In this document: one piece after another, positions 1-64,000 of the stretch
How positions within the stretch are numbered: the first letter of the stretch is position 1
Layout: every line of letters begins with the position of its first letter
DNA from: Chromatiales bacterium
GTDB lineage: Bacteria > Pseudomonadota > Gammaproteobacteria > SpSt-1174
Length of the DNA: 64,000 nt
Reading direction: 5' to 3'
Assembly (NCBI GenBank): GCA_014762505.1
Contig: JABURS010000029.1
Coordinates: 60,178-124,177 of the forward strand
Translations under genes and position numbers: made by a program
The notes under the pieces: generated by a model
Database searches by the model: none
What the model saw: the letters and a program-made list of their open reading frames with translations, nothing else
What the model was told of the DNA's origin: nothing

Positions 1-704
1 TAGGAGACGATCAACGTGTCCTTGTCGAACATGGCCGCCTGAAAACGCGAGTAGGGGCACATGTAGGTACAGACCTGCTCGCGCGCGAGGCCCGCCATGA
101 CGTAGGTGGTCGTCATGAGGAAGAAGGTCGTTGCATAGGCGGCAAACGGCGCCTGCCCGGTAAAGAAGGCAACGGCCAGTTCCGGGGCGTTGCCCCAGTA
201 CATGGTGAAACTGAAACCCGTCACGAAGGCGACGGCCAGCCAGAGGAGATGCGTGGCGCCGAGGCGGGCGATCTTCTCACCACCCCAGGGCTGTTTGGCC
301 AGGCGGATACGCGCCGGTCGTTCACCCTGGGTCAGCTTCTCGATGGCGATGAAGACATCGGTCCACAGGGTCTGAAAACAGAAATAGCCGCAGAAGACAC
401 GCCCGGCGATACCGGTGACGAAGAACAGCAGAAAGGCGGCGATCGCCAGCAGCCAGGCCAGCCAGAAGATGTCCTGGGGGTGAACAATCAGATCGAAGAG
501 GTAGAAGCGACGCCCGGGCAGATCCCAGAGCACGGCCTGGTCAGGCCCGACCGGCCTTTCCCAGCGCAGCCAGGGCAGCAGGAAGTAGACACCATAGGCC
601 AGGGCAAGAATGCCCCACTTGAGTCGCCGGAAGCGGCCCTTTACCGAACGCGGATAGATGGGAATGCGCTTGGCGTATAACTCGACCTGCTCTTCTGAAC
701 TCAT
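1..704 (-). CDS. ccoG: cbb3 oxidase accessory 4Fe-4S membrane protein CcoG/FixG, N-terminal part (gene continues past window start)
   Basis: Reverse-strand translation from ATG (rc of 702-704): MSSEEQVELYAKRIPIYPRSVKGRF... with TM segments and a CTYMCPY ferredoxin-type Cys motif; directly downstream of ccoNOQP. Not in the ORF track because it runs off the edge. Confidence 0.75.
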   Translation of the reverse strand, partial: MSSEEQVELYAKRIPIYPRSVKGRFRRLKWGILALAYGVYFLLPWLRWERPVGPDQAVLWDLPGRRFYLFDLIVHPQDIFWLAWLLAIAAFLLFFVTGIAGRVFCGYFCFQTLWTDVFIAIEKLTQGERPARIRLAKQPWGGEKIARLGATHLLWLAVAFVTGFSFTMYWGNAPELAVAFFTGQAPFAAYATTFFLMTTTYVMAGLAREQVCTYMCPYSRFQAAMFDKDTLIVS

Positions 705-784
705 CGCCTCGACCAGTTGAAGTGAGTGGTGGGCGCGGGAGGGAACGACGGCGCCCGCAGGCGCCGTCGTAGACTACCGTGTGC

Positions 785-1714
785 TTATTCGCCGCCCGAC
801 AGGCTGTACACGTAGGCGGTGAGCAGCTTGATCTCACCGTCGGAGAGACGACCTTCCCAGGCCGGCATGTGGCGCGAAATGCCGTTGGCGATGACATTGC
901 GCACCGCCGCATGCTTGGCCTCGTAACCTTCGGCGCCGTTGACATCGGCCACGGTCCAGATGGAATCGGTCAGGTTCGCCGCACCCACGGACTGCAGGCC
1001 GGTACCCGCTGCGGTATGGCAGTAGTAGCAACCGCCTTCCTCGCCCTGGAAGATCTTCTGACCCATGGCGACCTGCCCGGCATCACCTTCATGCCCGGAG
1101 AGGCTCAGGGCATAGGCGGTCACGGCATCCAGCTGCTCGTCGCTGAAGGTGGCGGCGAAGGCCGGCATGTAGCCCATGCGGCCCTGGCGCAGGGTTTCCT
1201 CGATCCTGGCGGTGCTGCCACCCCACAGCCAGGCATCGTCCACCAGGTTCGGGAACAGGCCGACAACACCCGTACCACCGGTACCATGGCAGGCGGCGCA
1301 GTTGTCACCGAACAGGCCCTTGGCATAGGAACGCATGAAGGCAGCCTTGTCCGGATCGGACAGGATCTCGTCATACGAGGCGCCGATGATCTGTTCCAGA
1401 TACTCGCGCTGCTTCACGGCGCCGTCCGAGAATTCCATGTCATAGGCGAGCTTGGCACGCGTATTCCAGTGCGAACTGACCGTTTCACCTGCATCGTTGG
1501 TGAAGGTGATGTTGTTGCCCACCCCCTTGGTGAAAGAGGTGCCTACCGGCCAGGCCGGATAGATGATCCAGTAAATGATTGCGAAAACAAAGGTCGCGTA
1601 AAACGCCCACACCCACCAGCGGGGAAGCGGGTTGTTGTACTCCTGCAGATCGCCGTCCCAGGCATGACCCGTCGTCTGCACGGCACCGGTTTGCTTATCA
1701 GTCGCGTTGCTCAT
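785..1714 (-). CDS. ccoP: cbb3-type cytochrome c oxidase subunit III (dihaem cytochrome c)
   Basis: 309 aa, N-terminal TM, two CxxCH (CAACHGTGG, CYYCH); overlaps the ccoQ stop. Confidence 0.9.
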   Translation of the reverse strand: MSNATDKQTGAVQTTGHAWDGDLQEYNNPLPRWWVWAFYATFVFAIIYWIIYPAWPVGTSFTKGVGNNITFTNDAGETVSSHWNTRAKLAYDMEFSDGAVKQREYLEQIIGASYDEILSDPDKAAFMRSYAKGLFGDNCAACHGTGGTGVVGLFPNLVDDAWLWGGSTARIEETLRQGRMGYMPAFAATFSDEQLDAVTAYALSLSGHEGDAGQVAMGQKIFQGEEGGCYYCHTAAGTGLQSVGAANLTDSIWTVADVNGAEGYEAKHAAVRNVIANGISRHMPAWEGRLSDGEIKLLTAYVYSLSGGE

Positions 1715-1922
1715 GATTGCTTTCCGCCTTCTTGTCTACGTCGGCACCTTCCTCGTCTTGCAGAGGAATGTACTTGTAACTTTCAAGTCGCTTCGATCGC
1801 CGCTTGCTGCTGTATACGTAGAGAAGAATCCCGACGTATGTGGTGAAGAAGATCACCAGCGCGACGATCTTGCTGTTACCCAGTTGGGTGATCCAGTTCC
1901 ACAGATCTTGCAACGTGCTCAC
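1698..1922 (-). CDS. ccoQ: cbb3 oxidase small subunit CcoQ
   Basis: 74 aa single-TM peptide between ccoO and ccoP. Confidence 0.8.
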   Translation of the reverse strand: MSTLQDLWNWITQLGNSKIVALVIFFTTYVGILLYVYSSKRRSKRLESYKYIPLQDEEGADVDKKAESNHEQRD

Positions 1923-1964
1923 CCCTCGAAATCAGGGCCGCCACGCAGGCGGCCCGGTTCGCGA

Positions 1965-2702
1965 TCAACGGAACTGGACGAAGTATTCCTCGTCGTACCG
2001 GCTGAAGTCGACCATGGTACCGAGCACCTGCAGGTAGGCGACCAGCGCCTCCATTTCGGTCACTCGACCGGGAATACCGTCATAGTTGCCCGACTGTGCC
2101 TGGGCCAGGAGATTGGCCTCGGCGCTGTTGATGTCGAGCAGCTTGGCGACATCTTCACCGAACTTCTCCACATTGGCCTGGTACTCCTCGTCGGTCTCCG
2201 AGTAGGGCACGCCGACGGCCTTCAGGGCACGCATGCGGCTGGCGATGTCGGAATAGGCCAGGTCGTTCTCCAGCAGCCACGGGTAGTTCGGCATGATGGA
2301 TTCCGGCACCACCGAACGCGGCGCGAGCAGATGCTGCACGTGCCATTCGTTGGAGTACTTGCCACCCACGCGGGCCAGGTCCGGACCGGTGCGCTTGGAG
2401 CCCCACTGGAACGGATGGTCGTACTGCGACTCGGCGGCCAGCGAATAGTGACCGTAACGCAGGTCTTCATCGCGGAACGGACGCACCATCTGCGAGTGGC
2501 AGGTGTAGCAGCCTTCACGGATGTAGATGTCGCGACCACGCTGCTCGAGCGGCGTGTACGGACGCACGCCCTCGACCTTTTCGATGGTCTCGTCGATGTA
2601 GAACAGCGGGACGATCTCGACCAGACCGCCAACGCTGATCGCGAGCATGGTCAGGACAATGAGCAGGCCCGCGTTCGTTTCGATACTTTCGTGCTTCATC
2701 AT
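1965..2702 (-). CDS. ccoO: cbb3-type cytochrome c oxidase subunit II (monohaem)
   Basis: 245 aa, CYTCH haem motif, TM anchor, classic CcoO N-terminus. Confidence 0.92.
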
Positions 2703-2720
2703 GGTCTTACAACTCCCGAA

Positions 2721-4175
2721 TTAAGCGTTGGCCATCTTGGCGGCGATCTTGGCTTCGATCGCGGCCTGCTCGCGCTTGGCAGCGCGCACGGTCATGTAGA
2801 AGTTGTACGCCATGATCACGGCACCGGTGAGGAAGAACATGCCACCGATGGCGCGGACCACGTACGGGCCGTGCAGGAAGGTCACGGATTCGACGAAGGT
2901 GTAGGCCAGGTTGCCGTACTCATCGAAGGCACGCAGCATCAGGCCCTGACCGATACCGGCAACCCACATCGCGGTGATGTAGAGCACGATACCGATAGTG
3001 GCCAGGAAGAAGTGCACGTAGATCAGCTTGATGCTGTAGATCTTCGTATCCCAGAGGCGCGGCACCATGTGGTACAGCGAGCCGATGGACACCATCGCCA
3101 CCCAGCCCAGCGCACCGGAATGCACATGGCCGACGGTCCAGTCGGTGTAGTGCGAGAGGGCGTTGACGCTCTTCAGTGACATCATCGGACCTTCGAAGGT
3201 CGACATGCCGTAGAACGACAGCGAGGTGATCAGGAACAGCATGATCGGGTCGGAGCGCAGCTTATCCCAGGCGCCCGAAAGGGTCATGATGCCGTTGATC
3301 ATGCCACCCCAGGACGGCAGCAGCAGCAGGATGGAGAAGGTCGCGGCCAGCGACGAGGTCCAGTCCGGCAGCGCGGTCCAGTGCAGGTGATGCGCACCCA
3401 CCCACATGTACAGGAAGATGATCGCCCAGAAGTGGATGATGGACAGGCGGTAGGAATACACCGGACGACCCGCCTGCTTGGGCACGAAGTAGTACATCAT
3501 GCCGAGGAAGGCCGCGGTCAGGAAGAAGCCCACCGCGTTATGGCCGTACCACCACTGGGTCATGGCATCCTGCACGCCCGAGAACAGGCTGTAGGATTCC
3601 AGGCTGAACATCGAGACCGGCACCGCCAGGTTGTTGAAGATGTGCAGCAGGGCGGTGGCCAGGATGAAGGCCAGGTAGAACCAGTTCGCCACGTAGATGT
3701 GCGGCTGGGAACGACGGCGCAGGGTCTGGACGTAGATCCAGAAGTAGACCACCCAGGTGACGGCAATCAGGATATCGATCGGCCAGATGAACTCGGCATA
3801 TTCACGGCCCTGGGAATAACCGGCCATGTAACCGATGATCCCGAGCAGCAGGGCGATGTTCCACCCCCAGAAGGTGAAGCCGGCCAGGGCGTCGCTGTAG
3901 AGGCGGGCCTGGGAGGTACGCTGCACCACATAATAAGAAGTGGCGAAGAGCGCGTTACCGCCGAAGCCGAAGATCACGAGGGTGGTATGCACCGGACGCA
4001 GGCGCCCGAAGGTGATCTCCGCGATGTCGAAGTTCAGGAACGGCCAGGCCAGCTCGCTGGCGATGTAAACCCCCGCTCCCATGCCCAAAACGGCCCAAAC
4101 AACGGCCATAATGGCGAATTTCTTGATGATTTCGTAATTATATTGGTCTGTCGATGTTACTGCCGAGTGCGCCAT
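2721..4175 (-). CDS. ccoN: cbb3-type cytochrome c oxidase subunit I
   Basis: Polytopic haem-copper oxidase subunit. The track ORF extends to 4235, but the likely start is [15 protein letters not shown] (ATG rc 4173-4175) with AAGGGG 6 nt upstream. Confidence 0.9.
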
Positions 4176-4329
4176 CGTGTGCCCCTTAAAGCCTGGTGAA
4201 ACGTCCAAAAGGCAAAAATTTAGCCTGCGAAGCATACAGAAAAATTTGCAAATGGCAAATTAAGGCCGAGCAGGACAGTGGGTTATAGGATGCCAGCCAG
4301 CATCCTACAACCCCGGGATGACGCCCGTA

Positions 4330-4343
4330 TTGAGGCAGATCAG
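4330..4343. promoter_or_regulatory. FNR/Anr-type box TTGAGgcagATCAG (8/10 to TTGAT-N4-ATCAA, TGA-N6-TCA core intact) upstream of ccoN
   Basis: On the ccoN (minus) strand a -10-like TAGGAT (4302-4307) starts 29.5 bp from the box centre, i.e. class-II (-41.5) geometry; cbb3 operons are typically Anr/FNR activated. Confidence 0.35.
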
Positions 4344-5269
4344 ATTTGCGCGAGTCGCTCGCTGATCACTGGCAGGAAGCGGTCGATAATGAGGAAGGCG
4401 AACAGCACCATCAGGTAGACGATTGAAAAGACGAAGGTTTTGATCGCATCGCGCGGGTCACGCGAGCGCAGCATGCGCACCGCATGGTGGATGAAGACCC
4501 CGCCGAGCAGCAGCGCACCGACCAGGTAGAGAACGCCGTTCTCCCCCATCAGGTAGGGCAGCAGGGTCACCAGCACCAGCAGGATGGTGTAGAACAGCAC
4601 GTGCCAGCGGGTGAATTCGTCCCCGTGGGTCACCGGCAGCATGGGGATGCCGACCTTGGCGTAATCCTCCTTGCGGTAGATGGCCAGGGCCCAGAAGTGC
4701 GGCGGGGTCCAGGTGAAGATGATCAGGAACAGTACCAGGGCGTAGGCATCGACCTGCCCGGTCACCGCGGTCCAGCCCAGCAGCGGTGGCGTGGCGCCGG
4801 CCGCACCGCCGATGACGATATTCTGCGGCGTGGCCCGCTTGAGGAACATGGTGTAGACGAAGGCGTAGCCCACCAGCGAGAGAAAGGTGAGCACGGCGGT
4901 GAGCATGTTGACCTGCAGCATCAGGATTGCCATGCCAATGGCGCCGATCAGGCCGGCAAAGGTCAGGCAGCGGCGCACGTCCAGGTGCCCGGTGGGCAGC
5001 GGACGGCGCTGGGTGCGGCGCATCACCCCGTCGACATGACGGTCCACCACGTGGTTGATGGCCGCCGCCGAACCCGCCACCAGCCCGATGCCCAGCGTGC
5101 CGAACAGCAGCGCGTTCCAGGGCATCGCCTCGGGGGAGGCCAGCAGCATGCCCACCCAGGCCGTGAAGAGCATCAGCGCGACCACCTTCGGCTTGCACAG
5201 CTCGAGATAGTCCCGCCAGTGGGTCCAGTGGCCGGAATGCAGATGCAGTGCACGGATCAGTGATGACAT
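4340..5269 (-). CDS. ctaB: protohaem IX farnesyltransferase (haem O synthase)
   Basis: UbiA-family polytopic protein. The track ORF is N-terminally extended into ctaA; the true start is MSSLIRALHLHSGHW (ATG rc 5267-5269). Confidence 0.9.
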   Translation of the reverse strand: MSSLIRALHLHSGHWTHWRDYLELCKPKVVALMLFTAWVGMLLASPEAMPWNALLFGTLGIGLVAGSAAAINHVVDRHVDGVMRRTQRRPLPTGHLDVRRCLTFAGLIGAIGMAILMLQVNMLTAVLTFLSLVGYAFVYTMFLKRATPQNIVIGGAAGATPPLLGWTAVTGQVDAYALVLFLIIFTWTPPHFWALAIYRKEDYAKVGIPMLPVTHGDEFTRWHVLFYTILLVLVTLLPYLMGENGVLYLVGALLLGGVFIHHAVRMLRSRDPRDAIKTFVFSIVYLMVLFAFLIIDRFLPVISERLAQI

Positions 5270-5273
5270 GGTT

Positions 5274-6308
5274 CTAACCTCGCTGTTCAAAGGACGAAGC
5301 CCCCGACCGCAGGATCGCGGCGAGCAGCGTGAGGAGCGACAGCAGCAGGATGGCCGCGACCGCGTTGTGCGCCACGGCCACCGACAGCGGCAGCTGGTAG
5401 ACGATGTTGGAAATCCCCAGCGTGACCTGCGCGCCCAGCACCAGCAGGACGACCAGGGCCGCGCCGCGCAGGCCGTCGCTACGGCGGCCGAAGAGCAGGC
5501 CAATCGCCAGGAGACCGAGGTAGAGCGCGGTGACCAGCGCCCCCAGTCGATGGGTGTAATGGATGGCAGTACGCGCAGGATGGTCCAGCACACCGAATTC
5601 GTAGTTCACGCCCAGGCCACGCCAGAGCACGAAGCCCTCACGAAAATCCATCTCGGGCCACCAGCGTGACTGACACTGGGGGAAGTCCGGGCAGGCCAGC
5701 GCCGCATAGTTGGAACTGGTCCAGCCGCCGAGCGCGATCTGCCCCACCAGGATCACCAGCCCCAGAGTCACCCAGGGCAGGAATCGCCGGTGCCCGTTGC
5801 GCGCGAGCAGCGGCGTTTCACGGCCGCCGATCGCCAGCCACCAGAGCAGGGAGAGCGTGGCGAAGCCACCCAGCAGATGCCCCATGACCACCACCGGCTT
5901 GAGCTGCAGGGTGACGGTCCACATGCCAAGCAGGGCCTGGAAGATCACCAGCCCCAGCAGCAGCAGCGGCAGCAGGACCGGTTGCCGGACGTGCTGGCGA
6001 TTCACCAGTGCCAGCACGGCCAGCCCCAGGATCAGCAGCCCCAGCGTGCCGGCGAAGTAGCGATGGACCATCTCCTTCCAGGCCTTGGGCGCCTCCACCG
6101 GACGCTCCGGGAAGGTGGCATTGGCGCGCGCCACCTCATGCTCGGCCTGCGGCACACCGAGGTGACCATAACAGCCAGGCCAGTCGGGACAACCCAGGCC
6201 GGCATCCGACAGCCGGGTGTAGGCCCCGAGGATCACCACCACTATGGCGAAGACCGTGGCGAACTGGGCGAGCCGGCGGAACAGCCGATGCAGACGGTCA
6301 CTAGCCAA
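5274..6308 (-). CDS. ctaA: haem A synthase (COX15/CtaA)
   Basis: 344 aa polytopic protein with the CPDWPGC and later CPDFPQC motifs typical of CtaA; precedes ctaB. Confidence 0.88.
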   Translation of the reverse strand: MASDRLHRLFRRLAQFATVFAIVVVILGAYTRLSDAGLGCPDWPGCYGHLGVPQAEHEVARANATFPERPVEAPKAWKEMVHRYFAGTLGLLILGLAVLALVNRQHVRQPVLLPLLLLGLVIFQALLGMWTVTLQLKPVVVMGHLLGGFATLSLLWWLAIGGRETPLLARNGHRRFLPWVTLGLVILVGQIALGGWTSSNYAALACPDFPQCQSRWWPEMDFREGFVLWRGLGVNYEFGVLDHPARTAIHYTHRLGALVTALYLGLLAIGLLFGRRSDGLRGAALVVLLVLGAQVTLGISNIVYQLPLSVAVAHNAVAAILLLSLLTLLAAILRSGASSFEQRG

Positions 6309-6903
6309 CTTTGGACACCTTCAGCAGACGTTTGAGATCCTTCATGAGGCCCTTGGCGGTCGCATTGTCGTCATAGCCGAGCACGATGTTGCCCATCGGA
6401 TCGACGAGATAGAGCTGCTGCGCCGGCAGCCCCGCCAGGCCGTCCTCGTCAGCGCCGAGTCTCGCCAGCGGCATGCCCGGGTGTTCCTGCAGGAGACGCT
6501 CGCCCGGGTGCGCATTCGGCGCGGCCTGGAGATAAAGCCGCTGGACGCGCGGGGCATCGCGCCCCAGCGCCAGGCGTGTCTGCCGGGCCTTGAACAGGGC
6601 CGCCTCGCAGGCCAGGTCGCAGGCCCCATCGGCATAGAACACCAGGGTCCAGTGTCCCTCCCAGTAATCGGCCGGCAGCACACTGCCGTTGCGGTCAACG
6701 GCCGGCAGACCTTCCACCGACACCAGCGGCTCGATCAGCCGGCCGTGGTTCGTGTGCGTCGGCGGCGCCCACTCCAGCACCATCATCAGCAGGTAGGCCA
6801 GCAGCAGGGGGCCGACGAAGGCGGCGATCACCCCCAGCAACAACCAGCGTGAACGCGTCACCGACACGCCTTCGCTTCTCAACACCTGTTCACTCATGTG
6901 CAT
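6301..6903 (-). CDS. membrane-anchored CxxxC (Sco/TlpA-like thioredoxin-fold?) protein of the aa3 oxidase assembly cluster
   Basis: 200 aa, one N-terminal TM helix, FYADGACDLAC motif; 8-nt overlap with ctaA and 14-nt overlap with surf1; occupies the slot of the uncharacterised gene between surf1 and ctaA in Pseudomonas-type clusters. Confidence 0.55.
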   Translation of the reverse strand: MHMSEQVLRSEGVSVTRSRWLLLGVIAAFVGPLLLAYLLMMVLEWAPPTHTNHGRLIEPLVSVEGLPAVDRNGSVLPADYWEGHWTLVFYADGACDLACEAALFKARQTRLALGRDAPRVQRLYLQAAPNAHPGERLLQEHPGMPLARLGADEDGLAGLPAQQLYLVDPMGNIVLGYDDNATAKGLMKDLKRLLKVSKVG

Positions 6904-7621
6904 CCTCTCGCTTGAGATTCACGACCACATAGATGACGACCAACGCCGCCGCCAGACCGAACCACTGCACTGCATAGGCAATGTGCTTGGCCGGCGTCAT
7001 GGGCACCACTTCCCAGTCGCGCAGATAGCCTGCGGGCGCCTCGGCCGACAGACGTATCGTCATCGGCAGCAGCGGCATATCGAGACGCTGCGCGAAGACA
7101 TCGAAATCCAGGCTCTGCACGATGCGCGGCCAGCCGGCAGCCGGGTCATCGACATCACCCAGGCTGTAGGCCTCGCCAAACGGGATGTAGATCCAGCCCT
7201 CTATCTCGACCGGCGCCCCGGTCACAGGGATATCCGGCAACACGTCGCGTCGCGCACCCATCGGCAGCCAGCCCCGGTTCACCAGCACCACCCGGCCATC
7301 GACGAGACGAAACGGCGTGAGCACCTCGAACCCCGCCTGACGATTGCGCACCTGGTTGTCGAGCAGGAATTGCCGCTCGGGGAGATACCGCCCGCGAAGG
7401 ACAACCCGGCGATAGCGCAAGGCATCGACATCTCCCGCAGAGAGCGCATCGGCATACAGGGACTGTCCCGCCCGGCTCGCCTCGAAACGCTCGAGCAATA
7501 CGCGCTTTTCCTCTGCGCGTCCGAGCTGCCAGAACCCCAGTGTCAGAAACAGGCCTAGCAACAGCATCACGGCAATACTCGGGAGCAGGCCAGGTGAGAA
7601 ACGGAACGGTCCAGGACGCAT
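6890..7621 (-). CDS. surf1: SURF1 family cytochrome oxidase assembly protein
   Basis: Two-TM topology with a periplasmic domain; likely start MRPGPFRF (track ORF starts 9 codons earlier at 7648). Confidence 0.8.
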   Translation of the reverse strand: MRPGPFRFSPGLLPSIAVMLLLGLFLTLGFWQLGRAEEKRVLLERFEASRAGQSLYADALSAGDVDALRYRRVVLRGRYLPERQFLLDNQVRNRQAGFEVLTPFRLVDGRVVLVNRGWLPMGARRDVLPDIPVTGAPVEIEGWIYIPFGEAYSLGDVDDPAAGWPRIVQSLDFDVFAQRLDMPLLPMTIRLSAEAPAGYLRDWEVVPMTPAKHIAYAVQWFGLAAALVVIYVVVNLKREDAHE

Positions 7622-7692
7622 GCCGCCGACGTCACAAGCCGCACACAACAGGCTGCGTTATACTTCTGCCTGCAATCCATCCGGAGCGTTCC

Positions 7693-7911
7693 ATGATCAT
7701 AAAAATCGCGATTCTGCTTTTGTTTGCGGTCATCCTCGGCAGCCTGGGTTCCGCATTGTTTTATCTGCTCAAGGACCAGGGGGATTCAAAACGCACCGCC
7801 CGGGCCCTGACCATACGCATCGCGGTCTCGATCGCCGCGTTTCTCCTGCTGCTCATCGGCTACTGGGCCGGCCTGATCGAGCCTCACAGCCCCTTCGCCC
7901 CGCCGCAGTAA
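7693..7911 (+). CDS. twin-transmembrane-helix small protein (DUF2909-like) embedded in the cox cluster, opposite orientation
   Basis: MIIKIAILLLFAVILGSLGSALFYLLKDQGDSKRTARALTIRIAVSIAAFLLLLIGYWAG...; two TM helices; ATG at 7693; the track ORF 7540 carries an implausible N-terminal extension. Confidence 0.6.
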   Translation: MIIKIAILLLFAVILGSLGSALFYLLKDQGDSKRTARALTIRIAVSIAAFLLLLIGYWAGLIEPHSPFAPPQ

Positions 7912-7922
7912 TCCGACCAGGG

Positions 7923-7948
7923 CAGCCCGGGGCGCATGCACGCCCCGG
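7923..7948. terminator. 10-bp GC hairpin (GCCCGGGGCG-catgca-CGCCCCGGGC) between the convergent small TM gene and coxC
   Basis: Perfect inverted repeat seen directly; no U-tract. Confidence 0.4.
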
Positions 7949-7958
7949 GCCGATCCCG

Positions 7959-8825
7959 CTACAGCCAGTAAACGAAGATAAACAGGCCGAGCCACACCAC
8001 GTCGACGAAGTGCCAGTACCAGGCTGCCGCCTCGAAGGCGAAGTGATTCTTCGATGTGAAATGGCCTTTCAGCACCCGGATCAGCATCACGGTCAGCATG
8101 ATGGCACCGATGGTCACGTGCAGACCGTGGAAGCCGGTGAGCATGAAGAAGGTAGAGCCGTAGATGCCCGAGCTCATCTTGAGATTGAGATCCGCATAGG
8201 CATGCATGTACTCATAGGCCTGGAAGCCCAGGAAGATCGCACCCAGCAACACGGTCAGCAGGAGCCCCAGCGCCAGCTGGCCGCGCTTGTCTTCCTTCAG
8301 CGCATGATGCGCCCAGGTGATGGTCGCACCCGAGGTGAGCAGGATGGCCGTATTGAGTGCCGGGATACCCCAGGCACCCATGATCTCGAACTGCCCGCCG
8401 ACCTCACCCGGACCGCCGGTCGGCCAGGCCGCCTCGAAGTTTGGCCAGAGCACGGCATTGGTCGACACGCCGTCGCCTTCGCCACCCAGCCACGGCACGG
8501 AATACTGCCGGGCGTAGAACAGCGCGCCGAAAAAGGCCGCGAAGAACATCACCTCCGAGAAGATGAACCAGAACATCCCCCAGCGGAAGCTGAGGTCCAC
8601 CTGCGCGTTGTAGGCGCCAGACTGGCTCTCCCTGATCACGGTGCCGAACCAGCCGAACATCATCACCAGCGTGATGACGACGCCCACCAGCATCAGCAAT
8701 TGGCCAAAATCCGCACCATTGAGCCAGGATGCAAAGCCCACCAGCAGGGTCGTGAGACCGACCGAGCCGACGATGGGCCAGTGGCTGCCATGCGGGATGT
8801 AATACTGCCCTTGTGCATGAGCCAT
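7959..8825 (-). CDS. coxC: aa3-type cytochrome c oxidase subunit III
   Basis: 288 aa, 7-TM subunit III pattern. Confidence 0.9.
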   Translation of the reverse strand: MAHAQGQYYIPHGSHWPIVGSVGLTTLLVGFASWLNGADFGQLLMLVGVVITLVMMFGWFGTVIRESQSGAYNAQVDLSFRWGMFWFIFSEVMFFAAFFGALFYARQYSVPWLGGEGDGVSTNAVLWPNFEAAWPTGGPGEVGGQFEIMGAWGIPALNTAILLTSGATITWAHHALKEDKRGQLALGLLLTVLLGAIFLGFQAYEYMHAYADLNLKMSSGIYGSTFFMLTGFHGLHVTIGAIMLTVMLIRVLKGHFTSKNHFAFEAAAWYWHFVDVVWLGLFIFVYWL

Positions 8826-8873
8826 GGTAAAACCCCCTTTGGTTGTTATCCCATCCGTTGCACGGATCCCGCC

Positions 8874-9419
8874 CTAGTCGTGCAGGGCAATCTTTTGATC
8901 CGTATCAAAAAACGTATATGAAAGGGTGATGGTGGTGACATGGGCCGGCAGCTTCGGGTTGATCACGAAGCTGACCGGCATGTCACGGCCCTCCCCTGCC
9001 TGAAACAGTTGCTGCGTAAAACAGAAACACTCGGTCTTGCTGAAATAGCGGGAGGCGGCATTGGGCGCCACGCTGGGAATGGCCTGGCCGGTGACATCCC
9101 TGTCCGTGAGATTACGGGCATGAAAATTCACCGTGTAGACCTTGCCGGGATGTACCTTCATCTTCGTCACTTCCGGCGCAAACTCCCAACGCAAACCCTG
9201 ATTGAGACTGGTCACGAATTCGACCACGATCTCGCGATCCGGATCGAAGGCATAACTCGCCACCACGGACTCATCGACCACGCCCGTCTTGCCGTTCAAC
9301 CCGGTGATCTCGCAGAAGACGTTATAAAGCGGCACCAGGGCAAAACCGAAACCGAACATCCCCAGCACGAAGATGCCGAGCTTGAACGGGGTTCGGTAGG
9401 TTGCGTAGCGCCCTTTCAT
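8874..9419 (-). CDS. ctaG: cytochrome c oxidase assembly protein Cox11/CtaG
   Basis: MKGRYATYRTPFKLGIFVLGMFGF...; CFCF copper motif; single TM. Confidence 0.88.
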   Translation of the reverse strand: MKGRYATYRTPFKLGIFVLGMFGFGFALVPLYNVFCEITGLNGKTGVVDESVVASYAFDPDREIVVEFVTSLNQGLRWEFAPEVTKMKVHPGKVYTVNFHARNLTDRDVTGQAIPSVAPNAASRYFSKTECFCFTQQLFQAGEGRDMPVSFVINPKLPAHVTTITLSYTFFDTDQKIALHD

Positions 9420-9429
9420 CACGCGCCCC

Positions 9430-9537
9430 TAACGAGTGCCCATGAGGATGAAAAATCCCACATAGAAGCCAATCGCAACCAGCGCGAGTATTGCCAGGGT
9501 GATACGGATGCGGTGTTGCTGTCGTGTATCCTGCATA
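9430..9537 (-). CDS. unannotated 35-codon single-TM ORF between coxA and ctaG (candidate small oxidase subunit)
   Basis: rc: ATG CAG GAT ... = MQDTRQQHRIRITLAILALVAIGFYVGFFILMGTR*; AGGAGG 4 nt upstream; stop about 7 nt before the ctaG start; below the 60-aa track cutoff. Confidence 0.35.
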
Positions 9538-9583
9538 TCGCCTCCTGTTGCCGGGCGGCCGCAACGACCGCCCGGCTGGTTCG

Positions 9584-11158
9584 CTACTTGATTTCAGGCG
9601 CCGTCGTGAAGCTGTGATAGGGCGGCGGGGAGGACAGCGTCCACTCCAGCCCATGCGCACCTTCCCATACCTGATCGGTAGCCTTTTCGCCGCCCCGTAT
9701 CGTCTGGAAGATCAGATAGACGAACAGCAGCTGGGCAAAGCCGAAGCCGAAGGCACCAATCGAGGCGATGGCGTTGAAGTCGGCGAACTGCAGCGCGTAA
9801 TCGGGAATACGCCGCGGCATGCCGGCCAGACCGACGAAATGCATCGGGAAGAAGGTCAGGTTGACGAAGATCGTCGACAGCCAGAAATGCCACTTGCCGA
9901 GCGTCTCGTTATACATGTGACCGGTCCACTTCGGCAGCCAGTAATACACGGCGGCAATGATGGAGAAGACCGCCCCCGGTACCAGCACGTAGTGGAAATG
10001 CGCCACCACGAAATAGGTGTCGTGATACTGGAAATCCACCGGCGCGATGGCGAGCATCAACCCCGAGAAACCGCCAATGGTGAACATGATGACGAAGCCC
10101 AGGGCGAAGAGCATGGGCGTCTCGAAGGTCATCGCCCCCTTCCACATGGTCGCCACCCAGTTGAACACCTTCACCCCGGTCGGCACCGCGATCATCATCG
10201 TGGTCAGCATGAAGAAGAGCTCACCGGCCAGCGGCATCCCCACCGTGAACATGTGGTGCGCCCACACGATGAAGGAGAGGAAGGCGATACTCGCCGTGGC
10301 ATAGACCATGGAGGCATAGCCAAACAGCGGCTTGCGGGCAAAGGTCGGGATGATGCTCGAGGCGATACCGAAGGCCGGCAGGATCAGGATGTACACCTCC
10401 GGATGCCCGAAGAACCAGAAGATGTGCTGGAACATCACCGGGTCACCACCACCGGCCGCACTGAAGAAGCTGGTACCGAAGTACTTGTCGGTGAGCAGCA
10501 TGGTAACCGCCCCCGCCAGCACCGGCATGGTGGCGATCAACAGATAGGCGGTGATCAGCCAGGTCCATACGAACAGGGGCATCTTCATCAGGTTCATGCC
10601 CGGTGCTCGCATGTTGAGGATGGTCGCGATCACGTTGATGGAACCCATGATCGACGAGATCCCCATCAGATGGATGGCGAAGATCACGAAGGGGAATGCA
10701 TCGCCGGTCTGCAGCATGAGCGGGGGATACATGGTCCAGCCACCCGCCGGGCCACCACCATCCATGAAGAGCGTGGACAGCAGCATGGCGAAGGCGAACG
10801 GCAGGATCCAGAAGCTCCAGTTGTTCATGCGCGGCAGGGCCATGTCGGTGGCCCCGACCATCATCGGGATGAGCCAGTTGGCCAACCCGGTAAAGGCCGG
10901 CATGACCACACCGAAGATCATCACCAGCGCATGCATGGTGGTCATGGAGTTGAAGAACTGCGGCTCGACCATCTGCAACCCGGGCTCGAACAGTTCGGCA
11001 CGGATCACCAGGGCCATCGCCCCGCCGATGAAGAACATCAGCAGCGCGAACATCAGGTACAGGCTGCCGATATCCTTGTGGTTGGTGGTGAACAGCCAGC
11101 GCTTGATGCCGCTCGGATGCTCTTCGTGGTGATGCGTTTCGGAAATCACAGCACTCAT
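9584..11158 (-). CDS. coxA: aa3-type cytochrome c oxidase subunit I
   Basis: 524 aa haem-copper oxidase subunit I (MSAVISETHHHEEHPSGIKRWLFTTNHKDIG...). Confidence 0.95.
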   Translation of the reverse strand: MSAVISETHHHEEHPSGIKRWLFTTNHKDIGSLYLMFALLMFFIGGAMALVIRAELFEPGLQMVEPQFFNSMTTMHALVMIFGVVMPAFTGLANWLIPMMVGATDMALPRMNNWSFWILPFAFAMLLSTLFMDGGGPAGGWTMYPPLMLQTGDAFPFVIFAIHLMGISSIMGSINVIATILNMRAPGMNLMKMPLFVWTWLITAYLLIATMPVLAGAVTMLLTDKYFGTSFFSAAGGGDPVMFQHIFWFFGHPEVYILILPAFGIASSIIPTFARKPLFGYASMVYATASIAFLSFIVWAHHMFTVGMPLAGELFFMLTTMMIAVPTGVKVFNWVATMWKGAMTFETPMLFALGFVIMFTIGGFSGLMLAIAPVDFQYHDTYFVVAHFHYVLVPGAVFSIIAAVYYWLPKWTGHMYNETLGKWHFWLSTIFVNLTFFPMHFVGLAGMPRRIPDYALQFADFNAIASIGAFGFGFAQLLFVYLIFQTIRGGEKATDQVWEGAHGLEWTLSSPPPYHSFTTAPEIK

Positions 11159-11180
11159 GATCAGATTCCTCCCGTCGCGC

Positions 11181-12308
11181 TCAGCGCGCCGCCTTGATAT
11201 CGGTGGGTTGGATCACGTCGCCGGTATCGTTACCGAAGGCGTTTCGCTGGTACGTGATCACAGCAGCCAGATCGACGTCGCTGAGTTGCGGGCCGAAGGC
11301 GGCCATCGCCGTGCCCGGTACCCCGTTCATGACGAGATCCACATGCCCCTTGATTTCCCCGGTGGCCACGGCACTGCCCTTGATCGCCGGGAACACGCTG
11401 CCCATGCCCTCGCCATTGGCCTGGTGACAGGCGGCGCAGTTGGTGTTGTAGATCTTCTCGCCGCGGGCCATGAGGTCGCTCTTGCCCCATTCCTTGTCTG
11501 AGGCCATCAGCTCGGCTTCACGCGCCGCCTTCTGCTCGGCCACCCAGTCGAGATACTCGTTCTCCTCCATCGCGACGACCACGATCGGCATGAAACCATG
11601 GTCCTTCCCGCACAGCTCGGCACACTGACCGCGATACACGCCCGGCTCATCGATGCGCGTCCACAGCTCGTTGACGAAACCCGGGATGGCATCTTTCTTC
11701 ATGGCCAGATCCGGCACCCAGAAGGCATGGATCACGTCGTTCGCCGTGACCAGGAAACGGATCTTCTTGTTGATCGGCACCACGATCGGGTTGTCCACGT
11801 CCAGCAGATAATGCTCGCCCTTATCGGCGCGGTTCTCGATCGCGGCACGCGGCGTGGCGAGATTGCTGAAGAAGCCGATGCCCTCGTCCATGTAGTCGTA
11901 GTGCCACTTCCACTGATAGCCGGTGACCTTGATGGTCATGTCGGCATTGCTCGTGTCTTCCATGGCGATCAGGGTCTTGGTGGCCGGAATGGCCATGCCT
12001 ACGAGGATCAGGAAGGGCACCAGGGTCCAGAGAATCTCCACCGTGGTGCTCTCGTGGAACTGGGCCGCCTGTACGCCCCTGGATTTGCGGTGCTTGACGA
12101 TGCTGTAGAACATCGCCCCGAAAACGACGATGCCGATGACAACGCAGATCCAGAAGATCAGCATGTGCAGGTCGTAGACGGTATTGCTGATCTCCGTCAC
12201 GCCCCGCGGCATGTTCACTTCCCAGTCCGCGAAGGCCCCTCCGGCTGACATGGCCAGGGCGATGCCTGACAACGCGGCCACTGCCGGTTTCAACTGCGCA
12301 TTCTTCAT
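11181..12308 (-). CDS. coxB: aa3-type cytochrome c oxidase subunit II with C-terminal cytochrome c domain
   Basis: CuA ligands (CAELCGKDHGFM), signal peptide and TMs, C-terminal CAACH haem domain. Confidence 0.93.
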   Translation of the reverse strand: MKNAQLKPAVAALSGIALAMSAGGAFADWEVNMPRGVTEISNTVYDLHMLIFWICVVIGIVVFGAMFYSIVKHRKSRGVQAAQFHESTTVEILWTLVPFLILVGMAIPATKTLIAMEDTSNADMTIKVTGYQWKWHYDYMDEGIGFFSNLATPRAAIENRADKGEHYLLDVDNPIVVPINKKIRFLVTANDVIHAFWVPDLAMKKDAIPGFVNELWTRIDEPGVYRGQCAELCGKDHGFMPIVVVAMEENEYLDWVAEQKAAREAELMASDKEWGKSDLMARGEKIYNTNCAACHQANGEGMGSVFPAIKGSAVATGEIKGHVDLVMNGVPGTAMAAFGPQLSDVDLAAVITYQRNAFGNDTGDVIQPTDIKAAR

Positions 12309-12779
12309 GCGTCCCTCCTAAGTGGTGGTTGAGTGGTGCCGTGGCGCCACTCGGTTTTGCCGAATCCTGTTGCGATCCGTTTGTTGTTATGTCGTTGTTC
12401 TTGTTTTGAGAGGACGCGCCCGCCAGCGGGCGCTCCCGTGCCCTGCTCGCCCGGTCAGCCCGCAGCCCAGCCGGCCATGGCACCACGGCAGGAAGGACGA
12501 TGGACGTGACACGGGTGTCGTCGCATGCAGATCGGCAGGGACGACAAACACCACCCACCATGGCGGATGGCGGCAAGACATAGGGTCAGGGCAAGGACGG
12601 GATGCCGGACGACTGGCATGAAAGACGGGGAGGCCGGCAACAGATGGCCGGGGGTGACAGGTGCTGAACACCGGAGGACTTTGCACAACAGCACCCCGAG
12701 CCGGTGATGAAACCGGCGCCAAAGGGCCTGATTGTCTTGGTGGTTCGCTACCATGCGCCTCCGGGTCCCCTCCGTGATT

Positions 12780-13075
12780 ATTTTGTTATGGGAATCCCCT
12801 CCAGTTACGAGGCATGCTAGCTCAGCGATTCTGGCAGAACAATATCTTTGATTAATTGAGCGTATTAGTATTTTTATATATTTCTTTGCGCTCAAAAACT
12901 ATTTTATGCGGGTCAAAAGTTTTATTTCTCATAAATATCAATGAATTAAACATATTCATTGATCAACGGAATTGTTGATAACCAACCTTTATAAAATTCC
13001 TGAATAATACTTTTTTATAATTTCTATGAGTGAATTTGGGCAAATCATCCATTGACGGGCATTTTTGCCAATTTT
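12780..13075. other. AT-rich (~25% GC) 300-bp non-coding island upstream of coxB and downstream of bioC
   Basis: Sharp compositional drop in a ~67% GC genome; contains an IHF-consensus tATCAAtgaaTTA (12927-12939), a TTGATCAA palindrome and a promoter-like module shared with the pilM promoter. Confidence 0.6.
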
Positions 13076-13975
13076 CTATTCCTGCACCTTGCCCCCTGAG
13101 GGCAGCGACTGCACCCGCACGGGAATACCGATGGGGCGCCCGCCAGCCCCGGAAGACGGGGGCGGTGCATCCGGCGCCCATGCATGGCCGTACACCACCT
13201 CGTAGCTCGCGGGCAAGAGCCCCTGCCCGGTCCGATACGCCTCGTAGGCCGCCTCCACCGCCCGCAGGCGCGACTTGCCGGTCAGCCCCCGCGCACGCTC
13301 GTGCAGGGCGTTACCCGCACCGATCCGCTTGAGATCCCGCATGAGCTGACGCGCCTGCGGGTAGGTGACGGTGAGCATCTCCATGTCCATCACGGGGTCG
13401 GCGAAGCCGGCCCGCACCAGGGCATCGCCCACGTCATGCATATCGAGGAAGGCGTTCACGTGCGGATGATCGTCCACACGCGACCAGGCATCGCGCAGCT
13501 CCCTGAGCGTATCGGGGCCAAAGCTGGTGAACAGCAGCAGCCCCTGCGGGGCGAGCACCCGGCGCAGCTCGGCGAACACGCGGTCGATGTCCTCGACCCA
13601 CTGCAGGGTGAGATTGGAAAAGACCAGGTCGAAACTGCCGTCGGCGAAGGGCAGGGCCTCGATATCGGCATTCACCGGCAGGGGGCGGCGGCGCCAGCGT
13701 CCGCGGCGCCGGGCGATCTGCAGCATGCCGTAGGCGAGATCCAGCGAGATCACCTGCGACTTCGGGTAGCGGCGCAGCAGGGCATCCGCGGCACGGCCGG
13801 TACCGGTGCCGGCATCGAGGACGCGGCCCGGCGCGATCTTCATGTAATCGAGCCGCTCCAGCAGCCGGCCGCGCACCTCGTGCTGCAGCACGGCGGCCTC
13901 GTCGTAGGCGCGCGCGGCGGCATCGAAGGACTGTCGCACGCGGTGCTTGTCGATATGCCAGGGCCTGTCGCTCAC
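13076..13975 (-). CDS. bioC: malonyl-ACP O-methyltransferase
   Basis: Class I SAM methyltransferase motifs (LDAGTGTG); 4-nt overlap with upstream bioH. Confidence 0.8.
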   Translation of the reverse strand: MSDRPWHIDKHRVRQSFDAAARAYDEAAVLQHEVRGRLLERLDYMKIAPGRVLDAGTGTGRAADALLRRYPKSQVISLDLAYGMLQIARRRGRWRRRPLPVNADIEALPFADGSFDLVFSNLTLQWVEDIDRVFAELRRVLAPQGLLLFTSFGPDTLRELRDAWSRVDDHPHVNAFLDMHDVGDALVRAGFADPVMDMEMLTVTYPQARQLMRDLKRIGAGNALHERARGLTGKSRLRAVEAAYEAYRTGQGLLPASYEVVYGHAWAPDAPPPSSGAGGRPIGIPVRVQSLPSGGKVQE

Positions 13976-14748
13976 GCCGGCACGCCCTCCAGGGCAGCGA
14001 GAAAACGGCCCGGGTGCGTCAGAAAGGGGGCGTGACCGGCCCCCTCGATGACGGTGATCGCCATGTCAGGGCGCAGGGCGGTCAGCGATGCCGCCACCGC
14101 GACAGGGACCAGGGTATCCAGTTCGCCCAGCACGGCTGCCACCGGCCCGGGGTAACCCGCCAGCGCCGGCCGCAGGTCGGCACCGCCGAGCATGGCCAGG
14201 CCATCGCGCAGGCTCTCCGCCGCCGGCGGGTGGGCCGCCAGCCCGGCACGCAGGCCGCGCAGGGTCTCGCCCGCCCCCTTCACGCCGCGAAACTGCAGGG
14301 TGAGAAAGCGGCCGAGCGTGGCCTCGAAATCCGTCGCCAGGCCATCGGCGAAGGCCGCCAGCGTCGCCGGGGCCATGGCGCAGGGCCAGTCCGGCTGCTG
14401 CGTGAACCGGGGGTTGCTGGCCACCAGCAGCAGCCGCGTCACCCGCTCCGGCGCCTGCGCCGCGGCCGCCGTGGCGATCATGCCGCCCAGGGACCAACCG
14501 ACCCAGGCAGCGGCCGGCGGGGCCGCCGCCAGCACGGCCGAGGCGGCCTGTTCGAGGCCACCCAGGCGCCCGGGCGAGCGCCCGTGACCGGGCAGATCGA
14601 TCACGCTCACCCGGTAGTGCGCCGCCAGTCGCGGCAGCAGCGTCGACCAGACGCCACCGTGCAGCCCCCAGCCGTGCAGCAGGACGAGGTCGGGACCCTC
14701 ACCGGTCACGCTGACATGCAGTCGGGTATCGCTCAAAGATCCTTCCAT
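13972..14748 (-). CDS. bioH: pimeloyl-ACP methyl ester carboxylesterase
   Basis: alpha/beta hydrolase (GWSLGG nucleophile elbow). The track ORF is N-extended to 14826; probable start MEGSLSDTRLHV. Confidence 0.75.
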   Translation of the reverse strand: MEGSLSDTRLHVSVTGEGPDLVLLHGWGLHGGVWSTLLPRLAAHYRVSVIDLPGHGRSPGRLGGLEQAASAVLAAAPPAAAWVGWSLGGMIATAAAAQAPERVTRLLLVASNPRFTQQPDWPCAMAPATLAAFADGLATDFEATLGRFLTLQFRGVKGAGETLRGLRAGLAAHPPAAESLRDGLAMLGGADLRPALAGYPGPVAAVLGELDTLVPVAVAASLTALRPDMAITVIEGAGHAPFLTHPGRFLAALEGVPA

Positions 14749-14824
14749 CCCCGGGCCGGCGCTCGCCGTCACCCGTCTTCTGCGGTTATCATCGGCGCCC
14801 CACACCTTCCGGACGTGAGCCGCC

Positions 14825-15418
14825 ATGCTGGAAAACAGTCTGCTGATCGTCGCCGCCTACCTGCTCGGTTCGGTAGCGACCGCCATCATCACCTGCCGCC
14901 TGATGGGCCTGCCGGACCCGCGCGGGGTGGGCTCGGGCAACCCGGGCGCGACCAACGTGCTGCGCGAGGGCGGCAAAAAGGCGGCCATCATCACGCTTCT
15001 GGGCGACATGCTCAAGGGGCTCGTCCCGGTGCTGGTCGGCCACGCCCTGGGCGTGGCCGACTGGGCCCTGGCCGCGATCGGTCTCGCGGCCTTCATCGGC
15101 CACCTCTATCCCGTGTACTTCGGCTTCAAGGGCGGCAAGGGGGTGGCCACCGCACTGGGCGTGTCGCTGGGCTTTCACTGGGGACTGGGGCTGGCGGTAC
15201 TGGTCACCTGGCTGGCGATGGCCTTCCTCACCCGCATCTCCTCGCTGTCGGCCCTGACCGCCTCGCTGCTCGCGCCCCTCTACGCCTGGCTCATCACGGG
15301 CTCGACGGCACTGACCGTGGCCGCCGCCCTCATGGCCGTGCTGGTGTTCTGGCGCCACCGCAGCAACATCCGCAACCTGCTCGACGGCACCGAGGGGCGC
15401 ATCGGCGCGAAGAAGTAG
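14825..15418 (+). CDS. plsY: glycerol-3-phosphate acyltransferase PlsY
   Basis: 197 aa, GSGNPGATN motif. Confidence 0.9.
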   Translation: MLENSLLIVAAYLLGSVATAIITCRLMGLPDPRGVGSGNPGATNVLREGGKKAAIITLLGDMLKGLVPVLVGHALGVADWALAAIGLAAFIGHLYPVYFGFKGGKGVATALGVSLGFHWGLGLAVLVTWLAMAFLTRISSLSALTASLLAPLYAWLITGSTALTVAAALMAVLVFWRHRSNIRNLLDGTEGRIGAKK

Positions 15419-15421
15419 CCG

Positions 15422-16429
15422 TCAGGCGGGCACCCGCAGCTCGGACAGCGGCCAGCGCGGCCGCGCGCGGATCGTGGCCACGTCGTGCTCGCCGGCCGCC
15501 AGCCGCAGGTAGCCCGCGTAGGCGATCATGGCCCCGTTGTCGGTGCAGAACTCGGGCCGCGGATAATAGAGCCGCGCCCCCTCGTGCCCGGCGATCTCCG
15601 CCAGCCGCACCCGCAGGCGGCGGTTGGCCCCCACCCCGCCGGCCACGACCAGCCCTTTTACGCCGGTCTCGCGCAGCGCCCGCCGGCACTTGATGGCCAG
15701 CGTCTCCACCACCGCGTCCTCGAAGGCCCGCGCGATATCGGCCTTCGCCTCGGGGTGGGCGTGCAGGGTATTGAGCGCGAAGGTCTTGAGCCCGCTGAAG
15801 CTGAAATCCAGGCCGGGCCGGTCGGTCATGGGCCGCGGGAAGTGGAAACGGCCGGGGTCGCCCGTCTCGGCCAGGCGCGCGAGCTCCGGGCCGCCGGGAT
15901 AGGGCAGACCGAGCAGCTTGGCAGCCTTGTCGAAGGCCTCGCCGGCGGCGTCGTCCAGGCTCTCGCCCAGGATCTCGTAGCGCCCCACCCCTTCCACGCG
16001 CACCAGCAGGGTGTGCCCGCCCGAGACCAGCAGGGCGACGAAGGGGAAATCGGGACGCGCCTCCTCCAGCATGGGGGCCAGCAGATGCCCCTCCATGTGG
16101 TGCACCCCCACCGCCGGCACGCCCCAGGCGAAGGCCAGCGCCCGGCCGATGGAGGCGCCGACCAGCAGGGCGCCGATCAGGCCCGGCCCGGCCGTGTAGG
16201 CCACGCCGTCCAGGTCCCCGGGCCCGCTGTCGGCCGCCGCCAGCACCTCGCGGATCAGCGGCAGGGTCTTGCGGATGTGGTCGCGCGAGGCCAGCTCCGG
16301 CACCACGCCGCCGTACTCGGCATGCAGCGCCACCTGGCTGTAGACACGGTGTGCCAGCAGGCCGCGTTCGCCGTCGTACACGGCCACGCCGGTCTCGTCA
16401 CAGGAGCTCTCGATACCCAGTACCCGCAC
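15422..16429 (-). CDS. tsaD: tRNA N6-adenosine threonylcarbamoyltransferase TsaD
   Basis: (M)[18 protein letters not shown]... Kae1/TsaD family. The track ORF starts at 16465, but a GTG 12 codons in (GAGGA SD) matches the canonical N-terminus. Confidence 0.85.
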
Positions 16430-16499
16430 GGCGGTCCTCGTCTGGTCCAGTTCAGGGGGATTCACGGCCGGCCATTATGCCACGGGAGGCGCACAGCTT

Positions 16500-16527
16500 T
16501 TGCATTTTCGCCCGGCGTGGCTATAAT
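16500..16527 (+). promoter_or_regulatory. sigma70 promoter TTGCAT-N16-TATAAT for rpsU
   Basis: -35 at 16500-16505 and -10 at 16522-16527 read directly; about 58-nt leader to the rpsU ATG. Confidence 0.55.
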
Positions 16528-16592
16528 GCGCGGTTCCTTATTCCGACTGGTTTCTGCAGAAACCCAAACACTCATCAGGATTGGTGATTTTA

Positions 16593-16808
16593 ATGCCTCA
16601 CGTACGTGTTAAAGAGAACGAACCCTTCGAAGTCGCGCTGCGTCGCTTCAAGCGCACCTGCGAGAAGGCCGGCGTGCTGACCGAGGTCCGCCGTCGCGAG
16701 TTCTACGAAAAGCCGACCGAGACCCGCAAGCGCAAGCAGGCCGCCGCGGTCAAGCGCCACGCGAAGAAGGTCCAGCGCGAAGTCGCGCGCCGCGTGCGTC
16801 TCTACTAA
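16593..16808 (+). CDS. rpsU: 30S ribosomal protein S21
   Basis: [28 protein letters not shown]...; 71 aa. Confidence 0.95.
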
Positions 16809-16830
16809 GCACCGCGAGCACCCCAGGCTC

Positions 16831-17292
16831 ATGCCCGAGACCGCCTCTCCGCTCAAGGCGCGCATCACCGAGGACATGAAGACGGCCATGCGCTCCGGCG
16901 AGAAGGAGCGTCTGGCCACGATTCGCCTCGTGCTGGCCGCCATCAAGCAGGTCGAGGTCGACACGCGCAGCGCGCTTACCGACGACGACCTGCTCCCCCT
17001 GCTGGACAAGATGTGCAAGCAGCGCCGGGAATCCATCGAGCAGTTCGAGCAGGCCGGGCGTGACGACCTGGCGTCGAAGGAACGGCAGGAACTGGAGATC
17101 ATCCAGACCTACCTGCCCGCCCAGCTGAGCGAGGCCGAGATTGCCCAGCTCATCGACGAGGCGATCGCGCAGACGGGCGCGGAGAGCGTCCGCGACATGG
17201 GCAAGGTGATGGGCATCATCAAGCCCAAGGCCCAGGGACGCGCCGACATGGCAGCAGTCAGCGCCCAGATCAAGGCCCGGCTGTCCGCCTGA
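16831..17292 (+). CDS. yqeY: GatB/YqeY domain protein
   Basis: 153 aa; conserved partner downstream of rpsU in gammaproteobacteria. Confidence 0.85.
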   Translation: MPETASPLKARITEDMKTAMRSGEKERLATIRLVLAAIKQVEVDTRSALTDDDLLPLLDKMCKQRRESIEQFEQAGRDDLASKERQELEIIQTYLPAQLSEAEIAQLIDEAIAQTGAESVRDMGKVMGIIKPKAQGRADMAAVSAQIKARLSA

Positions 17293-17301
17293 CGGCGATA
17301 A

Positions 17302-18822
<1,521 letters not shown>

Positions 18823-18829
18823 GCGCCCC

Positions 18830-19918
18830 ATGAGTGAACTGAAGAACGACCGCTTCCTGCGCGCCCTGCTGCGCGAGCCGGTCGATACCACGCCGGTGTG
18901 GATCATGCGCCAGGCCGGGCGCTACCTGCCCGAATACCGGGCCACCCGCGCGCAGGCCGGCAGCTTCATGGACCTGTGCCGCAACGCCGACCTCGCCTGC
19001 GAGGTCACGCTGCAGCCGCTGGAACGCTTCGATCTCGACGCGGCCATCCTCTTCTCCGACATCCTCACCATCCCGGACGCCATGGGCCTCGGCCTGTCCT
19101 TCGCCCAGGGCGAGGGACCGGTGTTCGCACGCCCGGTGCGCGACGCGGCTGCCATCAAGGCGCTGGGCGTCCCGGACATGGAGGACGACCTCGGCTACGT
19201 GATGAATGCCGTGCGCACCATCCGCCGCGAGCTCGATGGCCGCGTGCCACTGATCGGCTTTTCCGGCAGCCCCTGGACGCTCGCCACCTACATGGTGGAA
19301 GGTGGCTCCAGCAAGGAGTTCGCCCATGTGAAGGGCATGCTCTACGACCAGCCGGGGCTACTGCACCAGCTGCTGTCGGTTCTCTCGGTGAGCGTGGCCG
19401 AGTACCTGAACGCGCAGATCCGCGCCGGCGCACAGGCGGTGATGATCTTCGATACCTGGGGTGGCGCGCTCACGCCCGAGGCCTATCGCGAGTTCTCGCT
19501 GGACTACATGCAGCGCATCGTCGACCAGCTGATACGCGAGCACGACGGCCGGCGCGTGCCGGTGACGCTATTCACCAAGGGCGGGGGACAGTGGCTGGAG
19601 GCCATGGCCGATACCGGCTGCACCGGCCTGGGACTGGACTGGACGACCAACATCGGCGAGGCCCGCCGGCGCGTGGGTGACCGCGTTGCCCTGCAGGGCA
19701 ACCTCGACCCTGCCGTGCTCTACGCCTCGCCCGAGCGCATCCGTACCCAGGTGCGCAAGGTGCTGGAAGACTTCGGCGAGGGCAGTGGCCACGTCTTCAA
19801 TCTGGGGCACGGCATCCACCAGCACATCGATCCGGACCACGTGAAGGTGTTGGTCGACAGCGTGCACGAGATCGGCCAGCGCTTCCACAGCCGCGACGCG
19901 GTGCTCGGCCAGCGCTGA
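18830..19918 (+). CDS. hemE: uroporphyrinogen decarboxylase
   Basis: [36 protein letters not shown]...; track ORF N-extended from 18722. Confidence 0.93.
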
Positions 19919-19927
19919 CCCGCGCGC

Positions 19928-20533
19928 TCAGGCCTCGCGCAGCAGGGCCTCCACGTCTTCCAGGCTGGCCCGCCGCATGGGCCGCCCATCCACCGGCGAC
20001 AAGGGCGCCTGGCGGATCCCGTCCACCGAGAACACCACCGCCTCGATCTCCACGTCATCGGCGACGAAGGAGACGCTGGGCAGCTCCTGCAATTCCCCGC
20101 CGAAGCGCAGCCGCCGCGAACCCAGGTCATAGGGAATCCGCCGGTCCATGAGCAGGAAGCACACCTCCTCCACCGAGTTGGCGAACAGGTGCAGGGTGAT
20201 GCGCTGGGCGGCATGGGCCGTTCCCTTGAGGGCCGAACCGACCAGGCGGGGGGAGTAGTCGGCGAACAGGCGCATCGCCTCCAGTGCCGTGGCGCGCAGA
20301 TGCGCGACGTGGGCCCGCTCCTCCTCGGTCTGGAACAGACTCTGCCGCTCCAGCACCGCCGCCTCCACCTCGACGTTCCTGGGCAGGTTGCGGGTGGCCC
20401 CCAGCCCCAGGTGCTCGGCGGCCTTGCGCTTGGCAAGGCCGAAGTCTTCCAGACCCTCGTCGAGCACGAGACGGGCGGCCTCTTCCGCGATCAGCAGCCG
20501 CTCGCGCTCCAGGGCATGACTGTTACGCGTCAT
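19928..20533 (-). CDS. conserved hypothetical cytoplasmic protein, 8 bp downstream of and co-oriented with mrcA
   Basis: 201 aa, no TM or signal peptide, no motif recognised; sits in the slot between mrcA and hemE. Confidence 0.5.
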   Translation of the reverse strand: MTRNSHALERERLLIAEEAARLVLDEGLEDFGLAKRKAAEHLGLGATRNLPRNVEVEAAVLERQSLFQTEEERAHVAHLRATALEAMRLFADYSPRLVGSALKGTAHAAQRITLHLFANSVEEVCFLLMDRRIPYDLGSRRLRFGGELQELPSVSFVADDVEIEAVVFSVDGIRQAPLSPVDGRPMRRASLEDVEALLREA

Positions 20534-20541
20534 AGCACCCC

Positions 20542-23046
20542 TCAGAACAGTTGTTCGGGCACCTCGAGCGTACCATTGCCGCCGCCGGCGGTCTCCCCGT
20601 CCTCGCCACCCAGCGACAGCTCGGCCTCGGGCAGGTTGTCGGCACGGAAGGTCTCGAAGATGGCATCCGGGTTGTCACTGCCGGCAAGCAGGCCCGTCTC
20701 CGGGTCGATACGCACCGTCACCATGCCGTCGGGCTGTGGCAGCGTGTGCTCGGGCCGTCCGGCCAGCACCTCGCCCATGTAACCGATCCAGATCGGCAGG
20801 GCGGCCGAGGCGCCCGTCTCGCCGCGGCCGAGCGGCTGCAGCTGATCGAAACCGACCCAGACGGTGGTGACGACATCGGCGTTGAAGCCGCTGAACCAGG
20901 CATCGTTGCCATCGTTTGTGGTGCCGGTCTTGCCGGAGAGGTCGTTACGCCCCAGCTGCATGGCACGCACGCCGGTACCTTCCTGCACCACCGAGCGCAG
21001 CATGCTGGTAATCAGGTAGGCATTCTGCGGCGGGATGACCCGTTCGGCCGGCAGCCAGGGCGCCGGCTCGGCAGGCTCCGTAGCGCCCTCGGCCGTCTCG
21101 TCTCCCGATGCAGCAGCCGCCTCGCAGTCTGACTCACAGACCCTTTTCGGCTGCGCCGTGAACAACACCTCGCCGACACCGTCCTCGATGCGCTCGATGA
21201 AATAGGGTTCGACCAGAAAGCCGCCATTGGCGAACACGCCGTAGGCGCGCACCATCTCCAGCGGCGTGATGGTGCCGCTGCCCAGCGCCAGGGAGAGGTC
21301 GCGCGGCAGCCGGCCCATGTCGAAACCGAAGCGCCCCACGTAGCGATAGCCATAGCCGAGCCCCATGGACTGCAGCAGGCGGATGGATACCAGGTTGCGT
21401 GACTTCGTCAGCGCCATGCGCAGACGCGTGGGCCCGTAGAAGCGGCCGCTGTAGTTTTCCGGTCGCCACTCGGCCTCCAGGGCCGGGTCATCGAACACCA
21501 CCGGGGCATCGTTGACCAGCGTAGCCGGTGTGAAGCCCTTTTCGAGCGCGGCCGAGTAGATAAAGGGCTTGAAGACGGAACCCGGCTGGCGCTCCGCCTG
21601 AACGGCCCGGTTGAACTTGCTCTGCTCGAAGTCGAAACCACCAACCACGGCCAGCAGCGCCCCGTCCTCGGGCCGCATGGAGACCACGGCGCCCGAGACC
21701 ACCGGCACCTGGCGCAACGACCAGTAGGTCAACGGCACCTCGTCCGTCGGCGCCTTCCCGTCATCCCCGGCAACCGATTCCGGCAGGCTGGCAAAGGGCT
21801 CGACGCGTACCAGGTCGCCCGGGGCCAGCACCTCGCCTGCAGACTCCAGCTCGCCGCCGACGGTACTTTCATCGATATAACGCCTCGCCCACTGCATGCC
21901 CTCCCAGGGGATGACGCCATAGCCGAGGTTATCCACATACACCCGCGCCTGGCGCTCCTCGACCGACACGACCACTGCCGGGAGCAGACCACCCACCACC
22001 GTGTAGGGCTGCAAGAGCGATTCCAGCGCCTCCGCACCGGCCTCCTCCGGGAGCTCGGGCAGCTCGAGCCGGGCCTCCGGACCACGGTAACCATGCCGCA
22101 GGTCGTAGTCGAGCAGGCCCGCACGCAGCGCCCGATTGGCGGCGGCCTGCGCCCCGGCATCGATCGTGGTGTAGACGCGATAACCGCCGGTATAGGCCTC
22201 TTCCCCATAGCGTTCCACCATCACGGCACGCACCATCTCCCCGAGATACGGGGCATCGATCTCGGTCCGGGAGAGGTGCACACCGGCCGTCAGCGGCGCC
22301 ACCACGGCGATATCGAACTGCGCCTGGTCGATCCGGTCGAGTTCGAGCAGCCGGCGCAGCACGTAGTTGCGACGCTCCATGGCCCGTTCGGGGTTGACGA
22401 TGGGGTTGTAGCGTGACGGGGCCTTGGGCAGGCCGGCGATCATCGCGATCTCGGGCAGGGTCAGCTCATCCACCGTCTTGTTGTAATAGACCTGCGCCGC
22501 CGCACCCACGCCATAGGCCCGGTTGCCGAGATAGATCTTGTTGAGATACAGCTCGAGGATCTCGTCCTTGTTGAGCTCCTTCTCGATCTTGAAGGACAGA
22601 AAGATCTCTCGCAGCTTGCGGGTGTAGGTCTTCTCCGGGCTGAGGAAGAAGTTGCGCGCCACCTGCATGGTGATGGTACTCGCGCCCTGGCCACGATCGC
22701 CGGTCAGGTAGTTGCTGATGGCCGCGCGCAGGATGCCACGATAGTCCACGCCCGGATGGGTATAGAAGCGCTCGTCTTCGGCAGCGAGAAAGGCGTCCCG
22801 CAGGGTGACGGGGATGTCTTCGATGGCCAGCGGCACACGGCGCTTCTCACCGTACTCCGCCACCAGCAGGCCGTCCTTGCTATATACCCGCAGAGGCACC
22901 TGCATGCGCATGTCACGCAGCACCTCGACATCCGGAAGATCACGGGCAAAATAGAGATAGGCGCCGCCAACGGCCAGCGCGCCGCTGATCGCGCCGGCCA
23001 GGGCCAGGTAGAGACCCCAGCGGACAAGACGCAGAAAAGGTTTCAT
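20542..23046 (-). CDS. mrcA: penicillin-binding protein 1A (bifunctional transglycosylase/transpeptidase)
   Basis: 834 aa; GT51 motifs (EDERFYTHPGVD, RKLREI), SxxK/KTG transpeptidase; divergent from pilM as in E. coli and Pseudomonas. Confidence 0.93.
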   Translation of the reverse strand: MKPFLRLVRWGLYLALAGAISGALAVGGAYLYFARDLPDVEVLRDMRMQVPLRVYSKDGLLVAEYGEKRRVPLAIEDIPVTLRDAFLAAEDERFYTHPGVDYRGILRAAISNYLTGDRGQGASTITMQVARNFFLSPEKTYTRKLREIFLSFKIEKELNKDEILELYLNKIYLGNRAYGVGAAAQVYYNKTVDELTLPEIAMIAGLPKAPSRYNPIVNPERAMERRNYVLRRLLELDRIDQAQFDIAVVAPLTAGVHLSRTEIDAPYLGEMVRAVMVERYGEEAYTGGYRVYTTIDAGAQAAANRALRAGLLDYDLRHGYRGPEARLELPELPEEAGAEALESLLQPYTVVGGLLPAVVVSVEERQARVYVDNLGYGVIPWEGMQWARRYIDESTVGGELESAGEVLAPGDLVRVEPFASLPESVAGDDGKAPTDEVPLTYWSLRQVPVVSGAVVSMRPEDGALLAVVGGFDFEQSKFNRAVQAERQPGSVFKPFIYSAALEKGFTPATLVNDAPVVFDDPALEAEWRPENYSGRFYGPTRLRMALTKSRNLVSIRLLQSMGLGYGYRYVGRFGFDMGRLPRDLSLALGSGTITPLEMVRAYGVFANGGFLVEPYFIERIEDGVGEVLFTAQPKRVCESDCEAAAASGDETAEGATEPAEPAPWLPAERVIPPQNAYLITSMLRSVVQEGTGVRAMQLGRNDLSGKTGTTNDGNDAWFSGFNADVVTTVWVGFDQLQPLGRGETGASAALPIWIGYMGEVLAGRPEHTLPQPDGMVTVRIDPETGLLAGSDNPDAIFETFRADNLPEAELSLGGEDGETAGGGNGTLEVPEQLF

Positions 23047-23133
23047 ATATTATGTGCTTACGTGAGGTACGAATGGGGGCGGGTCCAGACTGCCGGGGGC
23101 TATGAAAACCCAATTCCCGGGTGACAACAAGCT

Positions 23134-23163
23134 TTGCAATTTATACTAGTATTTTTATATAGT
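23134..23163 (+). promoter_or_regulatory. candidate sigma70 promoter TTGCAA-N18-TATAGT for pilMNOPQ in an AT-rich divergent region
   Basis: Read directly; spacer and -10 contain the TAGTATTTTTATATA 15-mer also present upstream of coxB. Confidence 0.4.
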
Positions 23164-23228
23164 TGGCGCTAGGATCTAATAAAAAATATAGCAATAATTC
23201 GTAACCACCGGCTCTAAAGGGAAAAACT

Positions 23229-24287
23229 GTGCTCCCGTTCACAAGAAAGAAGGTACCGGTCCTGGGTATCGACATCAGCTCCACCTCGGTGAAGCTGGTT
23301 GAGCTCAGCCCTGCGGGTAACGGCTACAAGGTCGAGAGCCATGCGGTCGAGCCGCTGCCGGCCAACGCCGTCGTGGAAAAGAACATTGCGGAAGTCGAGG
23401 CCGTGGCCGAGACGGTGCGCAAGGCCATCAAGCGAGCAGGCACCAAGAACAAGCTCTGTGCGCTGGCCGTGCCCTCCTCCGCCGTCATCACCAAGGTCAT
23501 CACCATGCCGGCCAGCCTCAGCGATGCCGACATGGAGACCTCCATCCAGCTCGAGGCGGACCAGTACATCCCCTACGCCCTCGAGGAGGTCAACCTCGAC
23601 TTCGAGGTGCTGGGCCCTACCGAGAAGAACCCCGAGACCGTCGATGTGCTGCTGGCTGCCTCGCGCAGCGAGAACGTGGAGATGCGCGTGGCCGCCGCCG
23701 AGATGGCGGGCCTCACGGCCAAGATCGTGGACGTCGAGGCCTACACCATCGAGAACGTCTACCCGCTGATGCCGGAGTTCGACGCCACCAAGGAAAAGGT
23801 CGTCGCCATCATCGACGTCGGCGCCACCATGACCAGCATCAACGTCATGGAACACGGCAAGCTCGCCTATACCCGTGAGCAGCCCTTCGGCGGCAAGCAG
23901 CTCACCGAGGAGATCATGCGCCGCTACGGCCTCTCCTATGAGGAGGCCGGCCTGGCGAAGAAGGAGGGCGGCCTGCCCGACAACTACGTGCCCGAGGTCC
24001 TGGAGCCCTTCAAGGAGACCATGGCCAACCAGGTGCACCGCTTCCTGCAATTCTATTTCGCGGCCAGCCAGATGGCCTCCGTCGACCACATCGTGCTGGC
24101 CGGCGGCTGCGCCTCCATCCGCGGCATCGACGAAATGATCGAATCGCAGATCGGCACGCCGACCACGATCGCCAATCCCTTCTCGCGCATGTCGCTCGCA
24201 TCCCGAATCAATCCGCAGCGCCTGGCAGACGACGCCCCGTCGCTGATCCTCGCCTGCGGCCTGGCCTTGCGGAGGAGTTTCGCCTGA
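23229..24287 (+). CDS. pilM: type IV pilus assembly protein PilM
   Basis: Actin-like ATPase fold protein; GTG start; stop overlaps the pilN ATG. Confidence 0.9.
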   Translation: MLPFTRKKVPVLGIDISSTSVKLVELSPAGNGYKVESHAVEPLPANAVVEKNIAEVEAVAETVRKAIKRAGTKNKLCALAVPSSAVITKVITMPASLSDADMETSIQLEADQYIPYALEEVNLDFEVLGPTEKNPETVDVLLAASRSENVEMRVAAAEMAGLTAKIVDVEAYTIENVYPLMPEFDATKEKVVAIIDVGATMTSINVMEHGKLAYTREQPFGGKQLTEEIMRRYGLSYEEAGLAKKEGGLPDNYVPEVLEPFKETMANQVHRFLQFYFAASQMASVDHIVLAGGCASIRGIDEMIESQIGTPTTIANPFSRMSLASRINPQRLADDAPSLILACGLALRRSFA

Positions 24288-24898
24288 TGGCCCATATCAA
24301 CCTGCTCCCCTGGCGCGACGCCGAGCGCAAGCGCAAACAACAGGAATTCCTCACCCTGGCCGGGTTCACGGCCGTGCTCGGCGCCATCGTCGTGTTCTTC
24401 GCGCACGTGCACGTCAACGGCATGATCGACTACCAGAAGAGCCGCAACACCTATCTGGAGAACGAGATCAAGCTGCTCGAGAAGAAGGCCGAGGAAATCA
24501 AGGAACTCGAGGCCACCAAGAAGGCCCTGCTGGACCGCATGGAGATCATCCAGCAGCTGCAGGCCGCCCGCCCCGGCGTGGTCCACCTGTTCGACGAGCT
24601 GGTCACCACCCTGCCCGAGGGCATGTACCTGATGTCCCTGACACAGAAAAACGGCGTCGTCACGATGAGCGGACGCGCCGAATCGAAGGCCCGTGTCGCC
24701 ACCTACATGCGCAATCTGGACGCCTCGGAATGGTTGAAGAACCCGCAGCTCAGCGTCATCGAGACCAAGGATGACAGCGCCCTGCGCGCCAGCGACTTCT
24801 CCCTGACCGTCGACCAGACCCGGCCCGGCGCCGAGGACGAGGCTGCCGAGGCCGCCACGTCCACGCCGCAGGCAGCCGCGGCCAAGCGGGGTAAATGA
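24287..24898 (+). CDS. pilN: type IV pilus assembly protein PilN
   Basis: 203 aa bitopic protein with coiled coil. Confidence 0.88.
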   Translation: MAHINLLPWRDAERKRKQQEFLTLAGFTAVLGAIVVFFAHVHVNGMIDYQKSRNTYLENEIKLLEKKAEEIKELEATKKALLDRMEIIQQLQAARPGVVHLFDELVTTLPEGMYLMSLTQKNGVVTMSGRAESKARVATYMRNLDASEWLKNPQLSVIETKDDSALRASDFSLTVDQTRPGAEDEAAEAATSTPQAAAAKRGK

Positions 24899-25503
24899 GC
24901 ATGGACCTTTCCGAACTCAAGAATTTCGACATCAACAGCCTGGACCTGAACAACCTGGGCAGCGCCCCGGCGGCGGTCAAGGCCATCATCATCGCCCTGC
25001 TGTTCATCGCCGTGCTCGGCGCGGGCTATTACTTCCACACCAAGGGCCAGCTCGAACAGCTGGAGCGCGAGGAGCGCAAGGAAACCCAGCTGCGCCAGAA
25101 GTTCGAGACCGAACAGCGCAAGGTGGCCAACCTCGAGGAGCTGAAGCTGCAGCTCGAGGAGATGCGCCGCTCCTTCGGCGCCATGCTGCGCCAGCTGCCG
25201 AGCAAGACCGAGATCCCCAATCTCATCGTCGACATCTCGCAGACGGGCCTGGCCAGCGGCCTCGAGATCGATCTGTTCCGGCCGGAGAACGAGGTGCGCA
25301 AGGGCTTCTACGCCGAAAAGCCGATCCAGCTGCGCGTGGTGGGCAGTTACCACCAGATGGGCAACTTCGTCAGCGGCGTGGCCGCCCTGCCGCGCATCGT
25401 CACCCTGCATGACATCAGCATCAAGCCGATGGATGACGGGCGGCTCACGATGGAAGCCCAGGCGAAGACCTACCGCTATCTCGACGAACAGTCCGGCGAG
25501 TGA
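24895..25503 (+). CDS. pilO: type IV pilus assembly protein PilO
   Basis: 202 aa bitopic protein. Confidence 0.88.
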   Translation: MSMDLSELKNFDINSLDLNNLGSAPAAVKAIIIALLFIAVLGAGYYFHTKGQLEQLEREERKETQLRQKFETEQRKVANLEELKLQLEEMRRSFGAMLRQLPSKTEIPNLIVDISQTGLASGLEIDLFRPENEVRKGFYAEKPIQLRVVGSYHQMGNFVSGVAALPRIVTLHDISIKPMDDGRLTMEAQAKTYRYLDEQSGE

Positions 25504-25547
25504 GTCGACGCATGAAGTACATACAAAAACAGACCGGGCCTAGAGCG

Positions 25548-26072
25548 ATGAAACGAACCAAGGGGCAATACCTGGCGGTCACCCTGGTCCTCAGCACCCT
25601 GCTGCTGGCGGGCTGTGGCGACAACCTGGACGACCTGCGCACCTACGTGGACGAGGTCAAGGCACGCAAGACCGCGCCACCGAAGGCCATCCCGGACATC
25701 AAGCCCTACGAGAGCTTCGCCTATCCGGAACACACGCGTAATCCCTTTGATTCCAGCATTCTTGCGGCAACGCCGGCACCGGTGAACCTCAATATCCCGG
25801 AGATCGACGCCGATCGCCCGCGCGAATACCTGGAAAGCTTCCCGCTCGACAGCCTCAAGCTGGTGGGCACGCTCGAACAGGCCAATACCCTGTGGGCACT
25901 GATCAGGACACCGGACGGCACCATCCAGCGTGTCACTCACGATAACTACATGGGACAGAACAACGGCAAGATCATCACGATCACGCCCACCCGTCTGACC
26001 CTGAAGGAATACATTCGTGATGAATTCGGTGGTTACATCGAACGCGAAACTGCTGTCGCCATTAGCGAATAA
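25548..26072 (+). CDS. pilP: type IV pilus assembly lipoprotein PilP
   Basis: Lipoprotein signal MKRTKGQYLAVTLVLSTLLLAGC. The track ORF starts at GTG 25500, but that would give a 35-aa pre-lipobox segment. Confidence 0.8.
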   Translation: MKRTKGQYLAVTLVLSTLLLAGCGDNLDDLRTYVDEVKARKTAPPKAIPDIKPYESFAYPEHTRNPFDSSILAATPAPVNLNIPEIDADRPREYLESFPLDSLKLVGTLEQANTLWALIRTPDGTIQRVTHDNYMGQNNGKIITITPTRLTLKEYIRDEFGGYIERETAVAISE

Positions 26073-26089
26073 GTAAAGAGGACATAGCA

Positions 26090-28267
26090 ATGAGTTCAGT
26101 CCCTGCCCCGAAGCTTGCCCAGACCCCGGCGGTTGCCCGCTATGCGACAGCCCAGCGACTCTGGCTGACATTGACCCTGCTCGCACTGGTACTGGTCGCC
26201 CCCGCCGTCAGCGCCAACACGCTGCAGGACATCAGCTACTCGACGCTGCCCGGCGACCGGGTCGAGCTGACCTTCAAGTTCAGCGAACCGGCCAGCGAAC
26301 CGCTCAGCTTCACCATCGACGACCCGGCACGCATCGCACTGGATTTCGCGAACACCGACAACGGCCTCAAGGAACGCAACGTGCCGATCGGCATCGGCGT
26401 CACCCGCAGCGTGACCGCCGTGGACGCCAAGGGCCGTACCCGCGTGGTCATCAACCTGGCCCAGCTCGTCGGCTACCAGACCCGCGTGCAGGGCAATGAA
26501 GTGGTCGTGGCCCTCGGCAGCAGCGCGGCAGACGCCAACTTCGACATGCCCGCCGCCGGCGCCGGCAAGACCAGCACCCCGGCTGCCGTCAGTACCCGTG
26601 GCGACGAACAGCGCGTCACCAACGTCGACTTCCGTCGCGGCGGCAACGGCGAGGCGCGCATCATGATCAACCTCTCCGATCCGCGCATCCCGGTCGACCT
26701 GCGCGACCAGCAGGGCGAGATCGTGCTGAACGTGGTCGGCGCCAGCCTGGCCAAGGAACTGGAGCGTCGTCTCGACGTCTCCGACTTCGCCACCCCCGTG
26801 CAGACCATCGACGTCTTCGAGACCGACGGCAACACCCGCATCGTGATCAAGGCCGCCGGCGATTACGATCAGCTCGCCTACCAGAGCAACGACGTCTATA
26901 CCGTAGAGGTCAAGGAATACCGCGAGGAACTGGTCGAGGAGCGTCGTGAACAGGTCTGGGAAGGCGAGAAGCTCTCGCTCAACTTCCAGGACATCGAGGT
27001 GCGTTCGGTGCTGCAGCTCATCGCCGACTTCACCTCGCTCAACGTGGTGGTCAGCGACAGCGTGCAGGGCAACATCACCCTGCGCCTGAAGAACGTCCCC
27101 TGGGACCAGGCACTGGATATCATCCTGAAGACCAAGGGCCTGGGCATGCGCCAGAACGGCAACGTCCTGCTGATCGCCCCGGCCGAAGAGATCGCCGCGC
27201 GTGAAAAGCAGGAGCTCGAGGACCAGCAGTCCATCGAGAAGCTGCTGCCGCTGCGCACCGAACTCATCCAGATCAACTATGCCAAGGCCTCGGACATTGC
27301 CGGCCTGCTCATCGCCTCCAAGGCGCTGGAGGGCGCGGAAGGCGAGGAAGGCTCGAACGCCCTGGCCACCGTGCTGTCCTCGCGCGGCTCGGTCATGGTC
27401 GACCAGCGCACCAACACCCTGCTGGTGCGTGACACCGAACCCTCCCTGGTCGCCGTGCGCCGCCTGATCGGCAAGCTGGACATCCCGGTGCGCCAGGTGC
27501 TGATCGAGTCGCGCATCGTCATCGCCTCGGACGACTTCAGCCGCGAACTCGGCGTGCGCTTCGGCGTGAACGACCAGGGCGACCCGAGCAGCGACAGCAA
27601 CCGTCGCCTCTACACCTCGGGCAGCCTCAATGGCACCACCCAGCAGATCAACGGCGAGGACCTGGAGCTGGCCGACCGTCTCAACGTCGACATGCCCGTG
27701 ACCAACCCGGCCGGCAGCTTCGGCCTGGCACTGGCCAAGCTGCCGTTGGGCCTGCTGCTCGAGCTGGAGCTCTCCGCCGCCCAGGCCGAGTCCAAGGCCG
27801 AGGTGGTGTCCAGCCCGCGCGTGATCACCTCCAACCAGAAGCAGGCGGTGATCCGCCAGGGTGTCGAGATCCCCTACCTCGAGGCCACCTCCAGCGGCGC
27901 GGCCAGCGTGTCCTTCAAGGAGGCCGTGCTCAAGCTCGAGGTCACCCCGGCCATCACCCCGGATGACCGCGTGAACATGGACCTCGCCGTGCACAAGGAC
28001 AACGTCGGCGAACTCTTCGCCGGCATCCCGAGCATCGACACCCGCTCGGTGGAGACCCTGGTGCTGGTGGATAACGGCCAGACCGTGGTGCTCGGCGGCA
28101 TCTACGAGACCGAGACCTCGCGCGACGTGCGCCGCGTGCCCTTCTTCGGCGACATCCCGGTGGTCGGCGCACTGTTCCGCAGTACCTCGCAGACCAGCGA
28201 CAAGTCCGAACTGCTGATCTTCGTCACACCGAAGATCATCTCGGAGAATCTCAAGCTGGTGCGCTAG
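26090..28267 (+). CDS. pilQ: type IV pilus secretin PilQ
   Basis: 725 aa; signal peptide, AMIN repeats, secretin C-domain. Confidence 0.93.
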   Translation: MSSVPAPKLAQTPAVARYATAQRLWLTLTLLALVLVAPAVSANTLQDISYSTLPGDRVELTFKFSEPASEPLSFTIDDPARIALDFANTDNGLKERNVPIGIGVTRSVTAVDAKGRTRVVINLAQLVGYQTRVQGNEVVVALGSSAADANFDMPAAGAGKTSTPAAVSTRGDEQRVTNVDFRRGGNGEARIMINLSDPRIPVDLRDQQGEIVLNVVGASLAKELERRLDVSDFATPVQTIDVFETDGNTRIVIKAAGDYDQLAYQSNDVYTVEVKEYREELVEERREQVWEGEKLSLNFQDIEVRSVLQLIADFTSLNVVVSDSVQGNITLRLKNVPWDQALDIILKTKGLGMRQNGNVLLIAPAEEIAAREKQELEDQQSIEKLLPLRTELIQINYAKASDIAGLLIASKALEGAEGEEGSNALATVLSSRGSVMVDQRTNTLLVRDTEPSLVAVRRLIGKLDIPVRQVLIESRIVIASDDFSRELGVRFGVNDQGDPSSDSNRRLYTSGSLNGTTQQINGEDLELADRLNVDMPVTNPAGSFGLALAKLPLGLLLELELSAAQAESKAEVVSSPRVITSNQKQAVIRQGVEIPYLEATSSGAASVSFKEAVLKLEVTPAITPDDRVNMDLAVHKDNVGELFAGIPSIDTRSVETLVLVDNGQTVVLGGIYETETSRDVRRVPFFGDIPVVGALFRSTSQTSDKSELLIFVTPKIISENLKLVR

Positions 28268-28294
28268 ACCCGGATTCAACCGGTATACTGCGAA

Positions 28295-28324
28295 GGCCCG
28301 CACCGTGCGGGCCTTTGTTTTGTT
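28295..28324 (+). terminator. intrinsic terminator GGCCCGCA-ccg-TGCGGGCC + TTTGTTTTGTT after pilQ
   Basis: Seen directly. Confidence 0.6.
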
Positions 28325-28336
28325 CAGCCAGACACC

Positions 28337-28870
28337 ATGACAGCAAAACGCAACATCATCCTCGTCGGGCCCATGGGCGCCGGCAAGTCCACCGTCGGGC
28401 GGCGACTGGCAAACCTGCTCGGGCGCGAGTTCGTCGACAGCGACAAGGAGATCGAACAGCGCACGGGCGTGGATATCCCCACCATCTTCGAATTCGAGCA
28501 GGAGGCCGGTTTTCGCGACCGCGAGGCCGCGGTGATCGAGGAACTGACGGGCCGTGAGGGGATCGTGCTGGCGACGGGTGGCGGCGCGGTGCTGCGGCCG
28601 GAGAACCGACGCCACATGAAGGCGCGCGGTTTCGTCATCTATCTGCGCACCTCGGTGGACGAACAGCTGCGCCGCACGGCGCACGACCGCAATCGTCCCC
28701 TGCTGCAGACCCCGGACCCGCGGGCCCGCCTCGAGACCCTGCTCAGGGAACGCGACCCCCTGTACACCGAGATCGCCGACCTCGTCGTCGACACCGATCG
28801 CGGCCAGGCCCGCAGCCTCGCCCAGCGCATCGTCAAGCGGCTGCGCCAGGCCCTGGGCGAGGCGTTATAG
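28337..28870 (+). CDS. aroK: shikimate kinase
   Basis: [10 protein letters not shown]-loop; 177 aa. Confidence 0.93.
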
Positions 28871-28917
28871 ACCCGCCGCGCTTTCCGCGAACCCGCAGCT
28901 TGCTTTACCATTGGACC

Positions 28918-30000
28918 ATGCAGACACTCAACGTCGAACTCGGCGAACGCAGCTATCCGATCTATATCGGCAGCGGCCTGCTCGGGCAGCCCGAACTGCT
29001 CGCCCGCCACATCCACGGTCGCTCCGCCGCGGTGGTCAGCAACGAGGTGGTCGCCCCGCTGTATCTGGACCGGCTGGGACCGGCCCTGGCCGATCTGCGC
29101 CACCATGCCGTCATCCTGCCGGATGGCGAGCAGTACAAGTCGCTGGAGACCCTCAACACCATCTACACGGAACTGCTCGAACACCGCTATGACCGCAACA
29201 CCACCCTCATCGCCCTCGGCGGCGGGGTGGTGGGCGACATCACCGGATTTGCAGCGGCCAGTTACCAGCGCGGCGTCAACTTCATCCAGATACCCACCAC
29301 CCTGCTCGCCCAGGTGGACTCCTCCGTCGGTGGCAAGACCGGGGTCAACCACCCGCTCGGCAAGAACATGATCGGGGCCTTCTACCAGCCCCAGTGCGTG
29401 ATCATCGACACCGACACGCTCGACACCCTGGACGAGCGCCAGCTGAGCGCGGGCATCGCCGAGATCATCAAGTACGGCCTGATCGGCGACCCCGTGTTCT
29501 TCGCGTGGCTGGAGGCGAACATGGAACGCCTGCGCGCGCGTGACGCCGAGGCGCTTACCTACGCCATCCGCCGCTCCTGCGAGAACAAGGCCGCCGTGGT
29601 CGCGGCCGACGAGCGCGAAGGCGGCAAGCGCGCCCTGCTGAACCTCGGCCACACCTTCGGCCATGCCATCGAGACCGGCATGGGCTACGGCGCCTGGCTG
29701 CACGGCGAGGCCGTGGGCTGCGGCATGGTGATGGCCGCACAGCTCTCGGCCCGCCTGGGCTGGCTCTCCGCGGACGACGTCGAGCGCGCCACCCGCCTGA
29801 TCGCACGCGGCGGCCTGCCCGTCGCACCGCCGCCCGAGATGGATGCCGACCGCTTCCTCGAACTGATGGCCGTGGACAAGAAGGTCATCGACGGCAGCCT
29901 GCGCCTGGTCCTGCTGCGCGCCATCGGCGAGGCCGTGGTCACCGCCGACTTCGATCCTGCGGCACTGCGCGCCACCGTCACGCCGTCACGCGCCGCCTGA
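28918..30000 (+). CDS. aroB: 3-dehydroquinate synthase
   Basis: [18 protein letters not shown]...; GGGVVGD motif; track start 28900 is a TTG extension. Confidence 0.93.
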
Positions 30001-30003
30001 GCC

Positions 30004-31185
30004 ATGACCGGCCGCCCGCAGACCCCGCCGCAACCCCACGGACCCGCCCCCTATGCCGCCTGCGACACCAACTCGCGCGGGCGCCAGCACCCGGAGGAAC
30101 GGCCCGCCTACCGCAGCGAATTCCAGCGCGACCGCGACCGCATCATCCATTCGGCCGCCTTCCGTCGCCTCGAGTACAAGACCCAGGTCTTCGTGAACCA
30201 CGAGGGCGACCTGTTCCGCACCCGGCTCACGCATTCCATCGAGGTCGCCCAGATCGGCCGCTCCATCGCCCGCGCCCTGCGCCTCAACGAGGACCTGACC
30301 GAGGCCATCGCGCTGGCCCACGACCTTGGCCACACCCCCTTCGGCCATGCCGGCCAGGACGCGCTCAATGCCTGTATGAAGGAGTTCGGCGGCTTCGAGC
30401 ATAACCTGCAGTCGCTGCGCGTGGTCGACCAGCTCGAGGCGCGCTATGCCGACTTCCCCGGGCTCAATCTCAGCTTCGAGACCCGCGAGGGCATCCTCAA
30501 GCACTGTTCGCTGCCCGATGCCCGCCGCCTCGGGGCCGTGGCCGAGCGCTTCCTCACCAAGCAACAGCCCACGCTGGAGGCCCAGCTCACCAACCTGGCC
30601 GACGAGATCGCCTACAACAACCACGACGTCGACGACGGCCTGCGCGCCGGCCTCATCCACGTCGATGCGCTGCGCGAGATCCGCCTGTTCAACGACCAGT
30701 ACGAGGAGGTGCGTCGCCGCTACCCGGACCTGGTCGACCGCCGCCGCATCCACGAGACCATCCGGCGCATGATCAACCGCCTGGTGGTGGACCTGGTGGA
30801 GACCAGCCAGTCGCGCATCGCCGCGGCGACGCCGGCCAGCGTCGACGAGGTGCGTGCCCAGACGGCCCCCCTGATCGGCTTCTCCGACGAGATCCGCGAG
30901 GCCAACCTGGAGCTCAAGCGCTTCCTGCGCAAGGAACTCTACCGTCATTACCGCGTCCACCGCATGACGGCCAAGGCCCAGCGCGTCATCCAGGAACTGT
31001 TCGCCGCCTTCATGGAGGACCCGCGCCTGCTTCCACCCGAGCACCAGGACTACACGCAGCGCCTCGAGGCCGAGCAGGGACTGCCGGGCCGGGCCCGTGC
31101 CGTGGCCGACTACATCGCCGGCATGACCGACCGCTACGCCATCGCCGAGAACCGTCGCATCTTCGACCCGGCGACGACCTCCTGA
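30004..31185 (+). CDS. dgt: dGTPase-like HD-domain phosphohydrolase
   Basis: [13 protein letters not shown]...[12 protein letters not shown] motif. Confidence 0.85.
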
Positions 31186-31192
31186 GGCCCGC

Positions 31193-32764
31193 ATGGACAG
31201 CCACATCCTCTCCGCCGACAGCCTCGACCGCCTGGGCCTCGACCAGCAGCCCTTCCTGTCCCAGTGGCAGGATGCCTTCGCCTTCGGCGACGCCTCGCTG
31301 GACATGACGATCAACGTCTGCCTGGAGCATCTGCGCGACGCCTCCCCACCCATTCTCATCAAGGGCGAGCACGGCATCGGCAAGAGCGCCCAGCTGCAGC
31401 GGCTGATGGCCCGCGGGGACGACCTGCACTGCTGCCTCATCCAGGCCGGCCCCGAGACCAGCATGGCCGCCGTCGACCATGCCGTGCGCCTGGCCTGGCA
31501 ACCGCATCCGCGCCACGGCGACCCCAAGCAGCTATCCCTGGACCGCTTCCTCGCCGCACTCTGCGAGGACGGCATGCGCCCCGTCCTGGTGGTGGACGAC
31601 GCCCACCACCTCGAGCCCAAGGTGCTCGGCACCCTGCTCAACCTCAAGCAGCACATGCACGACAGGCTCGGCCAGACCATCGGCCTGGTGCTGGCGGCCG
31701 AGCGCGGCATCGACGCCACCCTCTCCCTGCTGGAGGGCCGGCTGCGCATCGTCGGCACGCTCTATACCATCGCCGCACGCCCCCTCAACCGCGAACAGAC
31801 CACCGCCTACCTCGAGCATCGCCTGCGGGCCGCCGGGCTGACCGGCCCCATGCCCCTGGGCGCCCAGGACATCGAGGCGATCCAGCAGCAAAGCGGTGGC
31901 CTGCCGGGGGACATCAACCGGCTGGCCGTCGCCCGTCTCCAGACCGCGGTCGCAGGGTCATCTGCCCGGACAGGGGACGACGGCGCGACGGCCCTCCCCA
32001 GCCGCCTGTTGATGCCGGCCGCCATCACCCTCGTCGTGCTGGGCCTGCTGGCCGCCCTCTACGGGCTCATCGCCGGTCTGCTCACCCCCGAGGAGGAGGT
32101 CAGCACCCCGCGCATCGAGGCCGGCAGCGAACGGCTCGCCCTGCCTGCCCCCGAGACCACCGCACCGGCCGCGCCTCGCACGCCGGCACCCGCCCCGGTC
32201 ACGGCCACCCCCGGATCGGAGTTGCCGAGCCCGCCCGAAGAGGCCGTGCCCCGCGCATCCACCACGCCCCCGGAAGAGGAACCGCCGGTCACGGAGCCAC
32301 CGCCCGCACGGATGGCCTTCGATTTCTCCGAACCACCCGTGCTGCCGGAACCGGCCGAGCCGCCTCCCGCCAGGGCCGAAGCCGAAACCCGGCCCGCACC
32401 GGCCCCGACCGTCACCACCCGCCCCCGCGCGGAGGCCGCGCCCCCGCAGGCGACCCGCGGTACCCTGCACGATGCCCTCTGGCTCCTGCGCCAGGACCCC
32501 GAGCACTACACCATCCAGGCACTCGCCGTCTCCACCGAGGCCGCAGCCCGCCGCTTCTACGAGACCGCCGCCCCGGGACTGGAGGCCGGCCTGGCCCCCA
32601 CCCGGCGCGCCGGACAGACCTGGCATGTCCTGGTGCTCGGCACCTACCCCGATGCCGACACCGCCCGCCGGGCCATCCCCGCCCTCCCCGAGCCCGTGCA
32701 GAAAAACCGCCCCTTCATCCGCCGTATCGGCGACCTGCAGGAGGCCATCCTCGCCGCCCGCTGA
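31193..32764 (+). CDS. DamX/PA5037-like protein: ExeA-like AAA N-domain, TM, Pro-rich linker, C-terminal SPOR domain
   Basis: GEHGIGKS P-loop; hydrophobic segment AAITLVVLGLLAALYGLIAGLL; PAPAP-rich linker; C-terminal SPOR-like ~80 aa; position after aroB as damX in E. coli. Confidence 0.7.
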   Translation: MDSHILSADSLDRLGLDQQPFLSQWQDAFAFGDASLDMTINVCLEHLRDASPPILIKGEHGIGKSAQLQRLMARGDDLHCCLIQAGPETSMAAVDHAVRLAWQPHPRHGDPKQLSLDRFLAALCEDGMRPVLVVDDAHHLEPKVLGTLLNLKQHMHDRLGQTIGLVLAAERGIDATLSLLEGRLRIVGTLYTIAARPLNREQTTAYLEHRLRAAGLTGPMPLGAQDIEAIQQQSGGLPGDINRLAVARLQTAVAGSSARTGDDGATALPSRLLMPAAITLVVLGLLAALYGLIAGLLTPEEEVSTPRIEAGSERLALPAPETTAPAAPRTPAPAPVTATPGSELPSPPEEAVPRASTTPPEEEPPVTEPPPARMAFDFSEPPVLPEPAEPPPARAEAETRPAPAPTVTTRPRAEAAPPQATRGTLHDALWLLRQDPEHYTIQALAVSTEAAARRFYETAAPGLEAGLAPTRRAGQTWHVLVLGTYPDADTARRAIPALPEPVQKNRPFIRRIGDLQEAILAAR

Positions 32765-32806
32765 CGCCCCGCAGCCCGGCGCCACGCCCTTTTGCGCGCG
32801 TGCGAA

Positions 32807-32836
32807 TTGAACGCCAACCCCCGCCGGCCTTATACT
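32807..32836 (+). promoter_or_regulatory. candidate sigma70 promoter TTGAAC-N18-TATACT for gltB
   Basis: Read directly; followed in the leader by hairpin CGCCCGGC-N11-GCCGGGCG (32855-32881). Confidence 0.4.
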
Positions 32837-32926
32837 ACTAGACCTTTTGGCTACCGCCCGGCCACCTCCCTTCGCCGGGCGTTCGTGTCTGTAATGCCAG
32901 GCCGAATTCAACGGAGACCTGCGTAA

Positions 32927-37390
<4,464 letters not shown>

Positions 37391-37399
37391 TCGTGGATC

Positions 37400-37432
37400 G
37401 CGGGCCGCAGGCGCCAGGCGCTTGCGGCCCGC
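37400..37432 (+). other. GC-rich hairpin (10-bp stem GCGGGCCGCA/TGCGGCCCGC) between gltB and dnaG, no U-tract
   Basis: Seen directly; candidate partial terminator or processing site. Confidence 0.35.
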
Positions 37433-37458
37433 GGGCGATCGGCTGACACTGTCCCTCC

Positions 37459-39216
37459 ATGGCCGGCCGCATCCCGCAGCACTTCATCGACGAGCTCCTC
37501 GCCCGCGTCGACATCGTCGACGTGATCGACGCCCGCGTGCCGCTGAAAAAGCGCGGCCGCGAACACGTCGCCTGCTGTCCCTTCCACAGCGAGAAGACCC
37601 CCTCCTTCTACGTCAGCCCGCAGAAGCAGTTCTATCACTGCTTCGGCTGCGGGGCGCACGGCACCGCGCTCGGCTTCCTGATGGAATACGAGCACATGGA
37701 CTTCGTCGAGGCCATCGAGCAGCTGGCCGGCTCCATCGGGCTGGAGGTGCCGCGCGAGGGCGGCGAGGCCCCGGCCCGGCCGAAGCGCGAATTCGAGGCC
37801 CTCTACGGCGTCATGGAACAGGCCGCCGAGTACTATCGTCAGCAGCTGCGCCACAGCCCGCGGGCGGTGGACTACCTCAAGGGCCGGGGGCTCTCCGGCC
37901 AGGTGGCCGCCGACTACGGACTGGGTTACGCCCCGGCGGGCTGGGACGGCCTGCTGCAGCAGCTGGGCAGCGGCGCCGCAGCGGCCATGCACCAGGCCGG
38001 CCTGCTGATCCAGAAGGACAGCGGTGGCTACTACGACCGCTTCCGCGACCGCGTGATGTTCCCCATCCGCGACCGGCGCGGCCGGGTGATCGCCTTCGGC
38101 GGCCGCATCCTCGACCAGGGCGAACCCAAGTACCTCAACTCGCCCGAGACCCCCATCTTCCACAAGGGGCGCGAACTCTACGGGCTCTACGAGGCACGCA
38201 AGGCCTCCTCGCGGCTCGAGCGCATCCTCGTGGTCGAGGGCTACATGGACGTGATCGCGCTGGCCCAGCACGGCATCACCAACGCCGTCGCCACCCTGGG
38301 CACCGCCACCACCGGCGAGCACCTGGAGACCCTGTACCGCGTGGTGCCGAGCGTCGTGTTCTGCTTCGACGGCGACCGTGCCGGCCGGCAGGCCGCCTGG
38401 CGGGCCCTGGAGCATGCCCTGCCGGTGCTGCGCGACGGGCTGGAGGCCTATTGCCTGTTCCTGCCCGAGGGCGAGGACCCGGACACCCTGGTGCGCCAGC
38501 TCGGCCGCGAGGGCTTCGAGAAGGCGGTGGACGGCGCCATGGGCCTGTCCGACTTCCTCATCCAGGGCCTGCGGGAGCGGCACAACGTGCTGAGCCACGA
38601 GGGGCGCGCCCACCTGGCCGACGATGCGCGCAAGCTCATCCGGGAACTCACCCCCGGCTTCTTGCGCGAACAACTGCTCACCGAGCTCGCGCGGCTGCTG
38701 AACCTCAGTCCGGAACGCCTGGAGCGCCACCTCGGCGACGCGGACGCGGCGCCCCTGCCCGAGGCCACGCCCCGCCCCCAGCGCGCCCCCGCGCGTCACC
38801 AGCTGCACATGACTCCGGTACGCCTGGCCATCGCCCTGCTGCTCATCCAGCCGGCGCTGGCCACCGCGCTCGAACCGGTGCCGGAGCTGGTCACCCCGGA
38901 CATCCCGGGCAGCGAGCTGCTGGTGGAGCTGCTTGAAACCGCCCGCAGCAGCCCCCATCTCAGTACGGCGGCGATGATCGAACGCTTCCGCGAGCGGCAG
39001 GAATACCCACATCTACTAAAATTGCTGGAGTGGGAACCGGCCGCGAGCGACGACGACACCCTCCGCCGGATGTTCCTGGACGCCATCACGCGCCTGGTCT
39101 CGAAACGTGCCGAACTGCGCACCGAGCACCTGCTGCACAAGTCCCGCGTCCAGGGGCTGGATCCCGAGGAAAAGGCCGAACTCAACGCCCTGCTGAGCCG
39201 CCGGGCGACCCGCTGA
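37459..39216 (+). CDS. dnaG: DNA primase
   Basis: Zinc finger CCPFHSEKTPSF...HCFGCGAHG, TOPRIM domain. Confidence 0.95.
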   Translation: MAGRIPQHFIDELLARVDIVDVIDARVPLKKRGREHVACCPFHSEKTPSFYVSPQKQFYHCFGCGAHGTALGFLMEYEHMDFVEAIEQLAGSIGLEVPREGGEAPARPKREFEALYGVMEQAAEYYRQQLRHSPRAVDYLKGRGLSGQVAADYGLGYAPAGWDGLLQQLGSGAAAAMHQAGLLIQKDSGGYYDRFRDRVMFPIRDRRGRVIAFGGRILDQGEPKYLNSPETPIFHKGRELYGLYEARKASSRLERILVVEGYMDVIALAQHGITNAVATLGTATTGEHLETLYRVVPSVVFCFDGDRAGRQAAWRALEHALPVLRDGLEAYCLFLPEGEDPDTLVRQLGREGFEKAVDGAMGLSDFLIQGLRERHNVLSHEGRAHLADDARKLIRELTPGFLREQLLTELARLLNLSPERLERHLGDADAAPLPEATPRPQRAPARHQLHMTPVRLAIALLLIQPALATALEPVPELVTPDIPGSELLVELLETARSSPHLSTAAMIERFRERQEYPHLLKLLEWEPAASDDDTLRRMFLDAITRLVSKRAELRTEHLLHKSRVQGLDPEEKAELNALLSRRATR

Positions 39217-39280
39217 ACCGGCGGATCCGGCCTCCCGGACAGGACGTCCCGGGGCACGCCCCCTCGTAGAACCCGCCGAT

Positions 39281-39292
39281 TTGTGATATAAA
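39281..39292 (+). promoter_or_regulatory. candidate extended -10 (TGaTATAAA) promoter for rpoD
   Basis: TGTGATATAAAG read directly about 50 nt upstream of the rpoD ATG; no good -35. Confidence 0.25.
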
Positions 39293-39343
39293 GTCGGGTT
39301 CACTTTTGCCATTCAACACCAGATTTCACAGGCACCTACGCGA

Positions 39344-41209
<1,866 letters not shown>

Positions 41210-41222
41210 GCCCCGTCCGCTA

Positions 41223-41250
41223 GGGGATCGAAGGCTGGCCTTCGATCCCC
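41223..41250 (+). other. perfect 12-bp hairpin GGGGATCGAAGG-ctgg-CCTTCGATCCCC after rpoD
   Basis: Seen directly; no U-tract; lies between rpoD and the tRNA. Confidence 0.4.
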
Positions 41251-41275
41251 TGCGCCTATATGCTTGGCCACTTTC

Positions 41276-41352
<77 letters not shown>

Positions 41353-41383
41353 CTCCCTTCCCGGCCCGCCATCCGACGGGCAC

Positions 41384-41410
41384 AAAAAAGGCGCCACAGG
41401 CGCCTTTTTT
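41384..41410. terminator. bidirectional intrinsic terminator AAAAAA-GGCGCC-aca-GGCGCC-TTTTTT
   Basis: A-tract and T-tract flank the hairpin; lies between the tRNA (+) and gpmI (-). Confidence 0.65.
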
Positions 41411-41430
41411 GTGCCATGAACGCAGGCGGA

Positions 41431-42978
41431 TCAGGCCATCTTGATCTCTTCCAGCAGCATGGTCTTGCCCTTCATCGCCTTGGGCTTGGGGAGGCCCATG
41501 AGCTGCAGCACGGTGGGGGCGATGCAGGACAGCCCGCCGCCGGTGGCCAACCGCCAGGTCGACTGGTCGATGACCATCAGTGGTACCGGATAGACGGTGT
41601 GCTGGGTATGCGGCTCGCCGGTGATCGGATCGACGTACTCGTCGCAGTTGCCGTGATCGGCGGTGAGGACGACCGAATACTCGCATTCCACCGCCTTGTC
41701 GAGCACACGGCCGACCTCGCGGTCCAGGGCCTCCACGGCCTGCACCACGGCCTCGGGCACGGCGGTATGACCCACCATGTCGCCGTTGGCGAAATTGACG
41801 ATGATGAAGGCGTACTTGCGCTCCTCCATGGCCTTGATGACCTCATCGGCCACCTGGGCGGCGCTCATCTCCGGCTGCTGGTCATAGGTATCCACGGACG
41901 GCGACGGCACCATCACCCGGTCCTCGCCGGCGAACGGCTCCTCGCGCCCCCCGTTGAGGAAGAAGGTGACGTGGGCATATTTCTCGGTCTCGGCGCAGTG
42001 GAACTGCTTGTAGCCGGCCAGGCTCACGACCTCGGCCAGGGTGGTGGCCGGCCGCTCGGGCGGGAAGCCGATGGGCGAGAGCAGCTTGGGATCGTATTCG
42101 GTGAGACAGGTGACGGTAATCGGCTGGTAATCGCCGCGATTGAAGCCGTCGAAGGCCTCCAGCGCCAGCGCCTCTGCCAGCTGGCGCGGGCGGTCGTTGC
42201 GGAAGTTGAAGAACACCAGCGAGTCGCCCGGCTGCACCGTCTCGGCATGCGGCAGGATCAGCGGCTTGATGAACTCGTCGGTCTGCCCCTCCTCATAGGC
42301 GGCCAGGATGCCGGCCTCGGCAGAGGGCACGGACTTGCCCTCGCCGTTGACGATGGCGTCCCAGGCCAGCTTGGTGCGGTCCCAGCGGTTGTCGCGGTCC
42401 ATGGCCCAGTAGCGGCCGCAGATGGTCGCGATCGAGCCGCCGGCCTTGTCCAGCCGCTTCATGAGCTCGGGGAGGAAGCTGGTGGCCGACTTGGGTGCCG
42501 TGTCGCGGCCATCGGTGATCATGTGCACCACCGGCTTCACGCCGGCCTTGCGACACATCTTGATCAGTGCCAGCAGGTGCTTGATGTGGCTGTGCACCCC
42601 GCCGTTGGAGACCAGCCCGAGCAGGTGCAGGGGGCGCTCGGCCGCCTTGGCCGCCTGCACCGCGGCGAGCAGGGCACTGTTCTCGGCGAAGCTGCCGTCG
42701 GAGATGGCGTCGTCGATACGCACCAGGTCCTGCCGCACCACCGAGCCACAGCCGATGGTGAGGTGCCCGACCTCCGAGTTGCCCATCTGCCCCACCGGCA
42801 GACCCACGGCGCGGCCGGAGGCCTCGATGCAGGTATGCGGGTAACGGGAGAAATACTCGTCCAGCCGCGGCGTGGTCGCCTCGTGGACGGCATTGTTCAC
42901 CTTGGATGGATTGACGCCGACCCCATCCATGATGATGAGGATCGTCGGGCGTCGGGGCGCTGGGCGTTCGTCGGCCAT
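41431..42978 (-). CDS. gpmI: 2,3-bisphosphoglycerate-independent phosphoglycerate mutase
   Basis: 515 aa; MADERPAPRRPTILIIMDGVG... with the GNSEVGH motif. Confidence 0.93.
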   Translation of the reverse strand: MADERPAPRRPTILIIMDGVGVNPSKVNNAVHEATTPRLDEYFSRYPHTCIEASGRAVGLPVGQMGNSEVGHLTIGCGSVVRQDLVRIDDAISDGSFAENSALLAAVQAAKAAERPLHLLGLVSNGGVHSHIKHLLALIKMCRKAGVKPVVHMITDGRDTAPKSATSFLPELMKRLDKAGGSIATICGRYWAMDRDNRWDRTKLAWDAIVNGEGKSVPSAEAGILAAYEEGQTDEFIKPLILPHAETVQPGDSLVFFNFRNDRPRQLAEALALEAFDGFNRGDYQPITVTCLTEYDPKLLSPIGFPPERPATTLAEVVSLAGYKQFHCAETEKYAHVTFFLNGGREEPFAGEDRVMVPSPSVDTYDQQPEMSAAQVADEVIKAMEERKYAFIIVNFANGDMVGHTAVPEAVVQAVEALDREVGRVLDKAVECEYSVVLTADHGNCDEYVDPITGEPHTQHTVYPVPLMVIDQSTWRLATGGGLSCIAPTVLQLMGLPKPKAMKGKTMLLEEIKMA

Positions 42979-43071
42979 GGGCGTTTTCGCACTCCTGGGA
43001 AGCGTGGATTACTCGCGGGAAAGGGGAATTCTAGCAAGTTCGGCCCATCAAGTCGCGACGGGGCCGGCAAT

Positions 43072-44010
43072 TCAGGGCTTGCCGTCGTCCTCCGGCGGCC
43101 GGATCTGGCGCTCGCGCAGCGCCTCTTCGGCCTCGGCACGCTCGATGGCATCGAGCTCGGCATCCATCTCCTCGTCGCTGAGCGGCCGGTACTCATCCTC
43201 GTCCGCCGCGTCTTCCGCCGCCTGCTTCTTCAGGAAGACGCGCGAGACGATCAGGCCGATCTCGAACAGCAACCACATGGGGACTGCCAGCATCACCTGG
43301 GAGATGACGTCCGGGGGCGTCATGAACATGCCGATGATGAAGGCCCCGACCACCACATAGGGGCGCTTGGCGGCGAGCCCGTCGGGCGTGGCGATGCCGC
43401 TGGCGACCAGCAGCACGGTGGCCACCGGCACCTCGAAGGCGATACCGAAGGCGAAATACAGCATCAGCGAGAAGTCGTAATAGGCGGCGATGTCCGGCAT
43501 CACCGCCACGCCCGCGGGGGCGAAGCTGATGAGAAAGCGCATCACCATCGGCACCACCACGAGGTAGGCAAAGGCCACCCCGAGGTAGAAGAGGAGTACG
43601 CTGGACACCAGCAGGGGCGCGGCCAGCCGCTTCTCGTGGCGATAGAGGCCAGGGGCGACGAAGCCCCAGATCTGGTACAGCAGGTACGGCAGGGTCACCA
43701 CCACGACCAGCAGCAGCAGCAGCTTGAGCTGCACCATGATGAGATCCATGGGCTTGGTGCTGATCTGCTGCACCTCGGTGGGCAGCTTGTCCTCCTCGCC
43801 GAGGCTGGGCGCGATATCGACGATGGGAGCGTTCAGCGGGGCGGAGAACCAGGTGAAGATCTCCTGGGAGAAGGGCAGCAACACCAGCAGGCCCACCACC
43901 AGCACCAGCACGATGCGTAGCAGGCGGTCGCGCAGCTCGAACAGATGGGCGAGAAACCCCTGCTCCTGCGTCTCCTCCTGGGCGTCCGGGTTATTGCGGC
44001 TTTCGCTCAT
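43072..44010 (-). CDS. tatC: twin-arginine translocase subunit TatC
   Basis: 6-TM TatC; likely start MSESRNNPDAQ (track ORF extended to 44037). Confidence 0.88.
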   Translation of the reverse strand: MSESRNNPDAQEETQEQGFLAHLFELRDRLLRIVLVLVVGLLVLLPFSQEIFTWFSAPLNAPIVDIAPSLGEEDKLPTEVQQISTKPMDLIMVQLKLLLLLVVVVTLPYLLYQIWGFVAPGLYRHEKRLAAPLLVSSVLLFYLGVAFAYLVVVPMVMRFLISFAPAGVAVMPDIAAYYDFSLMLYFAFGIAFEVPVATVLLVASGIATPDGLAAKRPYVVVGAFIIGMFMTPPDVISQVMLAVPMWLLFEIGLIVSRVFLKKQAAEDAADEDEYRPLSDEEMDAELDAIERAEAEEALRERQIRPPEDDGKP

Positions 44011-44395
44011 GCGAACTCGCGTCGTCGGCGGGGGCATCTGCGGGCTTCTCGATGCGCGGGGCGGTCTCGTTCGCCGGTTCCCTGGCCGGGGACTCGTCGG
44101 CGATGGCGCGCACCAGGTAACCGGTGTCGTCCACCTCCTGCTTCACCTGCTCGCGCGTCTCGTCCATCATGCGCTTGAGGCGGTTGAGCTCCTCTTCCTG
44201 CTCACCCAGCATGCGCTTGAATTCGTCGGCCTGGAACTCGCGTTCGATGTCCGAGCGCATGCTCTGCACGTAGGAGCGGGCACGGCCCACCCAGTAGCCG
44301 GCCTTGCGCGCAAGGCCGGGCAGGCGCTCGGGCCCGACAACGAGCAGCGCCACCACCATGATGAGCAGGAATTCCGTGATCCCGGCGTCGAACAT
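43991..44395 (-). CDS. tatB: twin-arginine translocase subunit TatB
   Basis: MFDAGITEFLLIMVVALLVVGPERLP... Confidence 0.88.
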   Translation of the reverse strand: MFDAGITEFLLIMVVALLVVGPERLPGLARKAGYWVGRARSYVQSMRSDIEREFQADEFKRMLGEQEEELNRLKRMMDETREQVKQEVDDTGYLVRAIADESPAREPANETAPRIEKPADAPADDASSHERKPQ

Positions 44396-44454
44396 CGCGT
44401 CCGTCCCGATCAGTCCCGCCGCGGCTCAGCGGCCGCGCGACGGACCGAAGGCCC

Positions 44455-44694
44455 TCAGGCCTTGTCCTTGTCTTCTTTCTTGACCTCGGCGTCGATCACC
44501 CGGCCCTGCTTGTCCTGGTCCTCGACCTTGGCCTTCGCGGTGTCGTCCTCGCCGTCCTTCACGGACTTCTTGAAGCTCTTGATCGCCCCACCGAGATCGC
44601 TGCCGATGTTGCGCAGGCGCTTGGTGCCGAACAACAGCAGCACGATGGCCAGGATGAGCAGCAGCGACCAGGGACTGATTCCACCAAAACCCAT
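44455..44694 (-). CDS. tatA: twin-arginine translocase subunit TatA
   Basis: [35 protein letters not shown]... Confidence 0.9.
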
Positions 44695-44753
44695 AACAGT
44701 AATCTCCTAAGAAAATGCGTCACACAGCGCGGATGACGATATGGCGCGCCTGT

Positions 44754-45077
44754 CTATTCCCCGCGCTGCGCCTTTTCCTCCAGGCCGGAGAGGCCGAAGC
44801 GCCGGTCCAGCTCGGCCAGCACCTCGCGCGGCCCGAGGCCCTGCTGGGCCAGCAGCACCAGGGTATGAAACCACAGATCCGCGACCTCATAAACGATCTT
44901 GTCGGGCTGCCCGTCCTTGGCGGCCATGACCGTCTCGGTGGCCTCCTCGCCGACCTTCTTGAGGATGGCGTCCAGCCCCTTGGCGTAGAGCCTTGCCACG
45001 TAGGAGCTGTCGGGATCGGCCTGCTTGCGGTCTTCGAGCACCGCGGCCAGGCGCTCGAGGATCTGCGTCTCGTTCAT
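44754..45077 (-). CDS. hisE: phosphoribosyl-ATP pyrophosphatase
   Basis: 107 aa HisE. Confidence 0.9.
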
Positions 45078-45460
45078 CCGTAGATCTCTTTCGGGTCCTT
45101 GAGCACGGGCTCGACCTCGACCCAGCGCCCGTCCTCGAGGCGGTGATAAAAACAGTTGTGCCTGCCTGTATGACAGGCGATACCGCCCAGCTGTTCAACC
45201 TCGAGCAGGATGACATCGCGGTCGCAGTCCAGGCGGATCTCGTGGACCTTCTGCACGTGACCGGAGGATTCGCCCTTGTGCCAGAGGCGCCCGCGGGAGC
45301 GCGACCAGTACACGGCCTCGCCCAGCTCGGCGGTGCGGGCCAGGGCCTCGCGATTCATCCAGGCGAACATCAGCACCTTGCCGGTGGCGGCCTCCTGGGC
45401 AATGACCGGCACCAGGCCGTCGGCGGTCCAGGTGATTTGATCGAGCCAGCTGTCGGACAT
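45074..45460 (-). CDS. hisI: phosphoribosyl-AMP cyclohydrolase
   Basis: 128 aa HisI. Confidence 0.9.
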
Positions 45461-45517
45461 GCTTGATACGCGATAGATAAGGGGTCGGACGGGTCAGTCT
45501 AGCACAGCCCACTGGGC

Positions 45518-45672
45518 CTAGCAGGCCGTTGAAAAACGGCCTGCTAAGGCAAGCCACGGATAGCTTGCGCGAACATCAATCACGCCAAGTGATTGATGTT
45601 CGGAGGCCGTCGCGAATTCACTTCGCGACGTGCCGAGTTGAAAAAAGGCAGGAAAGCCCTTTTTCAATATCC
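45518..45672. repeat. array of 4-5 consecutive perfect hairpins in the hisF-hisI intercistronic region
   Basis: 12-bp stem TAGCAGGCCGTT-gaaa-AACGGCCTGCTA (45518-45545); GCAAGC-N8-GCTTGC (45549-45568); 13-bp stem GAACATCAATCAC-gccaa-GTGATTGATGTTC (45570-45600); 9-bp stem CGTCGCGAA-ttcac-TTCGCGACG (45607-45629); imperfect TTGAAAAAAGGC-agga-AAGCCCTTTTTCAA (45636-45672). Confidence 0.6.
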
Positions 45673-45674
45673 TG

Positions 45675-46442
<768 letters not shown>

Positions 46443-46449
46443 GCGCAGG

Positions 46450-47196
46450 TCAGCCGCCGGCGGCGTCGTAACGGTCGGCCAGGGCCTGGGCCTCGGCCAG
46501 ATCGAGGGTGCCCTCGTAGAGGGCGCGACCCAGGATCGCGCCCTGGATGCCCTCTTCGCCGGTCTCGCACAGGGCCTTGATGTCATCGATATTGGTGACC
46601 CCGCCGGAGGCGATCACCGGGATGTGGATGGCCTCGGCCAGGCGGCGTGTGGCCTCGACGTTGACGCCCTGCATCATGCCGTCGCGCGAGATGTCGGTGT
46701 AGACGATGGCGGCCACGCCGTCGCTCTCGAAGTGCTGCGCCAGGTCGATGACGTCGTGGTGGGAGAGCTTGGACCAGCCGTCGATGGCCACCTTGCCGTC
46801 CTTCGCGTCCAGCCCGACGATGATGTGGCCGGGGAATTCCAGGCAGAGGTCGTTGACGAAGTGCGGGGCGCTCACCGCCTTGGTGCCGATGATGGTGTAC
46901 TGCACCCCGGCGTCCAGGTAGGCCTGCACCGTGTCCTCGTCCCGGATGCCGCCGCCGACCTGGATCGGGATGTCCGGGTGGGCGCGGGCGATGGCCTCGA
47001 TCACGCCCATGTTCATGGGCTTGCCGGCAAAGGCCCCGTCGAGGTCGACCAGGTGCAGACGGCGCGCCCCCTGGTCGACCCACTGCGTGGCGATGGCCAC
47101 CGGGTCGTCCGAGAACACGGTGGAGTCTTCCATGCGCCCCTGACGCAGGCGCACGCACTTGCCTTCTTTGAGATCGATGGCCGGTATCAGCAGCAT
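46450..47196 (-). CDS. hisA: ProFAR isomerase
   Basis: [20 protein letters not shown]... Confidence 0.92.
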
Positions 47197-47223
47197 CGTT
47201 CCGTCCCCTGTTGATGACGTTGG

Positions 47224-47877
47224 TTAGGCCCGCCCGTCCCAGGCGGCGAAATTGGCCAGCAGACGCAGGCCGGCCTCGGCGCTTTTCTCGGGATGGCACT
47301 GGATGGCGAATACGTTAGCGCGGGCGATGGCCGAGGTAAAACGCAGGCCGTACTCGGTGGTGCCGGCGACCAGGTCGCGGTCCTCGGGCTCCAGGTAATA
47401 GCTGTGCACGAAGTAGAAACGGCTGTCCTGCGCGATGCCGGCCCACAGCGGGTGTGCCCGCTCCTGGTGCACCTGGTTCCAGCCCATGTGCGGGATCTTC
47501 AGGCGCTCGCCGCTGTGCGGATCGCGCAGGCCGGTGCCGAAGTACCGCACCCGTCCCGGAAACAGGCCGAGGCAGTCGGTACCGGCATTTTCCTCGGAGA
47601 AGTCCACCAGCACCTGCATGCCCATGCAGATGCCGAGGAAGGGCCGGGTGGCGGCCGCTTCGCGCACCGCCTCGCGCAGCCCGTGTTCCCCCAGGGCCAG
47701 CATGCAGTCGCGCGCCGCCCCCTGGCCCGGAAAGACCACGCGGTCGGCGGCCAGCACCTCGGCCGCATCGGAGGTAACCAGCACGCGCGTGCCGGCCGGG
47801 GCCACGTGTTCGCAGGCCTTGGCCACGGAACGCAGGTTGCCCATGCCGTAATCGATGACTGCCAGTGTCGTCATGTT
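47224..47877 (-). CDS. hisH: imidazole glycerol phosphate synthase glutaminase subunit
   Basis: [14 protein letters not shown]...GICMGMQ catalytic Cys; track ORF N-extended. Confidence 0.92.
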
Positions 47878-47948
47878 CGAAGAGACCGTGAGGACGGTGC
47901 CGGGGCGTGACGCTAGCCGGCCGGACACCGCCGGGTGGATTTCATCGC

Positions 47949-48542
47949 TTACAGCATGCCCTTGGTCGAGGGCGTGATGCCCTGCATGCGCGGATCCGGC
48001 TCCACGGCCATGCGCAGGGCGCGGCCAAAGGCCTTGAAGATGGTCTCGGCGATGTGGTGGGCGTTGCGACCCCGGATCGAGTCGATATGCACCGTCGCCC
48101 GGGCGTGATTGACGAAGCCCTGGAAGAACTCGCTGATGAGGTCCACGTCGAAATCGCCGATGCGCGCACGCGGGTAGTCGACATGGTAATCGAGCCCGGG
48201 ACGCCCGGAAAAATCGATCACCACGCGCGACAGCGCCTCGTCCAGCGGCACGTAGGCATGGCCGTAGCGACGAATGCCCTTCTTGTCGCCCAGCGCCTTG
48301 GCGAAGGCCTCGCCCAGCGTAATGCCGACGTCCTCCACCGTGTGGTGCGCGTCGATGTGCAGGTCGCCCTCGGCCTTCAGGTCGATATCGATCAGACCAT
48401 GGCGAGCCACCTGGTCGAGCATGTGCTCGAAGAACGGGATGCCGGTGGCAAAGGAGGCCTTGCCGGTGCCGTCGAGGTTGACGGTGGTGGTGATCTTCGT
48501 TTCCAGGGTGTCGCGGGAAACGGACGCGTTGCGTTCAGCCAT
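47949..48542 (-). CDS. hisB: imidazoleglycerol-phosphate dehydratase
   Basis: [27 protein letters not shown]...; track ORF carries a 119-aa spurious extension. Confidence 0.9.
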
Positions 48543-48636
48543 GGGTCCTGCGGATTCGGGCATTGAAATAGGGTCGAAAATGATACCACAGATGTGGCCA
48601 CGGCAATCAGCAACCAGCGGCCCGGATGCCCGGCTG

Positions 48637-48650
48637 TTGATAAGGATCAG
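48637..48650. promoter_or_regulatory. FNR box TTGATaaggATCAG (9/10) in the hisB/anr divergent region
   Basis: Read directly, about 50 bp upstream of the anr ATG; CATAAT at 48661-48666. Confidence 0.4.
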
Positions 48651-48699
48651 CCAATCTAGCCATAATGCCCTCATACATCGCGATCGCGGGAACTGCGGC

Positions 48700-49464
48700 A
48701 TGTCGGACAAGGCATCTAGAAATATCGTCAGCATCGCCGGCCTCAAGCAGGCCTGCAAGCACTGCAGCCTGCACGACCTGTGCCTGCCGATGGGCGTGGC
48801 CGACGCCGACCTGGACGCCCTGGAGTCCATGCTCAAGCCCCGCCGCCCCGTGCAGCGCAACGAACACCTGTATCGCGCCGGCGACCGCCTGACCTCCATC
48901 TACGCCGTGCGCTCGGGTTCGGTGAAGACCTACACCCTGACCAACGATGGTCGCGAGCAGATCACCGGCTTCCACCTGCCGGGCGAGCTGATCGGGCTGG
49001 ACGCGATCAACGACAACTCCCACCCCTGCTCGGCGCGCGCGCTGGAGACCGCCAGTGTCTGCGAGATGCCCTTCGACCAGCTCGAGACGCTGGCGATGCG
49101 CATCCCGGGCCTGCAGCACCAGCTGTTCCGCATCATGAGCCGCGAACTCAAGAGCGACGAGCAGTTCATGACCCTGCTCGGCAAGAAGAACGCCGACGAA
49201 CGCCTCGCCTCCTTCCTGGTCGGTCTGTCCAACCGCTTCAAGGAGCGCGGCTACTCCCCCACCGAGTTCAACCTGAGCATGTCCCGCAACGACATCGCCA
49301 ACTACCTGGGGCTCGCAGTGGAGACCGTCTCGCGCCTGTTCTCGCGCCTGCAGGCCGACGGCATCATGACCGTGGACCGCAAGCTGATCCACATCACCGA
49401 CCTCTCCCGCCTCAACCAGCTCGCCGGCACCAGCTGCGAGCGACCGATGAACCGCACCGGCTGA
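48700..49464 (+). CDS. anr: FNR/Anr-family anaerobic transcriptional regulator (Crp/Fnr superfamily)
   Basis: 254 aa; N-terminal Cys cluster [10 protein letters not shown] plus a downstream Cys, cNMP-like fold, C-terminal HTH; track ORF 48274 is a long false extension. Confidence 0.88.
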
Positions 49465-49485
49465 GCCGACGAACCCGGACCGTCA

Positions 49486-50175
49486 CTAGAGCAGATTCCG
49501 CGGCGGGAAGCCCTGCGCGGCAGGCAACCGCTCGGCGCGCGTCACCGCCTCGCCCAGCATCCGATCCGTGGCCACCGGTCCGAACAACTCGCAGGCACGC
49601 ACGTAGAGACGGTGCAGCAGCTCCCGCCAGGTCGCGGGGGCGGCATCCACGGCCAGTTCGCCGGCCTGCTGCATGAGCCAGCGATTCACCGCCTGCGCCT
49701 CGCGTGGCGGCAGATGCAGCTCGCCCAGCCGGTCCATCACGTCCACGCGCACCTTGAGGGCCCGCTCTGCATCGATGGCCTCCAGGGCGTCCAGCAGCCC
49801 TCCGGCAACGACCACGAAGACCGCCCCCGCCGAGGACCGGGCCGCCGCAGAGGCCACCTCCGTCGCCCGCGACGACGGCTCGGACGCAGCGGGGGCGACC
49901 CGTTCGCCCGGGTCCGGCAGCAGCTGCGCCTCATCGGCCGTCAGCGCCCGCATCAGGCTGCGATACACCTCGCCGTGTCGCGCCTCCAGCCCGGTCTGCG
50001 CACAGACCGCGGAGACGAAGCCATGCAGGACGTAGACCGGCCCGTCCGCATAGCGGACCGACCACAGCAACAGGGCATCCTGCAGCTGGGCCTCGCCAAG
50101 AAAGGGCTTCAATCCGGTATAGACGGCACGGCGGCGACGCACACGCTCGGCACTGGCACCCTTGTCGACGGCCAT
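49486..50175 (-). CDS. hypothetical protein coupled to amtB (3-nt gap)
   Basis: 229 aa, soluble, no recognised motif; start ATG 3 nt after the amtB TAG. Confidence 0.5.
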   Translation of the reverse strand: MAVDKGASAERVRRRRAVYTGLKPFLGEAQLQDALLLWSVRYADGPVYVLHGFVSAVCAQTGLEARHGEVYRSLMRALTADEAQLLPDPGERVAPAASEPSSRATEVASAAARSSAGAVFVVVAGGLLDALEAIDAERALKVRVDVMDRLGELHLPPREAQAVNRWLMQQAGELAVDAAPATWRELLHRLYVRACELFGPVATDRMLGEAVTRAERLPAAQGFPPRNLL

Positions 50176-50178
50176 GAC

Positions 50179-51477
50179 CTACTCCTTGCCCGCGTGCAGG
50201 ATCTCGCGCTGGAACTCGGGATACCCCACCTCGTGATGCTCGCTGAAATCGAGCCCGCGCTGTTCATCCAGGGTGCTCGCCCGCAGGCCGATCACCCGGT
50301 TGATGACCAGGTACATGACCAGTGCCAGCGGAAAGGCCCAGAGAAAGCCGGCCACCACGCCCAGCGCCTGGATGGCGATCTGCACCGGATTGAACAGGTC
50401 GCCGGCCACGAACATGCCGGCGGCCAGCGTACCCCAGACACCGGCGAACCCGTGCACCGGGACGGCACCGACGACATCGTCCAGCCCGAAGGCCTCGAGC
50501 AGATCGGTGCCCAGCACGACCACGAACCCCGCCACCAGACCCGTGAGCACGGCGAACAACGGCTCCATCACGGCGCAACCGGCGGTGATGGCCACCAACC
50601 CGCCGATGGCGCCGTTGACGTTCTGCGTGAGCAGGATGGGGCGACGCAGGATCAGCAGCGTCAGCAACACGCCCACCGCCCCCGCGGCCGCAGCGAGGTG
50701 GGTATTCAGCGCGATCAGGCCGATACTGGTATCGGCCGCCGTGGTGCTGCCGGCATTGAAGCCGAACCAGCCGAGCCAGAGGATGAAGCCGCCCAGCGCC
50801 ACCTGGGTCAGGTTGTGCCCGGGCAGTGCGCGGGACTCCCCCTGCTCGCCGAATCGCCCCAGGCGTGGACCGAGCACGATGATCCCCGCCAGCGCCACCC
50901 AGGCCCCCACGGAATGCACCACCGTGGAGCCGGCGAAATCGATGAAGCCGAGCTGCGCCAGCCAGCCCTCGCCGTCGTAGAGACTGCCCCAGACCCAGCT
51001 GCCGAACACCGGGTAGATGAACGCGCAGATCATCACGGCACCGGCCAGGTAGGCCTGGTAACGGGTGCGCTCGGCCATGGCACCGCTGGCGATGGTGACG
51101 GCCGTGGCGGCGAACATGGTCTGGAAGAACAGCAGGCTGTAGTCCAGGTGTTCGCCGTTACCGAGCAGGAAATGGCTCTGGCCGAACAGGCCGGTGGGAT
51201 TGATGCCGAACATCAGGCCATACCCCACCAGCCAGAAGGCGAGGCTGCCCAGGCAGACGTCCATGAAGTTCTTCATCACCACATTGACGGCATTCTTGGC
51301 ACGGGACATGCCGCTTTCGAGCAGGGCAAACCCGGCCTGCATGAAGAACACCAGGGCCCCGGCGGTGACCACCCAGAGGGTATCGATGGCCGGCTTGAGG
51401 TCCGCCTCGGCGGACCAGGCAGCGGATGGCAGGAGAGACAGCAGGCAGAGCAGCGACGTCAGTCGGCGTGGGGTCAT
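50179..51477 (-). CDS. amtB: ammonium transporter
   Basis: 432 aa, signal peptide plus 11 TM, Amt/MEP signature. Confidence 0.93.
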   Translation of the reverse strand: MTPRRLTSLLCLLSLLPSAAWSAEADLKPAIDTLWVVTAGALVFFMQAGFALLESGMSRAKNAVNVVMKNFMDVCLGSLAFWLVGYGLMFGINPTGLFGQSHFLLGNGEHLDYSLLFFQTMFAATAVTIASGAMAERTRYQAYLAGAVMICAFIYPVFGSWVWGSLYDGEGWLAQLGFIDFAGSTVVHSVGAWVALAGIIVLGPRLGRFGEQGESRALPGHNLTQVALGGFILWLGWFGFNAGSTTAADTSIGLIALNTHLAAAAGAVGVLLTLLILRRPILLTQNVNGAIGGLVAITAGCAVMEPLFAVLTGLVAGFVVVLGTDLLEAFGLDDVVGAVPVHGFAGVWGTLAAGMFVAGDLFNPVQIAIQALGVVAGFLWAFPLALVMYLVINRVIGLRASTLDEQRGLDFSEHHEVGYPEFQREILHAGKE

Positions 51478-51518
51478 GGCGATTCCGTTCCCTAGTCATT
51501 GTCATGTGACAAGGGAAT

Positions 51519-51534
51519 TGCAAGCGGCATGCCA
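51519..51534 (-). promoter_or_regulatory. sigma54 promoter TGGCATgccgcTTGCA for amtB
   Basis: rc of 51519-51534 matches the TGGCAC-N5-TTGCW spacing exactly; about 30 nt from the -12 element to the amtB ATG. Confidence 0.6.
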
Positions 51535-51598
51535 GCGCCCGCCCGCAGTGCAAATGGCGCCCCGGAATCACCCATCGGAAAGATATCAGGTCCGGCGC

Positions 51599-51615
51599 TG
51601 CACCAGCCGGCTGCA
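51599..51615. promoter_or_regulatory. NtrC-type enhancer site TGCACCagccgGCTGCA
   Basis: 11/12 match to the TGCACC-N5-GGTGCA dyad, about 80 bp upstream of the sigma54 -24 element. Confidence 0.4.
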
Positions 51616-51663
51616 GCAGACCGACCGGCACGCCCGGTCGCAGTGCATCCCTGCCCGCCGCTC

Positions 51664-52110
51664 TCAGGCCGGCGGCACCTGCAGCCAGAAGGTGACCGGC
51701 CCGTTGTTCACCAGCCCGACCCGCATGTCGGCACCGAAGCGGCCGGCGGCCACCGGGGCATGCCGGGCGCAGGCCTGGTCGAGCAGGTAACCGAACAGGC
51801 GTTCGCCCTCGGCAGGCTCGGCGGCCGGCGTAAAACTCGGGCGCATCCCCTTGCGGGTATCGGCCGCGAGCGTGAACTGCGGCACCAGCAGGAGCCCGCC
51901 GCCGGTGTCCGCGAGCGAGTGGTTCATGCGTCCCGTCGCATCCTCGAAGACGCGGTAGCCGAGCAGCCGCGCCAGCAGGCGATCGGCCTGGGCCTCGGTG
52001 TCACCCCGCTCCACCCCGACCAGCACCAGCAGGCCGGCGTCGATGGCACCCACCACCTCCCCCGCGACCGTGACGCTGGCCGAATCCACGCGCTGCAGCA
52101 GGCCGATCAT
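51664..52110 (-). CDS. dtd: D-aminoacyl-tRNA deacylase
   Basis: Near full-length similarity to E. coli Dtd ([15 protein letters not shown]...GPVTFWLQV). Confidence 0.93.
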
Positions 52111-53078
52111 GCCGGCGGCAACGCGGCCCGCACGCCCAACCGGTCGGCGATATCGACCGTGGCCCCGACCAGGGCCCGGGTGATGCCGGGCTCGCCGGCG
52201 GCATGCCCGGCATCATCGATGATGCGCAGCGCGGCCTCCGGCCAGGCACGATGCAGGGCCCAGGCCTGGTCGACGGGACAGATCACGTCGTAGCGCCCGT
52301 GCACGATCACGCCCGGGATACCTGACAGGCGATGCGCATCCCGCAGCAACTGATCGGGCTCGAGGAAGGCGTGATTGACGAAGTAGTGGCACTCGATGCG
52401 CGCAAGGCTCAGGGCCACGTAGGGGTCGTCGAAGTGGGCCACCACCGAGGGGCTCTCGACCAGCGTGGCGGTGCGCCCCTCCCACAACGACCAGGCCTTG
52501 GCCGCGGCCATGCGGGCCACCTCGTCCTCGCCGGTGAGGCGCCGATGGTAGGCATGCAGGAGGTCGTCCCGCTCGGCCGGCGGGATGGGTTCGAGATAGG
52601 CCTCCCACAGATCGGGGAAGAGCCGGCTGGTACCGGCCTGGTAGAACCAGTGGATGTCCTCGTCACGGCAGAGGAAGATGCCGCGCAGGATCAGCCCCAG
52701 CACCCGTTCCGGATGGGTCTCGGCATAGGCCAGTCCCAGCGTCGAGCCCCAGGAACCGCCGAACACCACCCAGCGCTCGATGCCCAGGTGCTCGCGGATG
52801 GCCTCGATGTCGCGCACGAGGTCCCAGGTGGTGTTGTGCGCCAGCGCGGCATGCGGGGTGGAACGCCCGCAGCCACGCTGGTCGAACAGCACGATACGAT
52901 AGGCCTCGGGATCGAAGAAGCGCCGGTGATACGGCTCGCAGCCGCTGCCCGGCCCGCCGTGCAGAAACAGCACGGGCAACCCGTCCGGGTTGCCGCATTC
53001 CTCGAGATAGAGCTGGTGGCCGTGGTCCACGGCCAGCTGCGTGCTGTAATGGGGCCGTATCTCCGGGTAGAGCGTCAT
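52107..53078 (-). CDS. pip: proline iminopeptidase
   Basis: alpha/beta hydrolase with GGSWGSTL nucleophile elbow; 323 aa. Confidence 0.88.
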
Positions 53079-53105
53079 GCCTGTCTGCCTGTGGTTTGCC
53101 AGGCA

Positions 53106-53666
53106 CTAATCATGCACGGGCGCGCCCCTGAAACCAATCGCCGCCGCGATGCCGCCCAGCAGCAGTCCCAGCAGGATGAGGATCGGGCCGATACCCGTAT
53201 CCAGCACCACGCCGGCCCAGCCGATGTTGAACACCATGAGATACAGCGCACCCGAGTGCAGCAGCGTGCCCACGATGAAGACCCAGCTGATCAGCTGCTT
53301 GAACCAGACCGGCACGGCCAGGAACACCAGCACCACACCCACGGCAATGTTGAGCAGGGCCTCCAGGTTGCCATGGGCATGGGGACCGCTCTTGATGGCG
53401 TCGATGGGCGCGCGGGCATTGAGGCCGGTATTCAGGGCGAGAATGGCCTCGGCATTGGCGCGGGCGATCGCGTCCGCACTCAGCGTCTCCAGCGTGGTCT
53501 CGTCCATGAATCCGCCATCCACCCGCAGCCGCAGCTCCGACATCGCGACATTGCGCACCGCCTGCGCCTCGCCCACGGCGTCGAACTGGCTGACCATATA
53601 GGGCCCGAGGGCAGCGGTGAGGACCAGAAACAGAAAACCGAACACGACGTTCTTGCGACCGATCAT
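53106..53666 (-). CDS. hypothetical 4-TM membrane protein
   Basis: 186 aa, AAGGAGG SD; function not recognised. Confidence 0.55.
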   Translation of the reverse strand: MIGRKNVVFGFLFLVLTAALGPYMVSQFDAVGEAQAVRNVAMSELRLRVDGGFMDETTLETLSADAIARANAEAILALNTGLNARAPIDAIKSGPHAHGNLEALLNIAVGVVLVFLAVPVWFKQLISWVFIVGTLLHSGALYLMVFNIGWAGVVLDTGIGPILILLGLLLGGIAAAIGFRGAPVHD

Positions 53667-53695
53667 GGCTTGCCTCCTTTGTCTTCCTGCGACAT

Positions 53696-53711
53696 GTAGG
53701 AATATTCCTAC
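53696..53711. promoter_or_regulatory. perfect 16-bp palindrome GTAGGAATATTCCTAC (candidate operator)
   Basis: Read directly; 30 bp upstream of the start codon of the minus-strand membrane-protein gene, in the divergent region with ttcA. Confidence 0.4.
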
Positions 53712-53897
53712 AAACCCTGTCTACCATCCCCGACTGGTGAGGGTAGACCCTGCATGAGAGTATGGCAGCCACTCAGGGAGGAGTACCGGTCAGGGAGACC
53801 ACCGGGCGGGCCAGGAGGGTAACACCGTCGGGGGTGGCACGACGCCACGAGGGACCAAAGGAAACTCGCTTCAATCACCTATGCCAGGATGGCCTCA

Positions 53898-53931
53898 CCC
53901 CGACCAACGGACGGTCGGGGTTCTTCTTTTT
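53898..53931 (+). terminator. intrinsic terminator-like CCCCGACC-aacggac-GGTCGGGG + TTCTTCTTTTT in the ttcA leader
   Basis: Seen directly; followed by a second hairpin GGGCCCT-ggaaaaca-AGGGCCC (53932-53955); 80 bp before the ttcA ATG. Confidence 0.5.
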
Positions 53932-54012
53932 GGGGCCCTGGAAAACAAGGGCCCTCCCGGACAAGCCGCCCGTCACTTGCACCCCGGGGGCCCCGGCCGT
54001 ATCTTCCCCCGC

Positions 54013-54792
54013 ATGATCACACCCGTCACCCCGCCCAAGTCCCTGCTGCGCCAGGTCGGCCGCGCCATCGGCGACTATGGCCTGATCCGCGACGGCGACC
54101 GCGTGCTGCTCGGCCTGTCCGGCGGCAAGGACTCGCTCTCGCTGCTGCACCTGCTGCTGCACTTTCAGCGCCGCGCGCCGATCCGCTTCGCGGTGGGGGC
54201 GGTGACGGTAGACCCCCAGTCCGACAGCTTCGACCCCTCGGTGCTCATCCCCTACATGGAGGCCCTGGGCGTGCCGTACTTCTACCGGCGCGAGCCCATC
54301 CTGGAGCTGGCCACCGAACACATGGACAACGACTCCTACTGCGCCTTCTGCGCCCGCATGAAGCGCGGCACCATGTACAACACGGCGCGCCGCGAGGGCT
54401 ACAACGTGCTGGCCCTGGCCCAGCACCTGGACGACCTGGCCGAGAGCTTTCTCATGTCCGCCTTCCACGGCGGCCAGCTCAAGACCATGAAGGCCCATTA
54501 CGTGGTCAACGACGGCGACCTGCGGGTGATCCGCCCGCTGATCTACGTGCGCGAACGCCAGACCGCCGACTTCGCCCGGGCGACCGACCTGCCGGTGGTG
54601 GCGGACAGCTGCCCGGCCTGTTTCGACATGCCCACCCAGCGCCAGCACATGAAGGAGCTGCTGGCCGGCGAGGAGCGCGGGAATCCGCGCCTGTTCAGGA
54701 GCCTGCTCACGGCCATGCGCCCGTTGATCGAGGAGGGGCTGCCCGAGCCGGCCCGGGAAACGCCACGGACCCGTCGGCGCAGCGCCTCCTGA
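54013..54792 (+). CDS. ttcA: tRNA 2-thiocytidine(32) synthetase
   Basis: SGGKDS PP-loop, CxxC...C cluster ligands; start MITPVTPPKSLL. Confidence 0.9.
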   Translation: MITPVTPPKSLLRQVGRAIGDYGLIRDGDRVLLGLSGGKDSLSLLHLLLHFQRRAPIRFAVGAVTVDPQSDSFDPSVLIPYMEALGVPYFYRREPILELATEHMDNDSYCAFCARMKRGTMYNTARREGYNVLALAQHLDDLAESFLMSAFHGGQLKTMKAHYVVNDGDLRVIRPLIYVRERQTADFARATDLPVVADSCPACFDMPTQRQHMKELLAGEERGNPRLFRSLLTAMRPLIEEGLPEPARETPRTRRRSAS

Positions 54793-54805
54793 AGCGGCAG
54801 GGGCG

Positions 54806-55129
54806 TCAGGGCGCCAGCGCCTTGCGGGCGCGCCGGAGAAAGACCTGCATCTCCTTCGCCGCCTGCTTGTCGCCCCGGCCCTCGGCCACCTCGATACCGC
54901 GCGTATAGACCTCCGCCGCCTCGGCCGGCTCACCCGCCTCCATCAGCGCCTTGCCGAGCAGCTTCCAGGCCGCGGAGTACTGCGGGTCCTGCGCCACGGC
55001 CTCGCGCAGGTGGGTCACGGCCGCCCGCGCCTCCCCCGCCTGCAGGTAGGCATTGCCCAGCGAAAAACGCAGCAGGGCGTTGTCCTGCCCGGACGCCAGC
55101 ATCTGTTCAAAGTTCTCGATCATGCCCAT
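54806..55129 (-). CDS. small tetratricopeptide-repeat protein
   Basis: 107 aa with TPR-like helical repeats (AYLQAGEARAAVTHLREAVAQDPQYSAAWKLLGKALMEAGEPAEA). Confidence 0.6.
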   Translation of the reverse strand: MGMIENFEQMLASGQDNALLRFSLGNAYLQAGEARAAVTHLREAVAQDPQYSAAWKLLGKALMEAGEPAEAAEVYTRGIEVAEGRGDKQAAKEMQVFLRRARKALAP

Positions 55130-55132
55130 GGT

Positions 55133-55759
55133 TCAGCTCTCATCTTCCGGGGCCTCACGTTCCGGGGTCTCACATGCCGGCCCCCCTGGCCTCATCGCCA
55201 CCAGCCAGGCCTGGTCCCGCAGCCCCCCGGCGACATCGCCCACACATCCTTCCTCACGATAGGCCAGCACGCGCAGGCCCGCAAAAGCCCGCAGCAATTC
55301 ACCGGGTTCCAGGCGATAGGCCGGATTGGCAGGCCCGCGCCCGGTGACCGCCTCGCGGGTCCAGGTCTGGTAGAAGAGCAGGCCGCCGGGACGCAGGGCG
55401 GCAGCGAGTGAGGGGAAGAGCGCGCGCTCCAGGAAATGGGCCACGACGATGACATCGAATGTCCCGGCCGGCGGCGGTTCGGCCACCACGTCGCGCACCC
55501 GCGACTGGATGGGCAGCCCCTGTGCACGCGCCAGGGCAGAGAGCCGGCCGATGGCCTCCGAGGAGCGGTCCCAGGCATGGGCCTGCAGACCACGCTGGGC
55601 CAGTAACCGGGCATTGGCACCCAGCCCGCAGGCCAGGTCCAGGGCCTCGCCTTGGGCCGGCAGGAGGTGCACATGGGCCGTCAGCACGTCTGCGGGGCGG
55701 GCGGGCGCGGGGTCGGCCTCGCGGTAACGGGCGTCCCAGCGGGCCTCCTCGTCGTCCAT
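55133..55759 (-). CDS. class I SAM-dependent methyltransferase (TehB-like)
   Basis: LDLACGLGANARLL motif I; start MDDEEARW whose ATG overlaps the trkH stop (ATGA). Confidence 0.7.
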   Translation of the reverse strand: MDDEEARWDARYREADPAPARPADVLTAHVHLLPAQGEALDLACGLGANARLLAQRGLQAHAWDRSSEAIGRLSALARAQGLPIQSRVRDVVAEPPPAGTFDVIVVAHFLERALFPSLAAALRPGGLLFYQTWTREAVTGRGPANPAYRLEPGELLRAFAGLRVLAYREEGCVGDVAGGLRDQAWLVAMRPGGPACETPEREAPEDES

Positions 55760-57210
55760 CAGCGCCGCCAGAAGGCCGGCGTGATCAGCACCAGCAGGGT
55801 GAAGATCTCCAGGCGGCCGAGCAGCATGGCAAGGCACAGCACCCACTTGGAAAAGTCGTTGATGTCGCGGTAGTGGGAACCCACGTCACCGAGCCCTGGG
55901 CCGAGGTTGTTGATGCTCGCGGCCACCGCCGAGAAGGCCGTCACCTGGTCCAGGCCCGAGGCCATGAGCAGCAGCATCATCACCGTGAACACGGCGATAT
56001 AGGCCGAGAAAAAGCCCCACACCGCCTCGATGACCCGGTCGTCCATGGGCTTGCGCCCGACCTTGACCGTGAACTGGGCACTGGGATGCACCAGGCGCTT
56101 GAGTTCGCGCATGCCCTGCTTGAGGAGCAGCATGAAGCGGATCACCTTGAGCCCCCCGCCCGTGGAGGCGGCGCAGCCGCCGATGAAGCTCACGAACAGC
56201 AGCAGTACGGGCAGGAAACCCGGCCAGTAATGATAGGCGGCCGTGGTGAAGCCCGTGGTGGTGCCGATGGACACGGCCTGGAACACGCCGTGATGCACGG
56301 CACTGGCGGGATCACTGAAGGTGCCGGTGAAATAGAGATAACCCGAGGTGACCACCGCCACCGCGAACAGAATGGAGAAATAGACGCGGAATTCCGGGTC
56401 GCTGGCATAGGGCCTGAGGCTGACGCGCCGCCAGGCAAGAAAATGCAGGGCGAAGTTGGCGCCCGAGAGCACCATGAACACCACCGCGATCATCTCGATC
56501 AGCGGGCTGTTGAAATAGCCCATGCTCGCGTCGTGGGTGGAGAAGCCCCCGATGGCCACGGTGGAGAAGGCGTGGCTGATGGCGTCGAAGACCTCCATGC
56601 CGGCCAGCCAGTAGGCCGTGCCGCAGGCGATGGTGAGCCCGAGGTAGATGTACCACAGGGCCTTGGCCGTCTCGGTGATGCGCGGCGTGAGCTTGTTGTC
56701 CTTCACCGGCCCCGGCGTCTCGGCACGGAACAGCTGCATGCCCCCGACGCCCAGCATGGGCAGTACCGCCACGGCCAGCACGATGATCCCCATGCCGCCC
56801 ATCCACTGCAGCTGCTGGCGGTAGAAGAGGATGGAATGCGGCAGCTCGTCCAGCCCCACGATCACCGTAGCACCGGTGGTGGTGAGGCCGGACATGGACT
56901 CGAACACGGCATCGGTGATGCTGACCGCCAGCTCCTCGGAGAGATACAACGGCAGGGCGCCGACCAGGCCCAGCACCAGCCAGAAGGAGACCACGACCAG
57001 GAACCCGTCGCGCAGGCGCAGCTCCTTTTTCAGGCGACGCACCGGCAGCCATAGCAACAGGCCGGCGCCGAGGATGATGAAAAAGCCGTCGAGAAAGGGC
57101 CAGATGCTGCCGTCGCGGTAGATCAGCTCCACCGCCACCGGCGGCAGCATGGAGAAGCTGAACACCATGAGCAGGAGACCGACGATGCGCTGGACGATGT
57201 TAAGCTGCAC
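55759..57210 (-). CDS. trkH: Trk potassium uptake protein TrkH
   Basis: 483 aa polytopic protein, TrkH/KtrB family. Confidence 0.92.
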   Translation of the reverse strand: MQLNIVQRIVGLLLMVFSFSMLPPVAVELIYRDGSIWPFLDGFFIILGAGLLLWLPVRRLKKELRLRDGFLVVVSFWLVLGLVGALPLYLSEELAVSITDAVFESMSGLTTTGATVIVGLDELPHSILFYRQQLQWMGGMGIIVLAVAVLPMLGVGGMQLFRAETPGPVKDNKLTPRITETAKALWYIYLGLTIACGTAYWLAGMEVFDAISHAFSTVAIGGFSTHDASMGYFNSPLIEMIAVVFMVLSGANFALHFLAWRRVSLRPYASDPEFRVYFSILFAVAVVTSGYLYFTGTFSDPASAVHHGVFQAVSIGTTTGFTTAAYHYWPGFLPVLLLFVSFIGGCAASTGGGLKVIRFMLLLKQGMRELKRLVHPSAQFTVKVGRKPMDDRVIEAVWGFFSAYIAVFTVMMLLLMASGLDQVTAFSAVAASINNLGPGLGDVGSHYRDINDFSKWVLCLAMLLGRLEIFTLLVLITPAFWRR

Positions 57211-57219
57211 GCGCGGCCC

Positions 57220-58593
57220 TCAGAAGAAGGTGATGCCGACCTGGAACAGGCGCTCGACCTCGCCGATGCGCCGCTTGTCCACCAGGAACAGGATGACATG
57301 GTCTTCGGACTCGATGACCGTGTCGTGATGGGCCATCAGCACCTCCTCGCCGCGCACGATGGCGCCGATGGTGGTGCCCTGCGGCAGCTTGATCTCCTCG
57401 ATGCGCTTGCCCACCACCTTCGAGTTGCCGGGGTCGCCGTGGGCCACGGCCTCGATGGCCTCGGCTGCACCACGCCGCAGCGAATGCACCGCCACCACAT
57501 CGCCGCGGCGCACATGGGTCAGCAGGGCGCCGATGGTCACCTGCTGGGGCGAGATGGCGATGTCGATGGTGCCGCTCTCCACCAGGTCCACGTAACTCGG
57601 ACGGTTGATCAGCGACATCACCTTGCGCGCCCCCAGGCGCTTGGCCAGCATGGCTGAGAGGATATTGGCCTCGTCGTCGTTGGTCAGGGCGCAGAACACG
57701 TCGGTATTCTCGATGTTCTCCTCCACCAGCAGCTCACCATCGGCGGCATCCGCGTGCAGCACGATGGTGCGGTCCAGGGTCTCCGAGAGCATGCGGGCAC
57801 GGCGCCTGGCGCGCTCGATGAGCTTGACCTGGTAGTCCCGCTCCATGAGCTGGGCCAGGCGCCGGCCGATATTGCCGCCGCCGGCCAGCATGATGCGCTT
57901 GTATGGCTTGTCGAGCTTGCGCAGCTCACTGGTGACGGCACGGATATGCTTTTTCGCGGCGATGAAGAAGACCTCATCGTCCGGCTCGATCACGGTGGGC
58001 CCCTCGGGCAGGATGGGCCGGCCGCGCCGGAAGATCGCCGCCACCCGCGCCTCGATGCCGGGCATGTGCTCGGTCAGGGCACGCAGCTCGTTGCCCACCA
58101 GCTTGCCGCCGTAGTAGGCCTTCACCGCCACCAGCTGCACGCGCCCCTGGGCAAAGTCCAGCACCTGCAGCGCACCCGGGTGCTCGATCAGGCTCTGGAT
58201 GTACTCGGTGACGAGCTCCTCGGGACTGATGAGCACGTCGATAGGCAGCGCATCCTGATGAAACAGCCGCTTGGCTGCGAGGTACTCGGGGGCACGCACG
58301 CGCGCGATCTTGGTCGGCGTGTGATAGAGCGTGTACGCCACCTGGCAGGCGATCATGTTGGTCTCATCGGAATTGGTCACGGCGATGAGCATGTCCGCGT
58401 CCTCGGCACCGGCCTGCGTCAGCACGCTGGGATGGGAGCCCTGCCCGACCACGGTACGCAGATCCAGCCGGTCCTGCAGGTCGCGCAGGATCTCGGGGCG
58501 GGTATCGACCACGGTGATGTCGTTGGCCTCGCTGGCCAGGCTGTAGGCCAGTGAACTGCCCACCTGCCCGGCACCGAGTATCAGTATCTTCAT
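57220..58593 (-). CDS. trkA: Trk system NAD-binding protein TrkA
   Basis: [16 protein letters not shown]... tandem RCK domains, 457 aa. Confidence 0.93.
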
Positions 58594-59969
58594 TTCTCGT
58601 TACCTGCCTGTTTCGGATCGATCCCCAGCGCGCGCATCTTACGATAAAGGTGCGTGCGTTCCATCCCCACGCGCTCGGCGAGCCGGCTCACGTTGCCGCC
58701 GACGCGGTCGAGCTGCTGCAGGAGATAATCACGCTCGAAGCGCTCGCGCGCCTCGCGCAGTGGCAGGTCGAGAAACGCATCTTCGACCGGCATCGATGCT
58801 GCCTCGGCCTCGCGCCGCTGCCCGAGGGCCGCCTCGACTTCATCCGCACCGATCTCCTCGCTGGTACCCAGAATCAGCAATCGTTGCACCAGGTTGCGCA
58901 GCTCGCGCACATTGCCCGGCCAGTCGTAGTGCACCAGGCGATTCTGTGCACGCAGGGAGAACCGTCGATAGGGCAGACCTTCCTGGCTGTTGAGCAGATC
59001 GACGTAGAAGTTCAGCAGTTCAGGCACATCCGCGGCATGCTCGCGCAGCGGCGGCACGACCAGCGGTACCACGTTGAGCCGGTAATAGAGGTCGTCGCGA
59101 AAACGCCCGGACCTGACCGCCTCGCGCAGATCGTGATCGGTGGAGGCGATGATCTGCGCGGTGAGTTCGACCCGCTCGTTGCCGCCCACCCGGGTGAAGG
59201 CCTCGCCTTCCAGGGCGTCCAGCAGGCGCCCCTGGGTCTGCAGATCCATGTCACCGACACCGCCGAGAAACAGCACGCCGCCGCCCGCCTGTTCCAGCAG
59301 GCCGTACTGGATGCGGTCGCCCTGCTGGCTGCCAAACAGTTCCTCGGCCGAGGTGTCGGGCGACAGCGAGGCCACCGTGACGGCGACGAAGGGCCGGTCG
59401 CGACGGGCACTGCGCGAGTGGAGATAACGCGCCACTGTCTCCTTGCCGGCACCCGGCTCGCCCGTGATGAGGACGCAGGTGGCATGCTGGGCGAGACGTC
59501 CGACCTGATCGCGCAGCTTGCGCATCACATCGCTCGCGCCGACCGGCTCGATGACGCGCCCCATCTCGCGCTTGAGTCCCTGGTTCTCGCGCGTCAGCTG
59601 CTCGGTGCGCAGGGCGCGGCTCACGGTGATCAGCAGCTTGGCCAGCGAGATGGGCTTCTCGATGAAGTCGTAGGCCCCCAGGCGGGTGGCCTCCACTGCG
59701 GTCTCCACGGTGGCATGGCCCGACATCATGATCACCGGACAGGGCAGGCCACCGCTCTCCCGCCACTCCTTGAGCAGGCTGACGCCATCCATGTCCGGCA
59801 TCCAGATGTCGAGCAGGATGAGATCCGGCCGACGGTGCCGGCGCTCCTCGCGCGCGGCGGCGGCATTCTCCGCCACGGCCACTTCATAGCCCTCGTCCTC
59901 GAGGATCTCGCGCACGAGGTTACGGATATCCGGTTCATCGTCCACGACGAGGATGCGGTCTGCGGTCAT
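58590..59969 (-). CDS. ntrX: NtrX-like response regulator (REC + AAA+ + Fis HTH), GAFTGA motif absent
   Basis: [17 protein letters not shown]...; Walker A GEPGAGKE; the ELFG...GAFTGA region is replaced by [14 protein letters not shown]; C-terminal HTH. Track ORF N-extended to 60245. Confidence 0.8.
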
Positions 59970-62191
59970 GATTCCTTCTCTTCGTCCGGGACAGCGGTGA
60001 TGCCGTTCACCAGTTCGTCGGCGACGCGCACCACCGGCAGGCGAATGACGATGCGTGCCCCGCCCTGCAGGCGGTTCTCCGCCCACACGATACCACCATG
60101 TTCCTCGACGATTTTCTTGACGATGGCCAGCCCCAGGCCGGTGCCCTTGATCTTGCCAGTGACGTAGGGCTCGAACAGGTTGTGCAGCATCTCCTGCGGC
60201 ACGCCGGGGCCCGTGTCGGTGGTGGCGAACTCGACGAAGCGGCAACCGGTCTCCTCCATGCAGCGGGTGGAGAGCAGCAGCTCGCCACCGCCCTGCCCCT
60301 CCATGGCATCCAGTGCATTCTGCACCAGGTTGTTGAGCAGCTGTCGCAGGCGACCGACGTCCGCCTCGATATAGGGCATGCTGGTATCCAGGTCCAGTCG
60401 TAGGCGCACGCGTCGCCTGTTGGAGCGATAGAGGTCGGCAACCTCGCTGATCAGGCTGTTGAAGTCGAGCGTGGCCAGCTGCATGGCCGGTGCGCGGGCA
60501 TAATCGCTGAAGGCGTTGACCATGGCCTTCATGGCCTCCACCTGCTGCACGATGGTGCGCGTGGAGCGGGCCAGCATGTCAGCATCCCTCTCCCCGAGCT
60601 GCGGCATGAGCTTGCGCTGCAGACGCTCGGCCGAGAGCTGTATGGGTGTGAGCGGGTTCTTGATCTCGTGGGCCAGGCGCCGGGCCACTTCACCCCAGGC
60701 CGCATCGCGCTGCGCCCGGATCAGCTCGGTCACGTCGTCGAAGACGATGACGTGACCGCCGCGCATGGCGTTCTGGTCGGAGAGCCGCACCCCGCGGCAG
60801 ATCAGGGTGCGCGAGCCCGCCCCGCCGAACAGCAGCACCTGCTCCTCCCACTCGCTGGCATCGCCCAGCAGCATGGGGAGGATGCTCTCGTAGAAGCGCT
60901 CCATGCCCTTGAAGTGTCGTGCGATATCGGCCAGCGGCCGGCCGATGTGGTGCTCGAGTTCGAAACCGAAGATCTGGTCTGCCGCCGCGTTGTTCATGCG
61001 CAGCACCAGGTTGCGATCCAGTGTCAGCACGCCGGACGAGAGGTGGCGCAGCACGGCCTCGAGATAGGTGCGCTGGCGCTCGAGCTGCCCGCGGCTGCGG
61101 TCGGCCTCGTCCCGCGCCGAGGCCAGACGGGCGGTCATCTGGTTGAAGGAGCGCACCAGAAAACCCAGTTCGTCGCGGTTGCCCACCGGCAGCTTCTTGG
61201 AGAACTCGCCGGCCGCCACCGCCTTGGTCCCCTCGGCCAGCTCGCGGATGGGCGCCATCAGCCGACGCGAGGAATAAAAGGCCGTCCACACGGCGAACAG
61301 CACCGACAGCAGCAACACCAGCGAGAGGGTGATGGTGTAGCTCTGGATCAGCGGCTTGCGCACATAGGCCAGCTCCTTGTAGGCCTCGAAGGCACCGCTG
61401 ACGCTGTCGGCCAGGCGGCCGATGCGCGGATCGACGCCGAACAGCGCCTGCAGCATGCGCTGTTCGGAAATGGGATCGGCGCGCGGCACCGGCACCACCA
61501 CGCGTACCCGCAGGCCACCCTCGGCCAGCGGCTCCAGGCCCACGTAGTTCTGCCCCTGCTTGAGCATGAGCACGATCTCCTCGGCCGGGAACTGCGGCAC
61601 CACCAGCGTGGTGTCGTCGCTGCTCACGGCGATGATGCGCGTCACCTCGCCGAACAGCGTTAGTTCGGAGGCCTCCACACGCTGCCGCTGCTCGCTGAGT
61701 GTGGCCGGCGCCATCGGGGGGGTGACATAGCGCAGCTCCCGGGCCAGCGCCTCCACCTGCTTGAGGTGGCGGCGCAGGCGGTAATCGAGCGAGGTGCGGC
61801 TGAGATCCAGGGCGTCATTGAGCGCCCCCTCCACACGCACGTCGAACCAGCTGTCGATACCGCGTTCGATGAACTTGACGGAAAAGTAGTAGACGATCGA
61901 AACGGGGGCCAGCGAGAGGACGATGAACATCACCACCAGGCGCAGGGTCAGCCGTGAGCCGGCCTCCCGCTGCATCACGCGACGCACCGTGTCGAAGAGG
62001 TTCACGCCGATCATCACCGTAAGCACCATCAGCACGATGGTGTTGATGAGCAGCAACCACACGTACAGCCGGCCGAAGCGCTCCGAGTTCTGGGCCGCGT
62101 CGCTCATCACGTAGAGCGAGATCAGCAGCAGGGCGAACAGCCCGAGCATGGGCAGTACGCCGGTCGCGAATCGCCTCAGGGCAGAGACCAT
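59966..62191 (-). CDS. ntrY: NtrY-like sensor histidine kinase (HAMP-PAS-HisKA-HATPase)
   Basis: TM segments, PAS, H-box HEIKNPLTPI, G-boxes. Confidence 0.85.
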   Translation of the reverse strand: MVSALRRFATGVLPMLGLFALLLISLYVMSDAAQNSERFGRLYVWLLLINTIVLMVLTVMIGVNLFDTVRRVMQREAGSRLTLRLVVMFIVLSLAPVSIVYYFSVKFIERGIDSWFDVRVEGALNDALDLSRTSLDYRLRRHLKQVEALARELRYVTPPMAPATLSEQRQRVEASELTLFGEVTRIIAVSSDDTTLVVPQFPAEEIVLMLKQGQNYVGLEPLAEGGLRVRVVVPVPRADPISEQRMLQALFGVDPRIGRLADSVSGAFEAYKELAYVRKPLIQSYTITLSLVLLLSVLFAVWTAFYSSRRLMAPIRELAEGTKAVAAGEFSKKLPVGNRDELGFLVRSFNQMTARLASARDEADRSRGQLERQRTYLEAVLRHLSSGVLTLDRNLVLRMNNAAADQIFGFELEHHIGRPLADIARHFKGMERFYESILPMLLGDASEWEEQVLLFGGAGSRTLICRGVRLSDQNAMRGGHVIVFDDVTELIRAQRDAAWGEVARRLAHEIKNPLTPIQLSAERLQRKLMPQLGERDADMLARSTRTIVQQVEAMKAMVNAFSDYARAPAMQLATLDFNSLISEVADLYRSNRRRVRLRLDLDTSMPYIEADVGRLRQLLNNLVQNALDAMEGQGGGELLLSTRCMEETGCRFVEFATTDTGPGVPQEMLHNLFEPYVTGKIKGTGLGLAIVKKIVEEHGGIVWAENRLQGGARIVIRLPVVRVADELVNGITAVPDEEKES

Positions 62192-62769
62192 TCGTACCAC
62201 TCGCTGGCGGGACGCCAGTCTTCGGAGGCATAGGCGCGCACCCGCAGGGGCAGGGGCAGCTGGTCGATGTCCAGGCGGGCCCGCAGGCCGCCCCGGTAGT
62301 GTTCCCCGGGCAGCAGCAGGGACGTATCGATCAGCGGGAAGTCACGCAGGGCACCCAGGGCATAGAGGGCGGAGCCGAGGGAGGGATAGGTGGTCTGCAC
62401 GCCGGTATTGAGGTTCTGCACGACGTAGAGCCGGCTCAGGGTGTAGTAGCCCAGGCGATAGCGCTGCACCAGCTCGGCCACGTCCTCGTTGACCCACCAG
62501 TCGCGCAGGCGCTGCACACGCAGCTCCATCTCGATGACCAGGTCCACCCCATTGTGCAGGGCGTCCCGCAGCACCGGATTCAGGCTGTAGCGCACGTCGG
62601 CGTCGATGCGGATGACGCCGTCGACGTTGCGTGGATAGACGGCATTGACGACGAACGGCGGGGCCTCCTGTGCCGCCAGGGCAAGGGGCGAACCGACCAG
62701 GCCCGCGAGCAGGCCCAGTCCGATCAGGGCCCTGCGCAGTCGCGGCCAGTTGTGGGACGTATGCGTCAA
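62176..62769 (-). CDS. DUF4390-like periplasmic protein
   Basis: 197 aa with signal peptide, positioned between rsmB and ntrY as is typical of DUF4390 genes. Confidence 0.6.
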   Translation of the reverse strand: MTHTSHNWPRLRRALIGLGLLAGLVGSPLALAAQEAPPFVVNAVYPRNVDGVIRIDADVRYSLNPVLRDALHNGVDLVIEMELRVQRLRDWWVNEDVAELVQRYRLGYYTLSRLYVVQNLNTGVQTTYPSLGSALYALGALRDFPLIDTSLLLPGEHYRGGLRARLDIDQLPLPLRVRAYASEDWRPASEWYEWSLP

Positions 62770-64000
62770 GTCTTTGTCAGGCCAGCGTAGTAGAAACCGT
62801 CCATCCCGGAGTCGCCGGTGAGGATCTGACGCCCCACCGATACCGCACGCCCCCAGGCGGCCTCTATCGGCAACTCCCGGGCGTCCACGTGGCGTGCGAG
62901 AAATGTCTCAAGCTGCCGGTTGTTTTCCTCCGGCAGCACCGAACATGTGGCGTACAACAGCATACCGCCCGGCGCGAGCAACGGCCAGAGCGCCTCCAGG
63001 ATGCCGGCCTGACGTCGCACCAGCTCGTCGATGTCGCCCGGTCGGCGATGCAGCTTGATGTCCGGGTGGCGGCGAATCACGCCGGTCGCCGAGCAGGGCG
63101 CGTCCAGCAGGATGCGGTCGTAGGGCTGCCCGTCCCACCAGGCGGCGGGATTGGACGCGTCGCCCGCGATCAGCCGGGCCCGGGCGCCTGCCCGATCCAG
63201 GTTCTCCTGTACGCGCGCGAGCCGCTCGGCGTCGATGTCCATGGCATCCAGGCCGATGCCCGCCGTCTCGGCCAGGTGCGCGGTCTTGCCACCGGGCGCG
63301 GCACAGGCATCCAGCACGCGCTCGCCGGGACGGGGGGCCAGCAGGCTGCCGGCGAGCTGCGCGGCGGCATCCTGCACCGACACCGCACCTTCGGCAAAGC
63401 CGGGCAGCCGGGCGACATCGACCGGCGTGGCCAGGCTCACCGCACTGGTTACCAGGGGATGCGGTTCGGCCTCGATGCCGGCCTCAGCCAGGCGCGCCAG
63501 GTACGCGTCGCGGGAGCCCTGCGCGAGGTTGATGCGCAGGGTCATGGGCGGGCGTTGATTGCCGGCAGCCAGCAGCCCTTCCCAGGCATCCGGGTGGGCG
63601 GCGCGCAATCGCTCGAGCAGCCAGTGCGGATACGCGTAGCGCGACGCCGGCTCCCGGTCGACCAGCGTCTCCAGGGCCGCGCGCTCGCGCATCAGGCGTC
63701 GCAGCACCGCGTTGACCAGCCCGCCCGCCCAGCGCTTGCCCCGCCGCTTGACCAGCTCCACGTACTCGTTCACCACCGCATAGTCCGGCGTGTCGAGGTA
63801 CAGCAGCTCGTAGGCACCCAGGCGCGCGGCGTGCAGCACGTCGCGGTCACGCGGCTTCAGCGGTCGCGTGATGAGCTCCCCCAGCAGGGCCTCGAGGCGT
63901 TGGTACCAGCGCAGGGCGCCATAACTCAGTTCCTGCGCCAGACCGCGATCGCGCGCCTCCGGGATCTGCGCCAGCAGCGGCGGCAAGGCGCGCGACAGCG
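62766..64000 (-). CDS. rsmB: 16S rRNA (cytosine967-C5)-methyltransferase RsmB/Sun, C-terminal ~410 aa (N-terminus beyond window end)
   Basis: NusB-like plus MTase domain (DACAAPGGKT, PCSATG); the reading frame stays open upstream of the track's TTG at 63986. Confidence 0.85.
   Translation of the reverse strand, partial: LSRALPPLLAQIPEARDRGLAQELSYGALRWYQRLEALLGELITRPLKPRDRDVLHAARLGAYELLYLDTPDYAVVNEYVELVKRRGKRWAGGLVNAVLRRLMRERAALETLVDREPASRYAYPHWLLERLRAAHPDAWEGLLAAGNQRPPMTLRINLAQGSRDAYLARLAEAGIEAEPHPLVTSAVSLATPVDVARLPGFAEGAVSVQDAAAQLAGSLLAPRPGERVLDACAAPGGKTAHLAETAGIGLDAMDIDAERLARVQENLDRAGARARLIAGDASNPAAWWDGQPYDRILLDAPCSATGVIRRHPDIKLHRRPGDIDELVRRQAGILEALWPLLAPGGMLLYATCSVLPEENNRQLETFLARHVDARELPIEAAWGRAVSVGRQILTGDSGMDGFYYAGLTKT

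Follow-up and report, generated by a model that had tools for sequence, protein, structure and literature searches.

A conserved single-helix peptide encoded directly upstream of ctaG: a divergent member of the NF038351 family and candidate assembly factor for aa3 oxidase

Between the genes for subunit I (coxA) and for the copper chaperone CtaG/Cox11, the aa3 oxidase cluster on the 64,000-nucleotide stretch of Chromatiales DNA that was analyzed here as a whole (the window) contains a small ORF that, judged by its conservation, can be taken with very high confidence to be a real gene. Its predicted product is a peptide of 35 residues with a single helix through the inner membrane, a divergent member of the family NF038351 whose translation is coupled to that of ctaG, and it probably serves as a one-helix assembly factor for the CuB/haem a3 site. 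The family as such is already known as a curated annotation model, and what is new is the recognition of the window peptide as one of its divergent members.

Results

The coxA-ctaG gap and its small ORF

The features of the locus are compiled in Table 1. A sequence-only reading of the same stretch had described a 161-bp gap between coxA and ctaG with an intercistronic hairpin, followed by an AGGAGG-cgat-ATG opening of a 35-aa ORF whose product was to carry a charged N-terminus and one TM helix and to stop a few nucleotides before ctaG. All of these elements were recovered, the ORF lying on the minus strand and the distance to ctaG being 6 nt. The Shine-Dalgarno sequence is the same in the nearest relative, locus L001. 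The caveat attached to that reading, a low GC3, was factually right as well, with a value of 0.61 for the small ORF vs 0.74-0.86 for neighbouring genes. The start of ctaG is ambiguous between two adjacent codons, and on the metagenome contigs that encode an identical small peptide the gene callers choose the ATG, which yields a protein of 181 aa.

Table 1. Positions of the features discussed, in the window and in loci of relatives.
Feature	Sequence	Position	Strand	Details
Small ORF	window	9429..9536	-	35 codons + TAG stop; product MQDTRQQHRIRITLAILALVAIGFYVGFFILMGTR
Shine-Dalgarno AGGAGG	window	9541..9546	-	4-nt spacer (cgat) before ATG 9536..9534
Stop TAG of small ORF	window	9431..9429	-	6 nt upstream of ctaG GTG
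coxA stop TAG	window	9586..9584	-	
coxA-ctaG gap	window	9423..9583		exactly 161 nt; occupied by small ORF
Intercistronic GC-rich hairpin	window	9550..9576	-	12-bp stem 9576..9565 / 9561..9550, 3-nt loop; just 3' of coxA stop
coxA/ctaD, aa3 oxidase subunit I	window	9584..11158	-	TIGR02891, 706 bits; upstream neighbour
ctaG/cox11, copper chaperone	window	8874..9422	-	NF003465, 227 bits; PF04442; downstream neighbour
ctaG start (ambiguous)	window	GTG 9422..9420 or adjacent ATG 9419..9417	-	
coxB	window	12308..11181	-	aa3 oxidase cluster
coxC	window	8825..7959	-	aa3 oxidase cluster
DUF2909 / NF033233 gene	window	7693..7911	+	inside the minus-strand aa3 cluster
PA0111/PP0108-family gene	window	6301..6903	-	redox-active disulfide protein
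Antisense ORF, 225 aa	window	8940..9617	+	rejected; shadow ORF
Antisense ORF, 557 aa	window	9524..11197	+	rejected; shadow ORF
coxA-ctaG gap, Competibacteraceae	L006	3545..3943		399 nt
coxA-ctaG gap	L043	3416..3973		558 nt
Paracoccus ORF	L085	3220..3477	+	4-nt overlap with ctaG
Paracoccus ORF	L084	about 3226..3492	+	4-nt overlap with ctaG

The hairpin that follows coxA has a folding energy of -28.2 kcal/mol (z = -3.3); it is retained in L001 and is not significant in L002. As it is devoid of a U tract it does not represent a canonical terminator, and an assignment as terminator or known RNA was rejected on this ground as well as for the lack of an Rfam match and the unclear conservation in L002. 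Neither a promoter nor a terminator nor an Rfam family was detected in a scan of the entire coxA-ctaG gap. The hairpin may act as an element of mRNA stability or processing, or may, as a partial attenuator, set the balance between expression of coxBA and of the genes downstream.

The two long antisense ORFs that span ctaG, the gap and coxA were discarded as shadow ORFs of the kind common in coding DNA of high GC content. The rest of the aa3 cluster is formed by an opposite-strand DUF2909 gene, SURF1, the gene for a PA0111-family thiol-disulfide protein, ctaA and ctaB. The DUF2909 gene, annotated by NF033233 as 'twin transmembrane helix small protein', reaches 64.5 bits with this model (cutoff 49) and 79 bits with Pfam; it is convergent with coxC (47 nt) and divergent from SURF1 (44 nt). 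Its product adds a further small and uncharacterised membrane protein to those linked with the oxidase. The PA0111/PP0108-family protein scores 91 bits vs a curated cutoff of 230 and shows weak similarity to SCO1/SenC. Its gene overlaps the 3' end of SURF1 by 14 nt and abuts ctaA, and it appears as a divergent member of another little-studied oxidase-cluster family.

The small ORF is conserved as a gene

We fetched 80 loci encoding CtaG relatives and were able to measure the interval between coxA and ctaG in 79 of them. The distribution of gap lengths is bimodal, with at least 100 nt in 58 loci and approximately 0-80 nt in the other 21, the latter including Colwellia, Alkalimonas, Rheinheimera, Marinobacter, Pseudomonadales, Kangiellaceae and others. 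In the gaps of at least 100 nt we searched the coding strand for ORFs of 28 aa or more that contain a TM helix, the latter defined as a strongly hydrophobic stretch of 17 residues. Such an ORF was present in 57/58 long gaps, while the reverse strand gave 0/58 and shuffled gaps gave 16/2900 (0.55%). Two loci stand out by gaps of atypical length, L006 from the Competibacteraceae (399 nt) and L043 (558 nt). The former is the sole long gap without a TM ORF, and in the latter the small ORF is still found at the ctaG-proximal end.

At the nucleotide level the ORF bears the marks of selection on its product. In comparison with the nearest relative, whose CtaG is 96% identical, 10 codons differ, 9 of them by synonymous exchanges and 1 by a non-synonymous one, and substitutions pooled over close pairs are distributed over codon positions 1/2/3 as 136/103/336. 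Conservation of the frame with synonymous drift among relatives, which the sequence-only reading had named as the check to be made, was thus found both in the closest pair (9/10 synonymous) and across the 57 of 58 loci.

A divergent member of NF038351

When scanned directly against NCBIfam and Pfam, the 35-aa peptide gave no relevant match. With NF038351 (cyt_ox_assem_30, 'cytochrome oxidase small assembly protein') in particular, no match was obtained at E <= 1 and the curated cutoff of 27.5 bits was not reached; the close relative from L002 did not match this model either. The same model was matched by 15/58 of the syntenic relatives, and the one from L021 passes the curated cutoff with 30.7 vs 27.5 bits. 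The homologue search was based on an alignment headed by a 46-aa relative, and a profile that included the window peptide was used for an exhaustive search of 1.84 billion cluster representatives. This retrieved 865 representatives of clusters at 50% identity at E <= 1e-3, nearly all of them 33-60 aa in length, so that the family comprises at least 865 such clusters. Among 143 profile-retrieved representatives, 68 matched NF038351, with a best E-value of 7.3e-16, and every other NCBIfam model was matched by at most three.

In order to avoid circularity, an independent HMM was built from 126 representatives that are all less than 43% identical to the window peptide. It assigns the peptide 31.4 bits (E = 3.5e-9), a result unique among the 596 ORFs of the window, the next best of which scores 6.9 bits. 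Applied to the 80 loci, the family HMM recognised 48 of the 58 gap peptides and nothing else among 6060 ORFs. The window peptide also has the format of the family, a length of approximately 30-50 aa and, in register, a single TM helix preceded by a basic juxtamembrane patch, and its gene has the family context, lying immediately before ctaG/cox11 in a cluster for aa3 oxidase. It deviates at two of the strongest columns of the family, where arginine is replaced by isoleucine and alanine by leucine, so that the window peptide reads RIRITL where the family has (A/N)xRTA. The substitution of these near-invariant residues explains why the peptide misses the NF038351 threshold, and by its profile scores, format and context we regard it as a bona fide, albeit divergent and sub-threshold, member of the family.

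An identical peptide has been called on three metagenome contigs, each time just upstream of a CtaG_Cox11 gene and each time unnamed, and related proteins from GenBank MAGs are labelled 'hypothetical protein'. The searchable literature yielded no experimental work on any member of the family, and no paper was found on the bacterial peptide under its NCBIfam name, under coxF/coxG, or as Coa3 in bacteria or proteobacteria. A mention of 'ctaF1' in Bordetella was followed up and set aside, as no tie to NF038351 could be established. Note that the word 'assembly' in the name of the family is an annotation label and describes a putative function.

The claim that the ORF encodes a cryptic small oxidase subunit therefore stands in part. 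It is a genuine single-TM gene dedicated to the aa3 cluster, but at the level of the family, which NF038351 already describes, it is not cryptic.

Helix architecture and conserved face

The window peptide consists of a polar and basic N-terminus (R5, H8, R9, R11), one TM helix from about I12 to M32 and a tail of 3 residues. Throughout the family, the N-terminus is variable and acidic or polar; the basic patch (R 0.80 ... R 0.88, T 0.66, A 0.83) comes next, and some 20 residues of helix lead to a tail that is very short. By the positive-inside rule the peptide should adopt an N-in/C-out topology, with the basic patch on the cytoplasmic side and the very short tail in the periplasm.

Conservation along the helix is periodic. 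Its Fourier spectrum peaks at 100 degrees per residue, and only 3/5000 shuffles match that power. The residues of the conserved face, A26, L29, A33, F36/Y37 and F40 in family numbering, correspond to L14, L17, A21, F24, Y25 and F28 of the window peptide, with a family consensus of A, L, A, F/I, Y, F, and the motif R..RTA...L...A..FY..F is common to hundreds of clusters. Such one-sided conservation is the signature of specific helix-helix packing rather than of a generic membrane anchor.

Coupling to ctaG and distribution

The stop codon of the small ORF overlaps the start of ctaG by 4 nt in 17/57 loci, and in most of the others the distance is between -1 and +8 nt. On its other side, a spacer and the hairpin separate the small ORF of the window from coxA. 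Judged by this arrangement, translation of the small gene is coupled to that of ctaG and not to that of coxA. In the 21 loci where coxA abuts ctaG no copy of the gene is present, and a search with the family HMM detected no relocated copy within about 4 kb of these loci. This absence implies that the gene is dispensable, or has been replaced, in several gammaproteobacterial orders.

Remote similarity to mitochondrial COA3

Among Pfam families, Coa3_cc (PF09813) is the one most often matched by the relatives of the window peptide, in 19/58 of the syntenic and 21/143 of the profile-retrieved sequences. Best E-values range from 3.7e-5 to 4.9e-5, all scores lie below the gathering threshold (11-23 vs 27 bits, with 11-20 bits in a detailed scan), and the matches cover profile positions of about 2-36 of 48, corresponding to the juxtamembrane patch and the TM helix. 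Yeast Coa3 itself scores just 21.3 bits with this model. The window peptide does not match Coa3_cc, and human COA3, with 8.5 bits, is not recognised by the bacterial family HMM.

The comparison was extended to profile-profile alignments with hhalign. The syntenic family alignment (A2) aligned with 13 vertebrate COA3 sequences at a score of 33.8, a probability of 91.8% and P = 7.4e-7 over 30 ungapped columns, with the elements R.RN..T and [F/I]Y...F in register. The independent alignment of 143 members (A6) gave a score of 29.0 and 75.6% in the same register. When the columns of COA3 were permuted separately in the basic patch and in the TM segment, scores fell to 13.4 +/- 3.1 with a maximum of 23.3, and with shuffling in the TM segment only to 14.3 +/- 3.0 with a maximum of 22.0; in either case 0/150 reached the observed value. 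The true orthologues vertebrate COA3 and yeast-lineage Coa3, aligned as a control, scored 35.0 with 84.6%, on a par with the 33.8 of the bacterial family vs vertebrate COA3.

Decoy anchors taken from the N-termini of CtaG, SURF1, PA0111, DUF2909 and CoxB stayed below the score of the bacterial family vs vertebrate COA3; they gave 11-18 with COA3 and 10-24 with the bacterial family, in the latter case at probabilities of up to 68%. A fungal-only Coa3 profile gave a score of 14 with the bacterial family, which is the level of the decoys, and a combined COA3 profile gave 25-29, where decoys reached 9-16. As unrelated anchors consisting of a basic patch and a TM helix attain hhalign probabilities of up to 68%, profile-profile evidence is soft in this case, and with 84.6% obtained for true orthologues the default probabilities are unreliable for mini-TM proteins unless calibrated with decoys. 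Taking all alignments together, we consider a link to COA3 plausible but unproven, with chances somewhat short of even.

Discussion

A putative assembly factor and its alternatives

The findings raise the question of the function of a peptide that consists of little more than one membrane helix. In the mechanism that we propose, it would be made from a coxB-coxA-[small]-ctaG-coxC transcript and co-translated with the CuB chaperone CtaG/Cox11. The conserved face of its helix (L14, L17, A21, F24, Y25, F28) would pack on a TM helix of a partner, which might be the anchor of CtaG, nascent subunit I, or both. In this way it could keep apo-CoxA accessible for CtaG while the CuB/haem a3 site is formed, an action modelled on mitochondrial COA3, which holds newly made Cox1, and it would afterwards depart or remain just loosely bound. 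Coupling to the gene of a chaperone, together with the loss of the peptide in lineages that keep the oxidase, favours such an accessory factor.

The peptide might instead persist in the mature aa3 oxidase as a small structural subunit in stoichiometric amount, bound to subunits I/III as a functional analogue of the subunit IV of Paracoccus/Rhodobacter; a small subunit of this type was what the sequence-only reading had suggested. We hold this to be rather unlikely, though it has points in its favour. The gene is part of the structural operon, where it lies between coxA and coxC; permanent packing would agree with a single TM helix that is conserved on one side; and known subunit IVs are likewise single helices of about 50 aa. 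Nevertheless, neither of the family profiles, A2 or A6, matched any oxidase chain of the PDB at E <= 10, subunit IV included, and the library searched includes subunit IV as part of the enzymes from Paracoccus and Rhodobacter. A search for a solved or purified aa3 oxidase from a confirmed carrier organism was negative, and since the carriers are gamma- and betaproteobacteria whose enzymes are not among the solved ones, the absence of the peptide from known structures is uninformative and speaks for neither side. As regards the genes, the 4-nt overlaps are formed with ctaG, whereas coxA is followed by a gap and the hairpin, and the small gene is missing from many gammaproteobacteria that retain the same oxidase genes. 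Moreover, the curated name of the family and its sole remote similarity, COA3, both point to an assembly factor. Positive evidence for a structural subunit of the subunit IV type did not emerge.

Purifying selection and syntenic conservation jointly lead us to reject two further explanations. According to the first, the ORF would be a leader whose translation opens the hairpin-proximal mRNA and feeds ribosomes to a weakly initiated ctaG, the peptide itself being functionless. Several features of the locus would fit, namely a strong Shine-Dalgarno sequence of its own next to a ctaG with a GTG/ATG start and a poor one, a stop codon 6 nt from the ctaG start with frequent stop/start overlaps in relatives, and a hairpin immediately upstream. 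Yet it is the amino acid sequence that is under purifying selection, the motif R..RTA...L...A..FY..F is conserved with helical periodicity over hundreds of clusters, and genomes that do not have the ORF express ctaG directly after coxA, all of which makes a mere leader very improbable. The idea that the ORF arose by chance in intergenic DNA of high GC content, for which the low GC3 of 0.61 relative to its neighbours and the lack of a direct match of the window peptide to curated families might have spoken, is refuted by the occurrence in 57/58 gaps vs 0/58 on the reverse strand and 0.55% after shuffling, by synonymous drift and by the independent HMM (E = 3.5e-9).

Significance for oxidase biogenesis

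In reviews of bacterial aa3 oxidase biogenesis the factors listed are Cox10, Cox15, Surf1, Sco/PCuAC and Cox11, and the peptide is not mentioned (PMC9145763; PMC9232578). The count given in one of them is five biogenesis factors (PMC9232578), and neither Coa3 nor a peptide of this kind is mentioned in a survey from 2022 on the assembly proteins of bacterial oxidases (PMC9145763). In many gamma- and betaproteobacteria, however, the small gene is among those most consistently linked to the cluster, fixed directly upstream of ctaG, while divergent members such as the window peptide score too low for the curated model and carry either no name or the label 'hypothetical'. We therefore regard this neglected and widespread family as a candidate for a sixth biogenesis component.

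Comparison with known systems

The closest known system is the NF038351 family itself, with which the window peptide shares its size class, the architecture of a basic patch plus one TM helix and the position directly upstream of ctaG. Subunit IV (CtaH) of the oxidases from Paracoccus denitrificans and Rhodobacter sphaeroides is likewise a small single-helix peptide of an A1-type aa3 oxidase, but it has no detectable sequence similarity to the window family. The ctaH gene is encoded away from the cta operons, unlike the window gene, which is always fixed beside ctaG.

In Paracoccus ferrooxidans and P. denitrificans an ORF of 85-89 aa, annotated as 'hypothetical protein', is located between ctaB and ctaG. 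As in the window ORF, a basic patch (KRRRSRN) is followed by one TM helix and the gene lies immediately upstream of ctaG, but the product is twice as long and has a Pro/Ala-rich periplasmic tail. The family HMM assigns it about 4 bits and Coa3_cc 11.6 bits, and neither NF038351 nor any PDB chain was matched. By these scores the Paracoccus ORF seems to be a positional analogue only of the window ORF. An argument that the family cannot be a subunit because this ORF is missing from the crystallised four-subunit enzyme was dropped, as the family HMM does not recognise the ORF.

The remaining system for comparison is mitochondrial COA3, also named Cox25, CCDC56 or MITRAC12. To our knowledge, the Mss51-type translational feedback served by yeast COA3 has no bacterial counterpart. 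Bacterial peptides have neither the N-terminal matrix segment nor the C-terminal coiled coil of COA3, and the window peptide ends 3 residues past its helix. In the alignment with vertebrate COA3 the two show, in a common register, a juxtamembrane R.RN..T and, some 11 residues inside the helix, an [F/I]Y, and both are dedicated to cytochrome oxidase. COA3 is a single-pass protein with its N-terminus inside (PMC2953447), and by the positive-inside rule the bacterial peptide should be oriented likewise. The yeast protein exposes its C-terminus to the IMS, and it binds and stabilises newly synthesised Cox1 (PMC2953447). Human COX11 occurs in complexes with COA3 (PMC9232578), and the window gene sits between cox1 and cox11.

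According to a 2019 review, Coa3 and Cox14 are 'not present in bacteria' (PMC6696091). If the link to COA3 is true, it contradicts this statement as far as Coa3 is concerned, and the family would offer a minimal bacterial system for the handover of nascent subunit I to Cox11. We tentatively entertain, while leaning slightly against it, the possibility that the bacterial family is the ancestor, and thus the orthologue, of mitochondrial COA3. The Cox1-holding step might then, with similar reserve, have pre-existed in proteobacteria as a minimal helix of 35-45 residues co-translated with Cox11, and it is conceivable, if again not quite an even bet, that the matrix and coiled-coil extensions were added later by eukaryotes. 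Should this be so, a step that reviews call a eukaryotic invention would already have been proteobacterial, and the window gene would represent a minimal and genetically tractable model of COA3 function.

Follow-up and report, generated by a model that had tools for sequence, protein, structure and literature searches.

The locus examined here raises the question whether an exact repeat of 15 nucleotides, present upstream of cytochrome oxidase genes and again upstream of type IV pilus assembly genes, is one regulatory element used twice or two elements that look alike. The 15-mer, TAGTATTTTTATATA, has two exact copies, 12866-12880 and 23147-23161, both on the plus strand of the 64-kb stretch of DNA that was analysed (the window), and a scan of the window gave no third match at two or fewer mismatches. 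The initial annotation had reported an exact AT-only 15-mer occurring twice, and this is true; the 23148-23162 that it gave for the second copy is one base off, and its first span, 12864-12881, consists of the 15-mer and flanking bases. Its proposal was that the two copies are sites of one regulator or that a promoter module had been duplicated. The comparison of orthologous regions points to a different answer: the identity is probably a lineage-specific coincidence, or a loose convergence, of two independently conserved A/T elements of promoter regions.

The GC content of the window is 66% overall. When an AT-rich stretch is defined as less than 40% GC over 80 nt, the window has two of them, 12798-13094 and 23098-23257, and a marginal third, 4183-4266. 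The earlier statement that the window has no strongly AT-rich intergenic regions other than the two with the copies holds in this GC scan. The first region, the cox island, is located 470-770 nt upstream of coxB and directly downstream of a bioC-like gene. CoxB is encoded on the minus strand, which corrects the layout assumed previously, and its gene is the first recognisable one downstream of the island. The second region separates the divergent genes mrcA and pilM. Judged by their sequence, both islands appear to be conserved regulatory regions. The word TTTTTATA is found in the window at 12871, 13012 and 23152 only, all within the two AT-rich islands. The features discussed below are collected in Table 1.

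Table 1. Coordinates of the genes, the two copies of the 15-mer and the sequence elements around them
Feature	Position	Strand	Remarks
coxA	9584-11158	-	
coxB, cytochrome c oxidase subunit II with C-terminal cytochrome c domain	11181-12308	-	Pfam COX2, COX2_TM, Cytochrome_CBB3
Intergenic region, 767 nt	12309-13075		GC-rich from 12309 to ~12780, AT-rich from ~12780 to 13075
Predicted cox operon promoter: -35 TTGTTC 12842-12837, N17, -10 TAGCAT 12819-12814	12814-12842	-	Phylogenetic footprint
Conserved block TGATTAATTGAGCGTAT	12849-12865	+	Adjoins the 15-mer on the left; ~-42 to -58 in the coxB sense; near-invariant in four lineages
Inverted repeat TTGAGCG / CGCTCAA bracketing copy 1	12856-12862 / 12889-12895		Significance uncertain
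15-mer, copy 1, in the AT-rich island between the bioC-like gene and coxB	12866-12880	+	coxB-sense reading TATATAAAAATACTA
Cox 15-mer position, window			TAGTATTTTTATATA
Cox 15-mer position, L178 (lineage L178/179/181)			CAGTATTTTTATATA, 14/15
Cox 15-mer position, L183			TAGAATTTTTTTATA, 13/15
Cox 15-mer position, L171/L173			TAGATTTTTTTTATA, 12/15
A/T tract of 28 nt containing copy 1	12866-12893	+	Length 28 nt in all lineages
Right-hand conserved block AAAAACTATTTTATGC	12894-12909		
Degenerate third copy TAATACTTTTTTATA	13005-13019	+	3 mismatches; conserved block of the distal cox island; coxB-sense reading ATAGAAATTATAAAAAAG, conserved among relatives
bioC-like methyltransferase	13076-13975	-	
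Alpha/beta hydrolase	13972-14826	-	
mrcA (PBP1A)	20542-23046	-	Pfam Transgly and Transpeptidase
TTGCAA-N18-TATAGT, promoter proposed in the initial annotation	23134-23163	+	Consensus scan, 9/12
Putative pilM core-promoter block: CTAGTA 23146-23151, 17-nt spacer containing GTTG, C and -10-like TAGGAT 23170-23175	23146-23175	+	Footprint and consensus
15-mer, copy 2, in the mrcA/pilM divergent intergenic region	23147-23161	+	Exact match
pilM, first gene of pilMNOPQ, divergent from mrcA	23229-24287	+	Pfam PilM_2, E 3e-136

The DNA belongs to an uncultured gammaproteobacterium. Proteins nearly identical to those of the window are labelled 'Chromatiales bacterium' and 'Thioalkalivibrio sp.' in their sources. 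The closest GTDB representatives, with 73-74% PilM identity, are two unclassified Gammaproteobacteria MAGs and Thioalkalivibrio sulfidiphilus. An exact-protein look-up with the CoxB of the window returned no match, and CoxA served as the query instead. Rfam covariance models gave no match at E <=1 in 12250-13150 or 23000-23300, and the sole match at gathering score in the whole window is a tRNA-Met.

Simple chance models agree with the initial annotation that the identity is unlikely to have arisen by chance. Shuffles of the whole window produced 0 matches to the 15-mer. When the two AT-rich regions (301 and 182 nt) were shuffled with their dinucleotides preserved, a shared word of at least 15 was obtained in 0/3000 trials and a word of 14 in 2/3000. 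An empirical null was built from other organisms. Each of 80 cox loci contributed its most AT-rich 301-nt window and each of 80 pilM loci its most AT-rich 182-nt window, and every cox window was paired with every pilM window. Only 1 of these 6400 pairs shared a word of at least 15, and none of the 438 pairs of comparable AT content shared one longer than 13. The identity is thus unusual for a cox/pilM pair, roughly 1e-3 to 1e-4, the pair being one that was picked post hoc. Promoter regions typically contain words made of A and T only, T5 and (TA)n for example. Two unrelated A/T-rich promoter regions in GC-rich DNA can come to share a striking exact repeat, and it is the comparison of orthologues that tells a shared site from a look-alike.

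The layout bioH-bioC-island-coxB is found in lineages L178/179/181 (94% CoxB identity), L171/172/173 (82-84%) and L183 (82%), and in all of these the proximal part of the cox island is strongly conserved. The contigs of a relative with 93% CoxB identity (L168-L170) end before the island. In the four lineages, read in the coxB sense, TTGT and GCTAGCATGCCT are invariant, and the 17-nt spacer between them varies in sequence and is fixed in length, as it would be between the conserved -35 and -10 hexamers of a sigma-70-type promoter. Relatives with 63-70% CoxB identity have TTGnnn-N18-TAGCATGCG after an A/T tract, ahead of a gene for a DUF2244-like membrane protein, which is followed by coxB. The fixed hexamers, the free spacer sequence and the fixed spacer length together place the predicted cox promoter on the minus strand, at the position given in Table 1. 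The consensus scan does not report TTGTTC-N17-TAGCAT, the -35 hexamer of which scores 3/6. This promoter would drive a leader of ~500 nt and coxBA. The promoter-like module that had been described as pointing toward bioC on the plus strand did not withstand the comparison: the conserved promoter points to coxB, and the spacing of TTGAGC-N15-TATATT is not kept in the relatives. A plus-strand promoter, a small RNA and a small ORF were also considered for the distal cox island and were rejected, as it has no conserved spacing, terminator or ORF.

The GC-rich segment 12309-12780 (minus strand, ~450 nt) is partly conserved and occupies the place where L088 and L090-L093 have the DUF2244-like gene. 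A remnant of that gene was sought in it; tblastn gave non-collinear scraps only, and the indels in relatives are not multiples of three, so the segment was treated as a leader and not as a gene. It contains a strong GGAGG-ATG start, with the ATG at 12754-12752 (minus strand), from which MVANHQDNQ..RRF resembles the start of the DUF2244-like protein, with no further homology. The segment may be a degenerated gene that has turned into a long leader.

The cox copy of the 15-mer is located at about -59 to -73 from the predicted transcription start, on the strand opposite to the promoter. It is exact in the close strain L086, which is 97.8% identical to the window over 10.6 kb. The 28-nt tract that contains it is bracketed by two near-invariant blocks, TGATTAATTGRGCGTAT and AAAAACYATTTTATG, and the block on the left of the 15-mer may be where a regulator or the alpha-CTD makes contact. 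Five positions vary in the A/T part of the tract, and at four of them A and T are exchanged. Within the 15-mer itself, positions 4, 5 and 11 flip between A and T among the lineages; the T-run, the ATAT and the blocks on either side do not change. Since the length and composition of the tract are conserved and its exact bases are not, it would be a spacer that is easily bent or melted, set between two conserved blocks to which proteins bind, rather than a base-specific operator.

Several other features of the cox island were observed. The inverted repeat that brackets the 15-mer is changed on both arms in L183 (TTGGGCG / CGCCCAA), and its pairing is broken in L171 and L173. Relatives retain part of a perfect 10-bp inverted repeat, ATCAATGAAT-N7-ATTCATTGAT, that lies at 12937-12963 in the distal island and may serve as the operator of a dimeric regulator. 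A loose direct repeat relates 13005-13030 to 12866-12890 (in the coxB sense, ATAGAAATTATAAAAAAGTATTA and AAAGAAATATATAAAAATACTAA), both parts of which are conserved in relatives, and the distal block, ATAGAAATTATA, shows no change in any of the four lineages. Between 12300 and 13100, 21 of the 26 differences listed between L086 and the window fall at 12900-13048, and two (13086 and 13094) lie just inside the bioC-like gene; 12500-12899 and the bioC coding sequence 13200-14000 are identical. The distribution of these differences points to either a hot spot of local divergence or a patch of recombination at 12900-13050. The public metagenome contig ERZ1742330 NODE_714 opens (L168 1-100) with an adapter-like sequence, GTCTCGTGGGCTCGGAGATGTGTATAAGAGACAG, presumably a Nextera adapter, joined to the cox leader. 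Several contigs of this lineage stop at the AT island or close to it, suggesting that it is a break point of assemblies.

The pilM copy is conserved in a different manner. It is identical in the contigs of the same species (L001-L005) and 13-15 of its 15 positions are kept in relatives with 74-95% PilM identity (L174-L177, L006 and L007). In these relatives, the mrcA-proximal half of the intergenic region has diverged freely, and the conserved footprint is CAACAAG..TGnA..TTA..CTAGTAtTTtTATAnAGTTG...CTAnnATCT. TAGTA occurs at -60 to -140 from the start codon in 25 of 84 pilM-upstream regions as compared to 3% of random 85-nt windows. The consensus of 19 TAGTA-anchored sequences of order-level diversity is C-TAGTA-nT..T....A.TTGC..CTAnnAT.T, and CTAGTAWT, which corresponds to the first half of the pilM 15-mer, is conserved in all of them. 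The deeply conserved part of the pilM 15-mer is therefore its first seven bases; conservation of the rest, TTTTATATA, does not extend beyond the genus-level clade.

The first six bases of the 15-mer, TAGTAT, are found exactly 17 nt upstream of the -10-like hexamer TAGGAT. A -10-like hexamer with T1, A2 and T6 at this fixed distance of 17 nt from TAGTA is present in 18 of the 19 sequences, the exception being L028 with AGATAT. The hexamers seen in the CTAnnAT box are TAGGAT, TAATAT, TAGTAT, TATTAT, TAACAT and TATCAT. The box is located ~47-60 nt from the pilM start codon, and the 15-mer, on the gene-sense strand, occupies -35 to -21 relative to it. The -35 position reads TAGTAT or TAGTAA, so there is no TTGACA-like -35 element 16-18 nt upstream of the -10 box. 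We infer from this conservation that the pilM copy belongs to the core promoter region of pilM, and possibly also to that of mrcA. The 15-mer would be the upstream half of the core-promoter block, with CTAGTA in the place expected of a -35 element or an activator site. Its sequence is unlike TTGACA, so CTAGTA may be bound by an activator or be a -35 element of an unusual kind. Nearly every base is constrained over ~50 bp, the spacer included, which makes an interleaved divergent mrcA promoter plausible. These ~50 bp may carry such a promoter in addition to that of pilM, which would explain the conserved spacer, and a plausible candidate on the minus strand is, for example, TTAGAT-N17-AAAAAT.

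The pilM-upstream block, which lies ~82-95 nt before the start codon in loci L006-L028, L078 and L174-L177, spans Thioalkalivibrio-like, Ectothiorhodospira and Thiotrichales-type MAGs. The promoter TTGCAA-N18-TATAGT, proposed previously for pilM, is returned by the consensus scan, but its TATAGT -10 hexamer is kept only in the genus-level clade. TG.A and TAnAGT are retained in the clade with 74-95% PilM identity, and deeper relatives have no -10-like hexamer at the TATAGT position.

Three other interpretations of the pilM block were rejected. A sigma-54 promoter, with TTGC as the -12 element, is at odds with the lack of a GG element 10 nt upstream in any aligned sequence. AGTATT..AATACT and TTGCA..TGCAA, seen in deep relatives, could be read as an RNA hairpin or a dimer site; their pairing is not kept across sequences. 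A 15-codon upstream ORF, MKTQFPGDNKLCNLY (23102-23149, plus strand), has the TAG of the 15-mer as its stop codon. Relatives with 80-95% PilM identity retain the ATG, the reading frame and the stop, and an in-frame variant is found in L006 and L007. The ORF was dismissed as the cause of the CTAGTA conservation, being confined to the genus-level clade with in-frame stops in deeper relatives, and is probably incidental to the conservation of the DNA.

When the two loci are compared, the conserved cores differ. At pilM the core is C-TAGTA-(A/T)-T with the downstream TTGC..CTAnnAT, and at cox it comprises the T-run, the ATAT and the flanking blocks. The geometry is also different: the pilM copy is in the gene sense and within the core promoter, whereas the cox copy is antisense and upstream of the promoter. 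In 20 nt on each side, the ungapped identity of the flanks of the two copies is 5/20 and 4/20, so that the similarity is at chance level directly outside the 15-mer. The extended pattern TAy-15mer-nTT..GCGCT, noted previously, is present at both loci, but GCGCT is offset by 7 nt from the 15-mer at cox and by 4 nt at pilM.

The most informative case is a contig of a sister species, ERZ27252236 k141_3071973, that carries both loci (L171 for cox and L174 for pilM). At the pilM locus this contig has the 15-mer unchanged, at the cox locus it has TAGATTTTTTTTATA, a 12/15 match, and the longest word common to the two is 10. The best identity between the two regions in a 15-nt window is 13, a value reached by 50 of 300 shuffles, and the resemblance in the sister species is therefore at chance level. 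The perfect identity of the cox and pilM sites is confined to the species of the window and its close strain; in the lineage with 94% CoxB identity the cox site already differs at one position. The operators of one regulon would have the same positions conserved at both loci and would co-vary or remain alike in each genome, and neither is found here.

These findings bear directly on the strongest rival explanation, that the two copies are a shared site. According to it, one protein that binds A/T tracts (a nucleoid-associated or global regulator, Lrp-, Fis-, IHF- or H-NS/MvaT-like, or another) would bind TAGWWTTTTTWTATA at both loci and couple the genes of the aa3-type oxidase to those of type IV pilus assembly. 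This is unlikely, although a number of observations speak for it. The exact identity over 15 nt has the sharp edges of a discrete site, both sites are under purifying selection, and the cox copy is centred near -66, which is typical for an upstream activator or a nucleoid protein. All sampled sites of the clade, at both loci, fit TAGWWTTTTTWTATA, and the pattern has no other occurrence in 183 fetched loci (~1.2 Mb); this clade-wide fit makes some shared constraint possible. The 15-mer also agrees at 12 of 15 positions with what we take to be the Lrp consensus, YAGHAWATTWTDCTR, a lead only, and a weak one for A/T-rich DNA. Against a shared site, the conserved positions, the orientation and the distance to the promoter differ between the loci, the sites of the sister species are no more alike than shuffled DNA, and the window has no further site except the degenerate one inside the cox island. 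The 15-mer contains neither the canonical IHF pattern, which we take to be WATCAANNNNTTR, nor that of Fis, presumably G-N13-C. The common regulator site of the initial annotation finds no support in the comparison of relatives.

The coincidence of two promoter-region elements remains the preferred reading, and it has its own difficulties. For a pair specified beforehand, both the shuffles and the real pairs make the exact identity improbable, and the TAGWWTTTTTWTATA pattern is shared. The cox ancestor may have carried the exact 15-mer, which would also count against coincidence. The ancestral state at cox would distinguish between the two: an ancestral TAGAWTTTTTTTATA would indicate drift, and an ancestral exact 15-mer would make a shared site more likely. 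If a common regulator were true, respiration would be linked to pilus biogenesis.

A more specific proposal is that the 15-mer is the operator of a putative A/T-tract-binding regulator coupling the operons of the aa3-type oxidase and of type IV pilus assembly, perhaps with mrcA, in the Thioalkalivibrio-related lineage, and that CTAGTA-N17-CTAnnAT marks a new control of pilMNOPQ in Chromatiales, Ectothiorhodospirales and Thiotrichales-type relatives. As a whole, this is decidedly doubtful on the sequences compared.

The other explanation offered in the initial annotation, a duplicated promoter module, is very improbable. A copied module of TTGnnn, the 15-mer and TATAnT would direct plus-strand transcription at both loci, of pilM in one case and, in the other, of a transcript toward bioC that is antisense or unannotated. 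TTGCAA-N18-TATAGT is present at pilM and TTGAGC-N15-TATATT at cox, and the equivalent spacing at cox is 17 nt in L171. The cox look-alike, however, has a spacer of 15 nt in the window, is missed by the scan, and its spacing is not conserved in relatives. No conserved ORF, RNA family or terminator is found downstream of it on the plus strand, and the conserved promoter of the cox island points the other way. A duplicated segment or a mobile element would have homologous flanks, terminal repeats or a target duplication, and would be present in some relatives and absent from others. The flanks have no homology, the similarity stopping at the edges of the 15-mer. Each site has orthologues (13-15/15 at pilM, 12-14/15 at cox), both are at orthologous positions in all relatives examined, and the cox island has no homologue among plasmids or phages. 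The orthologous positions indicate that both sites are old, predating the species, and not recent insertions.

The least credible explanation is a short-patch gene conversion in the ancestor of the window species, in which the pilM sequence would have overwritten a similar cox tract 10 kb away and raised it from 12-13/15 to 15/15; the cox site is at 12-14/15 in relatives while pilM is stable, and a 10-nt word is common to both sites even in the sister species, but a microhomology of 10 nt is far below the usual need of homologous recombination, and the two or three A/T substitutions that suffice are supplied by ordinary drift in an A/T-constrained tract.

Two independently conserved elements, the preferred reading, can be compared with known systems. 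UP elements and phased A-tracts, as in E. coli rrnB P1, are A/T-rich sequences, and the canonical UP element is located at about -38 to -59. The cox copy is similar: the tract to which it belongs is made of A and T only, precedes a -35 element of the sigma-70 type and is conserved more in length and A/T content than in sequence. A distal cox block, AGAAATTATAAAAAAG, is written in the style of the rrnB P1 UP sequence. Unlike an UP element, the cox 15-mer lies beyond that position, and -40 to -58 is occupied by a separate conserved block, CAATTAATCA; the pilM 15-mer overlaps the -35 position and the spacer. The CTAnnAT box of pilM and TTGnnn-N17/18-TAGCAT of cox are like the sigma-70 core promoters with a TAnnnT -10 element. 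The pilM block differs from these promoters in having CTAGTA/TAGTAT at the -35 position and a spacer that is itself conserved, which suggests an overlapping regulator site or an interleaved mrcA promoter. The 15-mer is also like the sites of Lrp, Fis, IHF and H-NS, in being A/T-rich, ~15 bp long and upstream of or overlapping promoters.

The gene arrangement at pilM has a counterpart in Neisseria gonorrhoeae, where the divergent ponA-pilMNOPQ control region is MtrR-regulated (Folster et al. 2007, as cited in PMC8053128). According to that citation, the two are alike in that a PBP1 gene is divergent from pilM and a short intergenic region controls both units. The organisms are distant, no TetR-type operator was recognised at the locus described here, and the likeness is one of gene arrangement alone. 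A literature search for a described pilM promoter motif found only this Neisseria MtrR work and gave no account of the pilM-upstream block.

Two footprints have emerged as by-products of the comparison: the cox promoter TTGnnn-N17/18-TAGCAT with its long leader, and the pilM-upstream CTAGTA-N17-CTAnnAT, which could guide the mapping of type IV pilus promoters in sulfur-oxidising Gammaproteobacteria. Both predicted -10 boxes (12814-12819 and 23170-23175) read GCTAG(C/G)AT, the hexamer being directly preceded by a C. A C in this position is associated with RpoS-type promoter preference.

Follow-up and report, generated by a model that had tools for sequence, protein, structure and literature searches.

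The IS5 group of insertion sequences, as described in ISfinder, duplicates a 4-bp target of the form YTAR. REP elements are of a different kind, being single palindromes of 20-40 nt that have no target duplication and are spread by RAYT Y1 transposases. CTAG has been reported as an IS5 duplication (PMC10379815). Type II MITEs, among them BrickBuilt, MITE293 and MITE700 of Porphyromonas gingivalis, with ISPg1, ISPg3, ISPg4 and ISPg9, and ATR of Neisseria, with ISNme1, are short, non-coding elements that have the terminal inverted repeats (TIRs) of IS5-family insertion sequences and an unrelated interior, and their mobilisation in trans is presumed (PMC4596501). Correia elements have a site for IHF and can change how transcripts are processed, and a small repeat with a terminator-like hairpin has also been reported (both PMC10969869). 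In Geobacter uraniireducens, the MITE called Chunjie lies within an operon, and its RNA is predicted to fold at about -98 to -130 kcal/mol (PMC3184786).

Here we analyse the gap between hisF and hisI in a bacterial his-tat operon, in which an earlier note, made from the letters of the DNA, had described a dense array of hairpins. The operon lies in a stretch of 64 kb, and by the window we mean the whole of that stretch. Our reading, to which we assign a probability of roughly 0.88, is that the array represents a single copy of a transposable element that is non-autonomous, a 153-bp IS5-type MITE with a 4-bp duplication; it is built on the observed boundaries and duplication, an empty site, a family of relatives, an IS5-type partner and structural covariation. 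As an IS5-related MITE the element would be of a known kind, and the family itself seems to be uncatalogued.

Gene context and hairpin cluster

The gene context previously assigned to the locus is confirmed, with IGPD, GATase, His_biosynth (twice), PRA-CH, PRA-PH, TatA, TatB, TatC and iPGM all encoded on one strand. The hisF-hisI gap is 214 bp long in the window, and it is framed as follows.

45675..46442, minus strand: hisF, 255 aa, His_biosynth; its reading frame is unaltered by the insert
45074..45460, minus strand: hisI, 128 aa, PRA-CH
45461..45517, minus strand: native hisF-hisI spacer and hisI leader, present in empty and filled alleles and outside the element

Compared with dinucleotide shuffles of the 215-nt gap, the his-sense (minus) strand folds at -106.4 kcal/mol versus -64.5 +/- 4.6 (z = -9.2), none of 200 shuffles folding as well as the native gap, and the plus-strand fold gives z = -8.2. 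The presence of five adjacent stem-loops, as described in the earlier note, is borne out by this fold, with the hairpins confined to 45519-45667; of the extent first given for the array, 45461-45675, the part from 45461 to 45517 is the native hisI leader and has to be taken away. The five stems are 12, 8, 14, 9 (with an extension of 3) and 12 bp long. An inverted-repeat search recovered arms at 45519-45530/45535-45546 (12 bp), 45570-45583/45589-45602 (14 bp, perfect), 45608-45616/45622-45630 (9 bp, perfect) and 45638-45649/45656-45667 (12 bp, 92%), and fold prediction added the 8-bp hairpin at 45549-45568. The hairpin density is above background, as had been stated: when perfect inverted repeats with a stem of at least 9 and a loop of 3-8 are counted over the whole 64 kb, 3 of the 17 fall within 112 bp here. 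Lettered from the hisF side, the hairpins are the following.

45638..45667, minus strand: hairpin A (the fifth in the earlier note), TIR A paired with its internal copy, UUGAAAAAGGGC-UUUCCU-GCCUUUUUUCAA
45605..45634, minus strand: hairpin B, a perfect 9-bp stem (45608-45616/45622-45630) with a GGC/GCC extension
45570..45602, minus strand: hairpin C, a perfect 14-bp stem
45549..45568, minus strand: hairpin D, a stem of 8 bp whose conserved loop contains TCC
45519..45546, minus strand: hairpin E, TIR B paired with its internal copy, a 12-bp stem whose loop is UUUC in the mRNA and GAAA in the plus strand

The GAAA loop singled out before is therefore right for the plus strand and wrong for the his mRNA, where the loop is UUUC. 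The statement that none of the hairpins has a U-tract does not hold, as the hairpin adjoining hisF reads AAAAAGGGC-UUUCCU-GCCUUUUUU on the mRNA, with a U6 run in its 3' arm. In the window copy hairpin D has one G-U pair on the mRNA strand.

Elsewhere in the window, some 230 bp at 12830-13060 are very AT-rich, against a genomic G+C content of 66%, and hold a 10-bp palindrome, ATCAATGAAT...ATTCATTGAT. Positions 1-13000 have a G+C content of 56-68% per kb, mostly about 60%, which is below that of the rest of the window.

Boundaries of the element and the empty site

The exact HisI of the window is encoded in nine places (L001-L009), which are 97.7-99.4% identical to the window and are therefore regarded as the same species. 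The 214-bp gap is found in L002 and L003, and L005, L006 and L008 start inside the gap; in L001, L004, L007 and L009 hisF and hisI are 57 bp apart. When filled and empty alleles are aligned (alignment A1), the difference is exactly 157 bp, with CTAG at both sides in the filled alleles and one CTAG in the empty ones. With junctions marked by a slash, the empty allele reads ...GTCTCTAG/GCCC..., its CTAG being single (TCTCTAG/GCCC), and the filled allele reads ...GTCTCTAG/CAGGATATTG...CGGCCTG/CTAG/GCCC.... The alignment yields an element with these parts.

45522..45674, minus strand: MITE body, 153 bp, CAGG...CCTG, boundaries from the filled/empty alignment
45675..45678: target-site duplication, copy 1 (CTAG), of which 45675-45677 are the hisF TAG stop on the minus strand
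45518..45521: target-site duplication, copy 2 (CTAG)
45652..45674, minus strand: TIR A, 5'-CAGGATATTGAAAAAGGGCTTTC, found by pattern match
45522..45544, plus strand: TIR B, 5'-CAGGCCGTTGAAAAACGGCCTGC, reading inward, a motif also present at the ends of family copies

The 'forward' orientation of the family corresponds to the his-sense (minus) strand. The ends are imperfect, of about 23 nt (CAGGnnnTTGAAAAAnGG), and the element is of the type CAGG...TTGAAAAA; in inverted orientation the two ends read CTAGCAGGataTTGAAAAAgGG and CTAGCAGGccgTTGAAAAAcGG and agree at 16 fixed positions. The sequence CTAGCAGGNNNTTGAAAAA occurs on opposite strands at 45518-45536 and 45660-45678, that is, in 2 matches in the window versus 0.13 expected by chance. 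The element has no coding capacity, only chance ORFs crossing its 153 bp, a length within the roughly 50-500 bp of MITEs, and hisF is unaltered because the duplicated CTAG restores its TAG stop. The earlier note had listed, as one possibility, a MITE remnant with CTAGCA-containing ends; we retain the MITE and drop the remnant, since the element is intact, with both TIRs, the duplication and an exact empty site.

The structure of the locus suggests how the insertion may have come about. An IS5-family transposase acting in trans would have recognised both ends, and the element would have been inserted after a staggered 4-bp cut at a YTAR site, namely the CTAG that holds the hisF stop. Duplication of CTAG would have regenerated the stop and left hisF intact, and the native 57-nt hisI leader would have been shifted 157 bp downstream.

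The three alleles that start inside the gap come from independent SRA assemblies (L005, L006 and L008), all of which break at one and the same base inside the element, their position 1 being window position 45633. This shared break point lies directly after a '...TTTTTCAACTCG' module common to many family copies; that three assemblies break at one base suggests a repeated or polymorphic module in these samples.

The family across genomes

One genome per species (596 Gb on each of 2 strands) was scanned for the end consensus TAGCAGGNNNTTGAAAAANGGC, in which 18 bases are fixed. The end motif occurs at at least 120 loci in many phyla, versus about 17 expected by chance by our own arithmetic. Among the matches listed, 22 loci are from one Sedimenticola MAG and several from other MAGs, and further loci belong to Gammaproteobacteria, Desulfobacterota, Myxococcota, Planctomycetota, Chloroflexota, Nitrospirota and more. 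An inverted partner end lies 125-170 bp off in most of the listed loci and about 1500-1535 bp off in those from Bradyrhizobium, Mesorhizobium, Rhizobium and Hoeflea. Among the listed loci, the 4-bp flanks agree on both sides in 31 copies of 120-260 bp (CTAG 12, TTAG 10, CTAA 8 and TTAA 1). The TTAG...TTAG and CTAA...CTAA pairs are non-palindromic, so the duplication is a true 4-bp YTAR duplication; a TA duplication inside a CTAG target, of the IS630-like type, is ruled out by these same flank pairs.

An nhmmer profile built from ten close relatives was run on the fetched loci and the window. It finds some 50 full-length copies in other genomes among the fetched loci, from Gammaproteobacteria to Planctomycetota, and the window element is its best match (E = 9.5e-46). 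The closest copy among the loci listed (L110:2875-3034), 92.5% identical, is in another genome, at an unrelated locus and with a TTAG duplication. Pattern, blastn-short and nhmmer searches of the 64-kb window and the contigs that overlap it gave one copy only and none besides it. A 20-mer internal to the element recovered no further copies from JGI metagenomes, two matches that share just 21 nt being taken as chance, and the end motif has 0 matches in viral contigs. The end sequence was not found in the open-access papers searched.

Shorter and more complex arrangements also occur. 'Solo' palindromes of 37-50 bp, flanked by YTAR, are present in L027 (about 560-600), L077, L026:7138-7188 and L111; they consist of two terminal repeats back to back and nothing else, and are minimal versions of the element. 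Related elements lie in tandem or nested in one intergenic region in L110 (2753-2863 by 2878-3030) and in the Sedimenticola loci L014, L043 and L129.

In GC-rich family loci YTAR sites are scarce (about 29 loci contain 387 of them). Of the 31 clean copies, 10 have a duplication whose TAR terminates an ORF of at least 150 codons, versus 14% of all YTAR sites, which serve as a rough control. Given the YTAR target preference, a stop codon is thus a natural place for such an element to land, and this accounts for the harmless entry into an operon.

IS5-family partners

The loci with a distant partner end contain 1.5-kb elements that have the same ends and the CTAG duplication and encode a protein of 363-371 aa with DUF772 and DDE_Tnp_1. 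Both Pfam domains score above their cut-offs, and the protein reaches 260 bits against the NCBIfam model NF033581, 'IS5 family transposase', for which the cut-off is 140; the 1.5-kb element is annotated 'IS5 family transposase' in 86 records on rhizobial plasmids. In the loci listed, autonomous partners were found mainly in rhizobia, together with one partial copy in a Pseudomonadales MAG. The 64-kb window has no transposase homologue.

TIR A agrees with the end of the 1.5-kb IS5-family element in L037, CAGGCTGTTGAAAAAGGGCC, at 17 of the first 20 nt of that end. The interior of the window element is unlike the interior of the 1.5-kb IS copies, and the link between the two is by the ends and the duplication alone. 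With ends of IS5 type and a target of IS5 type, the window element is therefore classed as a MITE with IS5-type ends. In the 1.5-kb elements a second conserved ORF of 138-157 aa lies downstream of the transposase (L037:2967-3383; L045:1661-2134, minus strand), and it has no Pfam or NCBIfam match.

Conserved structure and covariation

All of the approximately 50 copies in the fetched loci fold into an identical five-hairpin layout, at -63 to -106 kcal/mol, in which each TIR pairs with its own internal inverted copy and three palindromes lie between. Two alignments were used for covariation, a MAFFT alignment of 30 copies (A3) and an alignment of a 10-genome subfamily (A4). In A3, 94% of cells are paired versus 34-46% with partners slid by 1-3 columns, and compensatory changes occur at 13 of 26 pairs, scores that 0 of 500 shuffles reach; in A4, 16 of 52 pairs, spread over all five hairpins, are compensatory. 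These covariation figures overstate independence, given that the copies share descent and themselves served to derive the structure; even so, the alignments display the pattern clearly, with stems that vary in sequence from genome to genome and remain paired. Hairpin by hairpin, A is conserved in the family with compensatory changes, B has them at 6 of 10 pairs in A4, C has compensatory pairs in the relatives' alignments, D has them at 6 of 7 pairs in the 30 copies, and E has 97% of cells paired in the 30 copies. The earlier note had reckoned with a single-copy sequence that lacks covariation in relatives; single copy it is within the 64 kb, and family members elsewhere covary strongly.

Because some 50 copies share the layout with compensatory changes, the five hairpins are the family's own anatomy, and they did not evolve for his regulation. 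The structure of the family is unusually well conserved across phyla. G-U pairs make up 3.6% and 4.9% of pairs on the two strands in 51 copies, a rarity that would fit palindromes preserved as DNA, or in both strands, better than an RNA read from one strand. In 39 of these 51 copies, which are not independent, the fold of the reverse strand is slightly the better one. Strand asymmetry as a sign of selection at the RNA level was dropped on the ground of this non-independence; the pairs are mostly Watson-Crick on both strands.

On the minus strand, the 5' arm and loop of hairpin C read cATCAAtcacTTG, which agrees with the IHF consensus WATCAANNNNTTR at 12 of 13 positions. This IHF-like motif lies at 45586-45598 of the window, at about family position 80, in the central hairpin. 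Of 51 copies, which share ancestry, 30 have a TCAANNNNTTR core at a constant position in forward orientation, versus 3 in reverse. We regard the motif in the central hairpin as a lead, that is, as a candidate IHF site.

Consequences for the his-tat operon

A promoter scan of the hisF-hisI gap gave no promoter-like site, and TTGAAA in the terminal repeat, considered by eye as a -35 box, is followed by no acceptable -10. With no promoter in the gap and with hisIE-tatABC-gpmI downstream on the same strand, the element should be largely read through. Such transcription would leave five stable stem-loops in the mRNA, with at most partial termination at hairpin A. REP elements protect upstream RNA from 3' exonucleases, and by analogy the stems may shield the upstream hisBHAF RNA.

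On the mRNA strand hairpin A has the layout A5-GGGC-loop-GCCU-U6, with a core of four G/C pairs and the U6 run. In layout it resembles a weak bidirectional terminator, with a core modelled at -6.6 kcal/mol in the window and -9.3 in a family-consensus copy versus -13.0 for the hairpin between gpmI and a tRNA gene. A consensus terminator scan found nothing in the gap; as it also misses the terminator-like hairpin at 41379-41415, its silence on hairpin A is uninformative.

The hairpin at 41379-41415 is a perfect one of 17 bp, GGCACAAAAAAGGCGCC-ACA-GGCGCCTTTTTTGTGCC, at -30 kcal/mol. It sits between the end of gpmI (minus strand) and the tRNA gene (plus strand; 41276-41349), is likely a bidirectional terminator, and probably marks the end of the his-tat-gpmI unit.

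Alternative explanations

The other origins that have been proposed for the array can be set against these results. A palindrome cluster of the REP/BIME type, spread by a RAYT (Y1) transposase, would also place several different, co-transcribed palindromes in an intra-operon gap; however, the 153 bp act and move as one unit that has TIRs, a YTAR duplication of 4 bp and an exact empty site, the end sequences are those of IS5-family DDE insertion sequences, and no single hairpin recurs at another place in the window, all of which makes a REP/BIME origin, though raised in the earlier note, extremely improbable. We consider it hardly less improbable that the his-tat operon evolved a locus-specific structured RNA here, be it a processing module, an attenuator or an ncRNA. 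The strong folding (z = -9.2) and the covariation among related sequences are what such an RNA would lead one to expect, but the sequence is absent from conspecific strains, about 98-99% identical, that have an identical HisI, and its covarying relatives lie in unrelated loci of unrelated genomes. Moreover, the stems are almost all Watson-Crick on both strands (3.6-4.9% G-U), as in DNA palindromes, and there is no Rfam match: at the gathering score Rfam returns one tRNA only for the whole window and nothing for the relatives in 12 loci, and a permissive search of 45000-46100 gave noise only, with E-values near 1-10. The RNase processing module and the locus-specific ncRNA, both offered previously, are abandoned on these grounds. 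A similarly low probability attaches to the 157 bp being an ancestral, non-mobile spacer that some strains have deleted by slippage between chance CTAG repeats. Palindromes with short direct repeats on either side are indeed prone to deletion, and filled alleles are on more haplotypes than empty ones: over the 838 bp adjoining the site (44680-45517) the four empty alleles are one haplotype, identical to the filled L002 and L003, and the filled alleles comprise at least five haplotypes, with mosaic wider flanks (L001-L009). Against an ancestral spacer, homologues of the sequence that share its ends and have YTAR flanks are found at dozens of unrelated sites, so it is a mobile element, however the polymorphism arose. 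With the empty alleles of one haplotype and the filled ones of at least five, precise loss of the MITE may be as plausible as its recent gain at hisF-hisI.

Two further proposals concern what the MITE may do rather than what it is. That it has been co-opted is an addition to the MITE explanation and no alternative to it: hairpin A would serve as a leaky terminator, or the stems as exonuclease barriers or RNase sites, so that hisBHAF is uncoupled from hisIE-tatABC-gpmI. The layout of hairpin A is that of a bidirectional terminator like the one after gpmI (41379-41415), as RNA the insert as a whole is very stable, several haplotypes retain the filled allele, and Correia, REP/BIME and SPRITE elements are reported to act in this way (review, PMC10969869). 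On the other hand, hairpin A has a weak G+C core (-6.6 versus -13.0 kcal/mol for the gpmI hairpin), strong termination would be costly with hisIE and tatABC downstream of a gap that has no promoter-like site, and the coexistence of empty alleles in the same species makes the element dispensable; we thus regard co-option as possible and on balance doubtful. Less likely again is that the five-hairpin core is under selection in its own right, beyond recognition by the transposase, with the family being either a Correia-like 'regulatory cassette' found in environmental bacteria or one that transposes via folded single-stranded DNA. The basis for this proposal is the layout, the compensatory changes, the IHF-like motif and the loops, which are kept from Gammaproteobacteria to Planctomycetota. 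Were the family a cassette, it would deliver a ready-made module, comprising a weak bidirectional terminator, an IHF site and RNA stabilisers, to stop-codon YTAR sites in operons; a need for folded single-stranded DNA in transposition would be unusual for a DDE transposase.

Discussion

If the array is an IS5-type MITE, as we conclude, then for annotation purposes a structured-RNA candidate becomes a mobile-element insertion with exact boundaries, and the locus offers a natural example of a MITE that harmlessly enters an operon essential for biosynthesis and export. YTAR targets are infrequent in GC-rich genomes, and many coincide with stop codons, which the target duplication restores. The filled and empty alleles within one species constitute a natural experiment on five hairpins in a polycistronic mRNA. 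The family is widespread, structurally conserved and apparently without an Rfam entry; a family that is both widespread and structurally conserved may be expected to give rise to false 'novel ncRNA' calls until it is catalogued.

Several described systems share features with the window element. REP/BIME sequences of enterobacteria and pseudomonads are likewise transcribed intergenic palindrome clusters within operons, but the window array forms a single composite unit that has terminal repeats and a duplication, and it does not belong with them. Hairpin A has an A-tract, G+C stem and U-tract similar to those of the small terminator-hairpin repeat of PMC10969869, whereas sequence and host are unrelated; compared with that repeat, the terminator activity of hairpin A is predicted to be weak. 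The Chunjie MITE is alike in its insertion into an operon without destroying it, and differs in its 9-bp direct repeats, 21-bp ends, length of 178-235 bp and transposase lineage, the 9-bp direct repeats ruling out that it is of the same family.

The Correia elements (CREE/NEMIS) of Neisseria are also MITEs of about 100-160 bp that are often co-transcribed and form stable RNA hairpins, and their IHF site has a possible counterpart in the window's 12/13 match to the IHF consensus in the central hairpin, a candidate by sequence. They differ in having a TA duplication and unrelated 26-nt ends, and in that they fold mainly through pairing of their two ends with each other, whereas the window ends pair locally; membership of the Correia family is excluded by the 4-bp YTAR duplication and the different end sequence.

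With E. coli IS5 and the IS5 group the window family shares the 4-bp CTAG/YTAR duplication, and its partners carry DUF772 and DDE_Tnp_1 and pass NF033581; in contrast to IS5, the window element is 153 bp long and encodes nothing, and the IS5 end sequence is different. Like the type II MITEs, the window element has IS5-type ends and an interior unrelated to the insertion sequence, its ends being CAGGnnGTTGAAAAA as against their GAGACCTTTGCA. Unlike those MITEs, the window family has a clean 4-bp YTAR duplication and five conserved palindromes, and it extends over many phyla.

Follow-up and report, generated by a model that had tools for sequence, protein, structure and literature searches.

An unannotated family of helical proteins is strictly linked to one clade of bacterial Amt ammonium transporters

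Results

An amt gene coupled to a gene of an unannotated family

In the 64-kb stretch of DNA analysed here (the window), an amt gene is directly followed by the gene of a soluble 229-residue protein, termed X in the following, and the family of X was found to be strictly and exclusively linked to one clade of Amt ammonium transporters. Amt and X are co-inherited as a pair, and X is probably a dedicated partner of the transporter in this clade. The reading that we prefer, with a probability of roughly 0.4, is that X would be a cytoplasmic, GlnK-like post-translational regulator of its own Amt, encoded in an operon driven by sigma54 and NtrC. We infer the binding of X to Amt, its regulatory role, the direction of the regulation and the sensed signal from gene linkage.

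The product of the window amt belongs to the Amt/AmtB family, as demonstrated by a full-length profile match over the curated cut-off for Pfam PF00909 (Ammonium_transp, E = 1.7e-112; 376.5 bits, cut-off 23.2) and by a score of 392.9 bits for TIGR00836 (cut-off 343.3). It scores under the equivalog cut-offs of NF007947 (E. coli-type AmtB) and TIGR03644 (marine subtype). A preliminary description of this locus had reported dtd as the upstream neighbour of amt and, 3 nt behind the amt stop codon, an open reading frame for a protein with no recognisable domain. Both genes were recovered at these places (Table 1). The junction reads GGC AAG GAG TAG GTC ATG GCC, with 3 nt between the stop codon (TAG) of amt and the ATG of X, and the arrangement with AAGGAG inside amt recurs in loci L001, L006 and L087. 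Both the short gap and the location of the ribosome site in the 3' end of amt fit X being co-produced with the transporter.

Table 1. Features of the amt-X locus, in positions of the window
Feature	Positions	Strand	Description
X (229-aa ORF)	49486-50175	(-)	Soluble all-helical protein, unannotated family
amt	50179-51477	(-)	432 aa, Amt-family ammonium transporter with N-terminal signal peptide, X-linked Amt clade
Shine-Dalgarno AAGGAG serving X	50182-50187	(-)	Within the final two sense codons of amt; read from the sequence
sigma54 -24/-12 element TGGCATGCCGCTTGCA	51519-51534	(-)	Match to TGGCAY-N5-TTGCW; its end lies 42 nt upstream of the amt ATG
NtrC-type dyad TGCACCAGCCGGCTGCA	51599-51615	.	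Candidate upstream activator site, ~65 nt upstream of the -24 element
dtd	51664-52110		Upstream neighbour of amt; Tyr_Deacylase, E = 2.5e-51

Linkage of X to a single Amt clade

Look-ups centred on the X family revealed an Amt gene immediately upstream of X and on the same strand in all cases (12/12), mostly with gaps of -8 to +15 nt, and with other neighbours that vary; one amt-X pair is located within a urea carboxylase/urease cluster. Amt and X were the only genes common to 14 loci, and no third conserved gene of the module was found among these, where only alternative-frame shadows of amt recur. When 80 genomes were sampled around Amt instead, X was present at each of the nine closest Amts and at none of the 71 others. 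A metagenome scan with the alignment of close X sequences (A1) gave two close loci only, and no match to X was found in a plasmid collection.

The X-linked Amts were monophyletic in 200 of 200 bootstrap replicates (100%). Their clade ranges over Gamma- and Betaproteobacteria and a Pirellulaceae MAG, its members coming from Thioalkalivibrio, Polycyclovorans, Cellvibrionales, Methylophilaceae, Burkholderiales and Sulfuriferula in addition to that MAG. Pairwise identities of Amt and of X co-vary across the loci (r = 0.83, or 0.60 when the close clade is left out; Mantel p = 2e-4). Eight of the 18 clade-specific Amt residues (R208, L282, T284, V335, Q406, R407, G418 and E421) are found in cytoplasmic loops or in the C-terminal region, which is a modest enrichment on the cytoplasmic side; in E. 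coli AmtB, this loop and C-terminal surface is the one used by GlnK. The preliminary description had suggested that X could regulate the transporter, or interact with it, as an alternative to GlnK, an idea to be abandoned if X were missing from the amt loci of relatives or belonged to a housekeeping family. The opposite was found, and the suggestion gains support from the large unannotated family to which X belongs, from the linkage, from the distribution among the sampled genomes and from the confinement of X to a single Amt clade.

The absence of a PII gene next to amt, also reported earlier, extends to the whole window and to the fetched flanks of the related X-linked loci. No match to E. 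coli GlnK or GlnB was obtained by tblastn in the 64 kb (best E = 0.34). In the Amt-centred sample, PII was absent from the fetched flanks of all nine X-linked loci and present in those of 41 of the 71 loci lacking X. Since the X-linked Amts form one clade, this exclusivity reflects essentially one evolutionary event and not many independent ones. A GlnK encoded elsewhere in the genome could still regulate the window Amt. Both points count against the reading that we prefer.

The X protein and its family

X is a real, constrained protein. Its orthologues are of equal length and 55-92% identical, with conserved blocks and a variable linker. The protein consists of an N-domain (residues ~1-90), a variable disordered linker (~91-102) and a C-domain (~103-229), and its AF2 model is all-alpha with two domains (pLDDT 90.1). 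According to a profile search, the family comprises at least 686 clusters at 50% identity. Its hallmarks are a length of ~200-280 aa, an N-terminal R-R-R-A-x-Y/F-x-x-L helix, W38 and a D-P before the linker, and the C-domain carries the motif Y-V-x-x-C-E-x-x-G-P-V-x-x-D. Invariant polar or aromatic residues are W38, W166, Y191, C195 and D204. Alignments, the profile search and context look-ups place the window X in this family with its hallmarks, including the position of its gene right behind an Amt gene that belongs to the X-linked clade. Cultured and fully sequenced organisms with the amt-X pair include Thioalkalivibrio sulfidiphilus HL-EbGr7 (ACL71310.1), Methylotenera mobilis, Sulfuriferula sp. 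AH1 and Zhongshania borealis.

In line with the preliminary description, no known domain was detected in the window X with Pfam, NCBIfam or PHROGs, and none was detected in diverse family members (118 compared with Pfam, 23 with NCBIfam). Membership of X in the PII/GlnK family was considered and rejected, as there was no P-II match in Pfam or NCBIfam and the AF2 model is all-alpha, unlike a P-II domain (~112 aa) with its ferredoxin-like fold and T-loop. Further observations count against a GlnK-like reading: no ligand-binding or PII-like feature was recognised in X, and X diverges fast, with a median identity of 23% versus 60% for Amt, whereas PII is highly conserved.

Promoter and nitrogen control

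The sigma54 promoter that had been described upstream of amt was confirmed. The element TGGCATGCCGCTTGCA is the sole match to TGGCAY-N5-TTGCW in the 64 kb, where 0.09 matches are expected by chance. It has the GG-N10-GC core of a -24/-12 promoter at a proper distance to the gene, and it is kept in loci L001, L003, L006, L087 and in that of T. sulfidiphilus (L096). Three distant X-linked loci, L010, L089 and L093, have similar elements at -54 to -66. With a loose threshold, the motif was detected in 13 of 22 X-linked loci, that is, not in all of them, which counts against the explanation that we prefer.

The NtrC dyad of the preliminary description stands less firmly. The site TGCACCAGCCGGCTGCA is indeed present and is the window's best match to TGCACC-N5-GGTGCA (one mismatch), but sites with up to two mismatches are not rarer than chance (seven found versus 5.9 expected). 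Canonical GCACC-N5-GGTGC dyads occupy the equivalent position in L003 (GCACCGTCCTGGTGC) and in T. sulfidiphilus (GCACCGACCCGGTGC), and an ntrYX pair, a second sigma54 activator pair, is encoded 7 kb away. A promoter of this sigma54/NtrC type implies a PII-controlled Ntr system somewhere in the genome.

The Amt pore and the comparison with sensor Amts

Comparison with the residues listed for the non-transporting sensor Ks-Amt5 (6eu6; PMC5764959) revealed that the pore motifs are kept in the window Amt: W163/S244 (selectivity filter), F122/F240 (Phe gate) and H188/H342 (twin-His pair) align with W144/S227, F103/F223 and H171/H326, respectively. At the pore-blocking positions F27, Y30 and F34 of Ks-Amt5, the window Amt has F50, L53 and M57, so that one of the three is kept and two are smaller. 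Leucine at the second and methionine at the third of these positions are each found in 16 of 20 members of the X clade, and methionine at position 57 is the same residue as in the transporter Af-Amt1. An obstruction of the pore as in sensor Amts was accordingly rejected. The intact pore motifs together with the smaller pore residues fit a working transporter that would need gating.

Among solved structures, the window Amt is matched best by two sensors, Ks-Amt5 (6eu6, E = 1.4e-92) and Sd-Amt1 (8qj3), with Af-Amt1 and E. coli AmtB far behind. This likeness favours an alternative that we consider unlikely. Amt would here be an ammonium receptor or transceptor using its N1/N2 cation site, and X would be a separately encoded output module in the cytoplasm, signalling to another target whether the site is occupied or empty. 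The pair would then be the split counterpart of the sensors with fused modules, Ks-Amt5 and Sd-Amt1 (Pfluger et al. 2018, PMC5764959; Pfluger et al. 2024, PMC11152129). The N1/N2 ligands are largely kept (Q47, E54, N70, D73, V74, T128 and S131 in the window Amt versus Q24, E31, N47, D50, T51, T109 and T112 in Ks-Amt5), with five identical, one conservatively exchanged and one replaced. Not all N1/N2-bearing Amts have fused modules, and some may be dual transporter/receptors (Pfluger et al. 2024, PMC11152129). Both systems would have in common that the C-terminus of Amt is coupled to a module in the cytoplasm, and the two modelled domains of X with a flexible linker would suit an adaptor.

Other results argue against a transducer role of X. 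The same N1/N2 residues dominate equally in the PII-linked Amts of the sample and are thus diagnostic neither of sensors nor of the X clade, and the cluster of N1/N2-bearing Amts includes transporters (PMC11152129). Ks-Amt5 is no closer to X-linked than to PII-linked Amts (43% versus 44%). One NJ tree put the X clade as sister to true fusions in the sample, L059 (Amt-PAS-HK) and L086 (Amt-PAS-GGDEF-EAL), but the bootstrap support of this grouping collapsed from 70% to 41% once Ks-Amt5 and Sd-Amt1 were added; the fusions group with these two sensors, apart from the X clade. The argument that the sensors among its best PDB matches make the window Amt a sensor as well was therefore rejected as a specific claim. 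The window Amt also differs from both sensors in having no fused C-terminal transducer (HK or HAMP-GGDEF): it ends 37 residues after TM11, and its only Pfam match is Ammonium_transp. X itself has no HK, GGDEF, HAMP or PAS domain nor any other signalling domain that could be recognised, and the pair comes without a third conserved gene. Finally, induction under nitrogen starvation would be expected of a transporter that scavenges ammonium more than of a sensor.

Discussion

Proposed role of X

If X is a GlnK-like regulator of its own Amt, as we prefer to think, amt and X would form a two-gene operon that is transcribed from the sigma54 promoter and switched on by an NtrC-type activator under nitrogen limitation. 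X would be produced together with the transporter, bind to the cytoplasmic face or the C-terminal region of its own Amt trimer and control transport after translation, for example by shutting off uptake after an ammonium upshift, which is the job of GlnK for canonical AmtB. The locus resembles the glnK-amtB operon in several respects. Both are tightly coupled two-gene operons for an Amt and a small soluble cytoplasmic protein, glnK-amtB is typically under Ntr/sigma54 control, each pair is kept as a unit across phyla, and the Amt retains the selectivity filter, the Phe gate, the twin-His pair and a C-terminal cytoplasmic region. The two soluble proteins differ in that GlnK is a ferredoxin-like trimer with a T-loop, whereas X is predicted to be all-alpha with two domains and has no P-II Pfam match. 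X is also twice the size of GlnK, evolves fast and has no recognised ligand or modification site, and its loci have no PII in the fetched flanks.

That an Amt can have further dedicated partners is known from sP36 of Methanosarcina mazei, a non-PII protein that binds AmtB1 and, when nitrogen rises, takes part in stopping transport (Habenicht et al. 2023, PMC10714827). It differs from X in being archaeal, in having 61 aa as compared with ~220 aa for the bacterial X, and in acting together with GlnK1, while the X loci are without PII; the two have no sequence relation. In the literature on Amt genes without glnK or with alternative partners, no description of the X family was found, and sP36 was the only non-PII partner encountered.

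X might instead be a non-regulatory factor for the assembly, stability or membrane targeting of the clade's Amt, needed for its folding, trimerisation or protection, a role to which we assign little probability. The strict one-to-one linkage and tight translational coupling would agree with it, as would the fast evolution and the few invariant residues of X, which are expected for a binding partner without catalytic constraints, and the lack of a ligand-binding or enzymatic motif. Other Amt clades, however, including close PII-linked relatives (~50% identity), do without such a factor, a chaperone gene does not usually follow that of its client in an obligate 1:1 operon, and the Amt sequence, with all core motifs retained, has no sign of an unusual fold. 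It is very improbable that X is a nitrogen-starvation, small-molecule-binding or enzymatic protein that simply shares an Ntr-controlled operon with the transporter. In favour of such a role, the invariant residues of X could form a small-molecule site, and amt operons do carry unrelated genes of nitrogen starvation, such as a hypothetical gene induced 1,900-fold in the amt-glnK operon of OM43 (PMC5120137). A passenger, however, would not stay within a few bases of the amt genes of one clade when the surroundings are so often unrelated and the hosts belong to three classes or more, nor would it co-diverge with Amt, and X was never found without Amt in the 12 look-ups.

Implications for the control of ammonium uptake

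If the X-carrying clade truly uses a different partner, it would represent a second solution to the control of Amt or to signalling through it. Few regulatory gene pairs of prokaryotes are as conserved as glnK-amtB, which is the paradigm for the switch-off of ammonium uptake, and control of Amt by PII (GlnK) is otherwise near-universal. It is conceivable, although we regard it as doubtful, that X is the founding member of a new class of Amt regulators, distinct in fold, which would have replaced PII control across a whole Amt clade and sense nitrogen or ammonium independently of uridylylation or of 2-oxoglutarate/ATP binding, or that it is a detachable output module that makes Amt a transceptor. 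The clade concerned includes sulfur oxidisers, methylotrophs and marine Cellvibrionales, and the clusters of the X family, labelled 'hypothetical protein', are now given a functional context.

The amt-X locus and its promoter

The genes pip, dtd, amt and X, the open reading frame directly 3′ of amt, follow each other on the minus strand, with a 186-nt intergenic region between dtd and amt. A convergent fnr/crp-family gene has its 3′ end 21 nt past X. The amt-X junction (GGC AAG GAG TAG GTC ATG) leaves a gap of 3 nt, and a consensus AAGGAG ribosome site for X sits within the final amt codons. A tblastn search with E. coli GlnK and GlnB revealed no gene of the PII (GlnK/GlnB) family in the whole 64-kb window.

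Features of the window around amt-X and of its nitrogen-related genes
Feature	Position	Strand	Description
gltD-like	17386-18822	+	glutamate synthase, small subunit
gltB	32927-37390	+	glutamate synthase, large subunit
fnr/crp-family ORF	48274-49464	+	mechanical ORF, 396 aa
X	49486-50175	-	229 aa
amt	50179-51477	-	432 aa
sigma54 element	51519-51534	-	TGGCATGCCGCTTGCA
candidate NtrC dyad	51599-51615		1 mismatch to NtrC consensus
dtd	51664-52110	-	5′ neighbour of amt
pip	52107-53078	-	
hydrophobic protein	53106-53666	-	186 aa, no Pfam match
NtrX-like sigma54 activator	58590 to about 59960	-	receiver, Sigma54_activat, HTH_8
NtrY-like sensor kinase	59966-62200	-	NtrY_N, HAMP, PAS, HisKA, HATPase

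The sigma54 element ends 42 nt 5′ of the amt ATG and is the sole TGGCAY-N5-TTGCW match in the window (0.09 expected); no sigma70-like promoter was detected in 49300-51800. The preliminary description of the locus, comprising the promoter, the dyad, the dtd neighbour, the 3-nt gap and the lack of PII in the window, was right in every detail. The -24/-12 element is kept in four related loci (L001, L003, L006 and L087) and, as judged by eye, in T. sulfidiphilus (TGGCATGGGCCTTGCT), and canonical GCACC-N5-GGTGC dyads lie 5′ of amt in L003 and T. sulfidiphilus. The distant loci L010, L089 and L093 carry similar sigma54 elements 54-66 nt 5′ of amt, and a simple scan gave no sigma54 match at several other X-linked loci. 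The NtrY-like/NtrX-like pair, 5′ of trkA-trkH, is separated from the amt promoter by 7 kb. The NtrX-like activator is a second candidate besides NtrC for the activation of amt. From established knowledge, sigma54/Ntr control of amt implies a PII-dependent Ntr circuit elsewhere in the genome, and “no glnK” means here that none is linked to the window amt.

Other features of the region were also recorded. The mechanical fnr/crp-family ORF overlaps hisB on the opposite strand; its true start lies near 48700, because Pfam domains begin only at residue 191 and the homologues in relatives have 224-254 aa. The hydrophobic protein just 5′ of pip-dtd occupies the same place in L001 (4550-5110) and L003 (253-813) and has no counterpart in L006 or T. 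sulfidiphilus (L096). The two glutamate synthase genes are 14 kb apart, not arranged as a gltBD operon. In T. sulfidiphilus (CP001339.1, L096 about 8410-8520), the dtd-amt intergenic region exceeds that of the window by about 90 nt; the additional stretch contains, just 3′ of dtd, a long inverted repeat of tandem AT-rich heptamers (ttcaaaa / ttttgaa), missing from the window and the other relatives.

Conservation of the amt-X pair

In the window clade and in T. sulfidiphilus, synteny covers the entire neighbourhood (trkAH ... pip-dtd-amt-X-fnr-hisBHAF) and on its own proves little about amt-X linkage. Eight further divergent members of the X family, down to about 20% identity to the window X, were found in unrelated neighbourhoods, and all have an Ammonium_transp gene immediately 5′ on the same strand. 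These loci adjoin an ABC/MacB system, an OmpA-like gene, GST or acetyltransferase genes, malate synthase and leuA, an AP endonuclease or glycosyltransferases, and one has urea carboxylase/allophanate hydrolase on one side and a urease cluster on the other. At this last locus (L093, 1-10654), the amt stop overlaps the X start and the pair is flanked by urea carboxylase/allophanate hydrolase and by a nickel transporter with a ureDABCEF cluster; the region is a nitrogen-scavenging island.

GTDB species genomes were also scanned with the window Amt, giving 80 loci in which all ORFs were profile-searched for X. X was directly 3′ of amt at the nine most similar Amts (L007-L015, 51-64% identity), from Polycyclovorans, Methylibium, Aquabacterium, Sphaerotilus, Methylophilaceae, other Burkholderiales and a Pirellulaceae MAG, and at none of the remaining 71. 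In the fetched flanks (up to 6 kb, shorter at contig ends), PII was absent from every X-linked locus and present at 41 of the 71 loci without X. Across 14 non-redundant X loci, amt and X are the sole common genes, with the amt stop -8 to +15 nt from the X start in most and 40 and 94 nt in two. The earlier idea of a different amt-coupled partner is thereby supported as far as a conserved, exclusive gene partnership goes. In one betaproteobacterial MAG (L009, 7212-8082), the X homologue is split over two frames (7212-7757 and 7624-8082), reflecting either a frameshift or assembly error, or else a pseudogene.

A neighbour-joining tree of 107 Amt sequences placed all X-linked Amts in a single clade (200/200 bootstrap replicates), so the mutual exclusion of X and PII goes back in essence to a single ancient event. 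What is informative is the persistence of the pair, which outlasted deep divergence, spread at the class level and repeated moves to new neighbourhoods. Over 16 pairs, Amt identity correlates with X identity (r = 0.83, Mantel p = 2e-4; r = 0.60 without the close clade), with X diverging much faster than Amt (median identity 23% vs 60%). We put the probability that X serves this Amt clade as a dedicated functional partner at roughly three in four.

The X protein family

A word-indexed search with X returned only nine clusters (55-100% identity), all hypothetical proteins from Chromatiales and Gammaproteobacteria MAGs; their alignment has conserved N- and C-terminal blocks joined by a variable low-complexity linker. 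In a profile search of 1.84 billion representatives, 686 clusters passed E <= 1e-3, of which 377 also passed E <= 1e-10. Among the 150 matches listed, nearly all have 196-280 aa and align end to end with the profile, and four are shorter (114-168 aa) and fragment-like. Neither Pfam (0/118 diverse members) nor NCBIfam (0/23) gave a match, and all named members are annotated “hypothetical protein”: T. sulfidiphilus HL-EbGr7 (ACL71310.1), Methylotenera mobilis (WP_019896564.1), Sulfuriferula sp. AH1 (ARU30589.1), Zhongshania borealis (GAA4090439.1) and Alteromonadaceae bacterium Bs31. The AlphaFold2 model, which is confident (118-sequence alignment, pLDDT 90.1), shows a four-helix N-domain (5-79) and a helical C-domain (103-228) with a disordered linker (about 80-102) between them. 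The family has just two invariant residues, G199 and D204; L22, W38, P89, W166, Y191, C195 and P200 each reach a conservation of 90% or more, and most members lack a transmembrane-like segment. X is thus a real protein from a large unannotated family.

The X-linked Amt and possible roles of X

Eighteen residues set the X-linked Amt clade apart, among them the cytoplasmic R208, L282, T284 and V335 (P in most other Amts) and, in the C-terminal region, Q406, R407, G418 and E421. GlnK in E. coli uses this same cytoplasmic face. The enrichment of clade-specific residues there is suggestive but modest. In the reading we prefer, though only tentatively, X would be a GlnK-like post-translational regulator working at the cytoplasmic face of Amt.

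Alternatively, X might be a detachable signal-output module for a transceptor Amt, which we regard as rather unlikely. The best solved relatives of the window Amt are indeed the ammonium receptors Ks-Amt5 (6eu6, 314 bits) and Sd-Amt1 (8qj3, 286 bits), with transporters scoring far lower (Af-Amt1 191 bits, E. coli AmtB about 134 bits). According to the residue lists of PMC5764959, the selectivity filter, Phe gate and twin-His pair are retained, and five of the seven N1/N2 ammonium-binding ligands are kept with one conservative change. Such likeness does not establish a sensor, because N1/N2 residues also dominate in the PII-linked Amts of the sample, the N1/N2 cluster includes bona fide transporters (Pfluger et al. 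2024, PMC11152129), two of three pore-blocking residues of Ks-Amt5, the closest solved structure, are smaller in the window Amt (L53, M57), and a fused output domain is lacking. Natural fusions in the genome sample, Amt-PAS-HisKA-HATPase in a cyanobacterial MAG (L059, 5947-8769) and Amt-PAS-GGDEF-EAL in Neiella holothuriorum (L086, 5920-9051), group with Ks-Amt5 and Sd-Amt1. A sister relationship of the X clade to these fusions was not retained, its support going down to 41% after the two solved sensors were added.

Somewhat less probable again is an assembly or stability factor specific to this Amt clade, and an unrelated nitrogen-starvation passenger is improbable.

In the searchable literature, no description of the X family or of Amt-X pairing was found, and the only non-PII Amt partner was sP36, which is archaeal, 61 aa long and unrelated. 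In the marine Methylophilaceae strain OM43 NB0046, a “conserved hypothetical protein” shares a putative operon with the genes for an ammonium transporter and PII (NB46_00249-00251) and had the strongest induction under nutrient depletion, about 1,900-fold (PMC5120137). The results support an Amt with a dedicated, putatively cytoplasmic non-PII partner in one operon. The pair is of real interest for specialists in nitrogen regulation, and it occurs in cultured organisms, where it is directly testable.

Follow-up and report, generated by a model that had tools for sequence, protein, structure and literature searches.

The locus lies in a 64-kb stretch of Chromatiales DNA that was analysed as a whole and is called the window here. 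A membrane-protein gene on the minus strand (53106-53666) is followed by a spacer of 346 bp (53667-54012) and then by ttcA on the plus strand, with its ATG at 54013. This divergent arrangement, described in an earlier note on the same DNA, was borne out by a check of the sequence. The features in and around the spacer are collected in Table 1.

Table 1. Features of the spacer and of the flanking genes (window coordinates).
Feature	Position	Strand	Basis or remark
Membrane-protein gene, 186 aa, weakly DUF423/YgdD-like	53106-53666	-	First gene of the membrane-pip-dtd row
18-bp perfect inverted repeat TGTAGGAATATTCCTACA	53695-53712	none	Proposed GacA/UvrY-type upstream activating site
Hexamer GAGTAT, -10-like, with TG before it at 53755-53756	53758-53763	+	Inferred
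84-codon ORF	53762-54016	+	Not a gene
Predicted small RNA, ~161 nt, Csr/Rsm (CsrA-sequestering) type	53771-53931	+	Homologues, GGA counts
Stem-loop 1, ACUC[AGGGAG]GAGU, GGA in hexaloop	53771-53784	+	Five window-type relatives
Stem-loop 2, GGUC[AGGGA]GACC, GGA in loop	53788-53800	+	RNAalifold consensus, five relatives
Stem-loop GUGGC[ACGAC]GCCAC, without GGA	53834-53848	+	Closing pair in relatives
UCAAUCACC, most conserved stretch of the family, predicted single-stranded	53871-53879	+	17 of 19 aligned copies
Penultimate hairpin GCC[AGGAU]GGC	53883-53893	+	Per-sequence folds
Intrinsic terminator, 9-bp G+C-rich stem, loop AACGGAC, then UUCUUCUUUUU	53897-53931	+	Terminator scan
Second hairpin GGGCCCU-N8-AGGGCCC	53933-53954	+	Not a conserved part of the element
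ttcA promoter TTGCAC (53977-53982), 17-nt spacer, TATCTT (54000-54005), 7 nt to ATG	53977-54005	+	Consensus and conservation
ttcA, PP-loop ATPase thiolating tRNA C32	54013-54792	+	Pfam PF01171, E = 2e-18

Several of these elements had been recognised before. The 16-bp palindrome GTAGGAATATTCCTAC (53696-53711), placed by the earlier note 30 bp from the start of the membrane-protein gene, is present and near that gene, but the perfect dyad is in fact 18 bp long (TGTAGGAATATTCCTACA) and starts 29 nt from the ATG. The terminator-like hairpin described upstream of ttcA was matched by the terminator scan; its arms CCCCGACC (53898-53905) and GGTCGGGG (53913-53920) enclose a 7-nt loop and are followed by TTCTTCTTTTT up to 53931. 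The second hairpin was likewise found where it had been reported. Of the relatives, just L201 and L202, which are 95% identical, share it; L203 is without it, and so is L001, which has a 21-nt gap. On the minus strand, a weak terminator-like site was listed by the scan at 53967-53950.

Taken alone, the palindrome, the hairpins and the terminator are within chance expectation. In first-order Markov simulations 0.6 perfect palindromes of at least 18 bp are expected per 64 kb, and 45% of the simulated windows contain at least one; the window has three. Two terminator-like sites were found in the scan against 0.7 expected, and the folding energy equals that of shuffled sequences (z of -0.56, +0.12 and -0.67), which makes it uninformative as a signal. 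The features are regarded as real because palindrome, RNA body and terminator recur jointly in distant genomes. From these comparisons, the spacer features probably make up a stand-alone small RNA gene rather than a unit of promoter, conditional terminator and ttcA. The short sRNA ending at 53931, which had been offered only as a fallback reading, is supported, and it can be named as a putative Csr/Rsm-type RNA.

Relatives of ttcA were confirmed by tblastn at 154 loci, of which the best 80 were kept. Eighteen loci fetched by ttcA similarity only, including that of Thioalkalivibrio sulfidiphilus (L030, with the homologous RNA at 2781-2922), share one architecture: the palindrome, a GGA-rich RNA, the conserved CUCAAUCACC, a GGA hairpin and a terminator. 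In the 17 loci with the palindrome the RNA is 142-295 nt long and carries 4.3-8.7 GGA per 100 nt. Tandem copies are found in L031, and related RNAs occur without ttcA nearby in L210 and L103; in L210 the RNA is divergent from a membrane-pip-dtd row and convergent with an unrelated gene. About 25 copies of the family are in hand.

The 5' end of the RNA is predicted from the position of the -10 hexamer and from the invariant ACUC...GAGU hairpin that starts there, and the 3' end from the intrinsic terminator. The weak -10 hexamer lies 46 bp downstream of the palindrome and aligns with CATAAT, CATACT or GAATAT in homologous loci. It counts as inferred because a consensus promoter scan made no call at GAGTAT, and the weak -35 region is what would be expected of an activator-dependent promoter. 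Two other promoter types were considered by eye and rejected. For a sigma-54 promoter, the -24 GG is not kept in L001. For sigma-E, a GGAAT-like -35 is separated from TCTAC by 14 nt, compared with about 16 nt in the consensus.

Eight GGA motifs lie in the window RNA (at 53777, 53780, 53794, 53814, 53852, 53860, 53887 and 53909). All eight have the A(N)GGA context and several are in hairpin loops. Eight GGA in 164 nt compare with 2.39 +/- 1.58 for windows of the same size (top 0.4%), and no other place on either strand of the 64-kb window reaches its five ANGGA. Another region rich in GGA, at 40276-40520, was rejected as an RNA gene; it lies inside the rpoD coding sequence. Across the family, 16 of 18 RNAs contain more GGA than their own dinucleotide shuffles (P <= 0.023). 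The window copy (8 GGA) and L001 (7) are the GGA-poorest members; against their own shuffles their counts are not significant with dinucleotides (P = 0.25 and 0.16), and mononucleotide shuffles give P = 0.03 and 0.05, respectively. In the variable 5' half, a column-by-column comparison with L001 likewise showed no significant conservation of GGA (10/15 versus 41/72, P = 0.35); the motifs shift by 1-2 nt. In all 18 RNAs the GGA bases are more unpaired than the others (0.62 versus 0.41). The window RNA gives 0.53 versus 0.39, with a mean unpaired probability above 0.5 for only four of its eight GGA.

In the consensus of five window-type relatives, GGA is placed in the loops of stem-loops 1 and 2, of the penultimate hairpin and of the terminator. 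The stem and the GGA of stem-loop 1 are invariant in these relatives, and the loop reads AGGGAG, ACGGAC, AAGGAA or AAGGAU. Two of the four pairs of stem-loop 2 are kept through changes on both sides, with some cells broken. The stem-loop at 53834-53848 has CG, AU or UA as its closing pair among the relatives, and GGUGG...CCACC in L001.

The structure of the 3' domain (the GGA hairpin and the terminator) is backed by compensatory changes. An alignment of this domain with MAFFT and RNAalifold was structurally wrong and gave only 3 pairs, and a covariance model with model-guided alignment was used in its place. In the resulting alignment of 19 copies, a covariation analysis of the kind proposed in the earlier note, standard pairs fill 93% of cells. 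Nine of the 11 pairs change on both sides, a result reached by none of 500 shuffles (slid controls gave 28-51%), in a test that favours structure because the alignment was fitted to the model. In the penultimate hairpin (helix 1) 3/4 pairs change on both sides; in the terminator 6/7 do so, and 100% of cells pair. GGA is present in the terminator loop of most of the 19 folded copies. In addition, CCAGGAUGG in the penultimate hairpin matches the CsrB repeat CAGGA(U/A/C)G, which has been described together with the SELEX consensus (PMC7652899).

Membership in a known class was examined by several routes. An Rfam scan of the region, as had been suggested, was run on 53000-54700 and gave no match even at E <= 10, Csr/Rsm models included, in line with the failure to match a known riboswitch class by eye. 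At gathering score nothing except a tRNA was found in the whole window, and 10 homologous loci gave no match at E <= 1. Among 11 metagenome loci, the sole related match was a sub-threshold one to CsrB (32 bits, E = 3e-5) in L192, a GGA-rich RNA adjoining the same palindrome. Covariance-model scores do not place the RNA in the Rfam families CsrB (RF00018), CsrC, RsmY, PrrB_RsmZ or RsmX. By contrast, the RNA shows each of the five sequence features by which Kulkarni et al. recognise CsrA-regulating sRNAs (PMC1488887). The RNA is intergenic, in a 346-bp spacer where the overlapping ORF is without coding signature; AGGA/ARGGA motifs are concentrated in it, though the window copy has P = 0.25 against its own shuffles; a rho-independent terminator with a 9-bp stem and a T-run closes its 3' end (53897-53931); GGA motifs lie in loops or single-stranded regions, with only 4/8 in the window copy above 0.5 unpaired; and a conserved 18-bp UvrY/GacA-type site is present in 17 genome loci and in close relatives. 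In tblastn searches with approximate query sequences, no homologues of csrA or uvrY/gacA were found in the 64-kb window or in the loci. csrA has been reported in Thioalkalivibrio, in T. nitratis (PMC8092127), and no paper linking Thioalkalivibrio to GacS/GacA was found in the literature. On balance, the spacer likely contains an independent small RNA gene of the Csr/Rsm class, of the known kind represented by CsrB, CsrC and RsmX/Y/Z.

CUCAAUCACC, the most conserved stretch of the family, is nearly invariant, contains no GGA, is not a CsrA motif and is common to relatives in unrelated genomic contexts, including the metagenome relatives L103 and L144. It is predicted to be unpaired in most copies and sits before the terminator-proximal hairpins, a typical seed position. 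The RNA might be a trans-acting base-pairing sRNA with CUCAAUCACC as its seed, either alone or besides CsrA binding. This is quite unlikely. No target stands out in the window, where 20 complementary sites with at most two mismatches compare with 11.4 expected and none involves a notable start codon. In the window-type consensus fold, part of CUCAAUCACC is paired with an upstream AGGGA. Moreover, a pure base-pairing model would not account for the Gac-type box, the hairpins with GGA or the overall GGA content, all of which a CsrA sponge would explain. McaS is an example of a dual-function RNA, and AUCACCU of CUCAAUCACC equals part of the 3' tail of 16S rRNA. A related suggestion is that the RNA is more than a plain sponge and that CUCAAUCACC gives it a second activity, as a dual-function Csr lineage of the sulfur-oxidising Gammaproteobacteria; this too is unlikely, if conceivable. 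In that case CUCAAUCACC could act as a seed against GGUGAU-type ribosome-binding sites. It could also work within the RNA as an anti-GGA switch and hide one of the CsrA sites, an option raised by its predicted pairing with AGGGA in the window-type consensus.

As to the regulation of the proposed Csr/Rsm-type RNA, the upstream palindrome was compared with known activator sites. The published GacA site is TGTAAG-N6-CTTACA; in front of rsmY of P. aeruginosa it is found at -75 (PMC4950607). The UvrY site of E. coli csrB consists of the inverted repeat TGTGAGAGATCTCTTACA and an adjacent TGTAGGAGA half site (PMC4682653). The palindrome agrees with TGTAAG-N6-CTTACA in length, symmetry, N6 spacing and 5/6 bases of each half-site; the mismatch is the fifth base of each arm. 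TGTAGG-N6-CCTACA was found upstream of the same RNA in 17 of the 80 loci, which had been fetched by ttcA similarity alone, and it is followed in all 17 by a -10-like box, the GGA-rich RNA and a terminator. Both arms are preserved in the close relatives L201-L205, with variation in the central 6 bp. The distance from the palindrome centre to the predicted start, ~67 nt in the window, falls into two classes, 66.5-67.5 nt and 88.5-92.5 nt, which are about two helical turns apart. Conversely, the distance to the divergent gene, usually pip, varies from 23 to 121 bp among the loci. It is this fixed distance to the -10, together with the drifting distance to the divergent gene, that ties the palindrome to the sRNA promoter and not to the membrane-protein gene, to which it had previously been assigned. 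By analogy with these sites, the palindrome is most likely the binding site of a putative GacA/UvrY activator.

It is very unlikely that the palindrome is instead an operator of another dimeric regulator, for example of the LuxR/NarL family, serving membrane-pip-dtd, with the RNA adjacent only incidentally. The palindrome lies 29 nt from the membrane-gene ATG, and in other loci its distance to pip is 23-121 nt, so that an overlap with the divergent promoter region is unavoidable. TGTAGG is also a half-site of the V. fischeri lux box, with different spacing. About 90% of the exact metagenome matches listed (at least 120 loci) have no GGA-rich RNA alongside, so that the palindrome alone is not diagnostic; a GGA-rich RNA does adjoin 12 of 120 of the matches listed versus 3.5 expected (P = 2e-4). 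Against such an operator, the spacing to the divergent gene drifts while that to the sRNA -10 is fixed in two classes, and the divergent gene itself is not constant, being either the membrane gene or pip. Apart from the window and its close relatives, none of the ttcA loci has the membrane gene next to the sRNA. An exact-sequence look-up of the membrane protein gave no record, and its relatives were found by homology in three other contexts. Two of these three (L206-L209) are without the palindrome, including the membrane-pip-dtd row in L208/L209, and in L210, the third, a related box is present together with a GGA-rich RNA in divergent orientation. The palindrome was also not found in pip-ttcA loci without the RNA, and wherever box and RNA co-occur the box is on the upstream side of the RNA.

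The earlier note had preferred a promoter, a conditional terminator and then ttcA, as in a riboswitch or attenuator. The RNA would then be a cis-acting ttcA leader that starts near 53770 and in which 53897-53931 is the conditional terminator, a reading that is now highly improbable. In the window and 18 related loci the RNA does directly precede ttcA in the same orientation, and attenuators usually consist of a terminator with the gene behind it. However, a conserved sigma-70-type ttcA promoter is predicted between the terminator and the ATG, so close to the gene that a leader would not fit, and a Shine-Dalgarno sequence is absent. This promoter is conserved in comparison with L001, L201 and L203, and among the 79 other ttcA loci listed, 22 have the same architecture (23 if the window is counted), some of them without the sRNA; it is kept in the element-less genomes L027, L034 and L043. 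Because it would place the start at or next to the ATG and no Shine-Dalgarno sequence is present, the ttcA mRNA is predicted to be leaderless. Element and gene do not occur together across genomes: most of the 80 loci have ttcA without the RNA, six of them with pip and ttcA only ~50 nt apart, and related RNAs are found without ttcA (L210, L103). Tandem RNA copies, as in L031, are also at odds with a leader. No Rfam riboswitch or leader family was matched, and no antiterminator pairing stood out in the folds that were inspected. A leader continuous with the mRNA of the gene was not found, and the comparative data largely refute this reading; ttcA is a neighbour of the RNA element and not part of it.

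The 84-codon ORF, correctly reported from 53762 with its TGA overlapping the ttcA ATG and already doubted as a gene, has no internal stop in the window, nor in L001, where 21 nt are deleted in frame, but its reading as the gene of a small protein whose translation is coupled to that of ttcA by the overlapping ATGA is practically refuted: substitutions against L001 fall on codon positions 1/2/3 as 15/9/12, versus 5/7/41 in ttcA, its ATG has no Shine-Dalgarno sequence, translation would have to cross the terminator and the ttcA promoter through which the frame runs, and the homologous RNAs have no common reading frame, while all 18 of them contain stop-free runs of 35-65 codons because GGA-rich, G+C-rich sequence is naturally poor in stop codons.

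In the mechanism proposed for the Csr/Rsm-type RNA, the phosphorylated response regulator of GacS/GacA (BarA/UvrY) would bind TGTAGGAATATTCCTACA ~67 bp upstream of the start and activate a promoter with weak core elements (-10 GAGTAT). The ~161-nt transcript (~53771-53931) would display seven to eight A(N)GGA motifs, in the hairpin loops (53771-53784, 53788-53800 and 53883-53893), in the terminator loop and in single-stranded stretches. CsrA/RsmA dimers would bind these motifs and be titrated off their mRNA targets. Transcription would stop at the intrinsic terminator (53897-53931), and the promoter of ttcA would give rise to a separate, leaderless mRNA for that gene. That this genome encodes gacS/gacA and csrA is presumed in this scheme, as are the transcript ends and the binding of GacA and of CsrA.

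Such an RNA would resemble RsmY, RsmZ and RsmX of Pseudomonas, which are ~110-160 nt long, carry several GGA in loops and single strands, end at an intrinsic terminator and occur as multiple or tandem paralogues in some genomes. An 18-bp palindromic activating site with N6 spacing is also shared with Pseudomonas rsmY, at -75 in P. aeruginosa (PMC4950607) and ~-67 here. Unlike the Pseudomonas RNAs, the family has its own CUCAAUCACC, GGA in the terminator loop and the context pip / sRNA / ttcA, and the GGA density of the window copy is low for the class. Sequence or covariance-model similarity to RsmY, PrrB_RsmZ and RsmX of Rfam is not detectable, and the box has the arms TGTAGG/CCTACA where the Pseudomonas site has TGTAAG/CTTACA. 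CsrB and CsrC of Enterobacteria and Vibrio are likewise activated by UvrY and sequester CsrA through repeated CAGGA(U/A/C)G (PMC7652899), to which CCAGGAUGG and CCAGGAGGG in the window RNA are similar. UvrY recognises an 18-nt inverted repeat with flanking TGTAGGAGA half sites (PMC4682653), paralleled here by an extra TCCTACA in the long-spacing class. CsrB differs in its size (~350-420 nt with ~18-22 sites, versus ~161 nt with 8 sites) and in its UvrY site at ~-183, which needs IHF, whereas the box here is at ~-67 or -90; the window RNA also has no Rfam CsrB match, the sub-threshold one in L192 being the only one. The same five sequence criteria apply to the CsrA-regulating sRNAs predicted by CSRNA_FIND (PMC1488887) and InvenireSRNA (PMC5568370). 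The upstream site described here is a variant of their csrB and rsmY matrices, and their main texts contain no mention of Thioalkalivibrio, Chromatiales, Ectothiorhodospiraceae or Thiotrichales.

For annotation, these results strike out both the riboswitch candidate and the 84-codon ORF as false, and indicate ttcA as a predicted conserved leaderless mRNA. No Csr/Rsm RNA family has so far been curated for Thioalkalivibrio and its relatives, and the ~25 copies, with a 3' domain backed by covariation, are a candidate for a new Rfam family. The variant box TGTAGG-N6-CCTACA could help to find the remaining Gac targets in these genomes. In Gammaproteobacteria, lifestyle and carbon flow are under the control of the Gac/Csr cascade as a master switch. 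If the proposed identity is true, it would place this cascade in chemolithoautotrophic sulfur oxidisers, namely Thioalkalivibrio and its relatives, including Thiotrichales and Chromatiales MAGs.

All of the features that the earlier note had listed in the spacer between the membrane-protein gene and ttcA were found in the sequence, although the palindrome is 18 bp and not 16 bp long. Taken singly, these features are unremarkable. In 45% of Markov-simulated 64-kb sequences there are one or more perfect palindromes with a length of 18 bp or above (the window holds three), and 6 of at least 16 bp were counted in the window against 2.2 expected; other long examples are CCGGCCTTGCGCGCAAGGCCGG (22 bp, 44298-44319) and GTTGCCCTGCAGGGCAAC (18 bp, 19685-19702). 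The folding energy of the region is no different from that of shuffles, and the Rfam scan proposed in the note gave no match there, even at E <= 10. Only the window and 95%-identical relatives have the second hairpin. It is missing in L203, a locus fetched via the membrane protein, and in L001, where a 21-nt gap in the alignment with the window removes it.

Features of the spacer, predicted transcripts and consensus RNA structure (window positions unless a locus is named)
Feature	Position	Strand	Remark
Intergenic spacer	53667-54012		346 bp, between membrane-protein gene and ttcA
Membrane-protein gene	53106-53666	-	186 aa, left flank
ttcA	ATG at 54013	+	right flank
Perfect dyad TGTAGGAATATTCCTACA	53695-53712		18 bp
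84-codon ORF	53762-54016	+	TGA overlaps ttcA ATG
Predicted sRNA	53771-53931	+	161 nt, start set 7 nt after -10
Terminator hairpin CCCCGACC-N7-GGTCGGGG, then TTCTTCTTTTT	53897-53931	+	also found by terminator scan
Second hairpin GGGCCCT-N8-AGGGCCC	53933-53954	+	loop also has GGA
Weak terminator-like site	53967..53950	-	terminator scan; overlaps second hairpin
Predicted ttcA promoter	TTGCAC 53977-53982, TATCTT 54000-54005	+	spacing 17 nt, then 7 nt to ATG; no Shine-Dalgarno
Second GGA RNA, L039	about 2800-2934
Second GGA RNA, L041	2806-2937
Second GGA RNA, L019	2861-2912
Second GGA RNA, L044	2855-2893
5' stem-loop ACUC[A-N-GGA-N]GAGU			consensus; stem and GGA invariant, remaining loop bases free
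Stem-loop GGUC[AGGGA]GACC			consensus
Large internal loop			consensus; holds one GGA
GGA-free hairpin			consensus; closing pair CG, AU or UA
AGGGAC and AAGGAAAC			consensus; single-stranded
Hairpin GCC[AGGAU]GGC			consensus
Terminator			consensus; ACGGAC in loop

The comparison set comprised 80 loci from species-representative genomes (the best 80 of 154 relatives), fetched with the ttcA protein alone as query. The sole close relative among them is L001, from a Thioalkalivibrio MAG whose ttcA is 93% identical. In its alignment with the window the palindrome is kept, the middle part is variable, the block from AAGGAAACTCGCTTCAATCACC to the terminator is almost invariant, and TTGC-N17-TATCTT-N7-ATG is conserved before ttcA. 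When the 80 loci were searched for the palindrome, 17 had TGTAGG-N6-CCTACA at 300-770 bp upstream of their ttcA. The DNA of these 17 cannot otherwise be aligned; among them are Thioalkalivibrio sulfidiphilus ALJ17 (L030), MAGs of Chromatiales and Thiotrichales, and numerous unclassified Gammaproteobacteria. Downstream of the palindrome, all 17 show one series of features. A hexamer resembling a -10 box comes first (CATAAT or CATACT, where the window has GAGTAT), then a stretch dense in CAGGGA, AAGGA, ACGGA and CAGGA. Next come CUCAAUCACC, a short hairpin whose loop holds GGA, and a G+C-rich terminator, usually with GGA in its loop too. Judged from sequence, this shared layout is that of a CsrB/RsmY-type RNA behind a putative GacA/UvrY box. 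The element is thus very probably a Csr/Rsm-type small RNA, which supports the short sRNA that the earlier note gave as an alternative and, through the comparative loci, refines its type. The ancestral order appears to be pip (-), sRNA (+), ttcA (+), with the membrane gene before pip in the window's lineage.

In front of rsmX/Y/Z, GacA has a published 18-bp site, TGTAAG-N6-CTTACA, whose position in P. aeruginosa is -75 (rsmY) or -196 (rsmZ) (PMC4950607), and the UvrY footprint at E. coli csrB covers an 18-nt inverted repeat, TGTGAGAGATCTCTTACA, with an adjacent half site TGTAGGAGA (PMC4682653). The window box is identical to the published site in length, symmetry and spacing, with one base changed in each arm. 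Close relatives retain the arms but vary in the six central bases (AATATT, ATTATT, AATCTT), the pattern expected if a dimer recognises the site. The predicted RNA start lies 66.5-67.5 nt from the centre of the palindrome in four cases (the window, L001, L016, L026) and 88.5-92.5 nt from it in the remaining 14 loci, so that the two spacing classes (~67 and ~89.5 nt) differ by two helical turns. In the long-spacing class the palindrome is followed, after 14-15 bp, by an additional half site, (T)TCCTACA, and both classes share a CTGAT(A/G)G box. The distance from the palindrome to the divergent gene, which is usually pip (proline iminopeptidase) and not the membrane protein, drifts between 23 and 121 bp.

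Metagenome contigs scanned for TGTAGGAWWWWTCCTACA yielded at least 120 loci. Among the 120 matches listed, about 12 had a neighbouring stretch rich in GGA (9 or more in 220 nt), against 3.5 expected (binomial P = 2e-4). The palindrome by itself is therefore not diagnostic of GGA-rich RNAs; the association is nonetheless real. The order pip, sRNA (and ttcA) was seen in 4 of the 120 (L131, L134, L157, L191), and the 12 GGA-rich matches include terminated RNAs in other contexts (L103, L144, L145, L176, L187, L192), with a sub-threshold Rfam CsrB match in L192 (32 bits, E = 3e-5). GGA-rich terminated RNAs behind the palindrome in unrelated contexts lie at L192:5186-5476, L145:733-930 and L187:11834-12030, and in L176 and L118; those of L145 and L187 look short (~110 nt), the size of RsmX/Y.

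The predicted window RNA contains 8 GGA, compared with 2.39 +/- 1.58 per 164-nt window of the same sequence, and every one of them is part of an A(N)GGA. Its ANGGA count, five, is the single maximum of the entire 64 kb on both strands. The sole comparable A(N)GGA-dense peak, at 40276-40520, was rejected as an RNA gene; it falls within the coding region of rpoD, where the protein is rich in Lys and Glu, and is an effect of composition. Across the 18 family RNAs (the window and the 17 ttcA loci), GGA density is 4.3-8.7 per 100 nt, GGA bases are unpaired more than other bases in every one (0.62 vs 0.41), and 16 have more GGA than dinucleotide shuffles of themselves. GGA is scarcest in the window and L001 copies, which do not differ significantly from their own shuffles (P = 0.25 and 0.16), so their assignment leans on homology with richer members. 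A structure consensus was drawn from five window-type relatives recovered via the membrane protein (L201/L202, L203, L204/L205, plus L001). CCAGGAUGG matches the CsrB repeat CAGGA(U/A/C)G and is similar to the SELEX consensus RUACARGGAUGU (PMC7652899).

A comparative alignment, which the earlier note had also suggested, revealed covariation. A covariance model of the 3' domain was built and 19 copies (3 metagenomic) were aligned to it; standard pairs fill 93% of cells, and both partners have changed in 9 of the 11 pairs. None of 500 shuffles reached the observed values and slid controls were 28-51% paired, a large margin even though a model-fitted alignment favours structure. The most conserved stretch of the family is a non-GGA, predicted single-stranded (C)UCAAUCACC (53871-53879 in the window; 17 of 19 copies). 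Its AUCACCU is the same as part of the 16S rRNA 3' tail, and no obvious complementary targets were found within the window.

The earlier note had preferred a riboswitch or attenuator in the leader of ttcA, with a conditional terminator ahead of the gene. This reading is not supported. A separate ttcA promoter, conserved in L001, L201 and L203, is predicted between the terminator and the ATG. Its layout, TTGCAx-16..18-TAT(C/G)(T/G)T-6..9-ATG, is shared by 22 of the 79 other ttcA loci listed (23 counting the window), whether or not they have the sRNA; the 22 include L001, L019-L021, L023, L024, L026, L029, L030, L034, L040, L042-L045, L049 and L054. Since this layout directly precedes the ATG and a Shine-Dalgarno sequence is absent, the ttcA mRNA appears to be leaderless, starting past the terminator. 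Moreover, ttcA retains its promoter where the RNA is absent and a different gene lies upstream (L027, L034, L043), and in six loci (L014, L022, L036, L047, L048, L058) pip and ttcA are ~50 nt apart with nothing in between. The RNA is also duplicated in some genomes. In L031 the same RNA stands in tandem (2334-2532 and about 2650-2851), and in L019, L039, L041 and L044 a second, shorter GGA RNA (~90 nt) lies between the first RNA and ttcA; it carries AUACAGGAUGUAU, which resembles the SELEX CsrA site, with only a half site, ATCCTACA, upstream. Further, related RNAs occur in contexts other than ttcA (L210, L103, L144). In L210, with no ttcA nearby, a GGA-rich terminated RNA (1582-2000, -) diverges from a membrane-pip-dtd gene row. 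It has a box resembling the palindrome (GGTAAG-N6-CCTACA) as well as a CUCAUCAC motif, and probably belongs to the same family as a distant member.

This conserved row, encoding the membrane protein, pip and dtd (D-tyrosyl-tRNA deacylase), occupies 51664-53666 (-) in the window and recurs in L201-L205, L208 and L210. It is found in several gammaproteobacterial lineages with differing upstream neighbours (ttcA and sRNA, bipA, DrsE_2), and in L208/L209 it has no such palindrome. The membrane protein is weakly DUF423/YgdD-like and its homologues are widespread (more than 900).

GGA-rich, G+C-rich sequence has few stop codons by nature, and the 84-codon ORF, already doubted as a gene in the earlier note, is rejected as one because it spans the terminator and the ttcA promoter and shows no coding signature against L001 (substitutions 15/9/12 at codon positions 1/2/3, vs 5/7/41 in ttcA).

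As a Csr/Rsm-type RNA, the element shows all five sequence criteria for CsrA-regulating sRNAs (PMC1488887) and would work like RsmY/RsmZ and CsrB. By extension from the Gac/Csr system, phosphorylated GacA/UvrY would bind the palindrome and activate the promoter, and several CsrA dimers would then bind the A(N)GGA sites of the RNA, titrating CsrA off its mRNA targets (PMC7652899, PMC4682653, PMC4950607, PMC1488887). Neither csrA nor gacS/gacA was found within the 64-kb window; csrA has been reported in Thioalkalivibrio nitratis (PMC8092127). In the literature, no description of Csr/Rsm RNAs or Gac was found for Thioalkalivibrio or related sulfur oxidisers, and the element belongs to no curated Rfam family (region, whole window and homologous loci scanned). 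Csr/Rsm RNA sequences differ among lineages, and the element would therefore join a known RNA class despite the lack of a sequence match. It has a variant of the putative activator box and the motif CUCAAUCACC, which is family-specific, conserved and outside what a CsrA-sponge model explains. The identification is solid and helpful for annotation, if no surprise to specialists.
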